A stretch of DNA of 64,000 nt from the NCBI GenBank assembly GCA_011109175.1, contig RDEW01000019.1, positions 48,038 through 112,037 on the forward strand, given 5' to 3'. The notes below the pieces were generated by a model, which did not search any database, had not been told where the DNA came from, and saw only the letters and a list, made by a program, of their open reading frames with translations. This document shows, in pieces, positions 1 through 64,000 of this stretch. The DNA is from Dicyema japonicum. Lineage: Eukaryota > Animalia > Dicyemida. Within the stretch, counting starts at the first letter, position 1. Every line of letters begins with the position of its first letter. The translations under genes were made by a program, and so were the position numbers.

Positions 1-332
1 TTAAACCAAACCCCCTTAATTCTAAATCAAGATACTTTAGGTGATTCCAAAAACCCGAGATCACTTAAAATAGCAACGTGGCAGACTAATAATTTTCCAA
101 AGCAATAATTCAGATAAATTTTCAAAATAAAAGTATTAGAAAGAACACTTTAAACTAAATATTTAAGTCACTTTGAATGTGAAGAATATAATGTCTTGGA
201 TGAAAATGACACGTCTCATTTATTTTAAAAGAAATCAATTGAGAATTTTAAATTGAAGCGCCAAATAAATTCATATAGCGCGCAAAATTGGCGATATTTA
301 AGGTTTGTTAGCGACGTTTTGGTGTCATTTAA

Positions 333-704
333 ATGTCTTACAGAGAAACTGAAATCTACTCTTTTGAAGACCAGAATTTGAACGTGGACGCAATCAAATA
401 CAGAACCCAGCTTTGCAAGAGCTTTTTAGAGACTGGGAATTGTCGATATGGCGAAAACTGTTACTTTGCCCATGGAGAATCTGAACTAAGGGACAAAGTC
501 CGTCATCCAAAGTACAAGACCAAGCTCTGCAAGGGGTACCACGAGAATTTATATTGTAAATATGGACCAAAGTGTAACTTCATTCACAATGAAATGAACC
601 AAAATGAAAAAATGCATACCAGCCCAACTCCCCAGTGGATGACCAATAGCAGCAACAAAGTCCTCAATTTCAAATCCTTTTTAGAGAAATTCCATAAAAA
701 TTAG
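333..704 (+). CDS. ZFP36-like: Tandem CCCH zinc-finger mRNA-decay protein (TIS11/ZFP36 family), 123 aa, intronless
   Basis: KYRTQLC-x8-C-x5-C-x3-H and KYKTKLC-x8-C-x5-C-x3-H with the TIS11-type lead-ins and linker spacing. Confidence 0.92.
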   Translation: MSYRETEIYSFEDQNLNVDAIKYRTQLCKSFLETGNCRYGENCYFAHGESELRDKVRHPKYKTKLCKGYHENLYCKYGPKCNFIHNEMNQNEKMHTSPTPQWMTNSSNKVLNFKSFLEKFHKN

Positions 705-789
705 CAAAGTGGGACTTTGAATTAAAGTTTTATTTTCTATGTAAACTGTTTTGTTTAATCAATTACTTTATTCTAAGTAAACTGTTTTG

Positions 790-905
790 CGCTACACGAA
801 CAAGAGACCCTCGTGAGTGCTGCTGGTTATTTGAGCGATTCTTTCTCGCTATCGTGAGAGGGAATATCCATGCAGTCAGGGCAGCCTCTATATAATCGTT
901 TACTC
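790..905 (+). mobile_element. 3' fragment of CRE-like (REL endonuclease) non-LTR retrotransposon
   Basis: Translates to TRDPRECCWLFERFFLAIVRGNIHAV, matching the CRE-like C-terminal motif DPR..WLFQRLS.AI.RGN. Confidence 0.6.
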
Positions 906-1594
906 TCGTTTCTTTAATAAAAATTGAATTTATTACTTTATACCATTGGAAATTCACAAGTGTGCTGCATTTAGTCAATTATTTACAACACATGATTGAA
1001 TTTGAATGGACACTAAACGTGATATGAGAATATATGAGAGACTAAACGAAATTGGTGAGATGTTAATGGGAGATTAATATTTGTTAACATTAAAACTTAA
1101 TTAGAGTTACCTTAGAAGCTGATGTTTTGGAAGAGACATGCGTCGTTCGGGGTTCACTCTTCCGTGTTTATGCAGGACGACCGAGAGTCTCGACGAATTT
1201 GATAATGTGGGAGGTACTCTAAATGTCTCCAGAAAAAGTATTTAGCATTCATTCCCTGGTATTTCCTACATCCAAGATCTTTGTTTCGAAAGTCCCAGAT
1301 CTCCCATGTGTTGAAGTCTTAAACTTATTTTTGAGAATGAAATTTTTAATTTTGCATGAATTTATTAAAGGTAATATCATTTATTCAGAAACAGAAGACA
1401 ATACAAACAAATCATGTTCCGGGTGCATCGCTTCCAAGGCGCTGTGAAAATAATCTCATTTCATATTCTCCAAGCGACGATTATTTCTTCAGTTTCCTCA
1501 ATTCGACAGAGTAGGCATCTGGGCTGTCAGGTTGGGTAATTGACTAAAGTAAATAATGAACCCCCTCCCACTCATTTATGTAGGCGGGGATAAA

Positions 1595-3480
1595 TATTTT
1601 ACTTATCTAATAACCCCGGGTATATCTGAAAGAGTTAATTAACGTATAATTAAGGTATATTCAGTCCCCATGGTCGGATTGAAAGGTATCATGTCCAACA
1701 TCACCTGTAGCAGAGAAGAGCAGTGGGCATATCCTGAGACAGGTAAATTAACAGACGTCTCTAATGCTTTGAAGAAGGAATATACCCAATTGAATTTTCA
1801 TTGGAGTTTCTTACTTTCTGTAATCTCGTACAGACAGAACCTTGTGCAAGAAAGAACTCAACCATTCTCGTAAATGCTAGAACGTCTATTTTATTTTATC
1901 TTAAGATTCAAACACATTTATTTTTAGAATTTACTTCTTGTCAACATCTCGGTGTCTTCAAGACAGGAAAGCATGTTAAGTTTAAGATCTCACTCCATCT
2001 GTTCCGTAAATTCACAAAGTCTTCCAATCAAAATTGAAAGCGTTTGAAGGATCACCTTAGCATCTTGAAATCTTGATATGTTTTTGATTTCCAGTGTAGA
2101 TTCCAAGTGTAGGTGCTCAGTTGGTATGGTTTTAGAAAGGTATGGTTTTTAAAAAGTAATTATTCTTAGAGTGGAATTTTGAGTTTATTTTTTCGACGTT
2201 TTTTATTGATAATCAGAGACCCTAGACATGAACAGCATAGTTNTTGATTTCGAGTGTAGATTTCAAGTGTAGGTGCTCAGTTGGTATGGTTTTAGAAAGG
2301 TATGGTTTTTAAAAAGTAATTATTCTTAGAGTGGAATTTTGAGTTTATTTTTTCGACGTTTTTTATTGATAAACAGGGACCCTAGACATGAACAGCATAG
2401 TTTATCGTTGCTCTGATGAATTGTCTGTAGATAATCAGGCTCTCTTTGATCTGGCCAAATGACCTAGCTGCCACGGCCCGGACTAAGTTGACTTTCTGAG
2501 ATTTTTCGCATACATATGAGATGTTTTGAACAAAATAGTAAAGTATCAAATATCAAACAGAGTAGTTAAGGTCTTTTAACCACAGAAAAAAAAGCTTTGT
2601 TATAACGTTGATTCCAGGTTGAATTGAGGACGGTCTGTAGTGAAAAGTGCTATTGATTACTTTTCGTTAGAAGAATGAGGAAATTTCTGTTCATCCATGA
2701 AGAAATTTTGTCAATAAGTTCTTGCATGACAATAGAAGCAACCGTTAAGTTGCAATGGGGAGAGGCTTTTACTACTTTGGATGTCCGGTCAATGGACGCA
2801 ACAATTGTTTTTTGCGGAAGTTTATTATTGAATCCATCAATAAATTGAGTCAGTTTAAAAAGATGGGTTGTAGTCGAATGGTAAGCTCGAAAGCCATGGT
2901 GGAGTCTAGAAAATACAGGTAGGGTTGATTAAACACAGTAGAACTCTTTCAGCAATCTTCGAGAAAACAGAAAAAAGGGAAATAGGACGATAAGAAGAGG
3001 AACAGAAGGGTCGCGGTTAGGCTTCAAATATGAATGATTGTGGCTTTATTCCAGAGCATAGGTACTGACTGACCCATAAAGTATATTTGGTCCAAGGCTT
3101 TTAGGTGATGTATGGCAAGACCGTCAGGCCCTCTTGCATTAGTTTCGAGAATTGAACAAGTTTAGTAATTAGGGATTGCGGAATAATGAAAAGTCTGTTG
3201 GCTTCAGAGGATACGGTCTCTTACAATTGAGTCCTTATCGGTAAAAAATGAGTTATCTTCGCATGAGCACTAAAAAGATTGTCTGGTCACGGAAGGATAA
3301 GACACGATTTTTTCTTGAGAGATCACTTGAGTCTGGGATGTATTTTCATGAGGATTCTCCACAAGACAGGGGATCCAGTATAAGGATTTAGAGTACAAGT
3401 AAAGTCATTCTATTCGTTAGTCTTATTTTAAGATTAGGTCGTCAATAAACCAAGTGGAATACTGTACGAATCCCACCTTC
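1595..3480 (-). mobile_element. Decayed Jockey/I-like LINE (RT plus 3' end)
   Basis: Minus strand SYRPISLFSVFSKIAERV near 2950-3000 followed by degenerate HGFR/STTTHL motifs; 3' end at about 1595-1670 resembles the SINE-A tail. Confidence 0.7.
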
Positions 3481-3489
3481 CAAGTTTAT

Positions 3490-4101
3490 AGTTTATATGC
3501 GTATTTGTGATCCTTTTCTTCGTATGTTGATGGTTGAAGATAATTAAAATCGAGTTGTGGTCAGTTGAAAGATCATCTAGATGCTGATCGATTCAGCATG
3601 GAACAATGTTAAGCCAGAAACCATACGAAACTGTTTTACCAAAAATGTTGTATCTCTTAGTAACAATGTAACAGTTGAAATAGTGGAGGAATAAATTGAA
3701 CAGGACACATCAATTCAGTTTTGGAGTTATTTTTCCAATGAGATTTATTTTTCAAATTTCATGAATGTGGATTTATTAACGGGCCCTGATAAAGACAAAA
3801 ACATCGATGTTTTGGAAGCTAAAAAATGTTCTCCTGACAAAATAGAAGAATCTAGTTTCTGAAATATTACAACTTATACTGCACTTAAAAGAATAGGAAA
3901 TCTCAAAAGTTATTTTGAAAATGGAGGTTATCCTGGTGAACATGCAAAAAACGTACCATGTAAACTTGAAAATCAGCTTGCAAAAATATTTACTAATTTG
4001 GTTAAATCGGTTAAATTTAATCATCGCTTATAGTGAAGCAAATCGTTTGACTTCACTAGGAGCCCCATAAAGTAATTTGAGTATACAAGGGAGTCATACT
4101 G
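3490..4101 (+). mobile_element. pogo/Tigger DDE transposase remnant
   Basis: AWNNVKPETIRNCFTK (about 3596-3645) is the typical DDE_1 C-terminal motif; the right end reads CAGTATGACTCCC on the minus strand, pogo-like TIR. Confidence 0.6.
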
Positions 4102-5133
4102 ACAAATCTAGAAAACACCGTAATCTTATTGAAGTATGATAATTTGCAAGTCTACTACAACAGGGGTAGGCACCATAGCGACAAATATAATAATTATGAC
4201 AAGACTCAGTAATGCTGTCCCTTATTTACATGACAATTTTTCGTATATCTGAAATTTATTCGCATTTTCGTCTTCGATCAAGGAGGACAAGTGTTCACCA
4301 GTCAGCCTTGTTCTCTGATAAGGTTTTGTAGACATTCAAGATGATGAGCATTAAAATCACCACGTATGACAATTTTTCGTATATCTGAAATTTATTCGCA
4401 TTTTCGTCTTCGATCAAGGAGGACAAGTGTTCACCAGTCAGCCTTGTTCTCTGATAAGGTTTTGTAGACATTCAAGATGATGAGCATTAAAATCACCACG
4501 TAAGATACAATTTTCAACAGAAAAAGTAGAAGTAAGTTCGCCGCATAGTTCGGAGTGAAACAGGACTTGTTGATATTGGCCCGGATATATGAAATTTCAA
4601 TAGAAAATCCTCCATCGATTGTCCATAAGCTGTAAATCAAGTGTTCATTCTCAGCAATCTCATTTCCATGGGAATCATCATCAAAGACAAGCCGTTATAT
4701 GACCAACTCCTGCACTACAATCAGTATAAAGTAAGAATTGATGTCTCATGTGTTAGGACACAATGTTGAAGGCTCTCCAAGTAATGCCTGATGATGTGCT
4801 TTGCAATCAAATATATGGTCGGTTTATGTTTGAGGTTAGTTTTGAGTCATTTTTGGCTGCTCAACTAAATTGGTGGCAGAAAAAACTCTCCTCCAAGTTT
4901 GTATCTTCCAATTTTAGCTACACCTATTCTGACTCCCTCGATCAGTTTCTAAAAACAGATAGACTGGCAGGACAAGACGGAGACGTTATAAGTCGAGTTT
5001 TTATTGCAAAAGTTGCTCTTAAGTATCAATTTAGTGCTACCATGAGATGAGGGATGTGTCCAATGCTTCCGGTTATCTGAAAAGCATTGATTTGTCTGAT
5101 TTAGAGGAGTAAATTTAAAATCTTGGTGATCAG

Positions 5134-5912
5134 TAGGGCGATTTTTATTTTGACTTTATAAATCGGAAATTTTGACCTAAAATTGACGTTATTGACTTTA
5201 AAATTCCAAAATTTTGACCTTTTTTGACTTTATGATAAATTTATCTACAAAAAATTTTTTTTAATATAAAAAAACTAATCAAAATTTTTATCAAAATACA
5301 GAATAATGTAATTCAAAACTTTTTCGGTTTTAAAATTTCGGTTTTAAAATTTCGGTTTTTCTTCTCTCAACAAATAATGATGTGGAAGGACACTTTTTCA
5401 GATAGTTGATAACATATAGAGAAATATGTTGTTTTTTCACTTTTGTGATAGAAAGCACTTGATTAACAAATAATCTTAATTCCAGTACTTTCCGATTCCA
5501 CATAAATCGTCCCCGAAATGCAATTTCTGAACGTATTCAACAGCGTCTGAGAGATCTATCGCAAAATCCCTTATAACATTGTCAATTATTTGACAGATAA
5601 TCGAAGAGTTAGCTGCAGAATGGGCTACAAGATATTAAAATATTTTCTTGGGAACAGAAATTCTTCCAATAAATGTATTGATATATTTCTGTTCCCGGAT
5701 ATCAGTTTCGTCAATCAAGAATTTTTTTCAGATCTATAATAAATGACAATAAAACCTAAAAAATAGCGTAATTCTGCCATACATTTTGACTTTTTTGACT
5801 TTATAACTTTTGATTTATATAATATTTTTGATTAAAAACTACATTTTTATAAGTTTTAAACAATTTTAAAGAACATAGTAATTTTTTGACTTTATTGATA
5901 AAAATTGCCCTA
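5134..5912. mobile_element. Non-autonomous hAT element, 779 bp, intact ends
   Basis: TIRs TAGGGCGATTTTTAT / TAGGGCAATTTTTAT; perfect 8-bp TSD GTGATCAG at 5126-5133 and 5913-5920; internal minus-strand DETDIREQKYINTFIG...SDAVEYV transposase-like remnant. Confidence 0.9.
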
Positions 5913-6529
5913 GTGATCAGCATCCAGAACCTATCTGTAAATCTGAAAGTTTGGGGACCACTGTAGTGAAAATTCGATGAGGATTTTTAGACATATATTG
6001 AGGATGGATCCTGCTGCACACGCAAATGATATCATGAAATTATACTTTCTAAGTACCGGTCCATTTCGGGGCAGATTTCGTACAACACTTCCTCTGACCT
6101 TAGATAACGACATAAAAATGCAAAATGCGAATGGAAAATCTTGCTGACTTAGACACCTCCTAAAAATCCCAATCTCAAGAGTATCATGGAGGCGTCTGAC
6201 GGCAAAGATAATCCGGGGTACGGCACAAGCGTTTAGTTTATTGGATAAGTCAATTATTATTATTATTATAAGCACTTATCGCTATGTCATAGGACTTGAC
6301 AAAGCATGTGCAACACGAGTTAGCAAATCACTGGTTAGTTTCATCCACTTCCTCCTATTCAAAGCCGCAGCGCGCAACCAGTCCAGATCCTCTCCACTTG
6401 CAAGATGCCGTCCCANCTTGCTGACTTAGACACCTCCTAAAAATCCCAATCTCAAGAGTATCATGGAGGCGTCTGACGGCAAAGATAATCCGGGGTACGG
6501 CACAAGCGTTTAGTTTATTGGATAAGTCA

Positions 6530-7075
6530 ATTATTATTATTATAAGCACTTATCGCTATGTCATAGGACTTGACAAAGCATGTGCAACACGAGTTAGCAA
6601 ATCACTGGTTAGTTTCATCCACTTCCTCCTATTCAAAGCCGCAGCGCGCAACCAGTCCAGATCCTCTCCACTTGCAAGATGCCGTCCCATTTCTTTGAGG
6701 TCCTCGTCGAGAACGACTGCCAGTGTCGTCCTTGGGCGACCACGGAAACGGGGGGCCTCCAACATGAAGTAATCCTCCATGGCTACGTTCGCGGGGGCAT
6801 CTAGGTCCAGTCGCAGAATATGGCCGAAAAGCCTCCATCGTGTATCCAGAATCTCATTAGAAATTTCTGAGGTCTTCGTCCTCTTATAGAGAAGATTAGA
6901 TGACATCCTCGTATCACTTCTTTCGAACATCATATGCCGTAGTTGGTCTCTATGAAACGCATTAAGCCTCTTCAGTTCATTTCTTGAGCAGGCCCAGGTA
7001 CCAGCGTTATATAGTAGTATGGGTTTCACTAGCGAGTTGTATAATCGAGTTTTTGTTATAATGTCGAAACTCCCC
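6530..7075 (-). mobile_element. 5'-truncated RTE-like LINE 3' end with (TAA)n tail
   Basis: LYNSLVKPILLYNAGTW...RWRLFGHILR...RGRPRTTL...LRAAALNRRKW; ATAATAATAAT tail near 6530-6545; 6253-6415 is a duplicated copy across an N join. Confidence 0.85.
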
Positions 7076-7183
7076 AGATTAATTTAATTATTTTTGACGT
7101 TAATGAATATAAATTAATTTACTTTTTAATTAATAATAATTTTTAAAATTATAATATCAATAAAACTAGTGTTATTGACCTTA

Positions 7184-9518
7184 ATGAATTTAATAAGATT
7201 GCCAATATTCCGTAATTATAAAATGTAATATATATTTTACTGACTAATCAGACCTCTCACTTATTTTAAAGCTTCGCTCTCCAAAGCGCCCAAAGTACTG
7301 TCATGGAATAAGGTCTAGGGTCCAAACGAGTCGTTCATCATAAATGCCTTTGCTGGGAAGTTGAAATTTGATCACGTGTTCCCATATCCTAAAGGTTTCC
7401 CTTCAAAAGTTTACTCAAGTTTTAACCGACGAAGAATGTGAAATTACCGAATCCATGATCGGACCAATAAACAAATTTTTTAAGGTAAATGCGCGCTTTA
7501 GTGAAAATGACGATTAATTGACGTCATTACTTATGTTAGGAAGGTAATTCAGCCGCAGAGAACGATAAGAGGGGAGAAATCACCATAGAAACCAAACGGA
7601 AATTAGCCGAACTTGGCGCTTACGGACTAATCACACCAACTGAATTTGGTTTTTCCTTTATGCTTACGTAGGCGGCTTGGGTTTGAATTCCAGTCAAACA
7701 TCAAGGCTCAGTGAGGCGGTGGGTCACTTTGACCTTTCCGTTATGATCCACATTGGTGCTCATCAGGTTTTTAGAACCGATTAGTCGTAGTCTATCGGAT
7801 ATCGGGGGATCATAAACTACGGGACGCCAGAACAGAAGAAAAAATATCTCCCCGACTTGGCCTCAGGAAAAAAGATCGCTGCCTATTGTTTGACAGAACC
7901 TTCCGCAGGGTCTGATGCCGCTGTAAGGGCTGAGATAACCACAAGTCTATCAAATCCAATGCAGTCCTCTCTGCTGACGGGAAGCACTACATTCTAAACG
8001 GAAGCAAGATTTGGATCACTAACGGTGGAATGGCTGATGTTATGACCGTTTTTGCTAAGGTTGCTTTAACACGGACAATTTAGACACCGGTGACCGAAGA
8101 TGGCATGGAGAAGATGAAGATGACCGCCTTTATAGTCGAAAGGGAATTTGGAGGGATCACCAGTGGCAATCCTGTAGCTAAAATGGGGATCAAAGCATCC
8201 GAAACATGCGAAGTATTTTTCGACGACGTTCACATTCCTGTGGAGAATGTTCTCGGAGGTTAACAGACTTGGTTGATTATTAGAGGTCGGCAATGGCTTC
8301 CTCATCGCTGTGAGCATCCTAAACATGGGTCGGTCCTCGATCTGTGCGAGCATGTGCGGGACCATGAAGGAGATGTTGACCAGATCAGTTCTCTTTATTT
8401 TAACGGTCAGATAAATTTTGCCTGGCAGAGAGAACAATTTGGCAGCAAAATAGTCAAGTATGGAGTCATCAAGGAAAAGCTGGCGAGGATGGCAATGAAA
8501 ATCTACGCATCTGAGGTCAGGGACCGGTTTTTTAGAGCTTAGTCCATCGGCTACCTACTGGCCGGAAACTACGACCGGAATGTGCCCGATCTGCAGGTGG
8601 ATGCTGCAATTTGCAAGATATATGGATCAGTTAGTGACTTTATATAGTCTAAGGATGCTGCTTGGAGTGTGGTGGATGATGCTATACAAATTCACGGGGG
8701 GATGGGATATATGGCTGTTAATGTTAGTTTTTAATGTTCTAGGAGATTGAGTTGGAAAGATTCGCCAGGGATGCAAGAATTTGTCGAATTTTCGAAGGGA
8801 CCAACGAAATTTTGAGACTTTTTGTCGCCTATAACGGAATTATGGTTATTAATCTTTGATAATGCGCTTAGCATGCAGGAAAGACAATTTCAAATATCAC
8901 CTCATCCAAGAATAGTCTACTTACTCTTTATTCATCAGTGTCTATAGCTGTAACGAGAATCCTCGTGGGTCCGAAAGCTCAAGCACACCTTAAGAAAATT
9001 GTCCACCAGGACCTTTCTGAGAGCGCCGAAAAAGTTTTATTTTTAAATTTTTTTTCAAAATTTATTAATATAATTATACTTTAATTTTATTACTCTAACT
9101 TTAATTTTAGCTTGGAATTTCAATAAACAACTTTTTGAGAATAGTGACGCGTCTGATATTTGTCCATAAAAAGGGACTCAAAGGTTTGTGATCTTGTTTA
9201 CTGATTAGACCGCCAGTTTGAAGTTTATAGAATTGGGGAGGCCGCTATTTCGATTCACGTGATGGCTGCTGTACTTTCGCGGGCTTCGAGCGCATTAGAA
9301 CAGCAGACAGACACATGTAAGCACGAGGCACAGCTTTGCAAAGCGATTTGCATGGAGGTGGGTTCTTGGTTTAATTTGTGTATCAGGAATCTTTGAATGT
9401 TTCAAGATCCTTAGACACGATAAGTAGAAGTAAGGAATTGACTTCATGTCTGTTCGATATTTCTGATAGTATTGTCAAGAATGAGGATTATTTCGTTAAG
9501 ACCCCGCTCGGTATGTAA
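7184..9518 (+). CDS. ACADVL/ACAD9: Very-long-chain acyl-CoA dehydrogenase family (ACADVL/ACAD9), 17 introns
   Basis: Spliced by hand into one ORF: [59 protein letters not shown] (catalytic Glu present); all introns GT-AG, 15 of 17 are 23-29 nt. Confidence 0.93.
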
Positions 9519-9589
9519 TCCTCTATAATATTATAATTCTTGATTAATCGCTAATTTACTTAAAATAAATTATCAACAGAATTTGAACT

Positions 9590-9800
9590 TATTTGCTTGT
9601 TGGGTTGTGGTAACTGTTCTCCCTGGTTTCCAATTTAGTTGTTGGTTTGATTCCCACACTGCTATTTACTTGATAGAAGGATTTTTTTCATTTCGACCAA
9701 TAGGGCGTTATTTGATCCACTTAACTAAAGAGACTCACATTGTGTGGTTGGAGGGTCCCTTTCTTCTCTACCCTAGTGGAAGGGTAGAATATGGATGGAC
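9590..9800 (+). mobile_element. Diverged SINE-A copy
   Basis: GGGCGTTATTTGATCCACTT and TCTCTACCCTAGTGGAAGGG resemble the SINE-A core motifs. Confidence 0.4.
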
Positions 9801-10504
9801 ATGGTGTTTGGAAAAGATGCGCCCCATGCTTGTTTTCAACATCAATTGAATTCAGCTTTACCAAGAATGAAAATTTGTCAGCGATCCAACGAAGGCGGCA
9901 TGAGCGTTCTGAAAAATCGGCTTTCAGTCTGTTTGCGATTCATTATTCTTTTATTTCATCAACTTCTGATAAGCCACCGTATTACGCACTTTATCATTTT
10001 TTTTAGTCTGACTCTTGCCAAGGGTACATTCCACTTCTGACAGTATTCTGATGCAGATCCTACTGTACTCTTTACGATGTCTTCAGATTTATGTCAATAA
10101 TTTTATTGAGCTCATCAAAGTCATCCCTTGTCTGAATTAAATCAATCTTGGGATCTTGTAAACGTTTTATGGCTAGGATCTGCTCTCCATACAGTGAGCT
10201 GACCGGTGCGACTGCCCCCTAGACACGCCACTGATACGCCCAAATCCGACAAGGAGCACTGGATAAAACCTCTTACATGCATATCCGCGGTTATTAAAAA
10301 CTTATTTGTTAAACTAATCTCATTTTTTGATAACAAATTCAATGTTTTGGGTGGTTCCATGGGTCTTAATATTTGGAAGCATGCCAAAGATACGAGAAAC
10401 TTCTTTATGGAGATTAATCCAGGACTTCAAGACCAACTCTGGAAGGAAGGTAAGTGTGAATTAGATAATAACTCATCCTCTTTCTTGCAGTTACAAAATT
10501 GAGA

Positions 10505-10790
10505 TATCGCGCTATGTGGATACTTGATTGAAGATTTTTTGTTCTTCCTCTTCCCCTTTTATTAAAGTGGCGTCATATGATCCACCTATCTTATGTGGCG
10601 CCCAGTGCGAGGGTGTTATGTAAAAAAGATCATTTGTTCTCCCCCTACTCCACTGGATGGGTCCCCACAACTGCAAGGAATGGACGACTTGCACCATTTA
10701 CAGTGGTTCTGGATGGACTTGTGTAACAATCGAAGGACTCTGTTTCTGTGACAATGAGACTTCTTTTTGGTAGCGTGAGAGTTCAATAGA
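10505..10790 (+). mobile_element. SINE-A copy
   Basis: GTGGCGTCATATGATCCACCT...GATCATTTGTTCTCCCCCTACTCCACTGGA...CCACAACTGCA core shared with the other copies. Confidence 0.75.
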
Positions 10791-11859
10791 CAATCCAGCA
10801 ACGGTGACTACAGTGCCGAATCAGCTTAATGGTCTTTAGGCTGAGGTGTCGACGTACCTTGATTGCAATTGATTTATCTTCTCACGGTTTACATGATCTC
10901 TCATTCTTCTCCCCGTGAACGAAATTCTAAAGACATCGAATTTTAGAACAAGGAATGTCAGATATAATTCGCTCAGAATTCGAATTTGAGGAAATTAAAT
11001 GATTCCTCTTGAGAAGGAACAAGGGAGGTTGTACAACCTTACTGTAGGTTATCCACTTCTGGACCACAAGGGAATATGCTGGAACAGTCAGAAGCATTCA
11101 GAGCAGTCGTTATAAGGAGCAGTTAGATTTCCAAGCCAACATAAAAAGGAAGAGAAATGCCAAACTGTTCCCAAGGTTTAGAACCAATTGACATCTTGGA
11201 AGAGGTATGAATACTTTATCAGTTTGAATTTTCGAGATCTCATCACATGGGCGATCTGGCAAAAATCATGCGTCGAGAAATTGTTTGTACATGTAACATC
11301 CCAAATAAAAGCTCTCTACCCTCACATGGAGAGGTGGTCATTCCGTGTGTTTGATCTACGGGCTTGAAAACAGAGAAACCATCTCCATCAATTTTCTGCC
11401 TAACAAATTCTTTCAAAAACCCTGTCAACGTTTCTTCTGAAAAGGTGGAGTATGTAACTTCTGATCTTTCCACCATTTAGGCATCAATTTGGCATAAGGC
11501 TGAGTAACTCTCCGATTCGAAGTGAATCACTGTAAAGAAAGGTGGTCAGCCCTCACTTTAGGTGGAGGTTCTATGTAGAAAATAGAGGCGATGGAGTTGG
11601 CCAAAAGATTCAAGCTTTTCAAAAAATTTACAGCAAACCACATCTTCGAGAGTCATTTGAAAATATGAGGGTGACAATAAGGTCAATTGAAGAGTAGAGA
11701 ATTATCCGGCCAGAGAATCGGAAGCCATTAATAAATAAAGGTGGGGTGTCCTCGTTGTATTAAGAACCAAAGAATACAAGCTTTTTCTCAGGAATATAAA
11801 TTCCACATGTACTCGATTACTCATTTAGCGTCATTCCAGACTCTCCCTTCCGCAGTCCT

Positions 11860-12200
11860 TTGAGCATCATCCTAGGATATTGAAGGGGATAGACTCTATT
11901 TTTGAAAACAAAAACATTTTGATAGTTTCAATTACTGAGGAATTTAAGTCCTTGATCTTCTTCAGCAACGTCTTCGTTAGGTTCATACCCCAAGCAGCGC
12001 AATCGTAGTCGAGGATTGAGCCAATATACTGAGTATATTTGGATCGTAACGTCGAGGAGAAATAGCTCTTTGTTGTCCATAGAGGGCCTTTGTGGGTATT
12101 GTTGAAAATAGACATGATTATATTCTGAAGAGGTTGATGGATTACTATTGTCAACACAAGTTACATTGTGTGCGGCTTTCCGATACGGCGATGAATAAAG
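11860..12200 (-). mobile_element. LINE RT C-terminal fragment (Jockey/L2-like)
   Basis: YTQYIGSILDYDCAAWGMNLT, homologous to the element at 19452-19958 (YKQYVEPTIGYACAAWGSNLS). Confidence 0.6.
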
Positions 12201-12389
12201 ATATGACACGCTTATTATTGATTGAAAATATAATAATAAAAATTTATTATTAAAAAAATTTAAAATAATAAATATGTTAAAAAATTATTGGTGGATGGCG
12301 AAAAGTTTAATGAGGCGTTTTAAATAAAACCCAAAAATGCGTAAATAGGTGACGCAATAATATAAATAAGTAACATTCGTAGTGTCATA

Positions 12390-12820
12390 ATGTTAAACAG
12401 ATTAAGCAAAACAGATCTCCAAAATATTAAGGATAAAAAACAGATTGAAAAATTAAAACAAAAGTTGGAAGAGGAACGGAGAAGGGTGATTTATAAATTT
12501 AATTCAGAAAAATATAAACTAAAATCAAATATATTTGCAACCCCCAAAACTAATCATTTTGCCCCACAAGACATTCAGTAGTTTTAGATTTAAGGATTAG
12601 AAATCAAATTGAGGGAAATAAAAACTTAATGAATTATTTAAATTTGAAGAGCGAAATAATAATAAAGAAATCAAATAATGTTGTCCATAACCCTAAAGAA
12701 CGTTTATTTCCTGTAATTCTCCGTGATATTACTCCTCCAAAGAGATTTGACCCTAATACAGCTGCCAGAATGATGATTATTGAACAGAAAAAATTAGAAC
12801 TCAGAAATAAAAATACTTAA
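12390..12820 (+). CDS. Hypothetical basic, coiled-coil protein (about 135 aa), one intron
   Basis: ORFs 12390-12581 and 12629-12820 are joined in frame by a 23-nt GT-AG intron at 12578-12600; AT-rich upstream region; no family recognised. Confidence 0.55.
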
Positions 12821-12899
12821 CATTTAATGTCTTATTTCTTTACTAATCATACATTTATTACAATCATAGTTTGGAATATCACTCAGCCATATTTACCAT

Positions 12900-14200
12900 T
12901 TCACTCCCATTACGATAGAGACTTGACGGCGTACGCATTTCTCTCCATTATTGGACAACCTTATTGAGACAGAGGCTCGAAATGGCGGTGATCAGAGGTA
13001 ACGCCTTCGCAATTATTTTTTTCAAAAATAAAGTTTGGAATTTTTTTTGGCTCAATACATTCGACATCAAGAAAAATTCTCCTCTTCCTCCACTAAAAAA
13101 TTATTGTCCTTGAGATTTAGAGTAGTTAATAGAAAGGGTCTTTTCTGCTGACTAACCTGGATACTAAACCTTCCCAGTATAGATCAACAGGCGAAATCAG
13201 TAGGATATAGCCGAGACAGATTGAATGTTTCCAAGGCAGACTCTTTTTTACCGGACGCTAACATAGTAGCCAACCAGGGTTTAGAATTCCTTGCAATGTC
13301 AGTCTTTACAAGTAAGATTCTTCCAAGGAATGAAGTCGATTGTTTTGCGGGTGTCAACTGGGGATAATAAGGCCTTCTGATACCAGAACTTGTGGGAGAA
13401 CCCAGATGAATAAAATCACTCAGAGATGACTCGCATTCGACCAATCATTATTGAATCTATGTTGGAGCGATTCATCAGAAAGGATTCCTTTGACATTCAC
13501 AATGATGAATAGAGTCTTCGGACCAAATACAGTCATATTCTTGAGATCGCTGGGGTCAACAACTTCCAAAGTGACTGAGAATCGTGGTGTTCCAAAGGAT
13601 TTCTCAGACAGTTGTCAATGGAAACAGCAATTCAATTTTTCCCACTGAGTCATATTAAATGGGAAATTAAAAAAAGAAGACATCACTTGAATTCCACAAA
13701 GGGATAACTTGTTCTTTCTCAGTTAAATCAATAATTTCAATAACGGAGAACTGTCTTCACGGATTGATCTACGGAGAAGATACATAATCATATAAATATG
13801 AACCTACACTAGTTATCTCATCGTTGGAGTGATCCACGTGGTCAGAATCAAGATAACTGTAAAAATTGACACATAGCTTGGAAAATACGTACCCAAATAT
13901 CTAAATAAAGAGAGACAAGACTAAGACATTAATCTGAAAGGTCGGCTAATGGTAAGTCTTCTGACAGNTACACTAGCTATCTCATCGTTGGAGTGATCCA
14001 CGTGGTCAGAATCAAGATAACTGTAAAAATTGACACATAGCTTGGAAAATACGTACCCAAATATCTAAATAAAGAGAGACAAGACTAAGACATTAATCTG
14101 AAAGGTCGGCTAATAGTAAGTCTTCTGACAGAATTGAAGAATTTATGATCCACCGTTTTTTCAGAGCACTCGAATGGCATAAGCGATTTATTAACCGCAA
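12900..14200 (-). mobile_element. Decayed LINE endonuclease/RT remnant
   Basis: DSDH motif near 13840 and degenerate post-endonuclease motifs; many stops; partly duplicated across the N at 13968. Confidence 0.4.
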
Positions 14201-15074
14201 TGATTCTATGTTGTTAAATTGGTGTAATTATGTGTATTTTTGTTAGTAAAAATGTAGAGGAAACAACCTTGAAACAATCGATATTTCCTTCCTACGACAA
14301 AAGATTAACCACCGCCAATCTATATTTTAAAAACACTAAAAACTTAAATAATAATAATAATAAAAATTTAAAATATATACTCCCTACAAAAAATGGGTAT
14401 TCATGTTGATTTTTTTGTCAAAAAATCAATTACTTTAACACAAGTGATTTCCCAAGCTAAAAATTGCACCGAAGCGTAGCATTTCTCGAATTTCAATCAA
14501 AATTTGATCACCATTTATTTTCTGAACAAAATAAAGAAAATTAGACTTCCAGGGTACCGCAACACTGAGGGACTTGCTGATAATACATTCACTTTCTCTC
14601 TTAGCCATCCATGAAAAACATCAGTAATATCAATTCGGAAATAAGGGATAAGCATAATATTAGTTAACCGCAATTCCACAAATCAATATTTAATCACTAT
14701 TTATTTTCATAAAAACAAAGAAAATGGATGACGAGTACAAAAAACATACACAGAACTAGACAACCATCTCATCTTCTACTGATGATTCCTCAAATTGATT
14801 CATAGAACCATGCTTCACAAACCATCAACCAAGACATGTGAATTACAACCACAGCAAACCATCTTTCGTTCTTGCCGCAAACACGTCCTTATTTAACCAT
14901 ATTCCTTGAACAAGGAACCTGCAAGTCTTAAACCACTAAAAAGTCCACCGAATAGCATAAACCAAACAACCAAGACTACTTTAAATAGATCTCATAACAT
15001 TAGTTCCTAACCACAAGCCCACTAGTGATAGTTTAACCCCGAAAGCAATAAATAAGGAAAAAGTCAATAAATAG

Positions 15075-15449
15075 TTAGGAGAGAGGAGGGAACTCCTCTA
15101 AACTTTTTAGATTAAGTGCTCCTGACGAACTGTTCTCGGCATTGGTAACTAACTTCCCGTCCTTTCCGAGAGAAAAAAATGGGACATGGTTCACTTCTTT
15201 TTTGACGGAATGGATCTTAGGAGGTTCTTTATTCCACACATTCCCAGTCACGGTGGGAATCTCTGGAGTCTGAGAGACGGGTTTCTTAACCTCCAAGATC
15301 TGGGTAGTCTCTTTGGTGAGTGGAATAAGTTCTTCCTCCTCTTCGTATTCTGGGGCTGGGAACTCCTTCTTAACCTCCTGGGATGACTTCTGGGCAGATA
15401 GTTTTTGTTTTTGTTCATCGATGTGTTTGAATAATCTTTGAAGACTCAT
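15075..15449 (-). CDS. CDV3-like: CDV3-like protein, intronless
   Basis: N-terminal SLQRLFKHIDEQKQK, acidic patch, GNVWNK and C-terminal LKSLEEFPPLS resemble the CDV3 motifs SLDxFF..KDKKK, GPWNK and FPxL; weak motif-level match. Confidence 0.45.
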   Translation of the reverse strand: MSLQRLFKHIDEQKQKLSAQKSSQEVKKEFPAPEYEEEEELIPLTKETTQILEVKKPVSQTPEIPTVTGNVWNKEPPKIHSVKKEVNHVPFFSLGKDGKLVTNAENSSSGALNLKSLEEFPPLS

Positions 15450-15949
15450 GATGGTCGTTAGAAAAAATGACAACAGAAGTTAGTAGCACTAAATAATAAT
15501 GACACAGATTTAAAAAAATTTATTCAATATAAATTTTATAATTAATTAAATATTATTTATTTTATTATTAATTTCACTTAAATCTACAGAGAAAATAAAA
15601 TGCATCCACATTTAAGAGATTCCTAACTAAACTCAAAAATAGCCATTTTTTTGGTTAATTTTACTCTCTGTTAAATTTCACATGTTTTAAGACAGCCATC
15701 GCTTAAGTCTTAGCGGATTTCCCATAATTCGATTTGAATATAAAACTCAATTATCGGTTCGATTTTTATTGTTTATAATAAAATCCAAATCTTTTCTTAA
15801 TTTCCAGAGATCACGTGCCTATTTAGATTAACTGTGGCATAAATTATCATTGGGAAGTATTGTAGGAAGTTGGGAAATTAAAATTAATGATTTTCAGCGT
15901 AATTTAACAAAGGCAATTAAAAGTTTATTTTCAATGGCAACGGAAGTCA

Positions 15950-16330
15950 AATGGGGGAGTTATGGGGTTTTGCGGACACCATGGCTTTTCAATGTACAAG
16001 ACGTTCGGTTTTCTTGAAAAAAGACAGTGATTTCCAGGTTGCTCCAACAACAATAGCAAGGAACAGAGGCAATTGAACTTGAGTTTGCGTAATCCCGTCA
16101 AGGGTTATCCGATGCCCACTTAAGAAATTCAATATCCACAATTCGATTTCTATTCACATTTATTCACAAGTTTTATTATTTCTTATCGATTTTAAATTAG
16201 AACATTTAATTTCTATAAACTCAACCACCTGGACTTGTCAAACTAGAACTTCTACCTGAGATATTTGTCCTTGGAGATTCAATCGTTTAATCCATTAAAG
16301 CGGTAATCAAATGAAATTTAATAATTTCAA
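15950..16330 (+). CDS. Possible small orphan gene with micro-introns
   Basis: Three GT-AG segments of 23, 21 and 31 nt link short open frames; start and stop uncertain; no homology recognised. Confidence 0.25.
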
Positions 16331-16479
16331 ACACAGAATAGCGAATATTTGATTACTTTTTAATTTTTACACATCGTTGAATCGACAAATGGTCCCCTCT
16401 TGGTTCTCAACGGGGTTTCGAGGAAAATGGGGAATCTCAGAATTTTTAATTCTAAAATCAAGTACCACATAAGCATAGA

Positions 16480-17200
16480 TCTATAGACTTACTAAGACCT
16501 CTAGTCGACGTGATTCTGTAATAAAGATTAAGGGGTCATTCGTCCTAAATTTAAGGATTGTTGAAAAACAATGGTTTGAGTGTATACCTTAGGCTGTGAT
16601 GCATTTTTTCTTTATCAAGCTGGTTTCCAGATAATATCGTTAGTATTCCGAATCTTTTTTCAGCAGAGTCGTACATCGATCAGATCAGCAATATAGCGAT
16701 CTCAAAGATGTCTAGGAAGGATGGGTGTAATCGCGGGCTTGGTAGCCATTAGCTTCTTCGAATGACAATGTCACACTTTTTGACAACTTTGCCGACCTCA
16801 AGTCTCGAAATTCCGTAAATTCTGCTTTTTAGGAGACTGTAAGGATCAATGTTCATATTACTATCATGGAAAGAATTAAAAATACTACAGCGATCATTTT
16901 TGCTTTCAGTTCTCTCTCTTGAATTGTAAAATAGCCGAGTTTTACATTATCTAAGATAAAATTACAAATTTCATTTACAAATGTTAATATTTTTGCTAAA
17001 AATCTGATTTTCATTCTTTTTTTAGGCGTAATATCGCTCGGCAATTCATCTTGCCAAATTTCATCCACAAATGTTAATATTTTTGCTAAAAATCTGATTT
17101 TCATTCTTTTTTTAGGCGTAATATCGCTCGGCAATTCATCTTGCGACTGAAATCTCTTAATTTTGTTAAGTTCTTGTGTTGTCAGTTTATAGAAACCCAC
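16480..17200 (-). mobile_element. Ginger/KRBA2-like integrase transposon remnant
   Basis: LPSDITPKKRMKIRFLAK, then KSRIYGISRLEVGKVVKKCD (HHCC region) and LHP..FEIAILLI.SM resembling PFER..IDL.DM; frameshifted; 84-nt internal duplication. Confidence 0.5.
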
Positions 17201-17399
17201 AAGAATGATTTATCTCTTGTGATTAATTATTTTTTTTAATATAATATTTTTTAGTTTTTTTTAACAATTCTAATAAATTTCCTTTATTTATTTTTGTGTA
17301 ATTATTTTTTGGAAATTAGCTAGACACTCCTTCTACGGACGGTGAAATAATATAACTCCTATTCAATTTGTGAAGAATAAATTTGTGACATATCTAAAA

Positions 17400-18200
17400 T
17401 TAGTAATTTTGGAAGTCAGATTATAATTCCAGTTTATTTTATGATAATTTTATTTGTTCATTTATTGCTTCAGAATAACTGGGTTATAGAGAAAAAGAAT
17501 GTCTTCAGCTAACTAAATGATCTCAGACTTGAAATGGGAACCGATATCGGCGATGACAGACATCCTGTTATCAGCTCATATTTTTGGGAGTTTTTCAAGG
17601 TAGCCGTGAAGAATTTTGTAGAGTGGACTGTTTGAAAAATTGGCCGCTCTTAGGAATTTTCATGGTCGTTCGAGAGGTGGAATCAAGACACGCGATACAC
17701 TTATACAGGATGGTATTGACTAAATGAACTGGTGGTCCACCAAGTAGCACTCATCTTTACCTCCGTGATTTTTGGAAAGATCTTTAGAGCTGTCATTCTC
17801 TTCAGTGAGTTGTTTTACGATTTTCCACGTATCTCGTAAAGAAACCCCTTTGTCGAACATCGCTCCTAGAGTAACCCTGTTGTTTAGGATCATGGTTAGT
17901 TTGACGTTGTCCATAATTGAGTTCCTCTACGACCCCAGTGGGTGCTCAATAATATCTAGCCTCCAAGCAAAGACGATATCATCATCGTATGAGGGGAGGA
18001 TGTAATTTCCTCTAGTAGGTTTTGCCTTGTCATGTATGTACAGGTTGAAGAGTGCTGGTGAAGGTGCACTCTGTTGGTGGAAGTGATATCCCCGGAAACG
18101 AGGACAGTTCTCCTGTGAGGTTTTGTCGAATTAAACACTTCACCACTTAAATGCGAGGGGGTAGTAAAATGTGTCAGTGCTAGTAACAGAATCTCATTGA
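17400..18200 (-). mobile_element. Decayed Jockey-like LINE RT
   Basis: SPALFNLYIHD...PSYDDDI (degenerate motifs B and C), LGAMFDKGVS (LG..D..L), LYK. Confidence 0.6.
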
Positions 18201-18369
18201 TTTTTACGGGTACTGGATCTAGTCTACTATATCGGATATTTCGAACACGTGGAGTCTTGATTTCTCAGTGAGTTTTTCAAACAGTTTATTTATACTCACT
18301 TTGAGGCAAAATTCCATTTTACTCGATCCTGAAATGAGGTTACAAGTGTTTTTAATTAATTTGATTTAT

Positions 18370-18640
18370 CAACCCCAAATTGACAAGAGGACCTGAGTCA
18401 TCGTCTAAGTTAAGTGACCTCGGTGTCCATACCATATTTTTTCATGCGGTTAGTTTTGCAATCCTGGATTAATATCTACAAAAAAGGAAAGATTCTTCCC
18501 ATATCTCGGTCAGGCGTCCAGATGTAATTTGACTTCCAGGCCGAAGAGATTTTCAGCAGACTTTGTCATCTTAAGAAGTCTCGGTTGTGTTCTGCAAGGT
18601 ATTGAACGAACGGTTAGTGTTCTCTGTAGTAACGACGTGG
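18370..18640 (-). mobile_element. RTE-like AP-endonuclease fragment
   Basis: Nucleotide homology to 34230-34440 and 10380-10480; degenerate GD motif region. Confidence 0.5.
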
Positions 18641-19404
18641 ACCTCTTTTTGTACGATATCATTAATATTATGTTTTGTTTATGTGTTTTGGGTAGAAAGT
18701 GTATGAATTTATTATGTTTAATTGAATGAATTAATTATTTAAATATGTGGACTTAACATCGATATTATCAAGATATGCTCTATTAACTAAAATCAACCCT
18801 GGGTTGTTCAATTACAGTCCTATTTAGAGCCACTGCCTTCCACGATGACGAATATTCTTAAGGTCGGCTAACTATCGAACAGCCCTCTCTGCAAAATCTT
18901 GTGTGATACCTTGAAATATGAGCTGACTCCATGAGAATAGTTGTACTCGATGTCACCCTTGTCTGTTTTAGTCTCCCCTTGGCGCCCTGGAATCAGTTAG
19001 TTGAAGACATTCATTTTCTCTTTCAACTTGTACCTGTGGCAATGANTCTGTTTTAGTCTCCCCTTGGCGCCCTGGAATCACTTAGTTAGTTGAAGACATT
19101 CATTTTCTCTTTCAACTTGTCCCTGTGGCAATGAAATTATTCCAAAAACCAAAGGTAAAACCAAACTAACTAATCCTGTGATCCTGACGTGTTCCAGCAG
19201 AACCAAGCACAGTGATTTAGAAGACATTGTCATGGAAGCTAAAGTCAAAACCATAACTCGTCTCCAGAAAGCAAAATAGTCTCCCGATTAGAATTATGAA
19301 ATGACAGGCCAGGTATAGGACGTCTTTCAAGTAAAAAGGATCGGACGTTGCCACTAGAAGGAAGAGAAATCTTCAATGAAGTAGCCGTACGACACCACAT
19401 TATT

Positions 19405-20060
19405 ATTATTATTTAAGCCAAAGAAACACCGTCTTAACCAATAACTAATATTCAGGTGATCCCGGCATCTCTCAATAATCGGGCCATTTTTTCTCGATGC
19501 TCCGACCGTGATCCCACGCATTTTCTATACGGACGGGGGTCTTTTTCCTTTCCTCTTCTGAAATTGCCTCCAGTTGCCTCTATGATAGACTCGAGTGCTC
19601 TGGGGGCAATTTCTTTATCTGTATATTTTTCCAGTAATTTTTTTGCTCTTGACTGGATCTCTTGAATTTTTGTTAGGTTCGTTGCCGACAGGTTAGATCC
19701 CCATGCAGCACATGCATAGCCTATTGTTGGCTCGACATACTGCTTGTAGAGGGTCCCGATACCTGGCGGATAAATTCCTCCACAGTTCCAAAGGAAGGCT
19801 TTTACAAAATTGATCTTCTTTGCACAGGTTGATATGATAGATTCCACATGGGCTGAGAAGCAGAGGAAAGTATCAAAATTTACTCCCAGTATCTTCTGCG
19901 ATTTCTTTTGTGGTATAGGTACTCTATTTAACGTGACATCAATTGTTTGCGTTCCCATCTTTATATTCTTAGTAAATAGAGTGACTGCTGTTTTTTCGGA
20001 AACAATTCAATAAAAGTAATCAATAATAACATTATCAGCCTCTAAAGGGCAGAATTATAA
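19405..20060 (-). mobile_element. LINE 3' portion (Jockey/L2-like) with (AAT)n tail
   Basis: KILGVNFDTFLCFSAHV...LYKQYVEPTIGYACAAW; AATAATAATAAT tail at about 19405-19416. Confidence 0.8.
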
Positions 20061-20958
20061 TGATTGGGATATCAAAATATATCAAGAAATAGTAAATGTT
20101 GATACTAATATTAAGGATTTTATCAAAATAGAATTAGTGTTACTATTGTTGTGCGGAATTACTAAGATTTAGTTTATTATAGAACTCCACACAGGCTGCC
20201 AGTTAACATTAATCAAATCTTCCCTTAAAAACAGTTTTTTTGTCGCAGCCAGGGTAAACTAAATATTACTCATATTCTTATATAACTGAGGCACCGATGC
20301 ACCATTCTCAGTTTAATAGATTGAATCCTTTATTCAGTCGGAGGAGTCTTGGGTGCTCAGCTTCAACAAAAAAATGATCGGATAGCGATAAAGGGAGCCT
20401 AGAACGATTGCATGGGGGTAACCCCCAATCAGTGCAGCAATTAGCTTTAAATAATTATTAAATTGGTTTCCCAGACACAATCGGCGTGAAGTTGCCTCTC
20501 ACAATGGCAACCGAGATGACCCGGAGAAGCCACCAGGTCTCACGTAGGACGAATTATAAAAACATGATTCGTGGAAATTTTCAAAATACGGTGAATTATT
20601 AAAATCAGCTTACTCGTAAACCCTAAAGTAAAAAATACAAATTTATCAGCAACCTGAAATTAGAGAAAATGCCTTAAACACACATGAAAGGTGATTAAAG
20701 TAATTATAGCAACTCAAAAAATATTGACGTCATAGAGGATAGCCATCTGTTAGTGATACTGGAAGACTATGAATTAATCGTCTAAAGGTCGATATAATCT
20801 GATTTGTAATTAAATCGACAGATTTTGTCATTACTATTTACGTCATCGTATTATTCGCACTTTAAACAGTTTTACTAAAAAAGTAATTCTGGTAAACTAT
20901 TAAAAACAATATATTCTATATTAGTGAGGTACACACATGAGATAGTCCCTCCGGTGCT

Positions 20959-22243
20959 CTAGTTATACTTTTCCGATTCTTTCTCCTCCTTTTTATCCTC
21001 CGTCTGTCCAAAACCTGAAGAGTCCATGTATTCGTCGTTAATTCCGTAAAAGTCATAAGCCTGGTTGGTCTCCCCCATTTTTGAGACGTATGGTTCCGAT
21101 ACCTTACATTACCAAGCATGATACATTGGAAAAGGTCGAGTCCCTGTTTTTGTCAGAACGATAAAAGTAATCTCCGGAATCTCGAAACTTGAATAACAAG
21201 AAAACACAAACCATCACAGAATTTTGGTACTCGTCGAAGGAATCGTTCATTAAGCGATACTGTTGGGCACCGCTGGAGGTTGGCTCGTAAATTCCCGAGT
21301 CGTGGATCTAAAAAATCCCGCCAAAATCAACTGGTCTGTAAAAATTGTAGCTCTCTTCGTTCTGCTCAGAAAGAGACTTATTTGGTTCGTAAACAGGATT
21401 TTGTAGTAAATATTGTCCTTGATCGTGTCGCTTCCGGTTGTAATGAGGATATGAATTATAACTAATAGGACTAAGTGATAATAAGATATAATACGTTGAA
21501 GTCCAATGAGATGGGGGATAGTAGGCATTCCCGAAAGATTGGTTGGACTGTTGGTAGTCCATCATAGAGCTTCCGTCCTCGTGCTTCATGTACATATTTT
21601 GGTGGAATTTATCCGGTAAAAACGGTTCGGAATGAGTTCTAAGGGATAAATCATCATAAACCTCTCTCCCGCGTAAAACTCAGATTGGGAACATCTCCCC
21701 ATTCCGTCGGACTGTAATGACTACCAATATCTCACCTGTTTATGGAAGAACTGCCCTCGATTAATTTTACATCGCCCAGGCAGACTCCTCCGCATGAACT
21801 AAGGTCTAAAAATAAAAAAAACATTCATGGGGATTTGATTATCAGAATACTGCTGATGAAAGGAGCCCTGGTGGGGGGATCCAAAAAGATCAAACGAATT
21901 TATAGTTGGGAGAGGTGGCTGACTGGTCGGGGAGTCCTAAAAAGACGGTAAAACGGCGTTAGAGTTCATGCAAAAGGTCAATCGATTTGCGGAATACGAA
22001 ATATAATCAATGATTGATTAACAAATTTGCAAATGAACACAAATTAGTTAAGGTTAAGGGGAATTTACTAAGTCAGGCAACATGGGATTTTGATTTGCAA
22101 AGAAAATGTACCCTGTAAAGGTCCGACCGAAGATCTCGCATAACTGCGTCAAATTCAGCGATCTCTTGCCTCTGCTTGTGGGTATGCAAGGCAATTTTTT
22201 CACTGAACTTTCTTGGGTTTTCAATGGGATAGTTTTGTCTCAT
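20959..22243 (-). CDS. CRTC: CREB-regulated transcription coactivator (CRTC/TORC), about 7 introns
   Basis: N-terminus [31 protein letters not shown] matches TORC_N; RTHSEPF resembles the 14-3-3 site; acidic/aromatic C-terminus; 22-24 nt introns restore one frame. Confidence 0.82.
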
Positions 22244-22689
22244 TAACTTATCATACAGTGTACATAGAAAATAATTTTAGCGATCTAAAGCGATTTAATT
22301 ATTAATCGATTTATAAGGTTAACCTTAGAATATTTATTTTTATTTTTTATTATTTTTATTATTAAATTAATTCTAAATAAATCATTTTTATTATCTAAAA
22401 TTCTTTATTTATTAAAAATAATAATTTTTCAGAAATTCAGACCCAGGATTTGACTTCCTTTAAAACACAATAAACAAACCACGTGGGTGGTCGTCAAAAA
22501 TCACATATTTGGGAATAAATTTGCATTCTATTAATTAAATTATTGTGGGAATTTTAAAGTGCACTTTTAATAATTATTGTGCTACGAACTATATTAAAAT
22601 TTAAAGTCACACATAAATGGAATGTGCTGTATTCGGTTACCTAACACCTGTGCTTACTACATGACAATTCTCAGGCGCTATGAAACCAT

Positions 22690-22880
22690 CTTCGTTTAAG
22701 GGGATTTCTGAATCGTAATCGCATTCCAATTTAATTGAACTCGGAGGATTGCTTGCCAGAAAGAAAAGGGATCAACGAGAAAAATTATGGCTAAGACAAA
22801 AGATTGGAGTGCCCATACTCCAAAGGAACTTGTTCGCAATCCACGCAGCAGGCTTCCTCAACTGACATTTGTTTAATTGT
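22690..22880 (+). mobile_element. CRE-like non-LTR 3' fragment
   Basis: KRDQREKLWLRQKIGVPILQRNLFAIHAAG; nucleotide homology to 29770-29885. Confidence 0.7.
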
Positions 22881-23819
22881 TAAAAAATTATTTTGTTTAA
22901 AAAAAAAAATTAATCGATGAGTTTTTCAATTAAGTTCCACTTTGAAGAAGATATCTCTAATATTAAGGCCAGTCTGAAAAATGGGTCCTCAAATTTATGA
23001 AAGTTTACCCACTTCAGTGTATTTAAGCTTTTAAACCTTTCAAGCGACTTAGCTCCTTTAAGCCTAATTGTTGTTTATAGGGAGCTTAACAGTTAAAATA
23101 AATTTTGGCGCTTCTTACACATTTTTTGGCTTTGCTTAATCGTGCACAGATTAAATCATGATATCTATCGTAGGATCGATCTAATCTTATTATAAACAAC
23201 AGCCCAAAATAGAATTGAACCTTAGTACTCATAACGGTATAATTTTAACTTTTGCAACAAATTTCATTTGACTCGAGCGATTTTTGCAATTTTACGAAAA
23301 ACAATATTTAAGGTCGAATAATGGCTGTCTAATTTGTAAAACATCAGCCCCTACAAATATTGATTTTTCCTGTATCATTCAATGTCACTGTAACAAATCT
23401 TGTAAGAATCCCACACGTCCCACAATTCCCAAAGGTAGCGAATTCAAGTTACTATGGTGGATACTATCNTGTAAGAATCCCACACGTCCCATAATTCCCA
23501 AAGGTAGCGAATTCAAATTATTATGGTGGATGCTATCGTCAACTGTGGATCACCTGTTTTTTGCCTAATAATAGGGAATTTTTTACATTTTTAATAAATT
23601 TAATTTTTCAGGAAACATTTTAAAAAATAATTCATTTCACTTAAAGTCGTTTAGTTAATGAAAATAGATTCATTTAAAATTTTGGATGACCATTTTCTGT
23701 GATCACTAAAAGGTTCAAAATTGTATAGCACGTGCAGACGCTTTGATGGAGTTTTAATATATAGAGGTGTCTAATTTTCTAATTTCGGCTAAAACTTTGT
23801 TTTTTTAAACTAAGTTGAG

Positions 23820-24075
23820 TTGGGCCGAGGCTATAATACATAGAATGTCTCTATCTCTTCAAACCGGATCGTCTTCCTTCTCACAAGCTTATGTGACAAA
23901 TTCAAGGGACATCGGAAACCAAAAGTACTATCCCAAATTCAACAAATGTTCAGCCAACTGTCACATTGTCGATAATCGCTTTTGTAAATGGTTCTATTGT
24001 GCGATCTGAAATTTCCTCGAGGAAATATTCTTTAGTTTCCCTGAAAATTCCACCAAAAGTCTATTACTGGGTTAA
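23820..24075 (-). mobile_element. Merlin/IS1595 (ISXO2-like) transposase remnant
   Basis: FGGIFRETKEYFLEEISDRTIEPFTKAIIDNVTVG matches FGG.ER.T...F...V.DR...TL...I...V..G. Confidence 0.65.
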
Positions 24076-24419
24076 AAATCGCCCACAATAATTTTTTTTG
24101 TTTAAAAAATATACTTTTGTCTATTTTTACGATGATTCTTCATCATCTATCGTTAATTGAAAAGATAATACCGATTAAAAATATCTTTTATCGAGAAAAA
24201 TCTTATTTCTTGTATAAAATTAATAGATTCTTAATTATTTTGAGGTTGATTATAGAAATTAAACTGTCTCCACGTGAACAGTTATCACAACGTGGAATAT
24301 TTTGAAAAAGTTCAAAAAAATAATTAATAAAAAATATAATTAATCGTTGAAAATTATTAATATTTATTTTTAACCTAAAAATACCATATATTGATTTGAG
24401 TGGACAACTATCTATCTTC

Positions 24420-25200
24420 TAGTCACAGTGGATTCAAGACAAAAAGATCCACTGCGAATGTAGTATGGAGCCATAAGTGGCGCAGCACTATCAACCAGTG
24501 ATTTGAAAGTGCAACAACAGTCCTGGGAATAAACCTCCCTAGGGCCTTTGACACGGTCCGTCGTGGTCTACTTCTCAGGATATTGGAACAATTCTTAGAC
24601 CCTGATTCTATCAGTATGATCATAGTATTGCTATCTAACACGAAGCTCAGTGTACGGGTCAGTAAGATGTTTTCTCGTAAATTTACATGCAATGTTGGTA
24701 CTCCCAGGGAGATTCCTTCTCGCCCTTGCTATTTGTCATATATCTGGAGTTGCATTACGAGATTTTCGGAAGTTCTATGATGGCAACATCGTCGAAATTT
24801 CTTATGAAGATGCCGTCGTCTTTGTGTCAGAAGACAAATCGGTCCTACTTCGACTCCTCGAAATGGCGCCTGCTGAGCTGAACCGATGGTTCCTTGGAAT
24901 GAACACCGCAAAGACCGACATTGTGGAAATCAGGAGAATAGAAAGCAGATCAAGTGAAACATGGCGAAAAGCTAACAAACTTGGCTCTTAAATGGAGACA
25001 GTCAAGATATTGCCAAAAGGAAGGTCCTCGGTTGGGTAACGATGAACAAGTTAAAAAAAGAGTGCATTGGCAAACGACGAGCTTGCACATCACTTCATTT
25101 GAGACTGTATGAAGCCTTTGTACAATTCATAAACCTGGGAAACATCCAAAATCGAACAACTTGGACTAGAAGACTCTTTCCATCGAAGACAACCTAGATC
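24420..25200 (+). mobile_element. RTE-like LINE RT fragment
   Basis: HSGFKTKRST, RAFDTV, GTP(Q)GDSFSPLLFVIYLE, ISYEDAV, KLGSL; same family as 6530-7075; ends at the N gap. Confidence 0.85.
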
Positions 25201-25972
25201 NNNNNNNNNNNNNNNNNNNNNNNNNNNNNNNNNNNNNNNNNNNNNNNNNNNNNNNNNNNNNNNNNNNNNNNNNNNNNNNNNNNNNNNNNNNNNNNNNNNN
25301 NNNNNNNNNNNNNNNNNNNNNNNNNNNNNNNNNNNNNNNNNNNNNNNNNNNNNNNNNNNNNNNNNNNNNNNNNNNNNNNNNNNNNNNNNNNNNNNNNNNN
25401 NNNNNNNNNNNNNNNNNNNNNNNNNNNNNNNNNNNNNNNNNNNNNNNNNNNNNNNNNNNNNNNNNNNNNNNNNNNNNNNNNNNNNNNNNNNNNNNNNNNN
25501 NNNNNNNNNNNNNNNNNNNNNNNNNNNNNNNNNNNNNNNNNNNNNNNNNNNNNNNNNNNNNNNNNNNNNNNNNNNNNNNNNNNNNNNNNNNNNNNNNNNN
25601 NNNNNNNNNNNNNNNNNNNNNNNNNNNNNNNNNNNNNNNNNNNNNNNNNNNNNNNNNNNNNNNNNNNNNNNNNNNNNNNNNNNNNNNNNNNNNNNNNNNN
25701 NNNNNNNNNNNNNNNNNNNNNNNNNNNNNNNNNNNNNNNNNNNNNNNNNNNNNNNNNNNNNNNNNNNNNNNNNNNNNNNNNNNNNNNNNNNNNNNNNNNN
25801 NNNNNNNNNNNNNNNNNNNNNNNNNNNNNNNNNNNNNNNNNNNNNNNNNNNNNNNNNNNNNNNNNNNNNNNNNNNNNNNNNNNNNNNNNNNNNNNNNNNN
25901 NNNNNNNNNNNNNNNNNNNNNNNNNNNNNNNNNNNNNNNNNNNNNNNNNNNNNNNNNNNNNNNNNNNNNNNN
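25201..25972. other. Assembly gap (N run)
   Basis: 772 N; ORFs in the track spanning it are artefacts. Other gaps at 26210-26267 and 41479-41850. Confidence 1.
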
Positions 25973-26209
25973 AGGAGGTGGAGACCCAGTTCGTCCGATA
26001 GACAGCCACATTTGCACTTCGATTTGGTGCAAACAGGCAATCCGAGGTGTAGACATACAGCTGTACGAAGGGAGTCATCATCCAACAATCCACCAACTTC
26101 TTGACATGGGTAAACCCCAAGCCAAGATCCATCAACCGCCTCCCTCGAATTTTGGAAACCATCCAAGCGATGTCCAGAGAGCCGGCTGACTAGGTTGGAT
26201 GCCAGAGCA
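25973..26209 (-). mobile_element. CRE-like non-LTR fragment (pre-zinc-knuckle region)
   Basis: GSWLGVYPCQEVGGLLDDDSLRTAVCLHLGLPVCTKSKCKCG. Confidence 0.85.
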
Positions 26210-26267
26210 NNNNNNNNNNNNNNNNNNNNNNNNNNNNNNNNNNNNNNNNNNNNNNNNNNNNNNNNNN

Positions 26268-26410
26268 TTTCGTGGCGGTCTGGCACTGGGCGCCACCTAA
26301 ACAGGTGGATCACATGACGCCACTATAATAGGAAGAAAGAAGAAGAACAGGCGAACAGAACTGAAACTTCAGCCAACTAGCCACGAAGCCCTACATGGCG
26401 CTACGCGGCT
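26268..26410 (-). mobile_element. SINE-A copy (5' half, adjoining gap)
   Basis: Sense strand starts AGCCGCGTAGCGCCATGTAG and contains CCACCTGTTTAGGTGG. Confidence 0.8.
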
Positions 26411-26540
26411 AAGTTAAAATCCTTGATTATTTTGATTGTCTTGTTGCGTAATAAATTTATAAATAAATTTAAATATAATAAATATGATATTTTCTCGTGT
26501 TTTCTCGACCTTGGTTTCAAATGCTCTCAAATGTCAGTCT

Positions 26541-28957
26541 ATGCTGTATTAAATCGCACTAAAAAATAGAGGACGGAAAATTCCTTATTTGTTACCATGC
26601 CAGTGGCGTTCCGTTGTGCGGTCTCCCTCATGGCGTGGTTTTGTGAGTGGTGGGATTCTTTTGGCCTCTTCTCCCGTTCTATTCCGTCCCCTTGATGACA
26701 AATCCCATGACAGTCATTCTCTGAAGCCGCAGAAATTGCTTGTTAAACATCTCTTATGTGATTGGTGGATCGCTTTACTTGCTATCATCTTTGCGATCAT
26801 TGCTGTTTGCATAAATGTATCAGTTCCCATTCAGATGGGGTCCCTCGTTAACCTGATCATTTCCCTTTCAGATTCTAGTTCGTTCATTCGTCTCATTGGT
26901 CCGGCAAAGAGTCTCCTGTTGTTATACGTCCTCGAAGGGACTGCCACTTTGGCATACATATACACGATTGGCTGTTATGGGGAGAGACTTTCCTGCAGAC
27001 TAAAAGTGGATGTGTTTGCCAACATTATGGGACGACATACACACTTTTTTGACGCCAACCGATCCAGTGAGCTGGTTAGCAGGTTGGATACTCTGGGTCA
27101 CAGTCAGAGCGACCTCTGATATTCAAGAATTCAAGAGCTTGTTGAAGCAATGCCTGACTGGGGGGATAAAATGCTTTACTCAAGTCGATTTTGATTCATT
27201 TTAGGTCCTCGGTTCCTTCATCGCCCTTTTTCGAATATCTGGTAGACTCACCACGGCTACCTTCGTCATCCTTCCCGTAGTCGTCTCTGCTGGACTGCTC
27301 CTTACATTGATCCTCAGCGAATTATCGGCCACGTGTCAGCTCCAGGTTGTCTGAATGACCCATTCTAGTTATCAAAATCAGTTGTGGTCGCAGATGAGGC
27401 AATCAAGCATATCAAGACAGTAAAAACACTCGCATTGGAGGAGAAGCTAGCATGGTGATATTTCTGACTTACTGTCAGTAACTACTCTCAAGAATGTGCA
27501 CGTGTCAGTCACCTAAATCAACAGTTGGCTTTCGGAATTGGTCTTTTCCAGGGTCTCTCAGATATTGTCTTGAAATGTAGTTTTTAATTTGACCCAAGCT
27601 CTTTCATTGGGAGTTATTTTTTACGGTGGAATGCTGCTGTCTTCCCAGTCCATTACACCTGGGGATCTTACGGCATACCTGACCTCTTTNGTCAGTCACC
27701 TAAATCAACAGTTGGCTTTCGGAATTGGTCTTTTCCAGGGTCTCTCAGATATTGTCTTGAAATGTTGTTTTTAATTTGACCCAAGCTCTTTCATTGGGAG
27801 TTATTTTCTACGGTGGAATGCTGCTGTCTTCCCAGTCCATTACACCTGGGGATCTTACGGCATACCTGACCTCTTTGGGATCTATTCAGAAGTATGGACT
27901 TTTTACTGACTTAGATCATTGGCCACATTTTCTCTGCTCTTCGGAAAGGTGGTGAAACTTAACGCAGCAGCTTCTCTGTTCACTCCTGTTACTTAGATGG
28001 TGATATTTCTAGTTTATTATTCGTATTGAGGGAGAAGAAAGTGGAGGAGGGGCTGTGATTTCGCCGAGCAAACTTCGAGGGAGAATACAGTTTAAAGATG
28101 TCTGTTTCACCTATCCCGGGAGACCGGATGAGGTACTTTTGGGAGCAAATTTTAGAAAGTGTTGGAAAATGTTTACTTGGATATTCCTTCTGGTAGTATT
28201 GTTGCACTGGTTGGCCAGTCTGGGGGAGGTTATGGGCATTTCTCACGTTCTAGGAAAATCCACTATTGTCAGTCTTATGGAAAGGCTCTACGACGTAGAA
28301 AGCGGGTCAGTATTACTAGACGGCAAGGATGTGCGGGATCTCGACCTAAAATGGTTGAGGGGGAAGGTTCTGGCCTATGTCAGCCAAGTAAAAGGTGGTG
28401 TTTTAGATTCCAGGAGCCTTGCCTGTTTGCTACTTCCATAAGAGAGAACATTCGGATAGGAAAACCCTCAGCCAGCGATGAGGAGGTGATTGAGGCGGCC
28501 AAAATGGCTGACGCCCATGAATTTATCTCTAAGTTTTCCAATGGTTACTCAACTCTGGTTGGGGAGGAAGGTCAAGCGCTTTCTGGGGGACAGAAACAGC
28601 GAATTGCCATTGCCAGGGCTCTCATAAAGGATCCTTCAGTGTTAGTTCTAGACGAGGCGACGAGGTCTCGATCTCTTTGACTTTAAGTGCCCTGGACTCC
28701 GAGGCTGAGCAGTCAATCTTCAAATCCTTAGACAAGATTTCAAAGGGCATGAGTTTTAATTTAGTGTAGGAAGGACGGTGATAATTGTTGCCCATAGACT
28801 GAGCACTATCAAGAATAGTGATATAATATATGTGATTGATAGTGGAAGAGTTTGTGAGGTTGAGGAGTCATCTCATGATTAGAATGGTACCCATACAAAT
28901 TTGATGTCTGCGAAGGGGTTGTATCACAAACTTGTTTACACACAAACTAATAATTAA
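26541..28957 (+). CDS. ABCB8: Mitochondrial half ABC transporter ABCB8, 14 introns of 21-26 nt
   Basis: [28 protein letters not shown], Walker [25 protein letters not shown], Walker [20 protein letters not shown]; 27691-27870 duplicates 27504-27689 across an N join. Confidence 0.93.
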
Positions 28958-28974
28958 CTTTTATTAATAAAATG

Positions 28975-29400
28975 AATCAAATTTCAATATCAAACAACCG
29001 AGGATTAGGTGCTACCCAATCGAGGTTGAAATCACGGAAGCCTGATAGATGGTCTTTGATATATATTGAGAATTGGTCTGGTAGCCTATGGTATCGTTGA
29101 TTCCTCCACGCTCTTTTCGAGATTGCGATTTTTCGGAGGCTGTCTAGATCATCTGTGTGCTCTAATGAAATTTTGACATGTTTTAGATCGATGTTTATTG
29201 TTGATGACAAAGTTGTTGTGGCTACTTTCTAAAAGCCCCCGAGCAGAAGAAGCATGCTTTCATAACATCGTAAGCAGGAACGGCATGAGACATCCGTAAT
29301 ATGTGGCCTAATCATATCCGTCAGATCTTGGTTTTTGATCACCATTGGATAGTTTTTCATGTTAGGCAATTGACGATATATTTTTTTTTAATTTTTTGCA
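28975..29400 (-). mobile_element. RTE-like LINE 3' fragment
   Basis: GHILRMSHAVPAYDVMK...DDLDSLRKIAISKRAW; homologous to 6530-7075 and 49140-49400. Confidence 0.7.
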
Positions 29401-29499
29401 ATATCAAACAGAATTGTTTTATCTTGGATATATTTTGGATTAATTAACATTACTGTTCTTATTTCTTGAAAATAAAGTGTGAGTTCTGCCTAAGGTGAG

Positions 29500-29890
29500 G
29501 TTTAAGTAATGGAAACATTACCTACTCCTTATCGAAAGGGGTGTTTTTTTAATAAATAGAAGCAACTTTTGTTGACACATATTCAAGCAGGAACCTTTTC
29601 AAATCGATTCTAACACCTGGAGCTGCTGCTTCAACCGCAGAAAACCTAAAAATCTAGAAATACTCTTGCCTCGGAGATTGGTACCGATTTACTCCTATTG
29701 CGGTCGAGTCATCAGAAGCCGTTGGTCCAATGACGACTGATTTTTCGCGAACTTAGAAGAATGCTTTCCAGAAAAAAAGGGATCAACGAGAATGGTTCTG
29801 GCTGAGACAAAAGATTGGAATGGCCATACTCCGAGGGAACTCGTTCGCGATCCACGCAGCCGGCTTTCTCAACTAACATTTGTTTCTTTG
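29500..29890 (+). mobile_element. CRE-like non-LTR 3' fragment (REL region)
   Basis: TFVDTYS...TPGAAASTAE...TPIAVESSEAVGP...WLRQKIGMAILRGNSFAIH. Confidence 0.85.
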
Positions 29891-30013
29891 TTAAATAAAA
29901 AAAATTAAAAAATAAATAAATTCACATAGATACAATACATATTTTTTTTAAATTTACGCATATTGAATAACGAAAATTAACTATCTTGCTATATGTGAGG
30001 CTCCTGAAATATA

Positions 30014-30120
30014 CTGTGGTGCTACATGGCTAATTGGTTGAAGTTTTCGGTTTGTTTTGTCTGTTCCTCTTCTATTCTTTCTTACTAGAATGGCGTCATG
30101 TGATCCACCCGTCTTAGAAC
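30014..30120 (+). mobile_element. SINE-A copy (5' part), inverted relative to the neighbouring copy
   Basis: GGCTAATTGGTTGAAGTTTTC...TGGCGTCATGTGATCCACC. Confidence 0.7.
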
Positions 30121-30172
30121 ATGCCCCTTTTCAACGATTAGCTAAATAACTGTCCTTTACTTTGAAATAAAA

Positions 30173-30499
30173 TTATTATTATTTATTTATTAACCCCGGA
30201 TACACCGAGAAGTTAAAGTAAACAACTAATTAAGTGTATCCAGTTTCCATTTTTACAAAAACAGAGTTCATCCAGAATCAACATAAAAGGTAAGACGTCC
30301 ATTACATGCAGTTGTGGAAACCCCTCCAGTGGAGTGGGGGAGAGCTAATGATCCTTTTTCGTGCCGACCTGGCACTGAGCGTCACCTAGACAAAGGGATC
30401 ACATGACGCCACTATAATAGGAAGAGTAAAGAGGAAGAGTCAAGCAATCAGAAAACTTCAACCGATTAACCACGCACCACCACATGGCGCCACGCGGCT
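30173..30499 (-). mobile_element. SINE-A, full length (about 320 bp) with (TAAA)n-like tail
   Basis: Sense strand runs from AGCCGCGTGGCGCCATGTGG to TCCGGGGTTAATAAATAAATAAT. Confidence 0.8.
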
Positions 30500-30624
30500 C
30501 TTTATCAATACCCTAAGATCTATGTTCCATGTGGAGATGTAAGTACTTCGTAAAAAGCTGTTATTATTAAAAGGATGCAAATAAAAAAAATAAAAAGAGA
30601 GTTTAAAAAATTAAACAAAATAAT

Positions 30625-32346
30625 TTAGATTGCTAGAGTCCTCATACTCAAAAGCTGGGAGACACAATTAGCAGTCAGTCTGGAAGATGCATCTGGCTCC
30701 CAACAGGCATTAATAAGCTCACAAAAAATCCGGAACTCCTACCAAGTAAAAAGCAAACAAACATGGCTGATTGTCCATTCTATCAGCATAGGAGGCCTGT
30801 CCTTCAATCTCCCGACATTATCCTGCATATTCTCGAGCGTGCATTCGTACTTCGAATAAGGGGGAGAATAGTCAAGTCCACCAAAGATAAAAAAACACCA
30901 AACCCGCATTAGAGAGCATCTCCCACACTACCAGCGAAAAGGCATACATGTCGATTGCCAAATATGATAAGTGAGAGCTGTCTACGACTCCCATCAACAA
31001 CTCTGGAGCCATATATCGGACGTCCCCCACCAAAATATAAACCAAAAACTACCTGCGTTCGAATCCGTGGATCTTCACAGCCATCAAAAGCCACTGCTTG
31101 GCTCAGATCGGAAATATGAGCAGAAAACAAATCCCGACTGGCCATCTTGACCAATACTTTTGTCGATTTAATATTCCTGTGAGCAATGGGGGGCTTTCCG
31201 TTCCTCCTCTCGTGAAGATAGGCGAGTCCATTAACGAAGGACCAAACCAGATGAAGTAGTTGATTTCCTGTGAGCAATGGGGGGCTTTCCGTTCCTCCTC
31301 TCGTGAAGATAGGCGAGTCCATTAACGAAGGACCAAACCAGATGAAGTAGTTGATTGTAGTTGAACCTGAATGAGTTTTGACTGACCAAATCAAAAACTG
31401 ATCCCAGGGGGAAATACTCGAATGCAAGGGAGAAGGGGAAGACTTGGTCCTCCATATAGAAGAGGTAGACCAGACTTAACACATTTGGCGAAAGAAATAA
31501 CTCGTCGTGTGCAAGAATATCATGGATTTCCAATTCACTTAGCAAATGAGAAGATTTGGCAGATTTGAAGAACACCAAAGACCCACCAAAAGTTCCTTTA
31601 CTGAACATCTTCGATGAAGTACTCCACTAAGGTTTACGACTGCCAGTACAAGTAGCTTTCGGTGTATTGGTGGCACTTTCATCGCTCTTTGCACCAAAAG
31701 TTCCTTTACTGAACATCTTCGATGAAGTACTCCACTAAGGTTTACGACTGCCAGTACAAGTAGCTTTCGGTGAATTGGTGGCACTTTCATCGCTCTTTGG
31801 ATCAAATTTCTGTCATTCAGTCGCTCTACGTTTCTGCTGAGGACGAAGGAGCGGGCAGAGTAGAGGAAAACGAAGATGACACATCCCAGGATGACTGCAA
31901 CACCAATCCAGACACCGAAAGTGGGGGAATTTAAACCTCTAATAAACTAAATGCTGCCACTTTCAATCACAGGGGGTTTTACGGTTTTGGGAATCATGGT
32001 AGGTCCCCTTTTGCCAGAGTCGGTGAATGAGACGTTATTACAGCCATCAGAATAGCAGCAACAGAGATTGATCCCTCCCTCCATTAATTGGCATAAAGAA
32101 GGAGAGGGGCACATTTCATAGGAGCTACACCCAAGTGAATACTAGATTTAGCATTAAATAAACTATTGTGGCGTTTGATGCCGACCTGACTAGTAAACAA
32201 GCCGAATTTGTGTCAGGGGGACATTGCTTGAGGGTAACTTTGGAAATGCTGTTTGCCTTATAGTAGCAATAGAGGAGGGAATAAATTTCTAAAATGTTAT
32301 GTGATTGATTGCCTGTTAACAAAATAAGTAGGAAGTGGAACTTCAT
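30625..32346 (-). CDS. ACVR2-like: TGF-beta family type II (activin receptor-like) Ser/Thr kinase receptor, probable pseudokinase
   Basis: Signal peptide, Cys box CCCYSDGCN, TM helix GVWIGVAVILGCVIFVFLY, KPPIAHRNIKS, QVGDVRYMAPE, IDMYAFSLVVWEM, CWEPDASSRLTA; no GS box; two internal tandem duplications (91 and 108 nt) probably from assembly. Confidence 0.85.
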
Positions 32347-32857
32347 TGAGAACTACCGCACTAAAATAAATCCCACAATTTTATATTTTATAAAATTATA
32401 AAATATTAAAAATTATTTATTTTTTAAGCTAAACGACATCGCTCTTAAAATTATATGGTTTTTTGATCATTATCAAATTTTTTTGGTTAAAGTTGACATC
32501 CCTTTCTTGCACAAATGTCTTTTTTCACATTTGATATCTACCAGCCCATTCTCTCTTGGCATCCTAAATACCAGAGGACTATGGACTTGGATTTGCATTC
32601 CATCACACAAACATAAACCCTATTTGCGACGAACCTTTCCTTTATAAGTTCAATGTCCGGGGGCTTTCCAATGTCTGAGAAAGAAAAACACTTTGTGGAG
32701 ACTTGTAAAATATTTTATGCTTTCATGGGACTAAACTAACGGATTTAACAAGGAAATTATTATTCATCTGCATTAATTTGTAATCGATTTGTCCACTGAT
32801 CGTATTTATATGGTAAATCGAATAATTTCCGTTATTAACCTTTAAATCGTTGAATAA

Positions 32858-33825
32858 ATGGAAGTCGAAAAAACTGAAAAACTTGACAATTTACAAATTT
32901 CAGACCAACCAAAAAAAATAGAGGATTCCGGAAACAATCTGTTGGCATCAATTTTGAATTTTTTTACCCTCATCATCGTCATTGCTATGTTCCCCATCTT
33001 CATATGTTCCACTGTCAAAGTTATATTTGAATATCAACGTGCAATTATTTTTCGACTTGGTCAAGCCATAAGTCGAGTTCCGAAAGGACCAGGTTGAACT
33101 CATCCATGACTACTCTAGGAATTTTTTGCGTAAATCCAATCATCGATAGTACAAAAGTTGTTGACACGAGGACCGTCTATCTGGATGTCCCCCCACAACA
33201 GGTACCAAAACCAAATATTCCAGATAATCACTAAAGATTCGGTTTCTGTAACTATGGATGCTGTGATTTTTTATCATATTTTTGATCCGGCTTCTTCTTT
33301 ATTGAACGTGGAAAATTATATGACTTCGATTGAGCTATTGGCCAGCTCGACTTTGAGAAATTCTTTCGGCACATTCACTTTGAACGAAATTCTTAATAGG
33401 AAGCAGGAGTTGATTGAAAAAATAACGGTGACGGAGTAATTTCTATAGTTTAGGTAGACCTAAATGACGTCACTAATCAGTGGGGGGTCAAAGTTGAATT
33501 CGTTGAAATGTAATTTATCCCATATATTTAAGCAAAAATGTGAATATTCCCAAAGACATGCAGAGATCATTCGCTGCAGAGGCTAAAGCTCTTCAAAGCG
33601 CGAAATCAAGAGTAGAATGTTGAGGCACAAATCTATTAGATAATAGCAGCGAAGGCGGAGAAGGACTCATCCGAAGCTCTGAGAGTTGCCTCTGAAATGA
33701 TTTCGAGTACTCCGATAGCAATGCAACTGAAATACCTTCAAAGTCTTGCCAATATCTCAAGGGAGAAGGAAACTACAATTTTATTTCCAATTCCCATTGA
33801 TTATTCAGTACTTTTATCAAAATAA
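32858..33825 (+). CDS. STOM-like: Stomatin/band-7 protein, 5 micro-introns
   Basis: Hairpin membrane segment with FP, EYQRAIIFRLG, VDTRT...VPPQQIITKDSVSVTMDAV, WGVKVEFVEIK, AMQLKYLQSL; 3' end duplicated at about 33883-34048. Confidence 0.92.
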
Positions 33826-34059
33826 TTCATTTCCTATTCTTTGTATTTTCGCGGGAAATTAAGAGTAAATATGAAAATTTAATAGCAATGCAACTGAAAT
33901 ACCTTCAAAGTCTTGCCAATATCTCAAGGGAGAAAGAAACTACAATTTTATTTCCAATTCCCATTGATTATTCAGTACTTTTATCAAAATAATTCATTTC
34001 CTATTCTTTGTATTTTCGCGGGAAATTAAGAGTAAATATGAAAATTTAATGATCCTCAC

Positions 34060-34440
34060 CCTGATCGTTAGCCTAGTGATTGATAGGTCAGAAGGTTGAG
34101 TTGGTCACGTGCTCTGGTGGGCTATGGCTTTGTTCGTGTGAGATCTGTCTTTATCTTATCAAGATAGATTTAACCTCCAGACCTCTCTTAATGGCCTCGG
34201 GAGACATTGGAAATTCCAGGACCAATGTTTGGGTATTAACTCCAGAATCACAAGAGGTCTAGAGTTATTGTCTAAGTTAAGTGACAAAGGTGTACATACC
34301 AGGGTTTCTTCTGCTGTTAGTTTTAGAGTCCTGGATTAATCTCCACAAAGGGGAAGGTTTCTCCTCATATCTCGAGCTGACTTACAAATATAATCTGACT
34401 TCCTGCCAAGGGGATTTTCAGGAGACTGTAAGGAAGAGGA
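34060..34440 (-). mobile_element. RTE-like AP-endonuclease fragment
   Basis: RRNLPLCGD and LDNNSRPL...PLREVW resemble the endonuclease GDxN and NDNG...KLWTW region; homologous to 18370-18580. Confidence 0.5.
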
Positions 34441-35039
34441 AAAAAACTTTTTTACACGCCTCCCTTAGAAAAAATATACACTCTTGCGCGTCCCTTTATA
34501 TTCCATAATACAAATATTATTTTTAGCAGAAACAATTTTTAACACAAAAAAGTTAATGAGATAAATTTTTTTTTCATTTTTGACAGTTTTTGAAATCTGT
34601 GTCATTGATGAGTCGTAGCTCATTATGAACGAGTACGATATTTAGATTTCATTCCGTCTAGTGCAGAAAATTCAGTTTCGCATAAAAATAAGGTAACAAA
34701 TGGCAACAAAACTTTCATTGCTTTTACAGCCAAATTTCATATTCTTTACATCGATTCATGAATTAGTGGATCTTTCTCAAATTTTTTGTTTCAATATTGA
34801 ATCACATGACAATTCTATCAATTTTTATTTCAAATTGTCGATACAAATTCATTATCTTTTTCATCAATAAATGAATCGATAGATTTTATTAACAGAACGA
34901 ACTCGTTACTAATCAAAAACTAATTAAACAGAGGGAAGCCAATGAGTTTGTCCAAGTTGATGAGGTCTGGTATAACGAGACACCACATGTCTCCTCTTCG
35001 AATTTTTGACCCCTTGGGCCAAACAAGAATTATTTTTTT

Positions 35040-37420
35040 TCAAGTGGTGAACATTTTCTCAATAGATCTTGCACGTTTTTCATAACTAGGCGGTAATTTA
35101 GATTTTAAATCAATTCTATATGCCAGTTTAATAGCATATCTCCTCGATTTATCAAGAAGCTCTACAAGAATACTTCTCTCATCACTTTCAAACCATCTTC
35201 GGAAGCCATAAATCAAGAATGGTTCTATACAAGCTGTATACACATAGAAAAAAGTTTCCGGACTCAATCGAAAACGTAGAAGCGATATCAACATCACTGT
35301 TTTTTCCTTTGAATTTACACAAACACCAAGGTATTGCAACTGATCCATGCATTTGATTACCCCAGTGCTAATACAAATTTTTGACTTATTTTTGTTATTC
35401 ACAATCCATGAAGCAGTACAATTTTCAGGAGATAAGGATAAACCTTTATTTCGGCACCAACATTTAATTTTTCGATATGTGTTGAAACACGTTTCCAGGA
35501 AATCGATTTATTAATACTTTGATAAAGCTCAAGTATATTATTGGCATAAANTTTCAGATGATAAGGATAAACCTTTATCTCGGCACCAACATTTAATTTT
35601 TCAATATGTGTTGAAACACGTTTCCAGGAAATCGATTTATTAATACTTTTCAAGCTCAAGTATATTATTGGCATAAATAAGCATTTTCGAATTTAAGTGT
35701 TCAACTTCGGAATGTCACACATAACACAATTGAATAAGAGGGGACTTTAGACAGACCCTTGTGATACCCCTCTTTTAACAAAATTTTCTTCGATATATGA
35801 TTTCCTACACGTATAAAAGATTCTCTACCAGAAAGAAAATCCTTCATTTACACTAGTGCCTTGCTCCCAACATCAAAATTTGACAGTTTTCAATAACCCA
35901 GCATGCCAAACGCTATCAAAAGCCTTAAATATGTCTAGACATACGGTCGTAACACATTCTCTATTCTTCTTAGCAACACATATAAAAATTGATAATATTG
36001 AGGAACAATCTCCAGTCCTTCCAGTGGGGCGATAACTCCACTGATCATCGAGAAAAATTTGTTAGCTTCAATATACTTTGATAAGTTGTTAAAAATAATT
36101 TTTCAATGATTTTCAAGATACTGCATATCAGGCTTATTGGCCTAGTGTTCTCTGGATCCAAACTAGATTTTCCCTTCTTCGGGATCATCCGTACAAAAGA
36201 CTTCTTCCACGTAGAAGTAACACGTCCAGAACACCACGAAGAATTAAACAAAGCCCACAACGTTTTCAATAATGGCATTCCAGCATTTTTGAAAACAGTC
36301 AGGGGGAGATTATCTACTCACGGAGCTTTATTTTTGCATCCATTAATAGCAAGAATTATCTCATCAATAAAATTCGTTCCACACAAAGACCCCTCCACAA
36401 GCAAGGATGGCTCCTCTTCAAGAAAACTAGTTTGTATGCCTCGGGGAATAATTAACAGAGGATCCAATTTTTGTACCTCTGCAAGCTGTTGTCTTAAGAC
36501 ATCTGGAACTTTTTCGAGATCCGAGAGCCGCCACGAGACTTTATATTTATCTCTTCACCTTTCCTATCCAAAAAATTCAATTTCGAAAAAAAGTTAGGAT
36601 TATTACGATAGAGTTGGAGCATTCTCTCCTCCATCTATCTTCAATACTTTTTGATGCTTCCATCAATACTCTCTTTATAAACTTGATCCTCTCTTTAAGA
36701 CTGTAAGAATCTTGTGGATCCCAACATCGCCTTAATTTCCTTCCAAATTTCTCATTTCACGAAACAAACGACCAAAAACGGGTCCAGTTTGCAGCTCCAA
36801 AGTTCGAGGTAAGTGATCACTCCCTATATCATTTTCGATATAGGGCAATCCGCTTAATAAAGCGAGGTTTTCTTGCATAACGAAAATATCCAATCTATCA
36901 GCACTCCGTTGTTGGAAATGATTAAGTTCCTTAGACGCAAAAACCTCTAAGTTTTCTGATTCCATTATTTCCAATAAACATTTGTCGTCAGAGTTAGTTT
37001 TCACACAACCAAATGCAACATTATTGCATTACAATGTCCCACAAGGATTGGGTTTTCATATTAGCTATTATAGTCCTTGAATAATTCCTTAATCTTTTGG
37101 AGTAAATTCCAACCAATGAAAGTGTAAACATCAATGCATAATAATTCGCAGACACTCTCTTCTATAATTCTTAGTAATCGCATTTTAATACTCTTTTTGT
37201 AGAAAATAGAGGTGCTTGTACCTGGGACGCCATGTAATATCAATCGAATTATAACCCGGGATGATAATAATCCCAGGTTTTGGTCCCTGCATAGATTTAT
37301 TGAGNGTAATCGCATTTTAATACTTTTTTTGTAGAAAATAGAGGTGCCTGTACCTGGGACGCCATGTAATATCAATCGAATTATAACTCGGGATAATAAT
37401 AATTCCAGGTTTTGGTCCTT
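35040..37420 (-). mobile_element. Decayed LINE ORF2 (endonuclease plus RT), Jockey/L2-like
   Basis: DRLDIFV...IGSDHLP; MIPKKGK...NTRPISLICSILKIIEK; GVSQGSV*SPLLFN; YANNI; LQYLGV. Confidence 0.88.
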
Positions 37421-37439
37421 GCATAGATTTATTGAGTAT

Positions 37440-38220
37440 ACTCAATTTCCCAAAAATGTCAACCAAATAGGAAAATTTGACACTAATATTATCATTTCTG
37501 AATAATTTTGCATTTTCAATATCACTTTCATCAAGAAAATCTGAACTTGATTTTTGAGTTCAAACACCCTTCGAATCACTTTTGCATGAGATAGCGAGGT
37601 ACCTCACAACAATAGAAGTGATGTATAATTTGCACCCATACTTTTACACAGCTTTGCAAAAAGCTTAGCTTTTAAAGGACTGTGTTTTATGTAGTTTATA
37701 AATTTTGTGTAAAAAATATTGTTAAATTCTGGGCTTATGTTTTTTGACACAAGTGCTGTGACGCATGCAGTGCGTCCAGATAATTTCTGGTGCTCTTTTT
37801 TACAAAAGCTTAAAGACCAGATTTGTATCCTGTGCTCCGTCTGTACAAAGTCCAACAAAGTTAATCCATCCTCTGTCGTTCTCTTCAAAAATGTATCAAT
37901 TATATTAAAAATTCCATAGGGTGTGGTCCTTCCAAGTAATGTTTTGTAAAAAAAACTGATCTTCTTGTACTTTCTGAAACATATTTGACATGCAATTTTT
38001 AGATATGTCAGTCCCTTCATCAATTTGTATAGCGAATTTATTATTGTGTAGTCGAGAAACCAACTGATCACAAAAATCTTCATAAAAGTCATTAATTCTT
38101 GACTGTGTTATCAGAATGTGGTATTTGCCTTGTTTTGCCTAAGATTCGGCAAGCATCGCTTCAACCATATCGATTTCTGCTGGCTAAACTAGAGTTTCTA
38201 GATATAGTGCGGTTTCTTAC
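37440..38220 (-). mobile_element. hAT Buster (ZBED5/ZBED8-like) transposase remnant
   Basis: GRTTPYGIFNIIDTF, INYIKHSPLKAKLFAKLCKSMGANYTSLLL. Confidence 0.8.
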
Positions 38221-39264
38221 ATTTTGCAATTCTCTCAGTCAAGGAGAATTAAAAAAATGAAAAGGCCGTCGTCCGAAGGGCCCTTCTTCAGATGGGAGGT
38301 AACTAATGGTCATTTTTTGCGGTGCATTAAGTGCACCCTGAGCGCCTCCAGAACTTTTGTAACTGATAGACCACATGACGCAACGTTTTTGACCTACGAG
38401 GAAAAATAATCTGGTTCGGAATAATTTTACTTAATTTTAAAATAACAGTGACATAACATTTTCATTAAAAACCAAACAAAGCGATAGTCATGGGGGATTA
38501 AGTCATTAAAAATCTTACAGTGAGGCCTGGATTTTTTCTCAGAGAATTTCTTCCAAAAATTAACGTAATCTTCTTTCAGTCCGCGTAAATAATAACGTTT
38601 GTACTATGATTCATAGGAGCCGTAAATTTCTCATAAATATATTAAAGAGCAGCACTTAATTTTAAAAATAGTAATTGAAGCCTTTTACGGACAAATGCCA
38701 CTTGACTTATTTTTTATTGTAATGGAGGAGGTTTTAACAACATTAAAATAAAAAACATTTTTTGAGAGAAGATCATTGTTGTCGTATAAATTCCCAACAT
38801 TGTCAGATAAAAATATTCCATGAAAGCTTATCTAATCTTCCACGACCAAAGCACTTCGATTTGATTCTTGCCATTTTTTGAACAAATTAATGGTCCCAAT
38901 AAATTTAAATTTATCGACCCAGAATGCAATTTCCTTCAAGTCCGAGCATGCAAAGACAACAAGAGGGAGACTGGGATCACCTGAATTTTTCATTCTGACT
39001 ATGACGGTGTTTTTCTATAAATAATAAATAAATAGAAAAGTACAAAAAACGTCAACATTTAGCTTAAGTTTGCAAAGTTAATAATTTAAATTTTAGATAT
39101 TTCTATTTGAAAAATTTAACTAGTTTGAATTATAGTATCTATAAATAATAAATAAATAGAAAAGTACAAAAAACGTCAACATTTAGCTTAAGTTTGCAAA
39201 GTTAATAATTTAAATTTTAGATATTTCTATTTGAAAAATTTAACTAGTTTGAATTATAGTATTA

Positions 39265-40292
39265 ATGTCCGACGATGTGGTCAACCTTCAGGACGTTATA
39301 AAAAGATACAGAGAGGATCAACTCACAGCCAGGGCTCTCTTGGGGGCATGTGACGATACAAAATGTTCGTATAGTGAAGTAATTTTATTCTTACCATCTC
39401 AGTCATATGTAAACAGACAGCCAATATATTCCTGCCTCACTTGCAATTCTGGCGAACCTGCAGGGATATGTCTCGCCTGTTCCTACCACTGCCACGACGG
39501 CCATGAATTGATCGAACTTTACACCAAGAGAAACTTCCGTTGTGACTGCGGAAACAAGAAGTTCCCTACAAACTTATGCAAATTGGAGCCGGTATTTAAA
39601 TCCCTTACCAATAACAGAATAAAGATGCAGAAAACTCAGAAAATGACTACAATCACAACTTTCAGGAGAAATACTGCGTTTGTGAGTCGACCTACGACGC
39701 CAACGAGGTTTGGTCAAATTTTCATTTCCAGAGCTCTCTTATGGTACAGTGCATTATCTGTGAGGATTGGTTCCATACACAGGTATTAGCTTACGTAAAT
39801 TTGCAGCACCTGATCTGGCACGAGACTGGTTCGGACTTTGAGGATGGCCAAGAATTAGTCTGTCATCTATGCGCAGAAGCACATCCATTTCTTTATTTTT
39901 ACAAGAAAAACAGTGGATGTCCTTCTTTAACAAAGACCTTCACAGGAAAGGGAACGATTATACTGTCACCAGAGTGGAGGGATGCTACATGCACGTGTGC
40001 TAGCTGCCTAAACATGTTAAGAAATGAAAAAGTCCTATTTTTGTTGACTGATGGGGACTCGTGTCATGAATATGAGAAGAGGGGGCTGAGTTTTGAGTCG
40101 ACAAATTTAGAGCAGTGGATGGAGAATCTAGACATCTCTCAGCAACGCGCGTTATCTGGGGGGATAAAATATTTGATGGAGGAGTTGAAATCTTTTGCAG
40201 CTGACTTTGCTGAGAGTGGGGATGTTGTTACTGATGATGACGTACATGACTTCTTTGAACAGTTAATGGCTAAGAGACCACGGTTGATTTAA
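39265..40292 (+). CDS. UBR7: E3 ubiquitin ligase UBR7, 4 introns
   Basis: UBR box RQPIYSCLTC...AGICLACSYHCHDGHELIELYTKRNFRCDCGN; PHD-like MVQCIICEDWFH; C-terminal DDVHDFFEQL. Confidence 0.93.
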
Positions 40293-40728
40293 ATTTGTTT
40301 GTTTTATATTCTCTTGTGTTCTGTACAATGTTTGTTGGTCATATCCATTAGGGATGAATCATGGTGATCATATCCACGTGTGATAGAACCTCAGAAACTT
40401 CCCTACATGTCCGCCCTGGGGAGGAATAGTTTCCTCGAAACTGGACTCCTCAAATCGCTAAAGGACATTTTGGTGGTTACTCTGGTTATTTTCAGGAACT
40501 ACATTTTCGTGAAATATTCTAAACACAGCATGGGAGAAGTTAGAATAATCAAAAAGCGAGAAAATAAAAAAATTTTAAATAATAACTTAACATTTTTTGT
40601 TGAAACTCCAATATTTTATAACTTCCAATTTAATTATTTATTAGTTTATTTTTATAAAAATGTTTAAAATAAAATATCGCGCTCTGATGATAGTAGAGGT
40701 TGTGTGTCGTTTTGACGAGTAGAATCTA

Positions 40729-41450
40729 ATGGGAGATTCTTTCGAGGGCTTCAAGTCTAATTTAGATGCTGATTATTTGTCTTCTCAGAAGGAATTCAGG
40801 GAACTCATGAATAAAATAGACATTTATAATATTCCTCGGTTTTTGTCTTGGATAGAGTACAAAATATTCCAATTTAAACATATTTTCAATATCGAACAAA
40901 ATTACCAGGGTAATACTCTTTATAATTTTTGACTGTCACAATCTGACCAGAGATACTGGCCGATTACAAGCGGGGGTTAGAGCTCCAAAGATGTCAAAGA
41001 AGTCAAATTCTACTCAAAATTAGTTTATTTTGTGAAGTTTTGGTCTTTTGGAATTTTGTCTTTTAATTACTAAGTATCTTAGTGTTTAGGATACGACAAA
41101 GGTCCGGGGGTTACATGGTTGAAGGGTTCTCTAACCTTTGTTCTGCTATTAATCTCCATTCCTTCGTTAAAATGACTAGAGCTGTCCAGTGTTTGGACGA
41201 TATCAAAAGGGATAATTGGTTTTCCCCCACTTCACTGGGGCACCCATTGGAGGGTTTCTCACGATTGTGGTCCTAAATGCACCGTCTCTCTACGACCCCG
41301 GGAACTAGATAATGATTCTAAGAGTAAGATATTATTCCACAAAGCCAAAAAAAGTTTATCCCGTTACAATAGCGAATTGTCAAGAGATAGTATATTCCAA
41401 CGGTCGAGAGCCATTCTACGGGGTCTTCGAGCTGTTCCGCGATAGCATCT
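40729..41450 (+). CDS. Orphan gene candidate, copy 1 of a tandem pair
   Basis: GT-AG introns (43, 22, 25, 24 nt) join the open frames into about 210-220 aa with one hydrophobic stretch; no family recognised. Confidence 0.4.
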
Positions 41451-41850
41451 CCGATCTCAGCAGTTGCTGTCTTACCTANNNNNNNNNNNNNNNNNNNNNN
41501 NNNNNNNNNNNNNNNNNNNNNNNNNNNNNNNNNNNNNNNNNNNNNNNNNNNNNNNNNNNNNNNNNNNNNNNNNNNNNNNNNNNNNNNNNNNNNNNNNNNN
41601 NNNNNNNNNNNNNNNNNNNNNNNNNNNNNNNNNNNNNNNNNNNNNNNNNNNNNNNNNNNNNNNNNNNNNNNNNNNNNNNNNNNNNNNNNNNNNNNNNNNN
41701 NNNNNNNNNNNNNNNNNNNNNNNNNNNNNNNNNNNNNNNNNNNNNNNNNNNNNNNNNNNNNNNNNNNNNNNNNNNNNNNNNNNNNNNNNNNNNNNNNNNN
41801 NNNNNNNNNNNNNNNNNNNNNNNNNNNNNNNNNNNNNNNNNNNNNNNNNN

Positions 41851-42439
41851 AGTCAAAATATTCCAATTTAAACATATTTTCAATATCGAACAAAATTATC
41901 AGGGTAATACTTTTTATATTTTTTGACTCTGAGACTCCAACCAAAGATACTGACGGATTACAAGCGGGGGTTAGAACTCCAAAGATGTCAAAGAAGTCAA
42001 ATTCCACTCAAAATTAGTTTATTTTGTGAAGTTTTGGTCTTTTGGAATTTTGTCTTTTAATTACTAAGTATCTTAGTGTTTAGGATACGACAAAGGTCCT
42101 GGGGTTACATGGTTGAAGGGTTCTCTAACCTTTGTTCTGCTATTAATTTCCATTCCTTCGTTAAAGTGACTAGAGGTGCCCAGTGTTTGGACTATATCAA
42201 AAGGGATAATTGGTTTTCCCCCACTTCACTTGGGCACCCATTGGAGGGTTTCTCACGATTGTGGTCCTAGATGCACCGTCTCTCTACGACCATGGGAACT
42301 AGGTCATGATTCTACGAGTAAGATATTATTCCACAAAGCCAAAAAAAGTTTATCCCGTTACAATAGCGAATTGTCAAGAGATAGTATATTCCAACGGTCG
42401 AGAGCCATTCTACGGGGTTTTCGAGTTGTTCCGCGATAG
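41851..42439 (+). CDS. Orphan gene candidate, copy 2 (5' end lost in gap)
   Basis: Close homologue of copy 1, offset by 994 nt, with the same splice pattern. Confidence 0.4.
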
Positions 42440-42806
42440 CATCTCCGATCTCAGCAGTTGCTGTCCTACCTACAGTTCTAGAAAATTCAAGGGCTATTCG
42501 CGTAAACGATAACGGTGGTCCAAGCTTGAGTCTTTTTCAACTACCGCATTCGGGGGATCTGTACGATGAAACTATTCTAAGAAATTTAAGGCAGATATCC
42601 TCAAACAAATCTGTTAGTCCCAAACAAATACTAAATTAATTTGTCAACTCCTGGATATAAAGACCTCACTNGAAAACGGTGGTCCAAGCTTGAGTCTTTT
42701 TCAACTACCGCATTCGGGGGATCTGTACGATGAAACTATTCTAAGAAATTTAAGGCAGATATCCTCAAACAAATCTGTTAGTCCCAAAAAATACTGAATT
42801 AATTTG

Positions 42807-44797
42807 TTAACTCCAGGATATTGAGACCTCACTAAGTCCCGTATTTATTCCATCCACGACCAATAACTAAATTTTCTAGAAATTATATTACTTTTGCTGA
42901 TTCGTCATAAGAGTATCCTATTTTGATTCCATTCACAGTTACTGATCTTTTAGGCATTGTTACCCCGTTTATTTCAACGGTTTTCAAAATTAGTGACCTT
43001 GACTCGACTGGTCTCACAAGACTGCTAGTTAGGGAGTACTAAATTATCAGGATATCTTTCACTTTACTCCCATTACATCTGAGAGAAAATTTGTGTAAGC
43101 TATATTGTCTGCTTTCATAAGTTTCTAGAATATTAAAGTTCCGCAAACCGAAAGAGACTCCATCATTCCAGAAAAATTCTCCACTTGCGAGTTCTCCGCC
43201 ACAGAGATCACTGCTAGCACAGACTAGTAAACTGAAAGGATTACTTCGACTAAATTAAAGATTACTGTGATATCAACCTTTGTTTTGTCCTCATGGCAGG
43301 TGTTTGAACAGAAATTATTTTCCCACCATAAACATGAATGTTGATTTTATCAATTGTGGTATCAATTTCTAGGAATTGTCCCCTCGAATAAAACTGGGTT
43401 TTCTCGTGAAAGTAGTCGTACCTCATCCCCTTTGGAAAATACCCAACGACAGTGGCGTATTCCTATTGGTAAGTAAACATATAACGAATGCAGGGGAAAA
43501 TAGAATAGCCGACCCCCAAGTGAACTGTTCCTCAACGTCGTACGTGTTGACATCATCGTACCACCTAAAGTGAAGTGAAATTGTAACTTCATAAAAAGAG
43601 GTTGAATAACAGGAGTCCCAAACACATTAGATTGATAAAACAAGGTATATAAATATGGAAGTAACTTATATCTCTCCAATATCATTTTTTTGGCGACCCA
43701 AGTCATCCTTGGACTGAAGGCAAATGGAGTTTTGTCCTTGAGTTACTCGACAAGCTACAGCATGATCCGCATGACTTCTCATAAATGGATAGAATGCCCC
43801 AAACAGGTACCACCTCGTACAAAGCTCTTCCGTTGCTGGTTCTGCAAATCCACAAATGTCTCCCCCAGTCATAGATATCCCAAACATATTCGATCGAATC
43901 ATCGCTAAATTAGCTACCCTCTCATACCAGAAATTGAATTCTTCATGTCGTAAAATGTAGAAACTGAGTCACCACTCCATGTCCCTGAGAAATAGCCATG
44001 AGTCACAAAACTCGACCTCGAGATAATGAACGGTCTCTCGTATGGTCTTATTTTTCTCAAAGCCCTTGAATTACAAAATATAAGGGTAACTCGAAGGTAT
44101 CTTTAGCTTGGAGAGTCGCGTACACACTGTGAACGTCATATTGTATTCCATCACCATGAATCGCATCCATACATATGGTTTTGGTATACAAGTTCGAGTA
44201 GAACATGTCTATATTAGAAATATGGAGTCACTCTGTGGGATGTATGGGGGGTAGTTGTACTTTCCAAAGTCACAAGGCTGCGAAAAGCTTGAGGGGTCGT
44301 TCATATCCTTGACTAAAATTTAGTTCTTACAATCCAAATTCCATCAAATTTGACAGTTTTATGAAATTTTTCCATCTCAAAAGTCCAGTAATCCAATCCA
44401 TTTTTTGACCCAAAATCCACATAATGACATTTTCCTGGCCAAACCTATCAACGTCCCAATACAAGTCACTTCTTGCTTTATGAAGGATTTGTTAGTTTTG
44501 TCACGAACGAAAGCATTCATTTTAACCCCGTCGCTATATGGTTGATACAATCTGTTCTCAGTAGCCACGTGAGGTTCCTGTGGTGAAATAATAAGATGTT
44601 TACGGAAATAATGATATGGTAAAGATCATCCTCGTGTAATTCCCTTGATAACTCTGGAAGATCCCCAAAGTTGTCCCACGAAAATGTGAATTGTCTGTGA
44701 TTGTCCATGTAATCAATATCAGTCCACTGTCCGTCCTATTTTAGTTTTATAATCTTAACTTGGGGAATCCCCTCTTCTTTCATTTTTTGGACGAGGN
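42807..44797 (-). CDS. GAA-like: GH31 alpha-glucosidase (GAA/MGAM/SI-like), 5' part missing, about 14 introns
   Basis: QWTDIDYMD, VWPG, nucleophile WIDMND, acid/base WSGD, GGDICGF, GAFYPFMRSH, RYKLLPYLYTLF; stops at the N join at 44798; last exon duplicated at about 42500-42670. Confidence 0.9.
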
Positions 44798-45389
44798 AGT
44801 ACGAGCTTGTGTTGGTACGAGGGAGGAGCACCAAGAAAGAATGAGGATTTTGGCGGAGCGCATCGGATCACGTGATAGTTAGTTTTGGTTTCACCGTGGT
44901 CTTGGGTGTTAAATTAAATTAAAATTAAATAGAACTAAAAAGTATGGTATAGGTGCTAAAAGAAACTTTTCATGAGACGATAAAAATAATTAACAATGCA
45001 CACTTAAAACAGTACATCTCAATCATCATTTATTTACTATTAAAAGAGTGTTGTGAGAATAATTTTATATAAGCTGTATATATTATTTCATAAATACGAA
45101 TATCGTATTAAATTTTTATTGTTAATTTAGTTACTACTTTATGCTTTACTAATATTTTAGTCAAATAACACAATTATTTAATGCAAAATTAAGTTAACAA
45201 CTACTGGCTGCTATCATAATTGACCGTATTTTCCATCACGATTTGCAAGGGCATGCGCTCAATGAGCCAACTCTTTTCTCTTTCATCATTTTTCTTCTTT
45301 GTGATGAGCGATCCGATTCTGTTTAGCAGGATCAGTAACCTGCTTCCTATGATNAAATTAAGTTAACAACTACTGGCTGCTATCATAAT

Positions 45390-45880
45390 TGAGCGTATTT
45401 CCCATCACGATTTGCAAGGGAATGCGCTCAATGAGCCAACTCCTTTCTTTCTTATCGTTTTTCTTCTATGCAATGAGCGATCCGACTCTGTTTAGCAGGA
45501 TCAGTTACCTGCTTCCTATGATTCCTGACGTTTCCACTGCGACAAGTTCAAAAATGAACTGTTCACCAAGACATGTCCATTTCTTTAACACTAGGGTCTC
45601 AGCTTTCTCCAAAACAGAGTTGGAGAGAGGTTATCGACATAGGTGCCGTCCCAGGCAAAGTATTTACCACTTTCTCATAAGAAGAGAGTGGTTCCGTCCT
45701 GTTTTCGGTTGGTTTGAGCAAGTCCTTGCGACTCCAATTGGACACAAAATCCAGCAGCCTTAAGTGCCACAGCAATAACTCCGTTTATAGTGGCGTGTAT
45801 TGGAATCCTTCCAGCACTCCTCCAACAGGAATGAGCGTGAAAACCCTTCGCGTCGACCATTCCGACATATCTACACTGAT
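45390..45880 (-). mobile_element. CRE-like non-LTR 3' end (zinc knuckle plus REL)
   Basis: MVDAKGFHAHSCWRSAGRIPIHATIN...RKQDGTTL...VAVETSG...ERSWLIERI. Confidence 0.85.
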
Positions 45881-46456
45881 GTAAAATAAGTGGAAAAACA
45901 AATCATTTAACCAATCCAAACTAACTATATTAGAAAAGTTGTTAATTTACGAACTTTTAGATCAAAAGAATATTTATATTAACTATGTATCTTTATGATC
46001 CTGTTAGTTTAGTGATGAAAGGACATTTAAAGTACTTAATTTTATTTAATAGTTTATAAAAATCATTCACAAAATATAATGAAAGTAGCAGAATATTAAA
46101 GTTTGTATGAACTTTGAAAAAGTGTTTATTATAAAAATAATTCTCGTAGAATATNAATGGAAAAACAAATCATTTAACCAATCCAAACTAACTAGATTAG
46201 AAAAGTTGTTAATTTACGAACTTTTAGATCAAAAGAATATTTATATTAATTAGGTATCTTTATGATCCTGTTAGTTTAGTGATGAAAGGACATTTAAAGT
46301 ACTTAATTTTATTTAAAAGTTCATAAAAATTCATTCACAAAATATAATGAAAGTAACAGAATATTAAAGTTTGTATGAACTTTGAAAAAGTGTTTATTAT
46401 AAAAATAATTTTCGTAGAATATGTAAATGGTGGCATTATTTTTTATATTTATTTTC

Positions 46457-47410
46457 CTAACTGAAAATTTACCCAGTATTAATTAGTTTTACATTATAAG
46501 CCATACTTTCGCAAGAGTCTCGAAATCAGTCGAAACCAAAACCTGAAAAGTATTACAGTATTATTTAGTTTTACATTATAAGCTTTTCCTTATGAAGACT
46601 CTGGAAATCATTCGAAACCAAAACCTGAAATTTCGCAAGAGTCTCGAAATCAGTTGAAACCAAAGCCTGAAAAGTATTACAGTATTATTTAAATTTACAT
46701 TACAAGCTTTTCTTTCGCAAGAGTCTCGAAATCAGTTGAAACCAAAGCCTGAAAAGTATTACAGTATTATTTAGTTTTACATTATAAGCTTTTCTTTCGC
46801 AAGAGTCTCGAAATCAGTTGAAACCAAAACCTGAAAAGTATTACAGTATTATTTAGTTTTACATTATAAGCTTTTCTTTCGCAAGAGTCTCGAAATCAGT
46901 TGAAACCAAAGCCTGAAAAGTATTACAGTATTATTTAGTTTTACATTTTAAGCTTTTCTTTCGCAAGAGTCTCGAAATCAGTTGAAACCAAAACCTAAAA
47001 AGTATTACAGTATTATTTAGTTTTACATTATAAGCTTTTCCTTTTCAAGACTCTGGAAATCATTCGAAACCAAAACCTGAAAAGTATTACAGTATTATTT
47101 AAATTTACATTACAAGCTTTTCTTTCGCAAGAGTCTCGAAATCAGTTGAAACCAAAACCTGAAAAGTATTACAGTATTATTTAAATTTACATTACAAGCT
47201 TTTCTTTCGCAAGAGTCTCGAAATCAGTTGAAACCAAAGCCTGAAAAGTATTACAGTATTATTTAGTTTTACATTTTAAGCTTTTCTTTCGCAAGAGTCT
47301 CGAAATCAGTTGAAACCAAAACCTGAAAAGTATTACAGTATTATTTAAATTTACATTTTAAGCTTTTCTTTCGCAAGAGTCTCAAAATCAGTTGAATAAA
47401 AAACCTGAAA
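46457..47410. repeat. 82-bp tandem repeat array, about 11.5 units
   Basis: Unit TTCGCAAGAGTCTCGAAATCAGTTGAAACCAAA(G/A)CCTGAAAAGTATTACAGTATTATTTA(G/A)(T/A)TTTACATT(A/T)(T/C)AAGCTTTTCT; starts at 46632, 46714, 46796, 46878, 46960 ... 47370. Confidence 0.97.
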
Positions 47411-47599
47411 ATAATTTGAGAGATGAGCAGTCGGTAGAAAGTAAATTGGAAATTTCTTAAATTAATAATCTAATTGCACAATAACAATCTTATCTAACAG
47501 TTAATACTATCGTAAATTTATTTTCTATTAGTAAAATAATCAGTAGGCACAGATATCTTTCCCCAGTCAAGATTTAAGACTAAGCGCTGAAAACGAGGC

Positions 47600-47916
47600 T
47601 ATCAGGATGAACCGTAAAAAGAGAAGAGGGGGTGGACTATTAACTCTATTCAAAAAGAACCTGAAATGCAGAGACATTACTTCGGAAGTGAGGAAACTTG
47701 TTGGAAATGACGAGGTTACTGGTTACTGAGGCAATTGGAATCTCGCTTGGGACAACAAAAGGAAGTCTGTGCCTCGTGAATATCTACTTGCCTCCTCCCG
47801 GCTCCTGCCCAAAGGACTATGTTATTCCAAACCTATCAAGATTGGCTATCTACAATGAGATCATATGTGGAGATTTAAACTCAAAGCACCCATTATGGTT
47901 GTCAACCCAACAGGCC
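47600..47916 (+). mobile_element. LINE AP-endonuclease fragment
   Basis: GGLLTLFKK...LVNIYLPP...IICGDLNSKHPLW. Confidence 0.85.
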
Positions 47917-48197
47917 NACGACAGCGTCTCCACTAGATTCTATGTCGTTGTACTCGAGACGAGTGGAGTCTTCTTGCTTAAGACGGTTTTTTCAGAAATC
48001 GCTTGTGTCAATTATATAGAAAGTTTGTAACGAGCGTAGGGAAACTACGTGTCTGTTCCAAAAAATCAAGGTAAACAGTTGGATTATTTTGATTGTTCTG
48101 TTACGTAATAAATTCTCTTATTATCAATTAAAATTCTGTAATTACTAATACAACTGAAAAAAACGTATTTTGTCATTTTCGTGTATAAAATTAAAAA

Positions 48198-48420
48198 ATA
48201 GTTAGTACTGGATGAACGTCTGATGACATCGGATCAGAAGGTCTTGGGTTCAGATCCGAAAGATGGAGTTTTCATCAAAGGTAAATTTTTTTTGCAAGAT
48301 ACAGTTGTTAAAAGGGATCTTCCTACCTTCTCCTTGACCAAATAATCTGGTGAAGATTACATTATGAAAACTATTCCGCTAAGAATGAAGTGATGTCTGC
48401 GATGGTTGGAAGTGTGCTTT
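48198..48420 (+). mobile_element. SINE-B, tRNA-Arg-like head
   Basis: TGGATGAACGTCTGA...TCGGATCAGAAGGTCTTGGGTTCAGATCC resembles tRNA-Arg(TCG); body homologous to 60485-60680. Confidence 0.65.
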
Positions 48421-49139
48421 TCATTGTAGAATAAACACTTTCATCATAGCTATGGATGATTTCATAAAAATCTAGAATTTCGTCGTTCAAAAAGTAGTTT
48501 GTAACTATCTAATAAGCGTTTGGTTACATCTCACCACTTGGTCCTGGGACAATGATCAAAATTTCTCAAAGACTTCAAATGGATTCAGTGGATTTAAGAA
48601 GACGGGTCACGGAAAACGATGATTTTCAAGAAAGATTTCTTAAGAAATGTTTTTTATTGTTTTGGACCTCCGCTAATTCTAGTCTGATAAGGGGAATGCA
48701 TCTGAAAACGATCTATAAATTTCCTATGCGAAGAATGTTCTCCAAAAGTTTAATCGACCAGAATTCTAGCACAGATCCATTGTTCAGAACATGGGATTTC
48801 TAATGTCCNTCAAATGGATTCAGTGGATTTAAGAAGACGGGTCACGGAAAACGATGATTTTCAAGAAAGATTTCTTAAGAAATGTTTTTTATTGTTTTGG
48901 ACCTCCGCTAATTCTACTCTGATAAGGGGAAGGCATCTAAAAACGATCTATAATTTTTTTATGCTAAAAATGTTCTCCAAAAGTTTAATCGACCAGAATT
49001 TTAGCACAGATCCATTGTTCAGAACATAGGATTTCTAATGTCCCAGAGACCGTCACCTCGTGCATTCTCACGAGAAAAGACTAGGATGTTCATCTATCGT
49101 GGAGCTAAGTAGACATTCTATGCAGTAGAAGTGACCACC

Positions 49140-49400
49140 ACTAATTTTATTATTATACGCATTCGCAATAAGAAAGTTATACTCTTCCCGTCTCTTGAGC
49201 CACCCCCGCCACCCGGGTTATTTCCCCACGCTTTTCTAGATTTTTTGAAGACTGTCTAGATCATCCACGTCTTCTAATTCTATTTTAACATTTTTTGATC
49301 GATGTTGACTATTGATTGCAACATTCAACGTTAGAGGAATTTCCTCCCCACAACGAACACAGGTGACCGAGGACTTCAGTTGTTATGAAGTTTCAGTCAT
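49140..49400 (-). mobile_element. RTE-like LINE 3' fragment
   Basis: Nucleotide homology to 29100-29220 (GTCTAGATCATC core). Confidence 0.55.
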
Positions 49401-49879
49401 TTGTCTCCAAGAAACCAAGTTAAACTAATAACATCAAAGTTAACAAACAAAATCTTTTATTAACCAACAAAAAATCACTTCCTAGCAGTCATTTTCGTAT
49501 AATTCTTCTGGCGAAGAGTAGTACGACGTGTATTGCGACGAAGGGGGCTGAAAATTGGACAAAGTCACCTAAATTTACAAAAATGATGCTTACTTTCTTT
49601 GATTCCAACATGGCGTGTCTAAAATAACAAATTTGCTTACATCAATATGGCAGTGGTCACAACCACATACAACAAAGCGAACCCCAANACAAATTTGCTT
49701 ACATCAATAAGGCAGTGGTCACAACCACAAATAACAAAGCGAACCCCAATGTTATGTACAGGCCCACCAGTCTTAGTGCTGGAAATAATATCCGTTTTAA
49801 ATACTAATTTTAGTGGTCTGATTTTCTGGGGGTTGTTCTGTACTGTTTTGTCTATTACTTTTGACTAAAATTAGAAGTA

Positions 49880-50340
49880 ACAACAAATTCATGAATTAAT
49901 TTGAAATAATGGATTTCCGGTTATTCTTAACATACTGTTGATTGTGTCGTCATGGTCGTTGCTTTTCTGTTTTTTTAATGGAAACTTGGTGGAGGCTCTT
50001 TGAAGAGAATTTCTCATCCTACGTTTCTCGATTCTATGCACGACTAAAGACCATATACCGATGTTCCTGGATGAGGATCTGGGAAAAACTGCAAGGCTTC
50101 TCAGAGAAGGAGAGGAATCGGATGTAATACCAGAAATTGGTTTAGCACAGCTTCCCTCTCGGAAGTGGACGTATTCTTTGTAAATATCACGTCTATCCTT
50201 ATTCACCATCATCAGGACCTCTCGGCTGAATTAGCTAAGAGAGAATCCTATAGGACGCTAGGCATCGGGCATCTCCTGAGATAGGACCATCTTATAATGT
50301 CTCCAAGGAACTGAAGAAAGAAAAGAGTTGATCAGAAACC
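49880..50340 (-). mobile_element. R4/NeSL-like REL endonuclease remnant
   Basis: Degenerate RPD...NKDRRDIYK and LQRA motifs; low similarity. Confidence 0.35.
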
Positions 50341-50449
50341 TTCCACCAAGTAGGTAACTGGGTGAGATTCTTAATATTTATAAATTGTCGAATGTTCTTA
50401 ATACACAATATTTTTTAATATTATTAAGGATCCTTAAGGGGGATAGGAT

Positions 50450-52200
50450 TATTAAGTAATTAAAAAACTGGAGGGGCACACAAGTAGTGTGGCGAAAAGG
50501 GTTAGAGGAAAATTCCAGCCTATAGTAAATGGGCTAATTAGTAAACTCCGTGTTCCCAAATAAGACTTCAAAGAGTTGAGGAGGGCAAAAGTGGAGTTAG
50601 AGGGGGCAATAATGGTGTATAAGAGAAAACTCTATACACATGAAAGTCAGTGTAAGAGAAGGAGAGAATATAATCTGTTTGAGTTTAATCGCAGATTGCT
50701 CGACCGTCGCCTACACGAATATGGCCATAGTGCATGTTCCCAGCAGGACGCGGAAATGCTTTCCACATGGGGTAGTATGTGAGAGGCTAAACCACGCAGA
50801 GGAAATGCGTGGAATGTCCGTATAGCGCCGCTTTTTTTTTGACGGAATCTTGCGGAATTTTCGATTTCCTCAAAAAATATGAGGCGGTAGTGAGACATCT
50901 CCCTGATTGGAAAACGACCAGGGTCGATAAAGTTCATAATTTATTTATCAGAAGATGCACTTCATTGCACGAGTCTATGTGTCGTGTATTACAGAAAAGC
51001 ATCACTTACCCGGAAACGATTTCTGATTGGGCCTGCACCGGGACAACTTATTTGATCCCAAAGCTGGACAATCCTCACTCTGCTGCAGATTATCGACCGA
51101 TAATTTGCATGTCAACCCTGTATAAGCTGATGACCAAATTAATGGCTAATGAGGTCAGGAGTTTTGTACAAGCAAATGGGATTATCTCCGAGAATCAGTT
51201 GGCTATTGTGCGAAATTGTNGCAGATTATCGACCGATAATTTGCATGTCAACCCTGTATAAGCTGATGACCAAATTAATGGCTAATGAGGTCAGGAGTTT
51301 TGTACAAGCAAATGGGATTATCTCCGAGAATCAGTTGGCTATTGTGCGAAATTGTCAGGGGGGAAATAGCAGGCTTTGATCAACAAATGGCTTTCTGTGT
51401 CTCACGGAAACATACTTTTGTCTATGTGGGTGGATGTGAAGAAGGCTTACGATTTAGTTGATCATTCTTACCTTGTCGAGTGCCTAAATAGTCTGTGTAT
51501 GTCTGTGTGGTTCATCAGTTTTGTAAAGACTGTGATGAATAGGTGGAGTATTCGTCTGAACTATAATAGGCACCGGATAGGCTGGGTAAAACTCAAGAAG
51601 AGATCCTTCAGGGAATAGCATNGTAAGAGTCCTAGAGGAACAGGAAGGATATAAGTATCTGGGTGTTACCGAATCTTCAAAGTCCCTTATAATGCCTGAG
51701 ACAAAGCGACAAATTACTGAAGACATTTGTAAAAAAGCAACGTTATTAGATCCCAAAGCTGGACAACCTTCAGTCTGCTGCTGTGATAAATTCTGCCGTG
51801 GACTGTGTGGAGTAGTCCAACTAAGCACGGCACCTGATAGCTGGGTCAAGTGTGTCTGCTAGGAAACACGCCATAATAACGACCGTGAAAACATGAGCAA
51901 CCTAACTAGGAACTATCAGAACTTTTTTGTCTGCTAAGTATGGTGTTGATGATAGTGGGCTAGTAAATGTGAAGGCGTTAATGGAATTACAATATAATAA
52001 TTTGATGGAAAAGATCAACTTAAAAGCCTTCACAAGGTCCCCTTCAGAGCATTGGTTAACCCACATGTCGACCTTAAGTTGTCGACAAATGGCTAAAATA
52101 CGGTGACAACTCACCTCGATCGGAGGCGCTGTACACGTATATGCAAGACCGAAAGCGCTAGGCCCATCTACAGTCCACTGTATTAAAGCGGACCTTAGAG
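50450..52200 (+). mobile_element. Decayed R4/Dong-like non-LTR element (RT region)
   Basis: PDWKTTRVDKVHNLFIRRCTSLH, WACTGTTYLIPK, DYRPIICMSTLYKLMT, VDVKKAYDLVDH, YKYLGV, KWLKYGDNSPRSEA..QDR. Confidence 0.85.
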
Positions 52201-52349
52201 AGCCTGACACTGGAGTATAGGAGGCAGAGCCCGGAGATTCCATATGTGCATAGGGTTCAATTAGACAAGGCGCTCTCGGTGTTGTTTTGGCAACCAGAAT
52301 CAAACCTGCCTGAGGAGGCTGACGAACAGGCAAACGAAAAAGGTTGTTG

Positions 52350-52673
52350 ATTATTATTTTATTTATTAACCCCGGATAAACCGAAAAAGAGGTTAAAGTA
52401 AACAACAATTAAGTGTATCCAGTTTCTACTTCTACGGAAACAGAGTCCCTCCGGAATTAGCATAAAAGGTAAAAGACGTCCATACTTGCAGTTGTGGAAA
52501 ACCCCTCCAGTAGAGTGGGGGAGAGCAAATGATCCTTTTTCGTGCCGGCCTGGGCGCCACCTAGACAGGTGGATCACACGAAGCCACTCTAATAAAAAGA
52601 GAGAGAAAAAACAGACAAACAAACAGAAACTTAAACCAATTAGCCACGAAGCACCACATGGCGTCACGCGGCT
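52350..52673 (-). mobile_element. SINE-A, full length
   Basis: AGCCGCGTGACGCCATGTGG ... TCCGGGGTTAATAAATAAAAT; 5' 90 nt duplicated at about 52682-52771. Confidence 0.8.
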
Positions 52674-52884
52674 TAAATTATTCTCTAATAAAAAGAGAGA
52701 GAAAAAACAGACGAACAAACAGAAACTTCAACCAATTAGTCACAAAGCATCACATGGCGTCACGCGGCTTAAATTATTCTTTTAATTGTTGAAGGTTGTT
52801 GATTATTAAAAATTAACTTTTTATTGTTGGTTAAATAAAAAGTGGCTTTATTAAGTAATTTAAAAATAAAATTATAATATTTAA

Positions 52885-53516
52885 ATGTCTGATACACAAG
52901 CTGAGGTTGAGCGATTAAAAGCACTTGTAAGAAAATTGGGAATTGTGGACTCTCCCTCTGAGACAGCTACCAAAATACCCCCCAAGCCTCAAAAGAATAT
53001 CACATCACTCTCTGATCCCAATTTGACTTACATAAAAATACCTGGAGTCAGCATACTGGAAAACGGTGAAGATCTCTCGGTTGATTTAGAGGATTCCCTA
53101 AACTGGTATTCACGTTAATAACGCTATCAGGCTTAAAAAATCCGAATTAGTAGAAGACTCAGTATTCAAAAACGGAGTTGAGTGGACTCTGGCGCTAATG
53201 GATGCCCCCACTCCTAAAATTGAGAAAATCATCGAAGGATTTCGTCAGAATCTAATACAAAGTAATAGCTCCAGCCTCAACTCTCAAAATGTTACAGTCG
53301 GAAAATCGATGTCCCCAAAACAAGAGGAACCTCCCACTAAGTCAAGCACTCCCACCAACCAAATGAGTAGTTATTAACCCTATCTTAGGGGCCGTAAGCT
53401 CGACTAATCTAAATTCTACCAGAATAGTGTCCTCTACTCTTCCCAAGCCGACCGCTTCACGTGATTTGAGATTTGGTAAATTGGCTTCATCCAGTGACGT
53501 GAGAAACTCCAAGTGA
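52885..53516 (+). CDS. Small SLAIN-like protein, 2 introns
   Basis: N-terminal AEVERLKALVRKL resembles the SLAIN coiled coil; EDSLNW; SxIP-like TKIP and STLP; introns of 25 and 22 nt give one frame. Confidence 0.45.
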
Positions 53517-53914
53517 GCAGTTGGCGTGAATTTCAGCAATTCTGGACAACACCGGTTATTGAAGCCTCCCTCCGCGACACGATTACAACGACCTTCAAGA
53601 AATGTTTAATAGTTTTTTTGTTATTCGCTTTTAAATTTCTATGTTGGGATCAATTTAACTTACCTGGTGACATAAGTGGAGTCATATAGGCTCCATTTCT
53701 GTTGTAGAATGGAGGTTTTTAGAGGTGTCTTTGGTTTTGTCTTAACCATTGGGTTTTCTGAGTTATAGGTGGAAGGACTTGATATTTTTAAGAGTGCTAT
53801 TCAACAGCACCGTCTGTTTCGGGTTTTGAGAAAAGGGGATTTGTAAATGGTATTCAAACTAACGTAAATAAATGTCAATGCAATTCGTTGGGAGATTCAT
53901 TGGTTATATGAAAA

Positions 53915-54200
53915 CTTAATTTATCAACCCCGTATATTCCTGTGAAAGAAGTTAATAGTTAACGACTAATTGAATTTATCCAGATCTCACGGTTACAGAA
54001 ACAGACATTTTAAAATGTCACACAAATCCATCCAGAACCAGTGAAAGAAAATGTCTAGTCCTTGCAGTTGTGAAAATCCATCCATTAGAGTGTAGGAGGG
54101 CTAATGATAATTTTGGCGCCATCTGAGCAAGGTGAATCACGCTACTCTATAACAAGGGAAAGAAGGAGTAAAATGGCACCCAAACCACTAATTCAGCTAC
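53915..54200 (-). mobile_element. Diverged SINE-A copy
   Basis: TTATCAACCCCG...CTTGCAGTTGTGAAAATCCATCCATTAGAGTG...GTGAATCACG on the + strand. Confidence 0.65.
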
Positions 54201-54252
54201 TGAGAATACCCTCATAAATGCAATAATAAAACATTTATTCAATAAAAGACAG

Positions 54253-55912
54253 TCAAGTTTTACTATCAATAAGCTTATTAAACTCAATTTCCTTACAATA
54301 TCTTGACTTTGTATTATATTTTTTATACAAAACAATCAAAGAGTTAACCTTGTCTCTATTAATAATTCACATAACCACCTGTTTGTACTGCCATCTGAAC
54401 TAAGTCTGTCAATCCACCTCTCAAAACCATACTCCATATATTTATTAAACCAAATATTATTAGCTATAATCAAGTTTAGTACGGCTTTGCATGTCACAAT
54501 GTCAGATCTTCCGTAAATAAATCCATTAAGCACAACGTGATCAATGGGAACCTGGTGTCTCTGCCATATTAATAAATAATTACGTTCATTACTGCACACA
54601 AACTCTTAAATTGGGGAAAAGTCCGACAATGTTTGGCAAAGGAAGAAAAGAATGCCGAATTTGGTGCAACCTCGTGATCCCACATTATTTTGAGGCAGAC
54701 CTAGATGATTACAAAAATACTTTTAAGCAGAGGCTAACGTTATATTCATTTCTGGAGAGCAAATAAAGCGAGTACTTTATGAAGAACTTAACGTCTGGGG
54801 AAATTTTATGTCTTCCAATCGTCTCCCAAATCCTATGAATTTTTACATCCCCCTTGAATTGAGCTAATTCTATCAAATTTGTGAGAATAACAATGTTAGG
54901 AACAAGTGCACACGTGTCGAGTAATTCAAATATACCATTCTCTCCCCCAATAAAGTCAAATCTCCCCCTAACAGTCTGCAATTCCTTAACCAGGGAGGAA
55001 TAAATGGCCGGATCCTTCGAATCCAAAACGGGGATTTTGGATGATTTCAGAATGGAGGGTGCATTATTTGCCAATTTAGCCAAGGATTCTGGCACCACAT
55101 CTTGACGCTTAATGATTGATCTCATTAAATAGTGGATCATGTGACAATCGGGAGTAATTCCGTCCTCCTCCATCATCCTCCAGCACTGAGATAACATTAG
55201 ATTATACATTCAAAGAAAAAACAAAGGCGGAATCGGAGCAGCAGTCGTAAAGGGACATTAAATTGCCGTAGAAATAGAGACCTGACGATTTTGGGAGTTG
55301 CTTCCTCATGTCATCAGAAAGTGAGAGTGCCAACTCAAACTGCTTATGTTTAAAAAGGCACTGAATAGTTATATTTTACAACCCAAATGTACGACTGTTT
55401 GATTACGAAGTCTTTGTTCAGGAGTTCCGAGGATAAAGAGATGATGTCAGAATACACATGGGAAGCTGCCTTTAGTGCAAAGAAACTGTTGTCTGAGCGA
55501 GCAAATGAAGAGAAGAGAAATGAATATGTTTTTGGATTGACTTTTAACCCAAACTTGAGCATCTTAGGTAGAAAATCAAAAATACCTCATTGTAGTAAGA
55601 GAAGCACTTTTTGGCCATTCCATGACTAGAGAGGAGAGATATTACGAAATTGTACAAGAAAGCGGAAGGGACAACTCGGTTCTGTTTTACATTTTCAACA
55701 CAAGAGACGGCTTCCAACACCTTAATAATACTAAAATAGCACATTGCGAGATCTAAAGGCTTTTTTGAACTTTGAATATAAAACTGAATCACGGTCGTTA
55801 TCAAATTTTCGTAGTGGGCTTTTAAGTGAATGTGGCCAACCCCCAAACTTATACCACAGCATACCCTTCAATGGAAAATTTTCTAATGAAGGAAAATGTG
55901 CATACAAGAAAA
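54253..55912 (-). CDS. PTCD1-like: Pentatricopeptide-repeat protein, PTCD1-like
   Basis: PPR-like helices FLYNFVISLLSSHGMAKKCFSYYNEMLKFGLKVNPKTYSFLF and CWRMMEEDGITPD; 20-23 nt introns; exact first and last exons uncertain. Confidence 0.7.
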
Positions 55913-56244
55913 GAATTCATTTTATTTTAAATAAATCTTTATATTTTATTATCAATATTTGTTTAATTTTATAAAATAAATACTCCTGTGACTCCATTAA
56001 AAACTGTAAAATCAGGTCATCCTCTTATTTATTATTCCGATCCCTTTAAGTGAAGGAAACCGGTGTTTAACAATAAACGTAACTACCAATGATGGACGTT
56101 CCCAGAGATCCAAAAGGTTGACCCCGTGCCGAGAAGACACAGTAGGTGTACCAGGACAAGAGAAAAGGTGATCTGTCTCGTGGTCATCGAGTGTACATGA
56201 AGGGAAGAATGGCGATTTTTCCTTCCGGGTCTTGTAGATGTAGG

Positions 56245-56748
56245 CCTAACTGAATCAGGTCTCCAAGATTAGCAGCCTCTGGTGAATAGATAAATTCTGA
56301 TAGAGGATGATTATAGATCTGTTGACGGTTATTACGCATTATGATTACTACCCAATGCCCTGAATGTAAGCGTGAAGAGATTCACTTAAGCACGGGTTAG
56401 AGATAGGAATAACTATGACTCTCTTAAGATAGCCAAACCCTCGTAATTTAATTGATGATGCACATGAATTGATTAACGAGATTCTCGGGAAAGCTTTAAG
56501 CTAAAAGTGACAGAAAAGTTACCACAAGGATAATCGGCTTGTAGCGCCCAAGCGTACATAGCGACGGCGCTTTTTGATCCTTCGATGTTAGTTCTTCTTA
56601 TCATTGCAAAGCATAAATCGCAAAGTGTACTAACATTGTTCTTTCCACTAGCACCTTTAGCTTAAAGCTTTTAAAAGTAAGAGGATCGATAGGTCACGTT
56701 TTCGCGTTTTGCATACGTGCTGGATATGTAAATAAGGCGGATTTTTTA
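56245..56748. pseudogene. Scrambled, decayed 28S rDNA fragments
   Basis: CAGGTCTCCAAG..AGCCTCTGG; TAACTATGACTCTCTTAAGATAGCCAAA; CAGAAAAGTTACCACAAGGATAA...TTTTTGATCCTTCGATG (all +); then reverse-complement LSU GGATCGATAGGTCACG at 56651-56748. Confidence 0.9.
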
Positions 56749-57669
56749 AACTATAGAAATCAGGATGGGATGACTTTACAATCACAACTGAGGCAACTCC
56801 AAAAAGCTTCTTTATGAATAATTCACTCCTCTAAATAAAGGAGTTACCTTTTTTACGAAAACGGCTCATCATTTCCACAATAAACTGTACTTGAATAAGA
56901 AAATAAACTCGCTGATTTCAAAAGTTAAAAAATTTCTGAATTTATCTCCCATTTTAACCCAAAATCAAAGTTACAATACTTTTGGCAATTCATCAAACCG
57001 TACGGACAATTTAAATCGTCTCTGGCTTTTCTTACAGAAAGGACTTAATATGGGTTGTAAAATATTTCAGTCGTCAAGGCAACGCAATTTATTACCGTAA
57101 GAATATATTCTTCTTAATGGACTCAGGTGACGTCGGAAACCTGAAGTTTTGAAACAGTGAATCATGGAATCCCATAAAGCCAAATTTGAGGGAACTTGAA
57201 TATGTATTAATAGAATTAATATTTAGTCCTTTACACAAAAAACGACAGTCTATTCAGTTACGCTTCCGTCGGCACCACTCTTTGTACCAGCCTCATCCTC
57301 TTTTCGCTAGTTCTCTTGNAAATATATTCTTCTTAATGGACTCAGGTGACGTCGGAAACCTGAAGTTTTGAAACAGTGAATCATGGAATCCCATAAAGCC
57401 AAATTTGAGGAAACTTGAATATGTATTAATAGAATTAATATTTAGTCCTTTACACAAAACACGACAGTCTATTCAGTTACGCTTCCGACGGCACCACTCT
57501 TTGTACCAGCCTCATCTTCTTTTCGCTAGTTCTCTTGATTCATTAGATCATTTGTCGATTTTAGTTTCCAGCCGACTCCCTTCATTTAACATGAAAAGTA
57601 GAGCTGTCTTGGGTATTCTTCACAACAATATTCCTTGTTCCGTAAAATATACACATGTAACTAGTAAAG

Positions 57670-59628
57670 CAGCGCTTCTTGATTGGGGGTGCGAGAAATA
57701 ATTTTAAAAATTGATTACTTGTACATATATGCAAATGAGCATCAAATAATAATAAGGGAAATTAAATACATTTATAATTTCTTATAATTTATTATTAAAT
57801 GTTAAAAAAATTTAAATAAAAAAAATAAAACTCGTGGTTGTCTATGTAAACGTGTGTTAAAATTCAAAAATTTAAAGAAGACTATGTTGAATATGGCTTT
57901 ACGAAGATAATTATTGATGGAATCGATAGACCCCAGTGCATTTTTTTGTGATGCAATTTTATCGAATTCAAATTTGAAACCATCGAAGTTGAACGGACAT
58001 TTTAAATTTATCCACGGAGGTGCAAAACGTCCAGGAAATGATTTTGAATGTTTGAAGGCTAAAAGGGCACGATACGATATCCAAGGAACTCTTCCGAAGC
58101 TTGGGTTTACCCCCATTGACAAACTTTTATTTTTGCCATCGTTGCGAAATCAAAGAAGCCACATACAATTGCGGAGACTCTTATTAAGCCGTGTGCATTG
58201 GAAATTGTGAAAATAGTTCTGGGTCCATACGCCTCTCGAAAACTGCAGCAGATTCCTGTATCCGGAGGTCGAATTTATTCTATCAGTGATGATATTCTTA
58301 AACAAGTTGTTTCGGACATGATGAATTCTTAAACCAAGATTTCAATCCAGTTGGATGAATCTACCGATGTTCATAATTGCAGTCAGCTAATCTGCTTCGT
58401 TCGTTATGTACAAGACAATTTAATTGCAGAAGAGTTTCTTTTTTGTAAACCTCTCGAAGCAGAAGCCCTTGCAAAAAATGTTTTTCAAATAATCGAGACT
58501 TTTTTTTAATCAACACGATATTCCATTGGAAATTATCGGGTCAATCTCCAGTTATGGTGGGGAACTGGTCTGGGTTTGCAGCCTTTTAAGAAAACATGTT
58601 CCAGATGTAATAGTCACTCACTGTGTCCTTCAACGACAAGCACTCGTATCTAAGTCTNATCGGGTCAATCTCTAGTTATGGTGGGGAACAGGTCGGGGTT
58701 TGCACCTTTTAAGAAAACATGTTCCGGATGTAATAGTCACTCACTGTGTCCTTCATCGACATGCACTCGTATCTAAGTCTCTGCCTATGAAGTTAAAAGA
58801 TGTCTTGAATTCGTGCGTCAAAATCGTACATTTTATTCGAGGAAGGGCTTTGAATCATAGATTGTTCAAAGGATTACGTACTGATTATGATGCTGACGCC
58901 ATTGTTCTCTTGTATCTTACTGATGGGTGTCAAGAGGCCGTGTTTTAATAAGATTTTTATTCTCAGACGTGAAATTGAACAATTTTTTTGAAAAAAAACT
59001 CTGAACTATTTGATCGTTTCAAATTTCCAAATTTTGTGATTTTTGTGGCATACTTGGCTGGCATATTTAATCATCTTAACCAGTTGAATATTTCAAGGGA
59101 AAGGGATGAGCATTATAAATGCTTCTGACAATCTACGTGCCTTCAGGAATAAACTGTTATTGTGGACTCGACGTATTCAAGATAATAATTTTGGAAACAG
59201 AAATCAGCAATCATCTTGAATGTTTAAAACTTTCATTTGATTGGTATTTCTCAATCGGAAATATTAAAGACTCTGATACCTGGATTGTTTACCCATTTGC
59301 TATCAAAATAGAAAAGATGGAGGATAGAAAAGAGATTAAATACAATTGGATTGAAATGTAATCATCTACATCACTAAAAATGTTGTACGGCTCAAATTCT
59401 TTGGCGGTTTGCAATTTGGTTTTCCGACCCTTGCAAGAAAAGCACTGAGAGTTTGCAACAACTTGGCTATGTGAATCTGGATTTTATTTCTACTACAAGA
59501 AAAGTCTCAAGCTACCTGACTAATTTTTTAAATAAAATTCTAATTCTTTTAGATTTAAAATTTGGTGGTGCGAGGTTGGTTTTTAAAATTTTTTGGGGTG
59601 CAAGCTAAAAACGAATCGAGAAGCGCTG
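57670..59628 (+). mobile_element. Full-length but inactivated hAT Buster element
   Basis: TIRs CAGCGCTTCT(T/C)GATT; TSD TAGTAAAG/TAGTAATG (7/8 match, central TA); transposase pieces LKPSKLNGHF, QLDESTDV, EEFLFCKPL, VTHCVLHRHAL, AYLAGIF. Confidence 0.92.
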
Positions 59629-59904
59629 TAGTAATGGCTTGAAACTTCACCCTCTTACCTGTTAGTAAAACTGCGGCAAATAACTGCTCAATGTGAGTCG
59701 TTGAAGGATTAGTTGGTTAAATGAGAGACAATTAATTACAAGAACCTCATAATGATACGATAAAAAGTATCCCCATAAAGACTTCCATTTAATACCATTG
59801 AACATCGGGAAGAACTAGTTGAATGTATCCAACTCTCAAGGCGGTAGAGGCAGATTCCTCCAATATCACTCAAGTCCATTTAGATTCACCGGAAAAGTAA
59901 GAAT

Positions 59905-60230
59905 TTGTCCAGTATGTACAACTGTGAAAAAAATCCTTCAGTAGAGTGGGGGAAGCAAATGATCTTTTTGTGCCATCCTGGTACGATATGATGGAGGTGG
60001 ATCACATGACGCGAATCGGTTAGAATATAGAAGAAAATAGGAAAGGAAGTGAAATCTGACCAAATATCNCCAGTATGTACAACTGTGAAAAAAATCCTTC
60101 AGTAGAGTGGGGGAAGCAAATGATCTTTTTGTGCCATCCTGGTACGATATGATGGAGGTGGATCACATGACGCGAATCTGTTAGAATATAGAAGAAAAAA
60201 GGAAAGGAAGTGAAATCTGACCAAATATCT
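59905..60230 (-). mobile_element. SINE-A core, duplicated across the N at 60069
   Basis: CAGTAGAGTGGGGGAAGCAAATGATC...GGTGGATCACATGACGC on the + strand. Confidence 0.7.
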
Positions 60231-60484
60231 AGTTGGGGGAATCGAAGGAGTATTGTTAGTGACACCACGTGTGTTGATGTCTTCAATCGTATACAATGAT
60301 ATAAGCATTTAAATAGGTTCAGATAATGTTCAAATTGCCTACATCGTCTGTCTGACTGGATGTCCTCACTCTGAATGTATCCACCCTCATCAAAGTCTGA
60401 GTAACCATAGAATTAGTCAACTGAGATCCTATCGCTTTTCGAGTGATAAGAAATCCAAAAGTTCACGGAGTTGTTTTTATCTTT

Positions 60485-60680
60485 TTCGAATCCGAAAGAT
60501 GGAGTTTCAGCAAAGGTCAATTCTCGCAATCAGATCCCACCCGTGAGGCGACGAGTGCTTTTGGCACGACACAGTGATTGAAAGGAATCTTCATACTTTC
60601 TCCCTGACCAAATCCTCTGGTAAAGATTACATTATAAAACTTTTCTACCTAAAAATGAAGTGATGTCCGCGACGGCAGGA
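60485..60680 (+). mobile_element. SINE-B copy (5'-truncated, B-box-like TTCGAATCC retained)
   Basis: TCCGAAAGATGGAGTT...TGACCAAAT..TCTGG..AAGATTACATTAT...AATGAAGTGATGTC shared with 48255-48415. Confidence 0.6.
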
Positions 60681-61009
60681 CGTGTCGATGACTAGGAGCT
60701 ATATCCCTAATGGAAGGCATCGATTTGAGACTATAGAATTTTAGTTATTGAAAATTCAAGTTAATGAAAATTACTTAAAAGCATCCCCCGCCTGCCAAGG
60801 AGAATGATATTAGTCGGATGACTGGTGAACACTAAAAAGTCTTAATTTGTAGTGAAAGGAACGCAGAGAGACTATAGAATTTTAGTTATTGAAAATTCAA
60901 GTTAATGAAAATTACTTAAAAGCATCCCCCGCCTGCCAAGGAAAATGATATTAGTCGGATGACTGGTGGACACTAAAAAGTTTTAATTTGTAGTGAAAGG
61001 AACGCAGAG

Positions 61010-62000
61010 TCCTTTTTGGTATACACCAACAACGGACCGAAGAGGATCTCTAATATTAGACAACCTTGAGATCCTGAATGACTCGAACAAACACACAAAA
61101 GCCCTATCCGGAAGTGCTGACTTCCCAACCTTACCAAATCTCTCTTGCTGCCTTGTCTAGTGCTTCCACATCACGCGGGAAGACATTTATGATTTACACA
61201 CGAATCACAATCCGATATTCTTAAGAGTCCTGAGAGAACGTAAGATGACTAGAACCCGTAATACATCAACATACCACTTGCGATCTGGCCCGATTTGACA
61301 TCTTTCATTTAAAACTGCCTATACTCTTTCCGGATAGAGAATTTTCCCTCGATCGACGGGGCCGTCGGATTTATTAATGAAGTGATTTTGCGGGAACGCA
61401 AAAGAGTTATTCCCACGGGGAGAATCAAGATGCCAAGTTTTAATGAACAATCAAAAATTCAAAACTGCGATACTTATCCGACGTGGTCTCTCTATTCAAT
61501 TTATTTACAAATGATCTTCCGACTCCAAATTCTCAAAACACCAACCTTCTGTCTTATGCCGACGATCTCATTGTGGTATCGAGACACCGTGATCAGAAAA
61601 AGCTATGCGGAGGGTTCTCGAGACCCTCGACAAAAAGAATCCATGGTTTTTCAAGAACCACATGAATATATCACCTGGGAAGCTGAACACTACAGTTATC
61701 TCTTCCTAGAGAAAACATACGTCGCTCGATCCTAAATTAACTTGGATTGTTAAGTTTATCCCAGTTAAAAAGAACCCCTTAATCCTTGGAGACATTAGTT
61801 TCGCTAGTCCAAAAAAAGATCCTCAAGACCCTTGCTAGATTCCCACTATCCTCTCTCCCTCACCTTGAATTATTATACAAACAAAATATCCTAACAACTA
61901 TCGAACATGCATGTGCGGTGTGGATTACACCCTTATCAATATCCACGCAAAAAAGTCGTACAGAACCAGTGCCTGCGAATCCTACTTAAACGTAACAAAA
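61010..62000 (+). mobile_element. Decayed Jockey-like LINE (end of endonuclease plus RT)
   Basis: NHNPIF; SLFNLFTNDLP...LLSYADDLIVV; LYKQNILTTIEHACAVW. Confidence 0.8.
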
Positions 62001-62389
62001 TAATATCCACCTCATCGTTGATGAATATACGAAAGTGATGGAAAATCTCTCGGACAGACAACACAACTTCCTAAAAACGGTGGTCTTCTGGAAACCAATT
62101 GAAGAGAAGACTCTTGCCTACCAGGAATATCCTCGTATTTTCGAATGCTCTTGAAAGATTCCAGACAAAGTTGGAGCAGAGGGAGATGCACTGACATTAG
62201 GATTACTTAATTTAGAGGATAACATTTTCATATTTCCTGTGTTCGGTGTGTTATTATTATTTAATAATAAGTTATGAATAGTTTTATAATTAAGTCACCT
62301 TATTAGATTGAATTTTATTAAAATAATAATTGAATATTAATTTAAAAATAAATTAATAAAATAAACCACAAAATAATTGTCCTAAATTA

Positions 62390-64000
62390 ATGTTGGCTTT
62401 AAAAATAAGACACCCATCATATTCATATAAAATACATGAAAAAATAGGATCAGGATCATATGGAAACGTCTTTAAAGTTCACTTGAAATAATTATTCAAA
62501 GGCTGAGACCTTAACTAATAAAAAAGTACGGGCATTGAAATCAATGTTCATTAAAAGCGGAAGTGATTTTGTGATGATTAAGCAGGAAGTCAGAACGATG
62601 AATACTTGTAGGCACAAAAATGTTGTTGAATTTTATGAGGTCTTTTTGTGGTTAGTCAATGTTTAACTTCAAGTAAAAAAGAATTATGGATTGCCATGGA
62701 ATTTTGTGACGCCGGTCCCTTGAACGACATCGTCCAAGGTTGCTTCAAATTTAAAGGTAGCTTTGGGGCCCCTGCATGAGAATGAAATCGCATATGTAAT
62801 CAAAAATGTCATGGATGGGATATCATTCATTCACTCACAAAAACTCATTCACAGAGATATTAAAGTATTCAGGGATCATAGTTTAGGGGGCTAATATTTT
62901 GATGACTTCAGAAGGACTCGTAAAAATAGGTACCAATTTGATTAACTCTTCAGCTGATTTCGGAGTCTCTGCGCAGTTAGTAGGGACCTTGAATAAGCGT
63001 AAAACCATCATAGGATCTCCATATTGGTAATCTGAGAATATAATCCCTAAGGATGGCACCTGAAGTGATCAATGCGAGGTCAACTGAGGGATATAATCAT
63101 TTATGCGATATTTGGAGTGTAGGGATTTTGGCGATAGAATTGGCGGAGACGTTGCCTCCTTTGTATAGAATCCATCCCATGGACGTTCTCCACATAATTG
63201 CCAAGAGTAACTACGTGAGCCCAGTTTTAACCAATAAAGATCAATGGTTGTCGTAATCATTGCATTTAAGGTCCGCGGATTTCCATTCCTTCATAAAGAG
63301 ACTTCTCACAAAAAATGTCAGAAAAAGACCTCCAGCCGAAGAGTGCTTGGCTGTAACCATCATTTTCACTGACAGCTAAATTTTCTAAGCCGTCCTGATT
63401 TGACGGAAAAGGTCGGACTTTATTTGGTGAACCGATATTTGCACCCAGGAATGGAAATATCAAAAGTGATTATTTTCTATTATTTTTAGAAATATGGCGG
63501 TTTTTCTTAATTCTAATTTAGATGTCTTTGATACCGTCACATTAAAGATTGAGGATCCAAAAGTAGTGGTTTCACTTATTCGTAGAGTTTCCAAGGTACG
63601 CACGTTTGGTCAAATGTTGTGTAGAAAAAGTCAAAATGGAAGAACCTTCGGTAACACTTACTGGTGGATATTAGTAACCTCATTTTAAGAACCGTCAGAG
63701 GACGAAACTGATGAATATTTCGAGCACTTTACAAAATACAGCGACAAGACTATCGTGAAAGTGACGATCGATGACTTCCAAAAATATCCACAGGTTTGGT
63801 AGTCAAGTTATTTAGTCGAGTCCACTAGAAACTGATCAAAAATCTGTACATCTTCCATTTGAATTAAGGCGGACTTACTCTTGGTGTGTTCGAATATAAG
63901 GATTCCCCCAATTTATGGAGCAGACTATTGGTTCGATCCAAATACTCATAGTTTCTATTTCCCTATATTTAGCTCACAAACTGTTCTTGGCTGCTGAAAA
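62390..64000 (+). CDS. MAP4K-like: MAP4K (GCK-I/happyhour-like) STE20 kinase with start of CNH domain; continues past the window
   Basis: IGSGSYGNVFK, LWIAMEFC, IHRDIKGANIL, IADFGVSAQL, GSPYWMAPEV, CDIWSVGI; YWFDPNTH..LFLAAE (CNH start); about 15 micro-introns. Confidence 0.92.

What the first reader, a model, noticed from the sequence alone, without database searches (positions are those of the whole stretch)
30882..31052. Two 22-nt GT-TG introns in one gene: candidate non-canonical acceptor class
Seen (minus strand): CAG|GTAGTTTTTGGTTTATATTTTG|GTGGGG at 31031-31052 and GCGG|GTTTGGTGTTTTTTTATCTTTG|GTGGAC at 30882-30903. Both are exactly 22 nt, U-rich, end TTTG and are followed by GTGG. Removing them restores QVGDVRYMAPE and LDYSPPY, conserved in type II receptors; retaining either shifts the frame. 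The first has no usable AG that keeps RYMAPE; the second has only a 49-nt AG option that deletes the conserved Y.PPY. The other introns of the gene are AG-ended. Inference: splicing here may tolerate TG acceptors, perhaps because position is set by length. Two independent A-to-T errors at the same intron position seem unlikely but are not excluded.
Basis: partly seen in the sequence, partly recalled or inferred. Interest (0 to 1): 0.82.

Follow-up and report, generated by a model that had tools for sequence, protein, structure and literature searches.

The report
Two tiny introns ending in TG
An otherwise intact activin-receptor-like gene of a tiny-intron parasite (probably Dicyema japonicum) holds two 22-base introns that end in TG instead of the near-universal AG; a distant relative has the same intron ending in AG, so either this animal can splice at TG or the gene has only just broken, and no RNA data could be reached to decide.

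Summary
Two 22-nt GT...TTTG segments, each followed by GTGG, lie at 31031-31052 and 30882-30903 on the minus strand. Removing exactly these, plus four GT-AG micro-introns and two assembler-made tandem duplications, gives one open 461-codon activin type II receptor-like reading frame.

A homologue found on a dicyemid contig inside the Octopus sinensis assembly gives new evidence:
- Intron 5 sits at the same codon and phase there and is 19/22 identical, but it ends CAG.
- Intron 4 is absent there, and the coding sequence runs straight through (RSK|VGDCRYMAPE).
- The flanking exons are under purifying selection. The window protein has not evolved faster than its homologue.

Against a common class:
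- None of 42 other curated introns in the window lacks AG (Fisher p about 0.013).
- The two TG introns are the most T-rich of all (64-68% against 38%).

No transcript evidence was obtained.

My reading is that these are real introns spliced at UG (about 0.5). The rivals are a recently disabled gene (about 0.27), mostly retained introns (0.12) and base errors (0.06). The scan has noted GT-TG introns elsewhere in this genome, including a followed-up PSMC3 case. I call this a new variant of a known kind.

The parts
30625..32346 (-). Activin type II receptor-like gene. It has a signal peptide, an ectodomain with the CCCYSDGCN motif, a TM segment and a kinase-like domain with HRN and DLS in place of HRD and DFG. 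The CDS is 461 codons after removing 6 introns and 2 artefactual duplications.
   Evidence: The closest solved structures are ACVR2A/2B.
31031..31052 (-). Intron 4: 22 nt, GT..TG, phase 0, 64% T, A at -8 and -6. Absent from the homologue.
30882..30903 (-). Intron 5: 22 nt, GT..TG, phase 1, 68% T, A at -7. Same position and phase as a 22-nt GT..CAG intron in the homologue, 19/22 identical.
30904..31030 (-). Exon between the two TG introns (VGDVRYMAPE...EMLSNA). The most conserved part of the protein.
   Evidence: pN 0.18 with synonymous sites saturated. Aligns to ACVR2B 187-226.
32142..32163 (-). Intron 1: 22 nt, GT-AG. Shared position.
31937..31960 (-). Intron 2: 24 nt, GT-AG. Shared position.
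31627..31649 (-). Intron 3: 23 nt, GT-AG. Shared position. A second copy lies in the duplicated unit at 31735-31757.
30739..30762 (-). Intron 6: 24 nt, GT-AG. Shared position.
31174..31355 (.). Perfect 2 x 91-nt tandem duplication inside exon 4. It breaks the frame as assembled and is judged an assembly artefact.
   Evidence: The homologue has one copy.
31584..31799 (.). 2 x 108-nt tandem duplication (99%) spanning intron 3. Judged an assembly artefact.

Best explanation
The two segments are genuine spliceosomal micro-introns of a functional, dicyemid-conserved activin type II receptor-like pseudokinase gene, and they are removed using UG instead of AG as the 3' terminal dinucleotide. Shown: the anatomy, the in-frame joins that homology requires, the shared intron position, the intact and constrained gene, and that the duplications are artefacts. 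Inferred: in these 21-27-nt introns the branch A lies only 7-8 nt from the 3' end. Exon ligation is therefore largely fixed by position. The G at -1 is kept, and a U can stand in for the A at -2. The very U-rich body and the common UUUG|GUGG junction may compensate for the missing A.
For: 1. After removing 4 GT-AG introns and the 2 GT-TG introns and collapsing the 2 duplications, the gene is one open 461-codon frame.
2. The homologue on L001 (P0001) has five introns at the same positions. The intron-5 homologue is GTTTGGTGTTTGTTTATCTCAG, at the same phase.
3. The intron-4 site is uninterrupted coding sequence in the homologue, so the window carries a precise 22-nt intron-like insertion between codons.
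4. The exons downstream of each TG intron are conserved at protein level while synonymous sites are saturated (pS about 0.6-0.9; pN 0.18 in the exon between the two introns; pN/pS-based ratio 0.17 downstream of intron 4).
5. Relative-rate tests with three type II outgroups show no acceleration in the window lineage: 25 vs 21, 26 vs 21 and 27 vs 22 unique changes.
6. Both introns have GT, a length of 22 nt, an A at -7/-8, a T at -3 and a G at -1, as canonical introns of this window do.
7. Both non-AG ends are TG and share TTTG|GTGG. From canonical-intron frequencies that context has a chance of about 1e-3 (my estimate). Random decay would not favour one variant.
8. The frame-breaking duplications are assembler artefacts. 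There are 23 two-copy arrays in 64 kb, and 15 of them have a single N exactly at the centre.
9. Other notes of this scan report GT-TG micro-introns in essential genes of the same genome, including a followed-up PSMC3 case. These are leads, not tested here.
10. In humans TG is the one non-AG dinucleotide shown to serve as a U2-type 3' splice site (PMC2374985).
Against: No transcript evidence of any kind was obtained. None of the 42 other curated introns in this window (ACAD, ABC, GH31, STE20-like kinase, UBR7-like, and the same gene) lacks AG. Two of six in one gene (Fisher p about 0.013) fits a gene-specific defect better than a general tolerance. In humans TG never acts as a sole acceptor, and AG>TG mutations activate other AGs. 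The published D. japonicum splice-site logos show AG, although that annotation could only find canonical sites. The two introns are compositional outliers (z = 3.3 and 3.9), so they are not typical introns. A relative-rate test cannot exclude a very recent inactivation.
Confidence: 0.5

Rival explanations
1. The gene is a recently disabled gene or a null allele. The AG of an old intron mutated to TG, and a 22-nt intron-like insertion lacks a working acceptor. The transcripts are then mis-spliced or retain the segments, and the locus is starting to decay.
For: Two of six introns are defective in this gene against 0 of 42 elsewhere in the window. The homologue's version of intron 5 has AG. The acceptor region of intron 5 differs at 4 of 5 adjacent positions (CAG|CC to TTG|GT), which looks like one clustered mutation event. 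The protein is a predicted pseudokinase (HRN, DLS). Human AG>TG mutations abolish use of the site.
Against: There is no stop or frameshift in 1386 nt of coding sequence, and the eight other splice-site dinucleotides are intact. There is no rate acceleration. The HRN/DxS changes are shared with the intact homologue, so they are old and tolerated. Under random decay, both lesions being A-to-T at -2 with the same 8-nt junction is very unlikely. The insertion looks exactly like a host intron (GT start, 22 nt, A at -8, between codons). The first 19 nt of intron 5 are still 18/19 identical to the homologue, so constraint lasted until recently.
Confidence: 0.27
2. The introns are weak or regulated and are mostly retained. 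The UG ends make splicing inefficient, so the main product is a truncated receptor. Retaining intron 5 adds about nine residues and then a stop. Full-length mRNA is a minor, possibly stage-specific form.
For: Intron 5 is far better conserved (19/22) than the four other shared introns (50-62%) and than neighbouring synonymous sites, which suggests a function for the intron sequence itself. Human TG sites are alternative and tissue-regulated. TTTGGTG occurs five times in this 1.7-kb gene, with about 0.16 expected.
Against: The exons downstream of both introns are conserved as protein, so the fully spliced form must matter. The predicted local RNA structures are no better than shuffles (z = 0.5, 0.2 and -1.2). 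No RNA data were available.
Confidence: 0.12
3. The TG ends come from base-call, consensus or polymorphism artefacts. The real or major allele would have AG at both sites, giving ordinary TTTAG|G acceptors.
For: A single change at -2 would make both introns canonical (TAG is the commonest ending, 24 of 42). The assembly is a patchwork of short pieces joined with duplicated ends that differ by 0-8%, built from pooled animals with 1.24% heterozygosity. The public runs hold only about 55% of the sampled 31-mers of this stretch.
Against: This needs two identical errors 149 nt apart in one contig piece, with none in 42 other introns. Substitution errors of this kind are rare in short-read consensus. 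The same pattern is noted in many other genes of this genome.
Confidence: 0.06

Closest known systems
TG alternative 3' splice sites of human U2-type introns (Szafranski et al. 2007, PMC2374985)
   Same: A GT donor with a TG terminal dinucleotide, the G at -1 kept, often in a TTG context, and flanking intron sequence conserved between species.
   Different: The human sites are only alternative and lie within 28 nt of a required AG. They are never the sole acceptor, and AG>TG mutants are not spliced at TG. Here TG would be the only in-frame acceptor of 22-nt introns. The nearest downstream AGs are 28/30 nt away (intron 4) and 32 nt away (intron 5), and using them would delete conserved residues.
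Canonical Dicyema micro-introns (Aruga 2007 PMC2222250; Lu 2019 PMC6736024; Zverkov 2019 PMC6543705; MBE 2026 PMC13644364)
   Same: Length 21-27 nt, a GT(A/T) donor, an A-rich spot 7-8 nt from the 3' end, and conserved positions.
   Different: The published logos and all 42 other introns curated here end in AG. These two end in TG and are much more T-rich (64-68% against 38%).
Lineages rich in non-canonical introns (the appendicularians Oikopleura and Fritillaria)
   Same: Compact animal genomes in which the U2 spliceosome is reported to process non-GT-AG introns. This rests on my own knowledge and was not checked here.
   Different: There the variation is mainly at the donor or at both ends, and it is frequent. 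Here it is rare and limited to position -2 of the acceptor.
Activin receptor type 2A/2B (ACVR2A/B)
   Same: The best solved-structure matches, the CCx4CN ectodomain motif, a single TM segment and no GS box detected.
   Different: The catalytic HRD and DFG motifs are HRN and DLS (DMS in the homologue), so the protein is probably a pseudokinase. Overall identity is low.

Membership tests
U2-type spliceosomal micro-intron of dicyemids | GT (or GC) at the 5' end | tested here: met
   Both start with GT. The other registers allowed by the G|GT microhomology have no canonical ends.
U2-type spliceosomal micro-intron of dicyemids | Length within the local intron range | tested here: met
   22 nt. The 42 curated introns span 21-27 nt with a mode of 23.
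U2-type spliceosomal micro-intron of dicyemids | AG at the 3' end | tested here: not met
   Both end in TG. All 42 other introns end in AG.
U2-type spliceosomal micro-intron of dicyemids | Candidate branch A 7-8 nt from the 3' end | tested here: met
   A at -8 and -6 in intron 4 and at -7 in intron 5. Canonical introns have A at -7 in 19 of 34 and at -8 in 15 of 34.
U2-type spliceosomal micro-intron of dicyemids | Precise removal restores a conserved reading frame | tested here: met
U2-type spliceosomal micro-intron of dicyemids | Intron position shared with a homologue | tested here: inconclusive
   Intron 5 is shared, with the same codon and phase. Intron 4 is absent from the one homologue available, which could mean gain here or loss there.
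U2-type spliceosomal micro-intron of dicyemids | Removed from mRNA | not testable with these tools
No protein of this organism was found in the three word-seeded searches.
TG-AG tandem acceptors (human type) | A functional AG acceptor within 28 nt of the TG | tested here: inconclusive
   For intron 4 the downstream AGs are at 28 nt (out of frame) and 30 nt (in frame, deletes VGDVRYMAPE). For intron 5 the nearest is at 32 nt.
U12-type intron | RTATCCTT donor and TCCTTRAC branch site | tested here: not met
   The donors are GTAGTT and GTTTGG, and there is no branch consensus.
Pseudogene | Stops or frameshifts in exons | tested here: not met
   There are none once the two assembler duplications are collapsed.
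Pseudogene | Accelerated or neutral protein evolution | tested here: not met
   The relative-rate tests are not significant with three type II outgroups. pN is far below pS. A very recent death is not excluded.
TGF-beta superfamily type II receptor | Cys-rich ectodomain with a CCx4-5CN box, a TM segment and a Ser/Thr kinase domain closest to ACVR2 | tested here: met
   CCCYSDGCN. The Pkinase pieces are collinear. ACVR2A/2B are the top PDB hits.
TGF-beta superfamily type II receptor | Catalytic HRD and DFG motifs | tested here: not met
   HRN and DLS in the window, HRN and DMS in the homologue. The protein is probably a pseudokinase.

The most novel reading that the evidence does not exclude
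Dicyema has a small class of constitutive GT-TG micro-introns: very U-rich, 22-23 nt, with a UUUG|G-type junction. They would be spliced by a U2-type spliceosome whose exon-ligation step accepts U at -2 because the 3' site is fixed by its 7-8-nt distance from the branch point. These would be the first sole-acceptor TG introns in an animal. Acceptors could then drift from AG to TG without killing a gene, as at the conserved intron 5.
Probability: 0.42. Interest if true: 0.78.

Novelty: new variant of a known kind. Interest (0 to 1): 0.6.

Why it matters
The 3' AG is among the most invariant signals in eukaryotic gene expression. In humans TG works only next to an AG. If an animal with 22-nt introns uses TG as a sole acceptor, that would show 3' splice-site choice can be set mainly by geometry. 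It would also give a natural system for studying the second catalytic step. On the practical side, the published D. japonicum gene models were built with tools limited to canonical sites (TopHat and AUGUSTUS). Genes with such introns would therefore be mis-annotated or missing. The question can be settled directly with public RNA-seq, and the orthologous AG/TG pair found here is a clean test case.

Tried and rejected
1. RNA and DNA reads. The look-up of sequencing runs listed five runs.
2. Transcript-derived proteins. The HMMER representative search found only the octopus-assembly homologue. Three word-seeded searches found no protein of this organism, so this route gave no spliced sequence.
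3. Synteny. 20 kb around the homologue shares nothing with the window except the gene and distant TE-like matches. Orthology against old paralogy is unresolved. The lack of any shared repeat family suggests a different species, although only 20 kb was compared.
4. Homology-free intron censuses by open-frame bridging were swamped by noise, with GT-AG enrichment of only 1.1-1.2 fold. I dropped them in favour of curated junctions in conserved genes.
5. Neither intron has another copy in the window.
6. RNA structure around the introns is no more stable than shuffles.
7. I fetched P0025 to check for an ancient intron position. Its gene has only one unrelated 61-nt intron.
8. The tandem duplications were considered as pseudogene lesions and rejected as such.
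9. A U12-type reading, DNA-level excision and recursive splicing were considered. There are no U12 motifs. Excision of a 22-nt segment has no precedent, and recursive use of the regenerated GT would delete conserved codons.

Full report
**What is there.** On the minus strand the window carries a gene from 32346 (Met) to 30625 (stop). It encodes a signal peptide, a Cys-rich ectodomain with CCCYSDGCN, a hydrophobic TM segment and a kinase-like domain. Pieces of the kinase match Pfam Pkinase collinearly. The best solved-structure matches are activin receptors 2A and 2B. The catalytic HRD and DFG motifs read HRN and DLS. Earlier notes of this scan and the 21-27-nt introns identify the genome as very probably Dicyema japonicum (PMC6736024, PMC13644364).

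**The observation.** The gene has four further introns. All four are GT-AG and 22-24 nt long. Removing the six introns gives one open frame of 461 codons.

In-frame canonical alternatives exist, but they remove or scramble conserved coding sequence:
- For the first intron, the alternative from the same donor is a 52-nt GT-AG intron that deletes VGDVRYMAPE. The three options that keep RYMAPE start far upstream and replace about ten conserved residues before it.
- For the second intron, the shortest GT-AG alternative is 49 nt and deletes GLDYSPPYSK.

A G|GT microhomology at both ends allows other boundary registers. None of them is canonical.

The gene also contains a perfect 2 x 91-nt and a 99% 2 x 108-nt tandem duplication. 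As assembled, these break the frame or insert a stop. The window holds 23 such exactly two-copy arrays (62-274 nt). Fifteen of them have a single N within 2 nt of their centre, and 15 of the 20 single-N gaps lie at such centres. One example lies inside the neighbouring ABC transporter gene. These are unmerged overlaps of assembly pieces. The homologue described below has single copies. I therefore collapsed the duplications and do not count them as lesions.

**A homologue from another dicyemid.**
- An exhaustive HMMER search with the exon just upstream of intron 4 gave one close hit, P0001. NCBI names it 'activin receptor type-2B-like [Octopus sinensis]'.
- It lies on a 959-kb contig of GCA_006345805.1.
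- The locus has six 22-26-nt GT-AG introns and the same domain order. The proteins are 40% identical, 178 of 442 aligned residues.
- The contig is therefore dicyemid DNA inside the octopus assembly.
- It shares no repeat family and no synteny with the window in the 20 kb compared. It is probably a different, deeply diverged species.

**What the comparison shows.**
- Five intron positions coincide.
- Intron 5 is at the same codon and phase. In the homologue it reads GTTTGGTGTTTGTTTATCTCAG, so it is 19/22 identical and ends CAG. The junction CAG|CC has become TTG|GT in the window.
- At the intron-4 site the homologue's coding sequence is continuous (...SRSRSK VGDCRYMAPE...). The window therefore carries a precise 22-nt insertion between codons.
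- Synonymous sites are saturated (pS about 0.6-0.9). Non-synonymous divergence is much lower, with pN 0.18 in the exon between the two introns. The sequence downstream of each TG intron has therefore been read in the frame that only exact removal provides.
- Relative-rate tests with three type II receptor outgroups show no acceleration in the window lineage: 25 vs 21, 26 vs 21 and 27 vs 22 unique changes.
- HRN and DxS are shared by both genes, so the pseudokinase state is old.

**How common are non-AG acceptors here?** I curated junctions in the conserved genes of the window, using anchor peptides and listing all frame-consistent introns. The genes were acyl-CoA dehydrogenase (11 junctions), an ABCB-type transporter (12), a GH31 glucosidase (about 11), a STE20-like kinase (7) and a UBR7-like gene (1). 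Every junction has a GT-AG candidate of 21-27 nt, or in one case possibly GC-AG.
- For 42 curated introns, including the four canonical ones of this gene, the modal length is 23 nt and T content is 0.38 +/- 0.08. The ending is TAG in 24, AAG in 11, CAG in 6 and GAG in 1. In the first 34 of these, A is enriched at -7/-8.
- Against that set, 2 of 6 introns without AG in one gene is unusual (Fisher p about 0.013).
- The two TG introns are also the most T-rich of all, at 0.64 and 0.68 (z = 3.3 and 3.9).

**Weighing the readings.**
- Against random decay: the reading frame and the other eight splice-site dinucleotides are untouched. Both lesions are the same A-to-T change at -2. Both produce the same eight-base junction TTTG|GTGG, which by my estimate from canonical frequencies has a chance of about 1e-3. 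The inserted segment looks like a host intron. The first 19 nt of intron 5 remain 18/19 identical to the homologue.
- Against a general tolerance of TG: such introns are absent from the rest of the window. Human data show TG working only next to an AG and never after AG>TG mutation (PMC2374985).
- Other notes of this scan list GT-TG micro-introns in essential genes of this genome. One follow-up, on PSMC3, reached the same conclusion, also without RNA. That raises my prior, but it is not independent evidence.
- I settle on real introns spliced at UG (0.5), a recently disabled gene or allele (0.27), weak introns that are mostly retained (0.12) and base error or polymorphism (0.06).

**What could not be done.** No RNA or raw DNA reads were examined. 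No protein of this organism was found in the three word-seeded searches of the 5.8-billion-protein collection. The published annotation used TopHat and AUGUSTUS, which I take to be limited to canonical sites, so its AG-only logos cannot speak to this question.

**Unexplained.**
- Intron 5 is far better conserved (86%) than the four other shared introns (50-62%) and than adjacent synonymous sites.
- TTTGGTG occurs five times in this 1.7-kb gene against about 0.16 expected. Two of these copies lie in coding sequence at the Gly-rich loop.
- Predicted RNA structures are not significant.

Noticed in passing
whole window, e.g. 2080-2403, 6140-6689, 27503-27877, 31174-31356, 31584-31806: There are 23 exactly two-copy tandem duplications (62-274 nt, 92-100% identical) in 64 kb. 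Fifteen have a single N at their centre. They are unmerged overlaps between assembly pieces and they break genes (the ABC transporter and this receptor). Any frame analysis on this assembly must collapse them.
   Followed up: yes
L001:4378-5888 (GCA_006345805.1 contig VCDQ01004456.1): A 959-kb contig of the Octopus sinensis assembly carries a gene with six 22-26-nt introns that is homologous to the window gene. It is annotated as an octopus 'activin receptor type-2B-like' protein of 222 aa (one exon plus read-through). It is almost certainly DNA of a dicyemid parasite inside the host assembly, and so a usable second dicyemid genome.
   Followed up: partly
30882-30903 (-) and L001:5611-5632: Intron 5 is 19/22 identical between two genes whose synonymous sites are saturated. 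The other four shared introns are 50-62% identical. The first 19 nt of this intron seem to be under selection for an unknown reason.
   Followed up: partly
30879-31590 (-): The heptamer TTTGGTG occurs five times in the gene (six counting the duplicated copy), out of 15 in the whole window on both strands. Two of the copies span the TG 'acceptor' junctions and one is the 5' end of intron 5.
   Followed up: partly
7319-9515 (+): An acyl-CoA dehydrogenase (VLCAD/ACAD9-like) gene. All 11 junctions examined have GT-AG introns of about 18-55 nt, mostly 23-27. I did not find the non-consensus donors noted earlier for this stretch, beyond the weak GTT/GTA consensus.
   Followed up: partly
26553-28954 (+); 42886-44867 (-); 62360-63376 (+); 39253-40289 (+): Further conserved genes with micro-introns: a mitochondrial-type ABCB half-transporter, a GH31 alpha-glucosidase, a STE20/MST-like kinase and a UBR7-like PHD protein. 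One ABC intron (28747-28769) may be GC-AG.
   Followed up: partly
30040-30480: Just downstream of the receptor gene there is an inverted pair of about 45-nt segments containing GGATCACATGACGCC. Similar segments recur near 26300, 52400-52790 and 59900-60230. This looks like a SINE/MITE-like repeat family.
   Followed up: no
L003:3001-4549 (GCA_022750525.1): A type I TGF-beta receptor-like gene from another small-intron genome has HCN in place of HRD in its catalytic loop. Degenerate catalytic loops in TGF-beta receptors may recur in reduced parasites.
   Followed up: no
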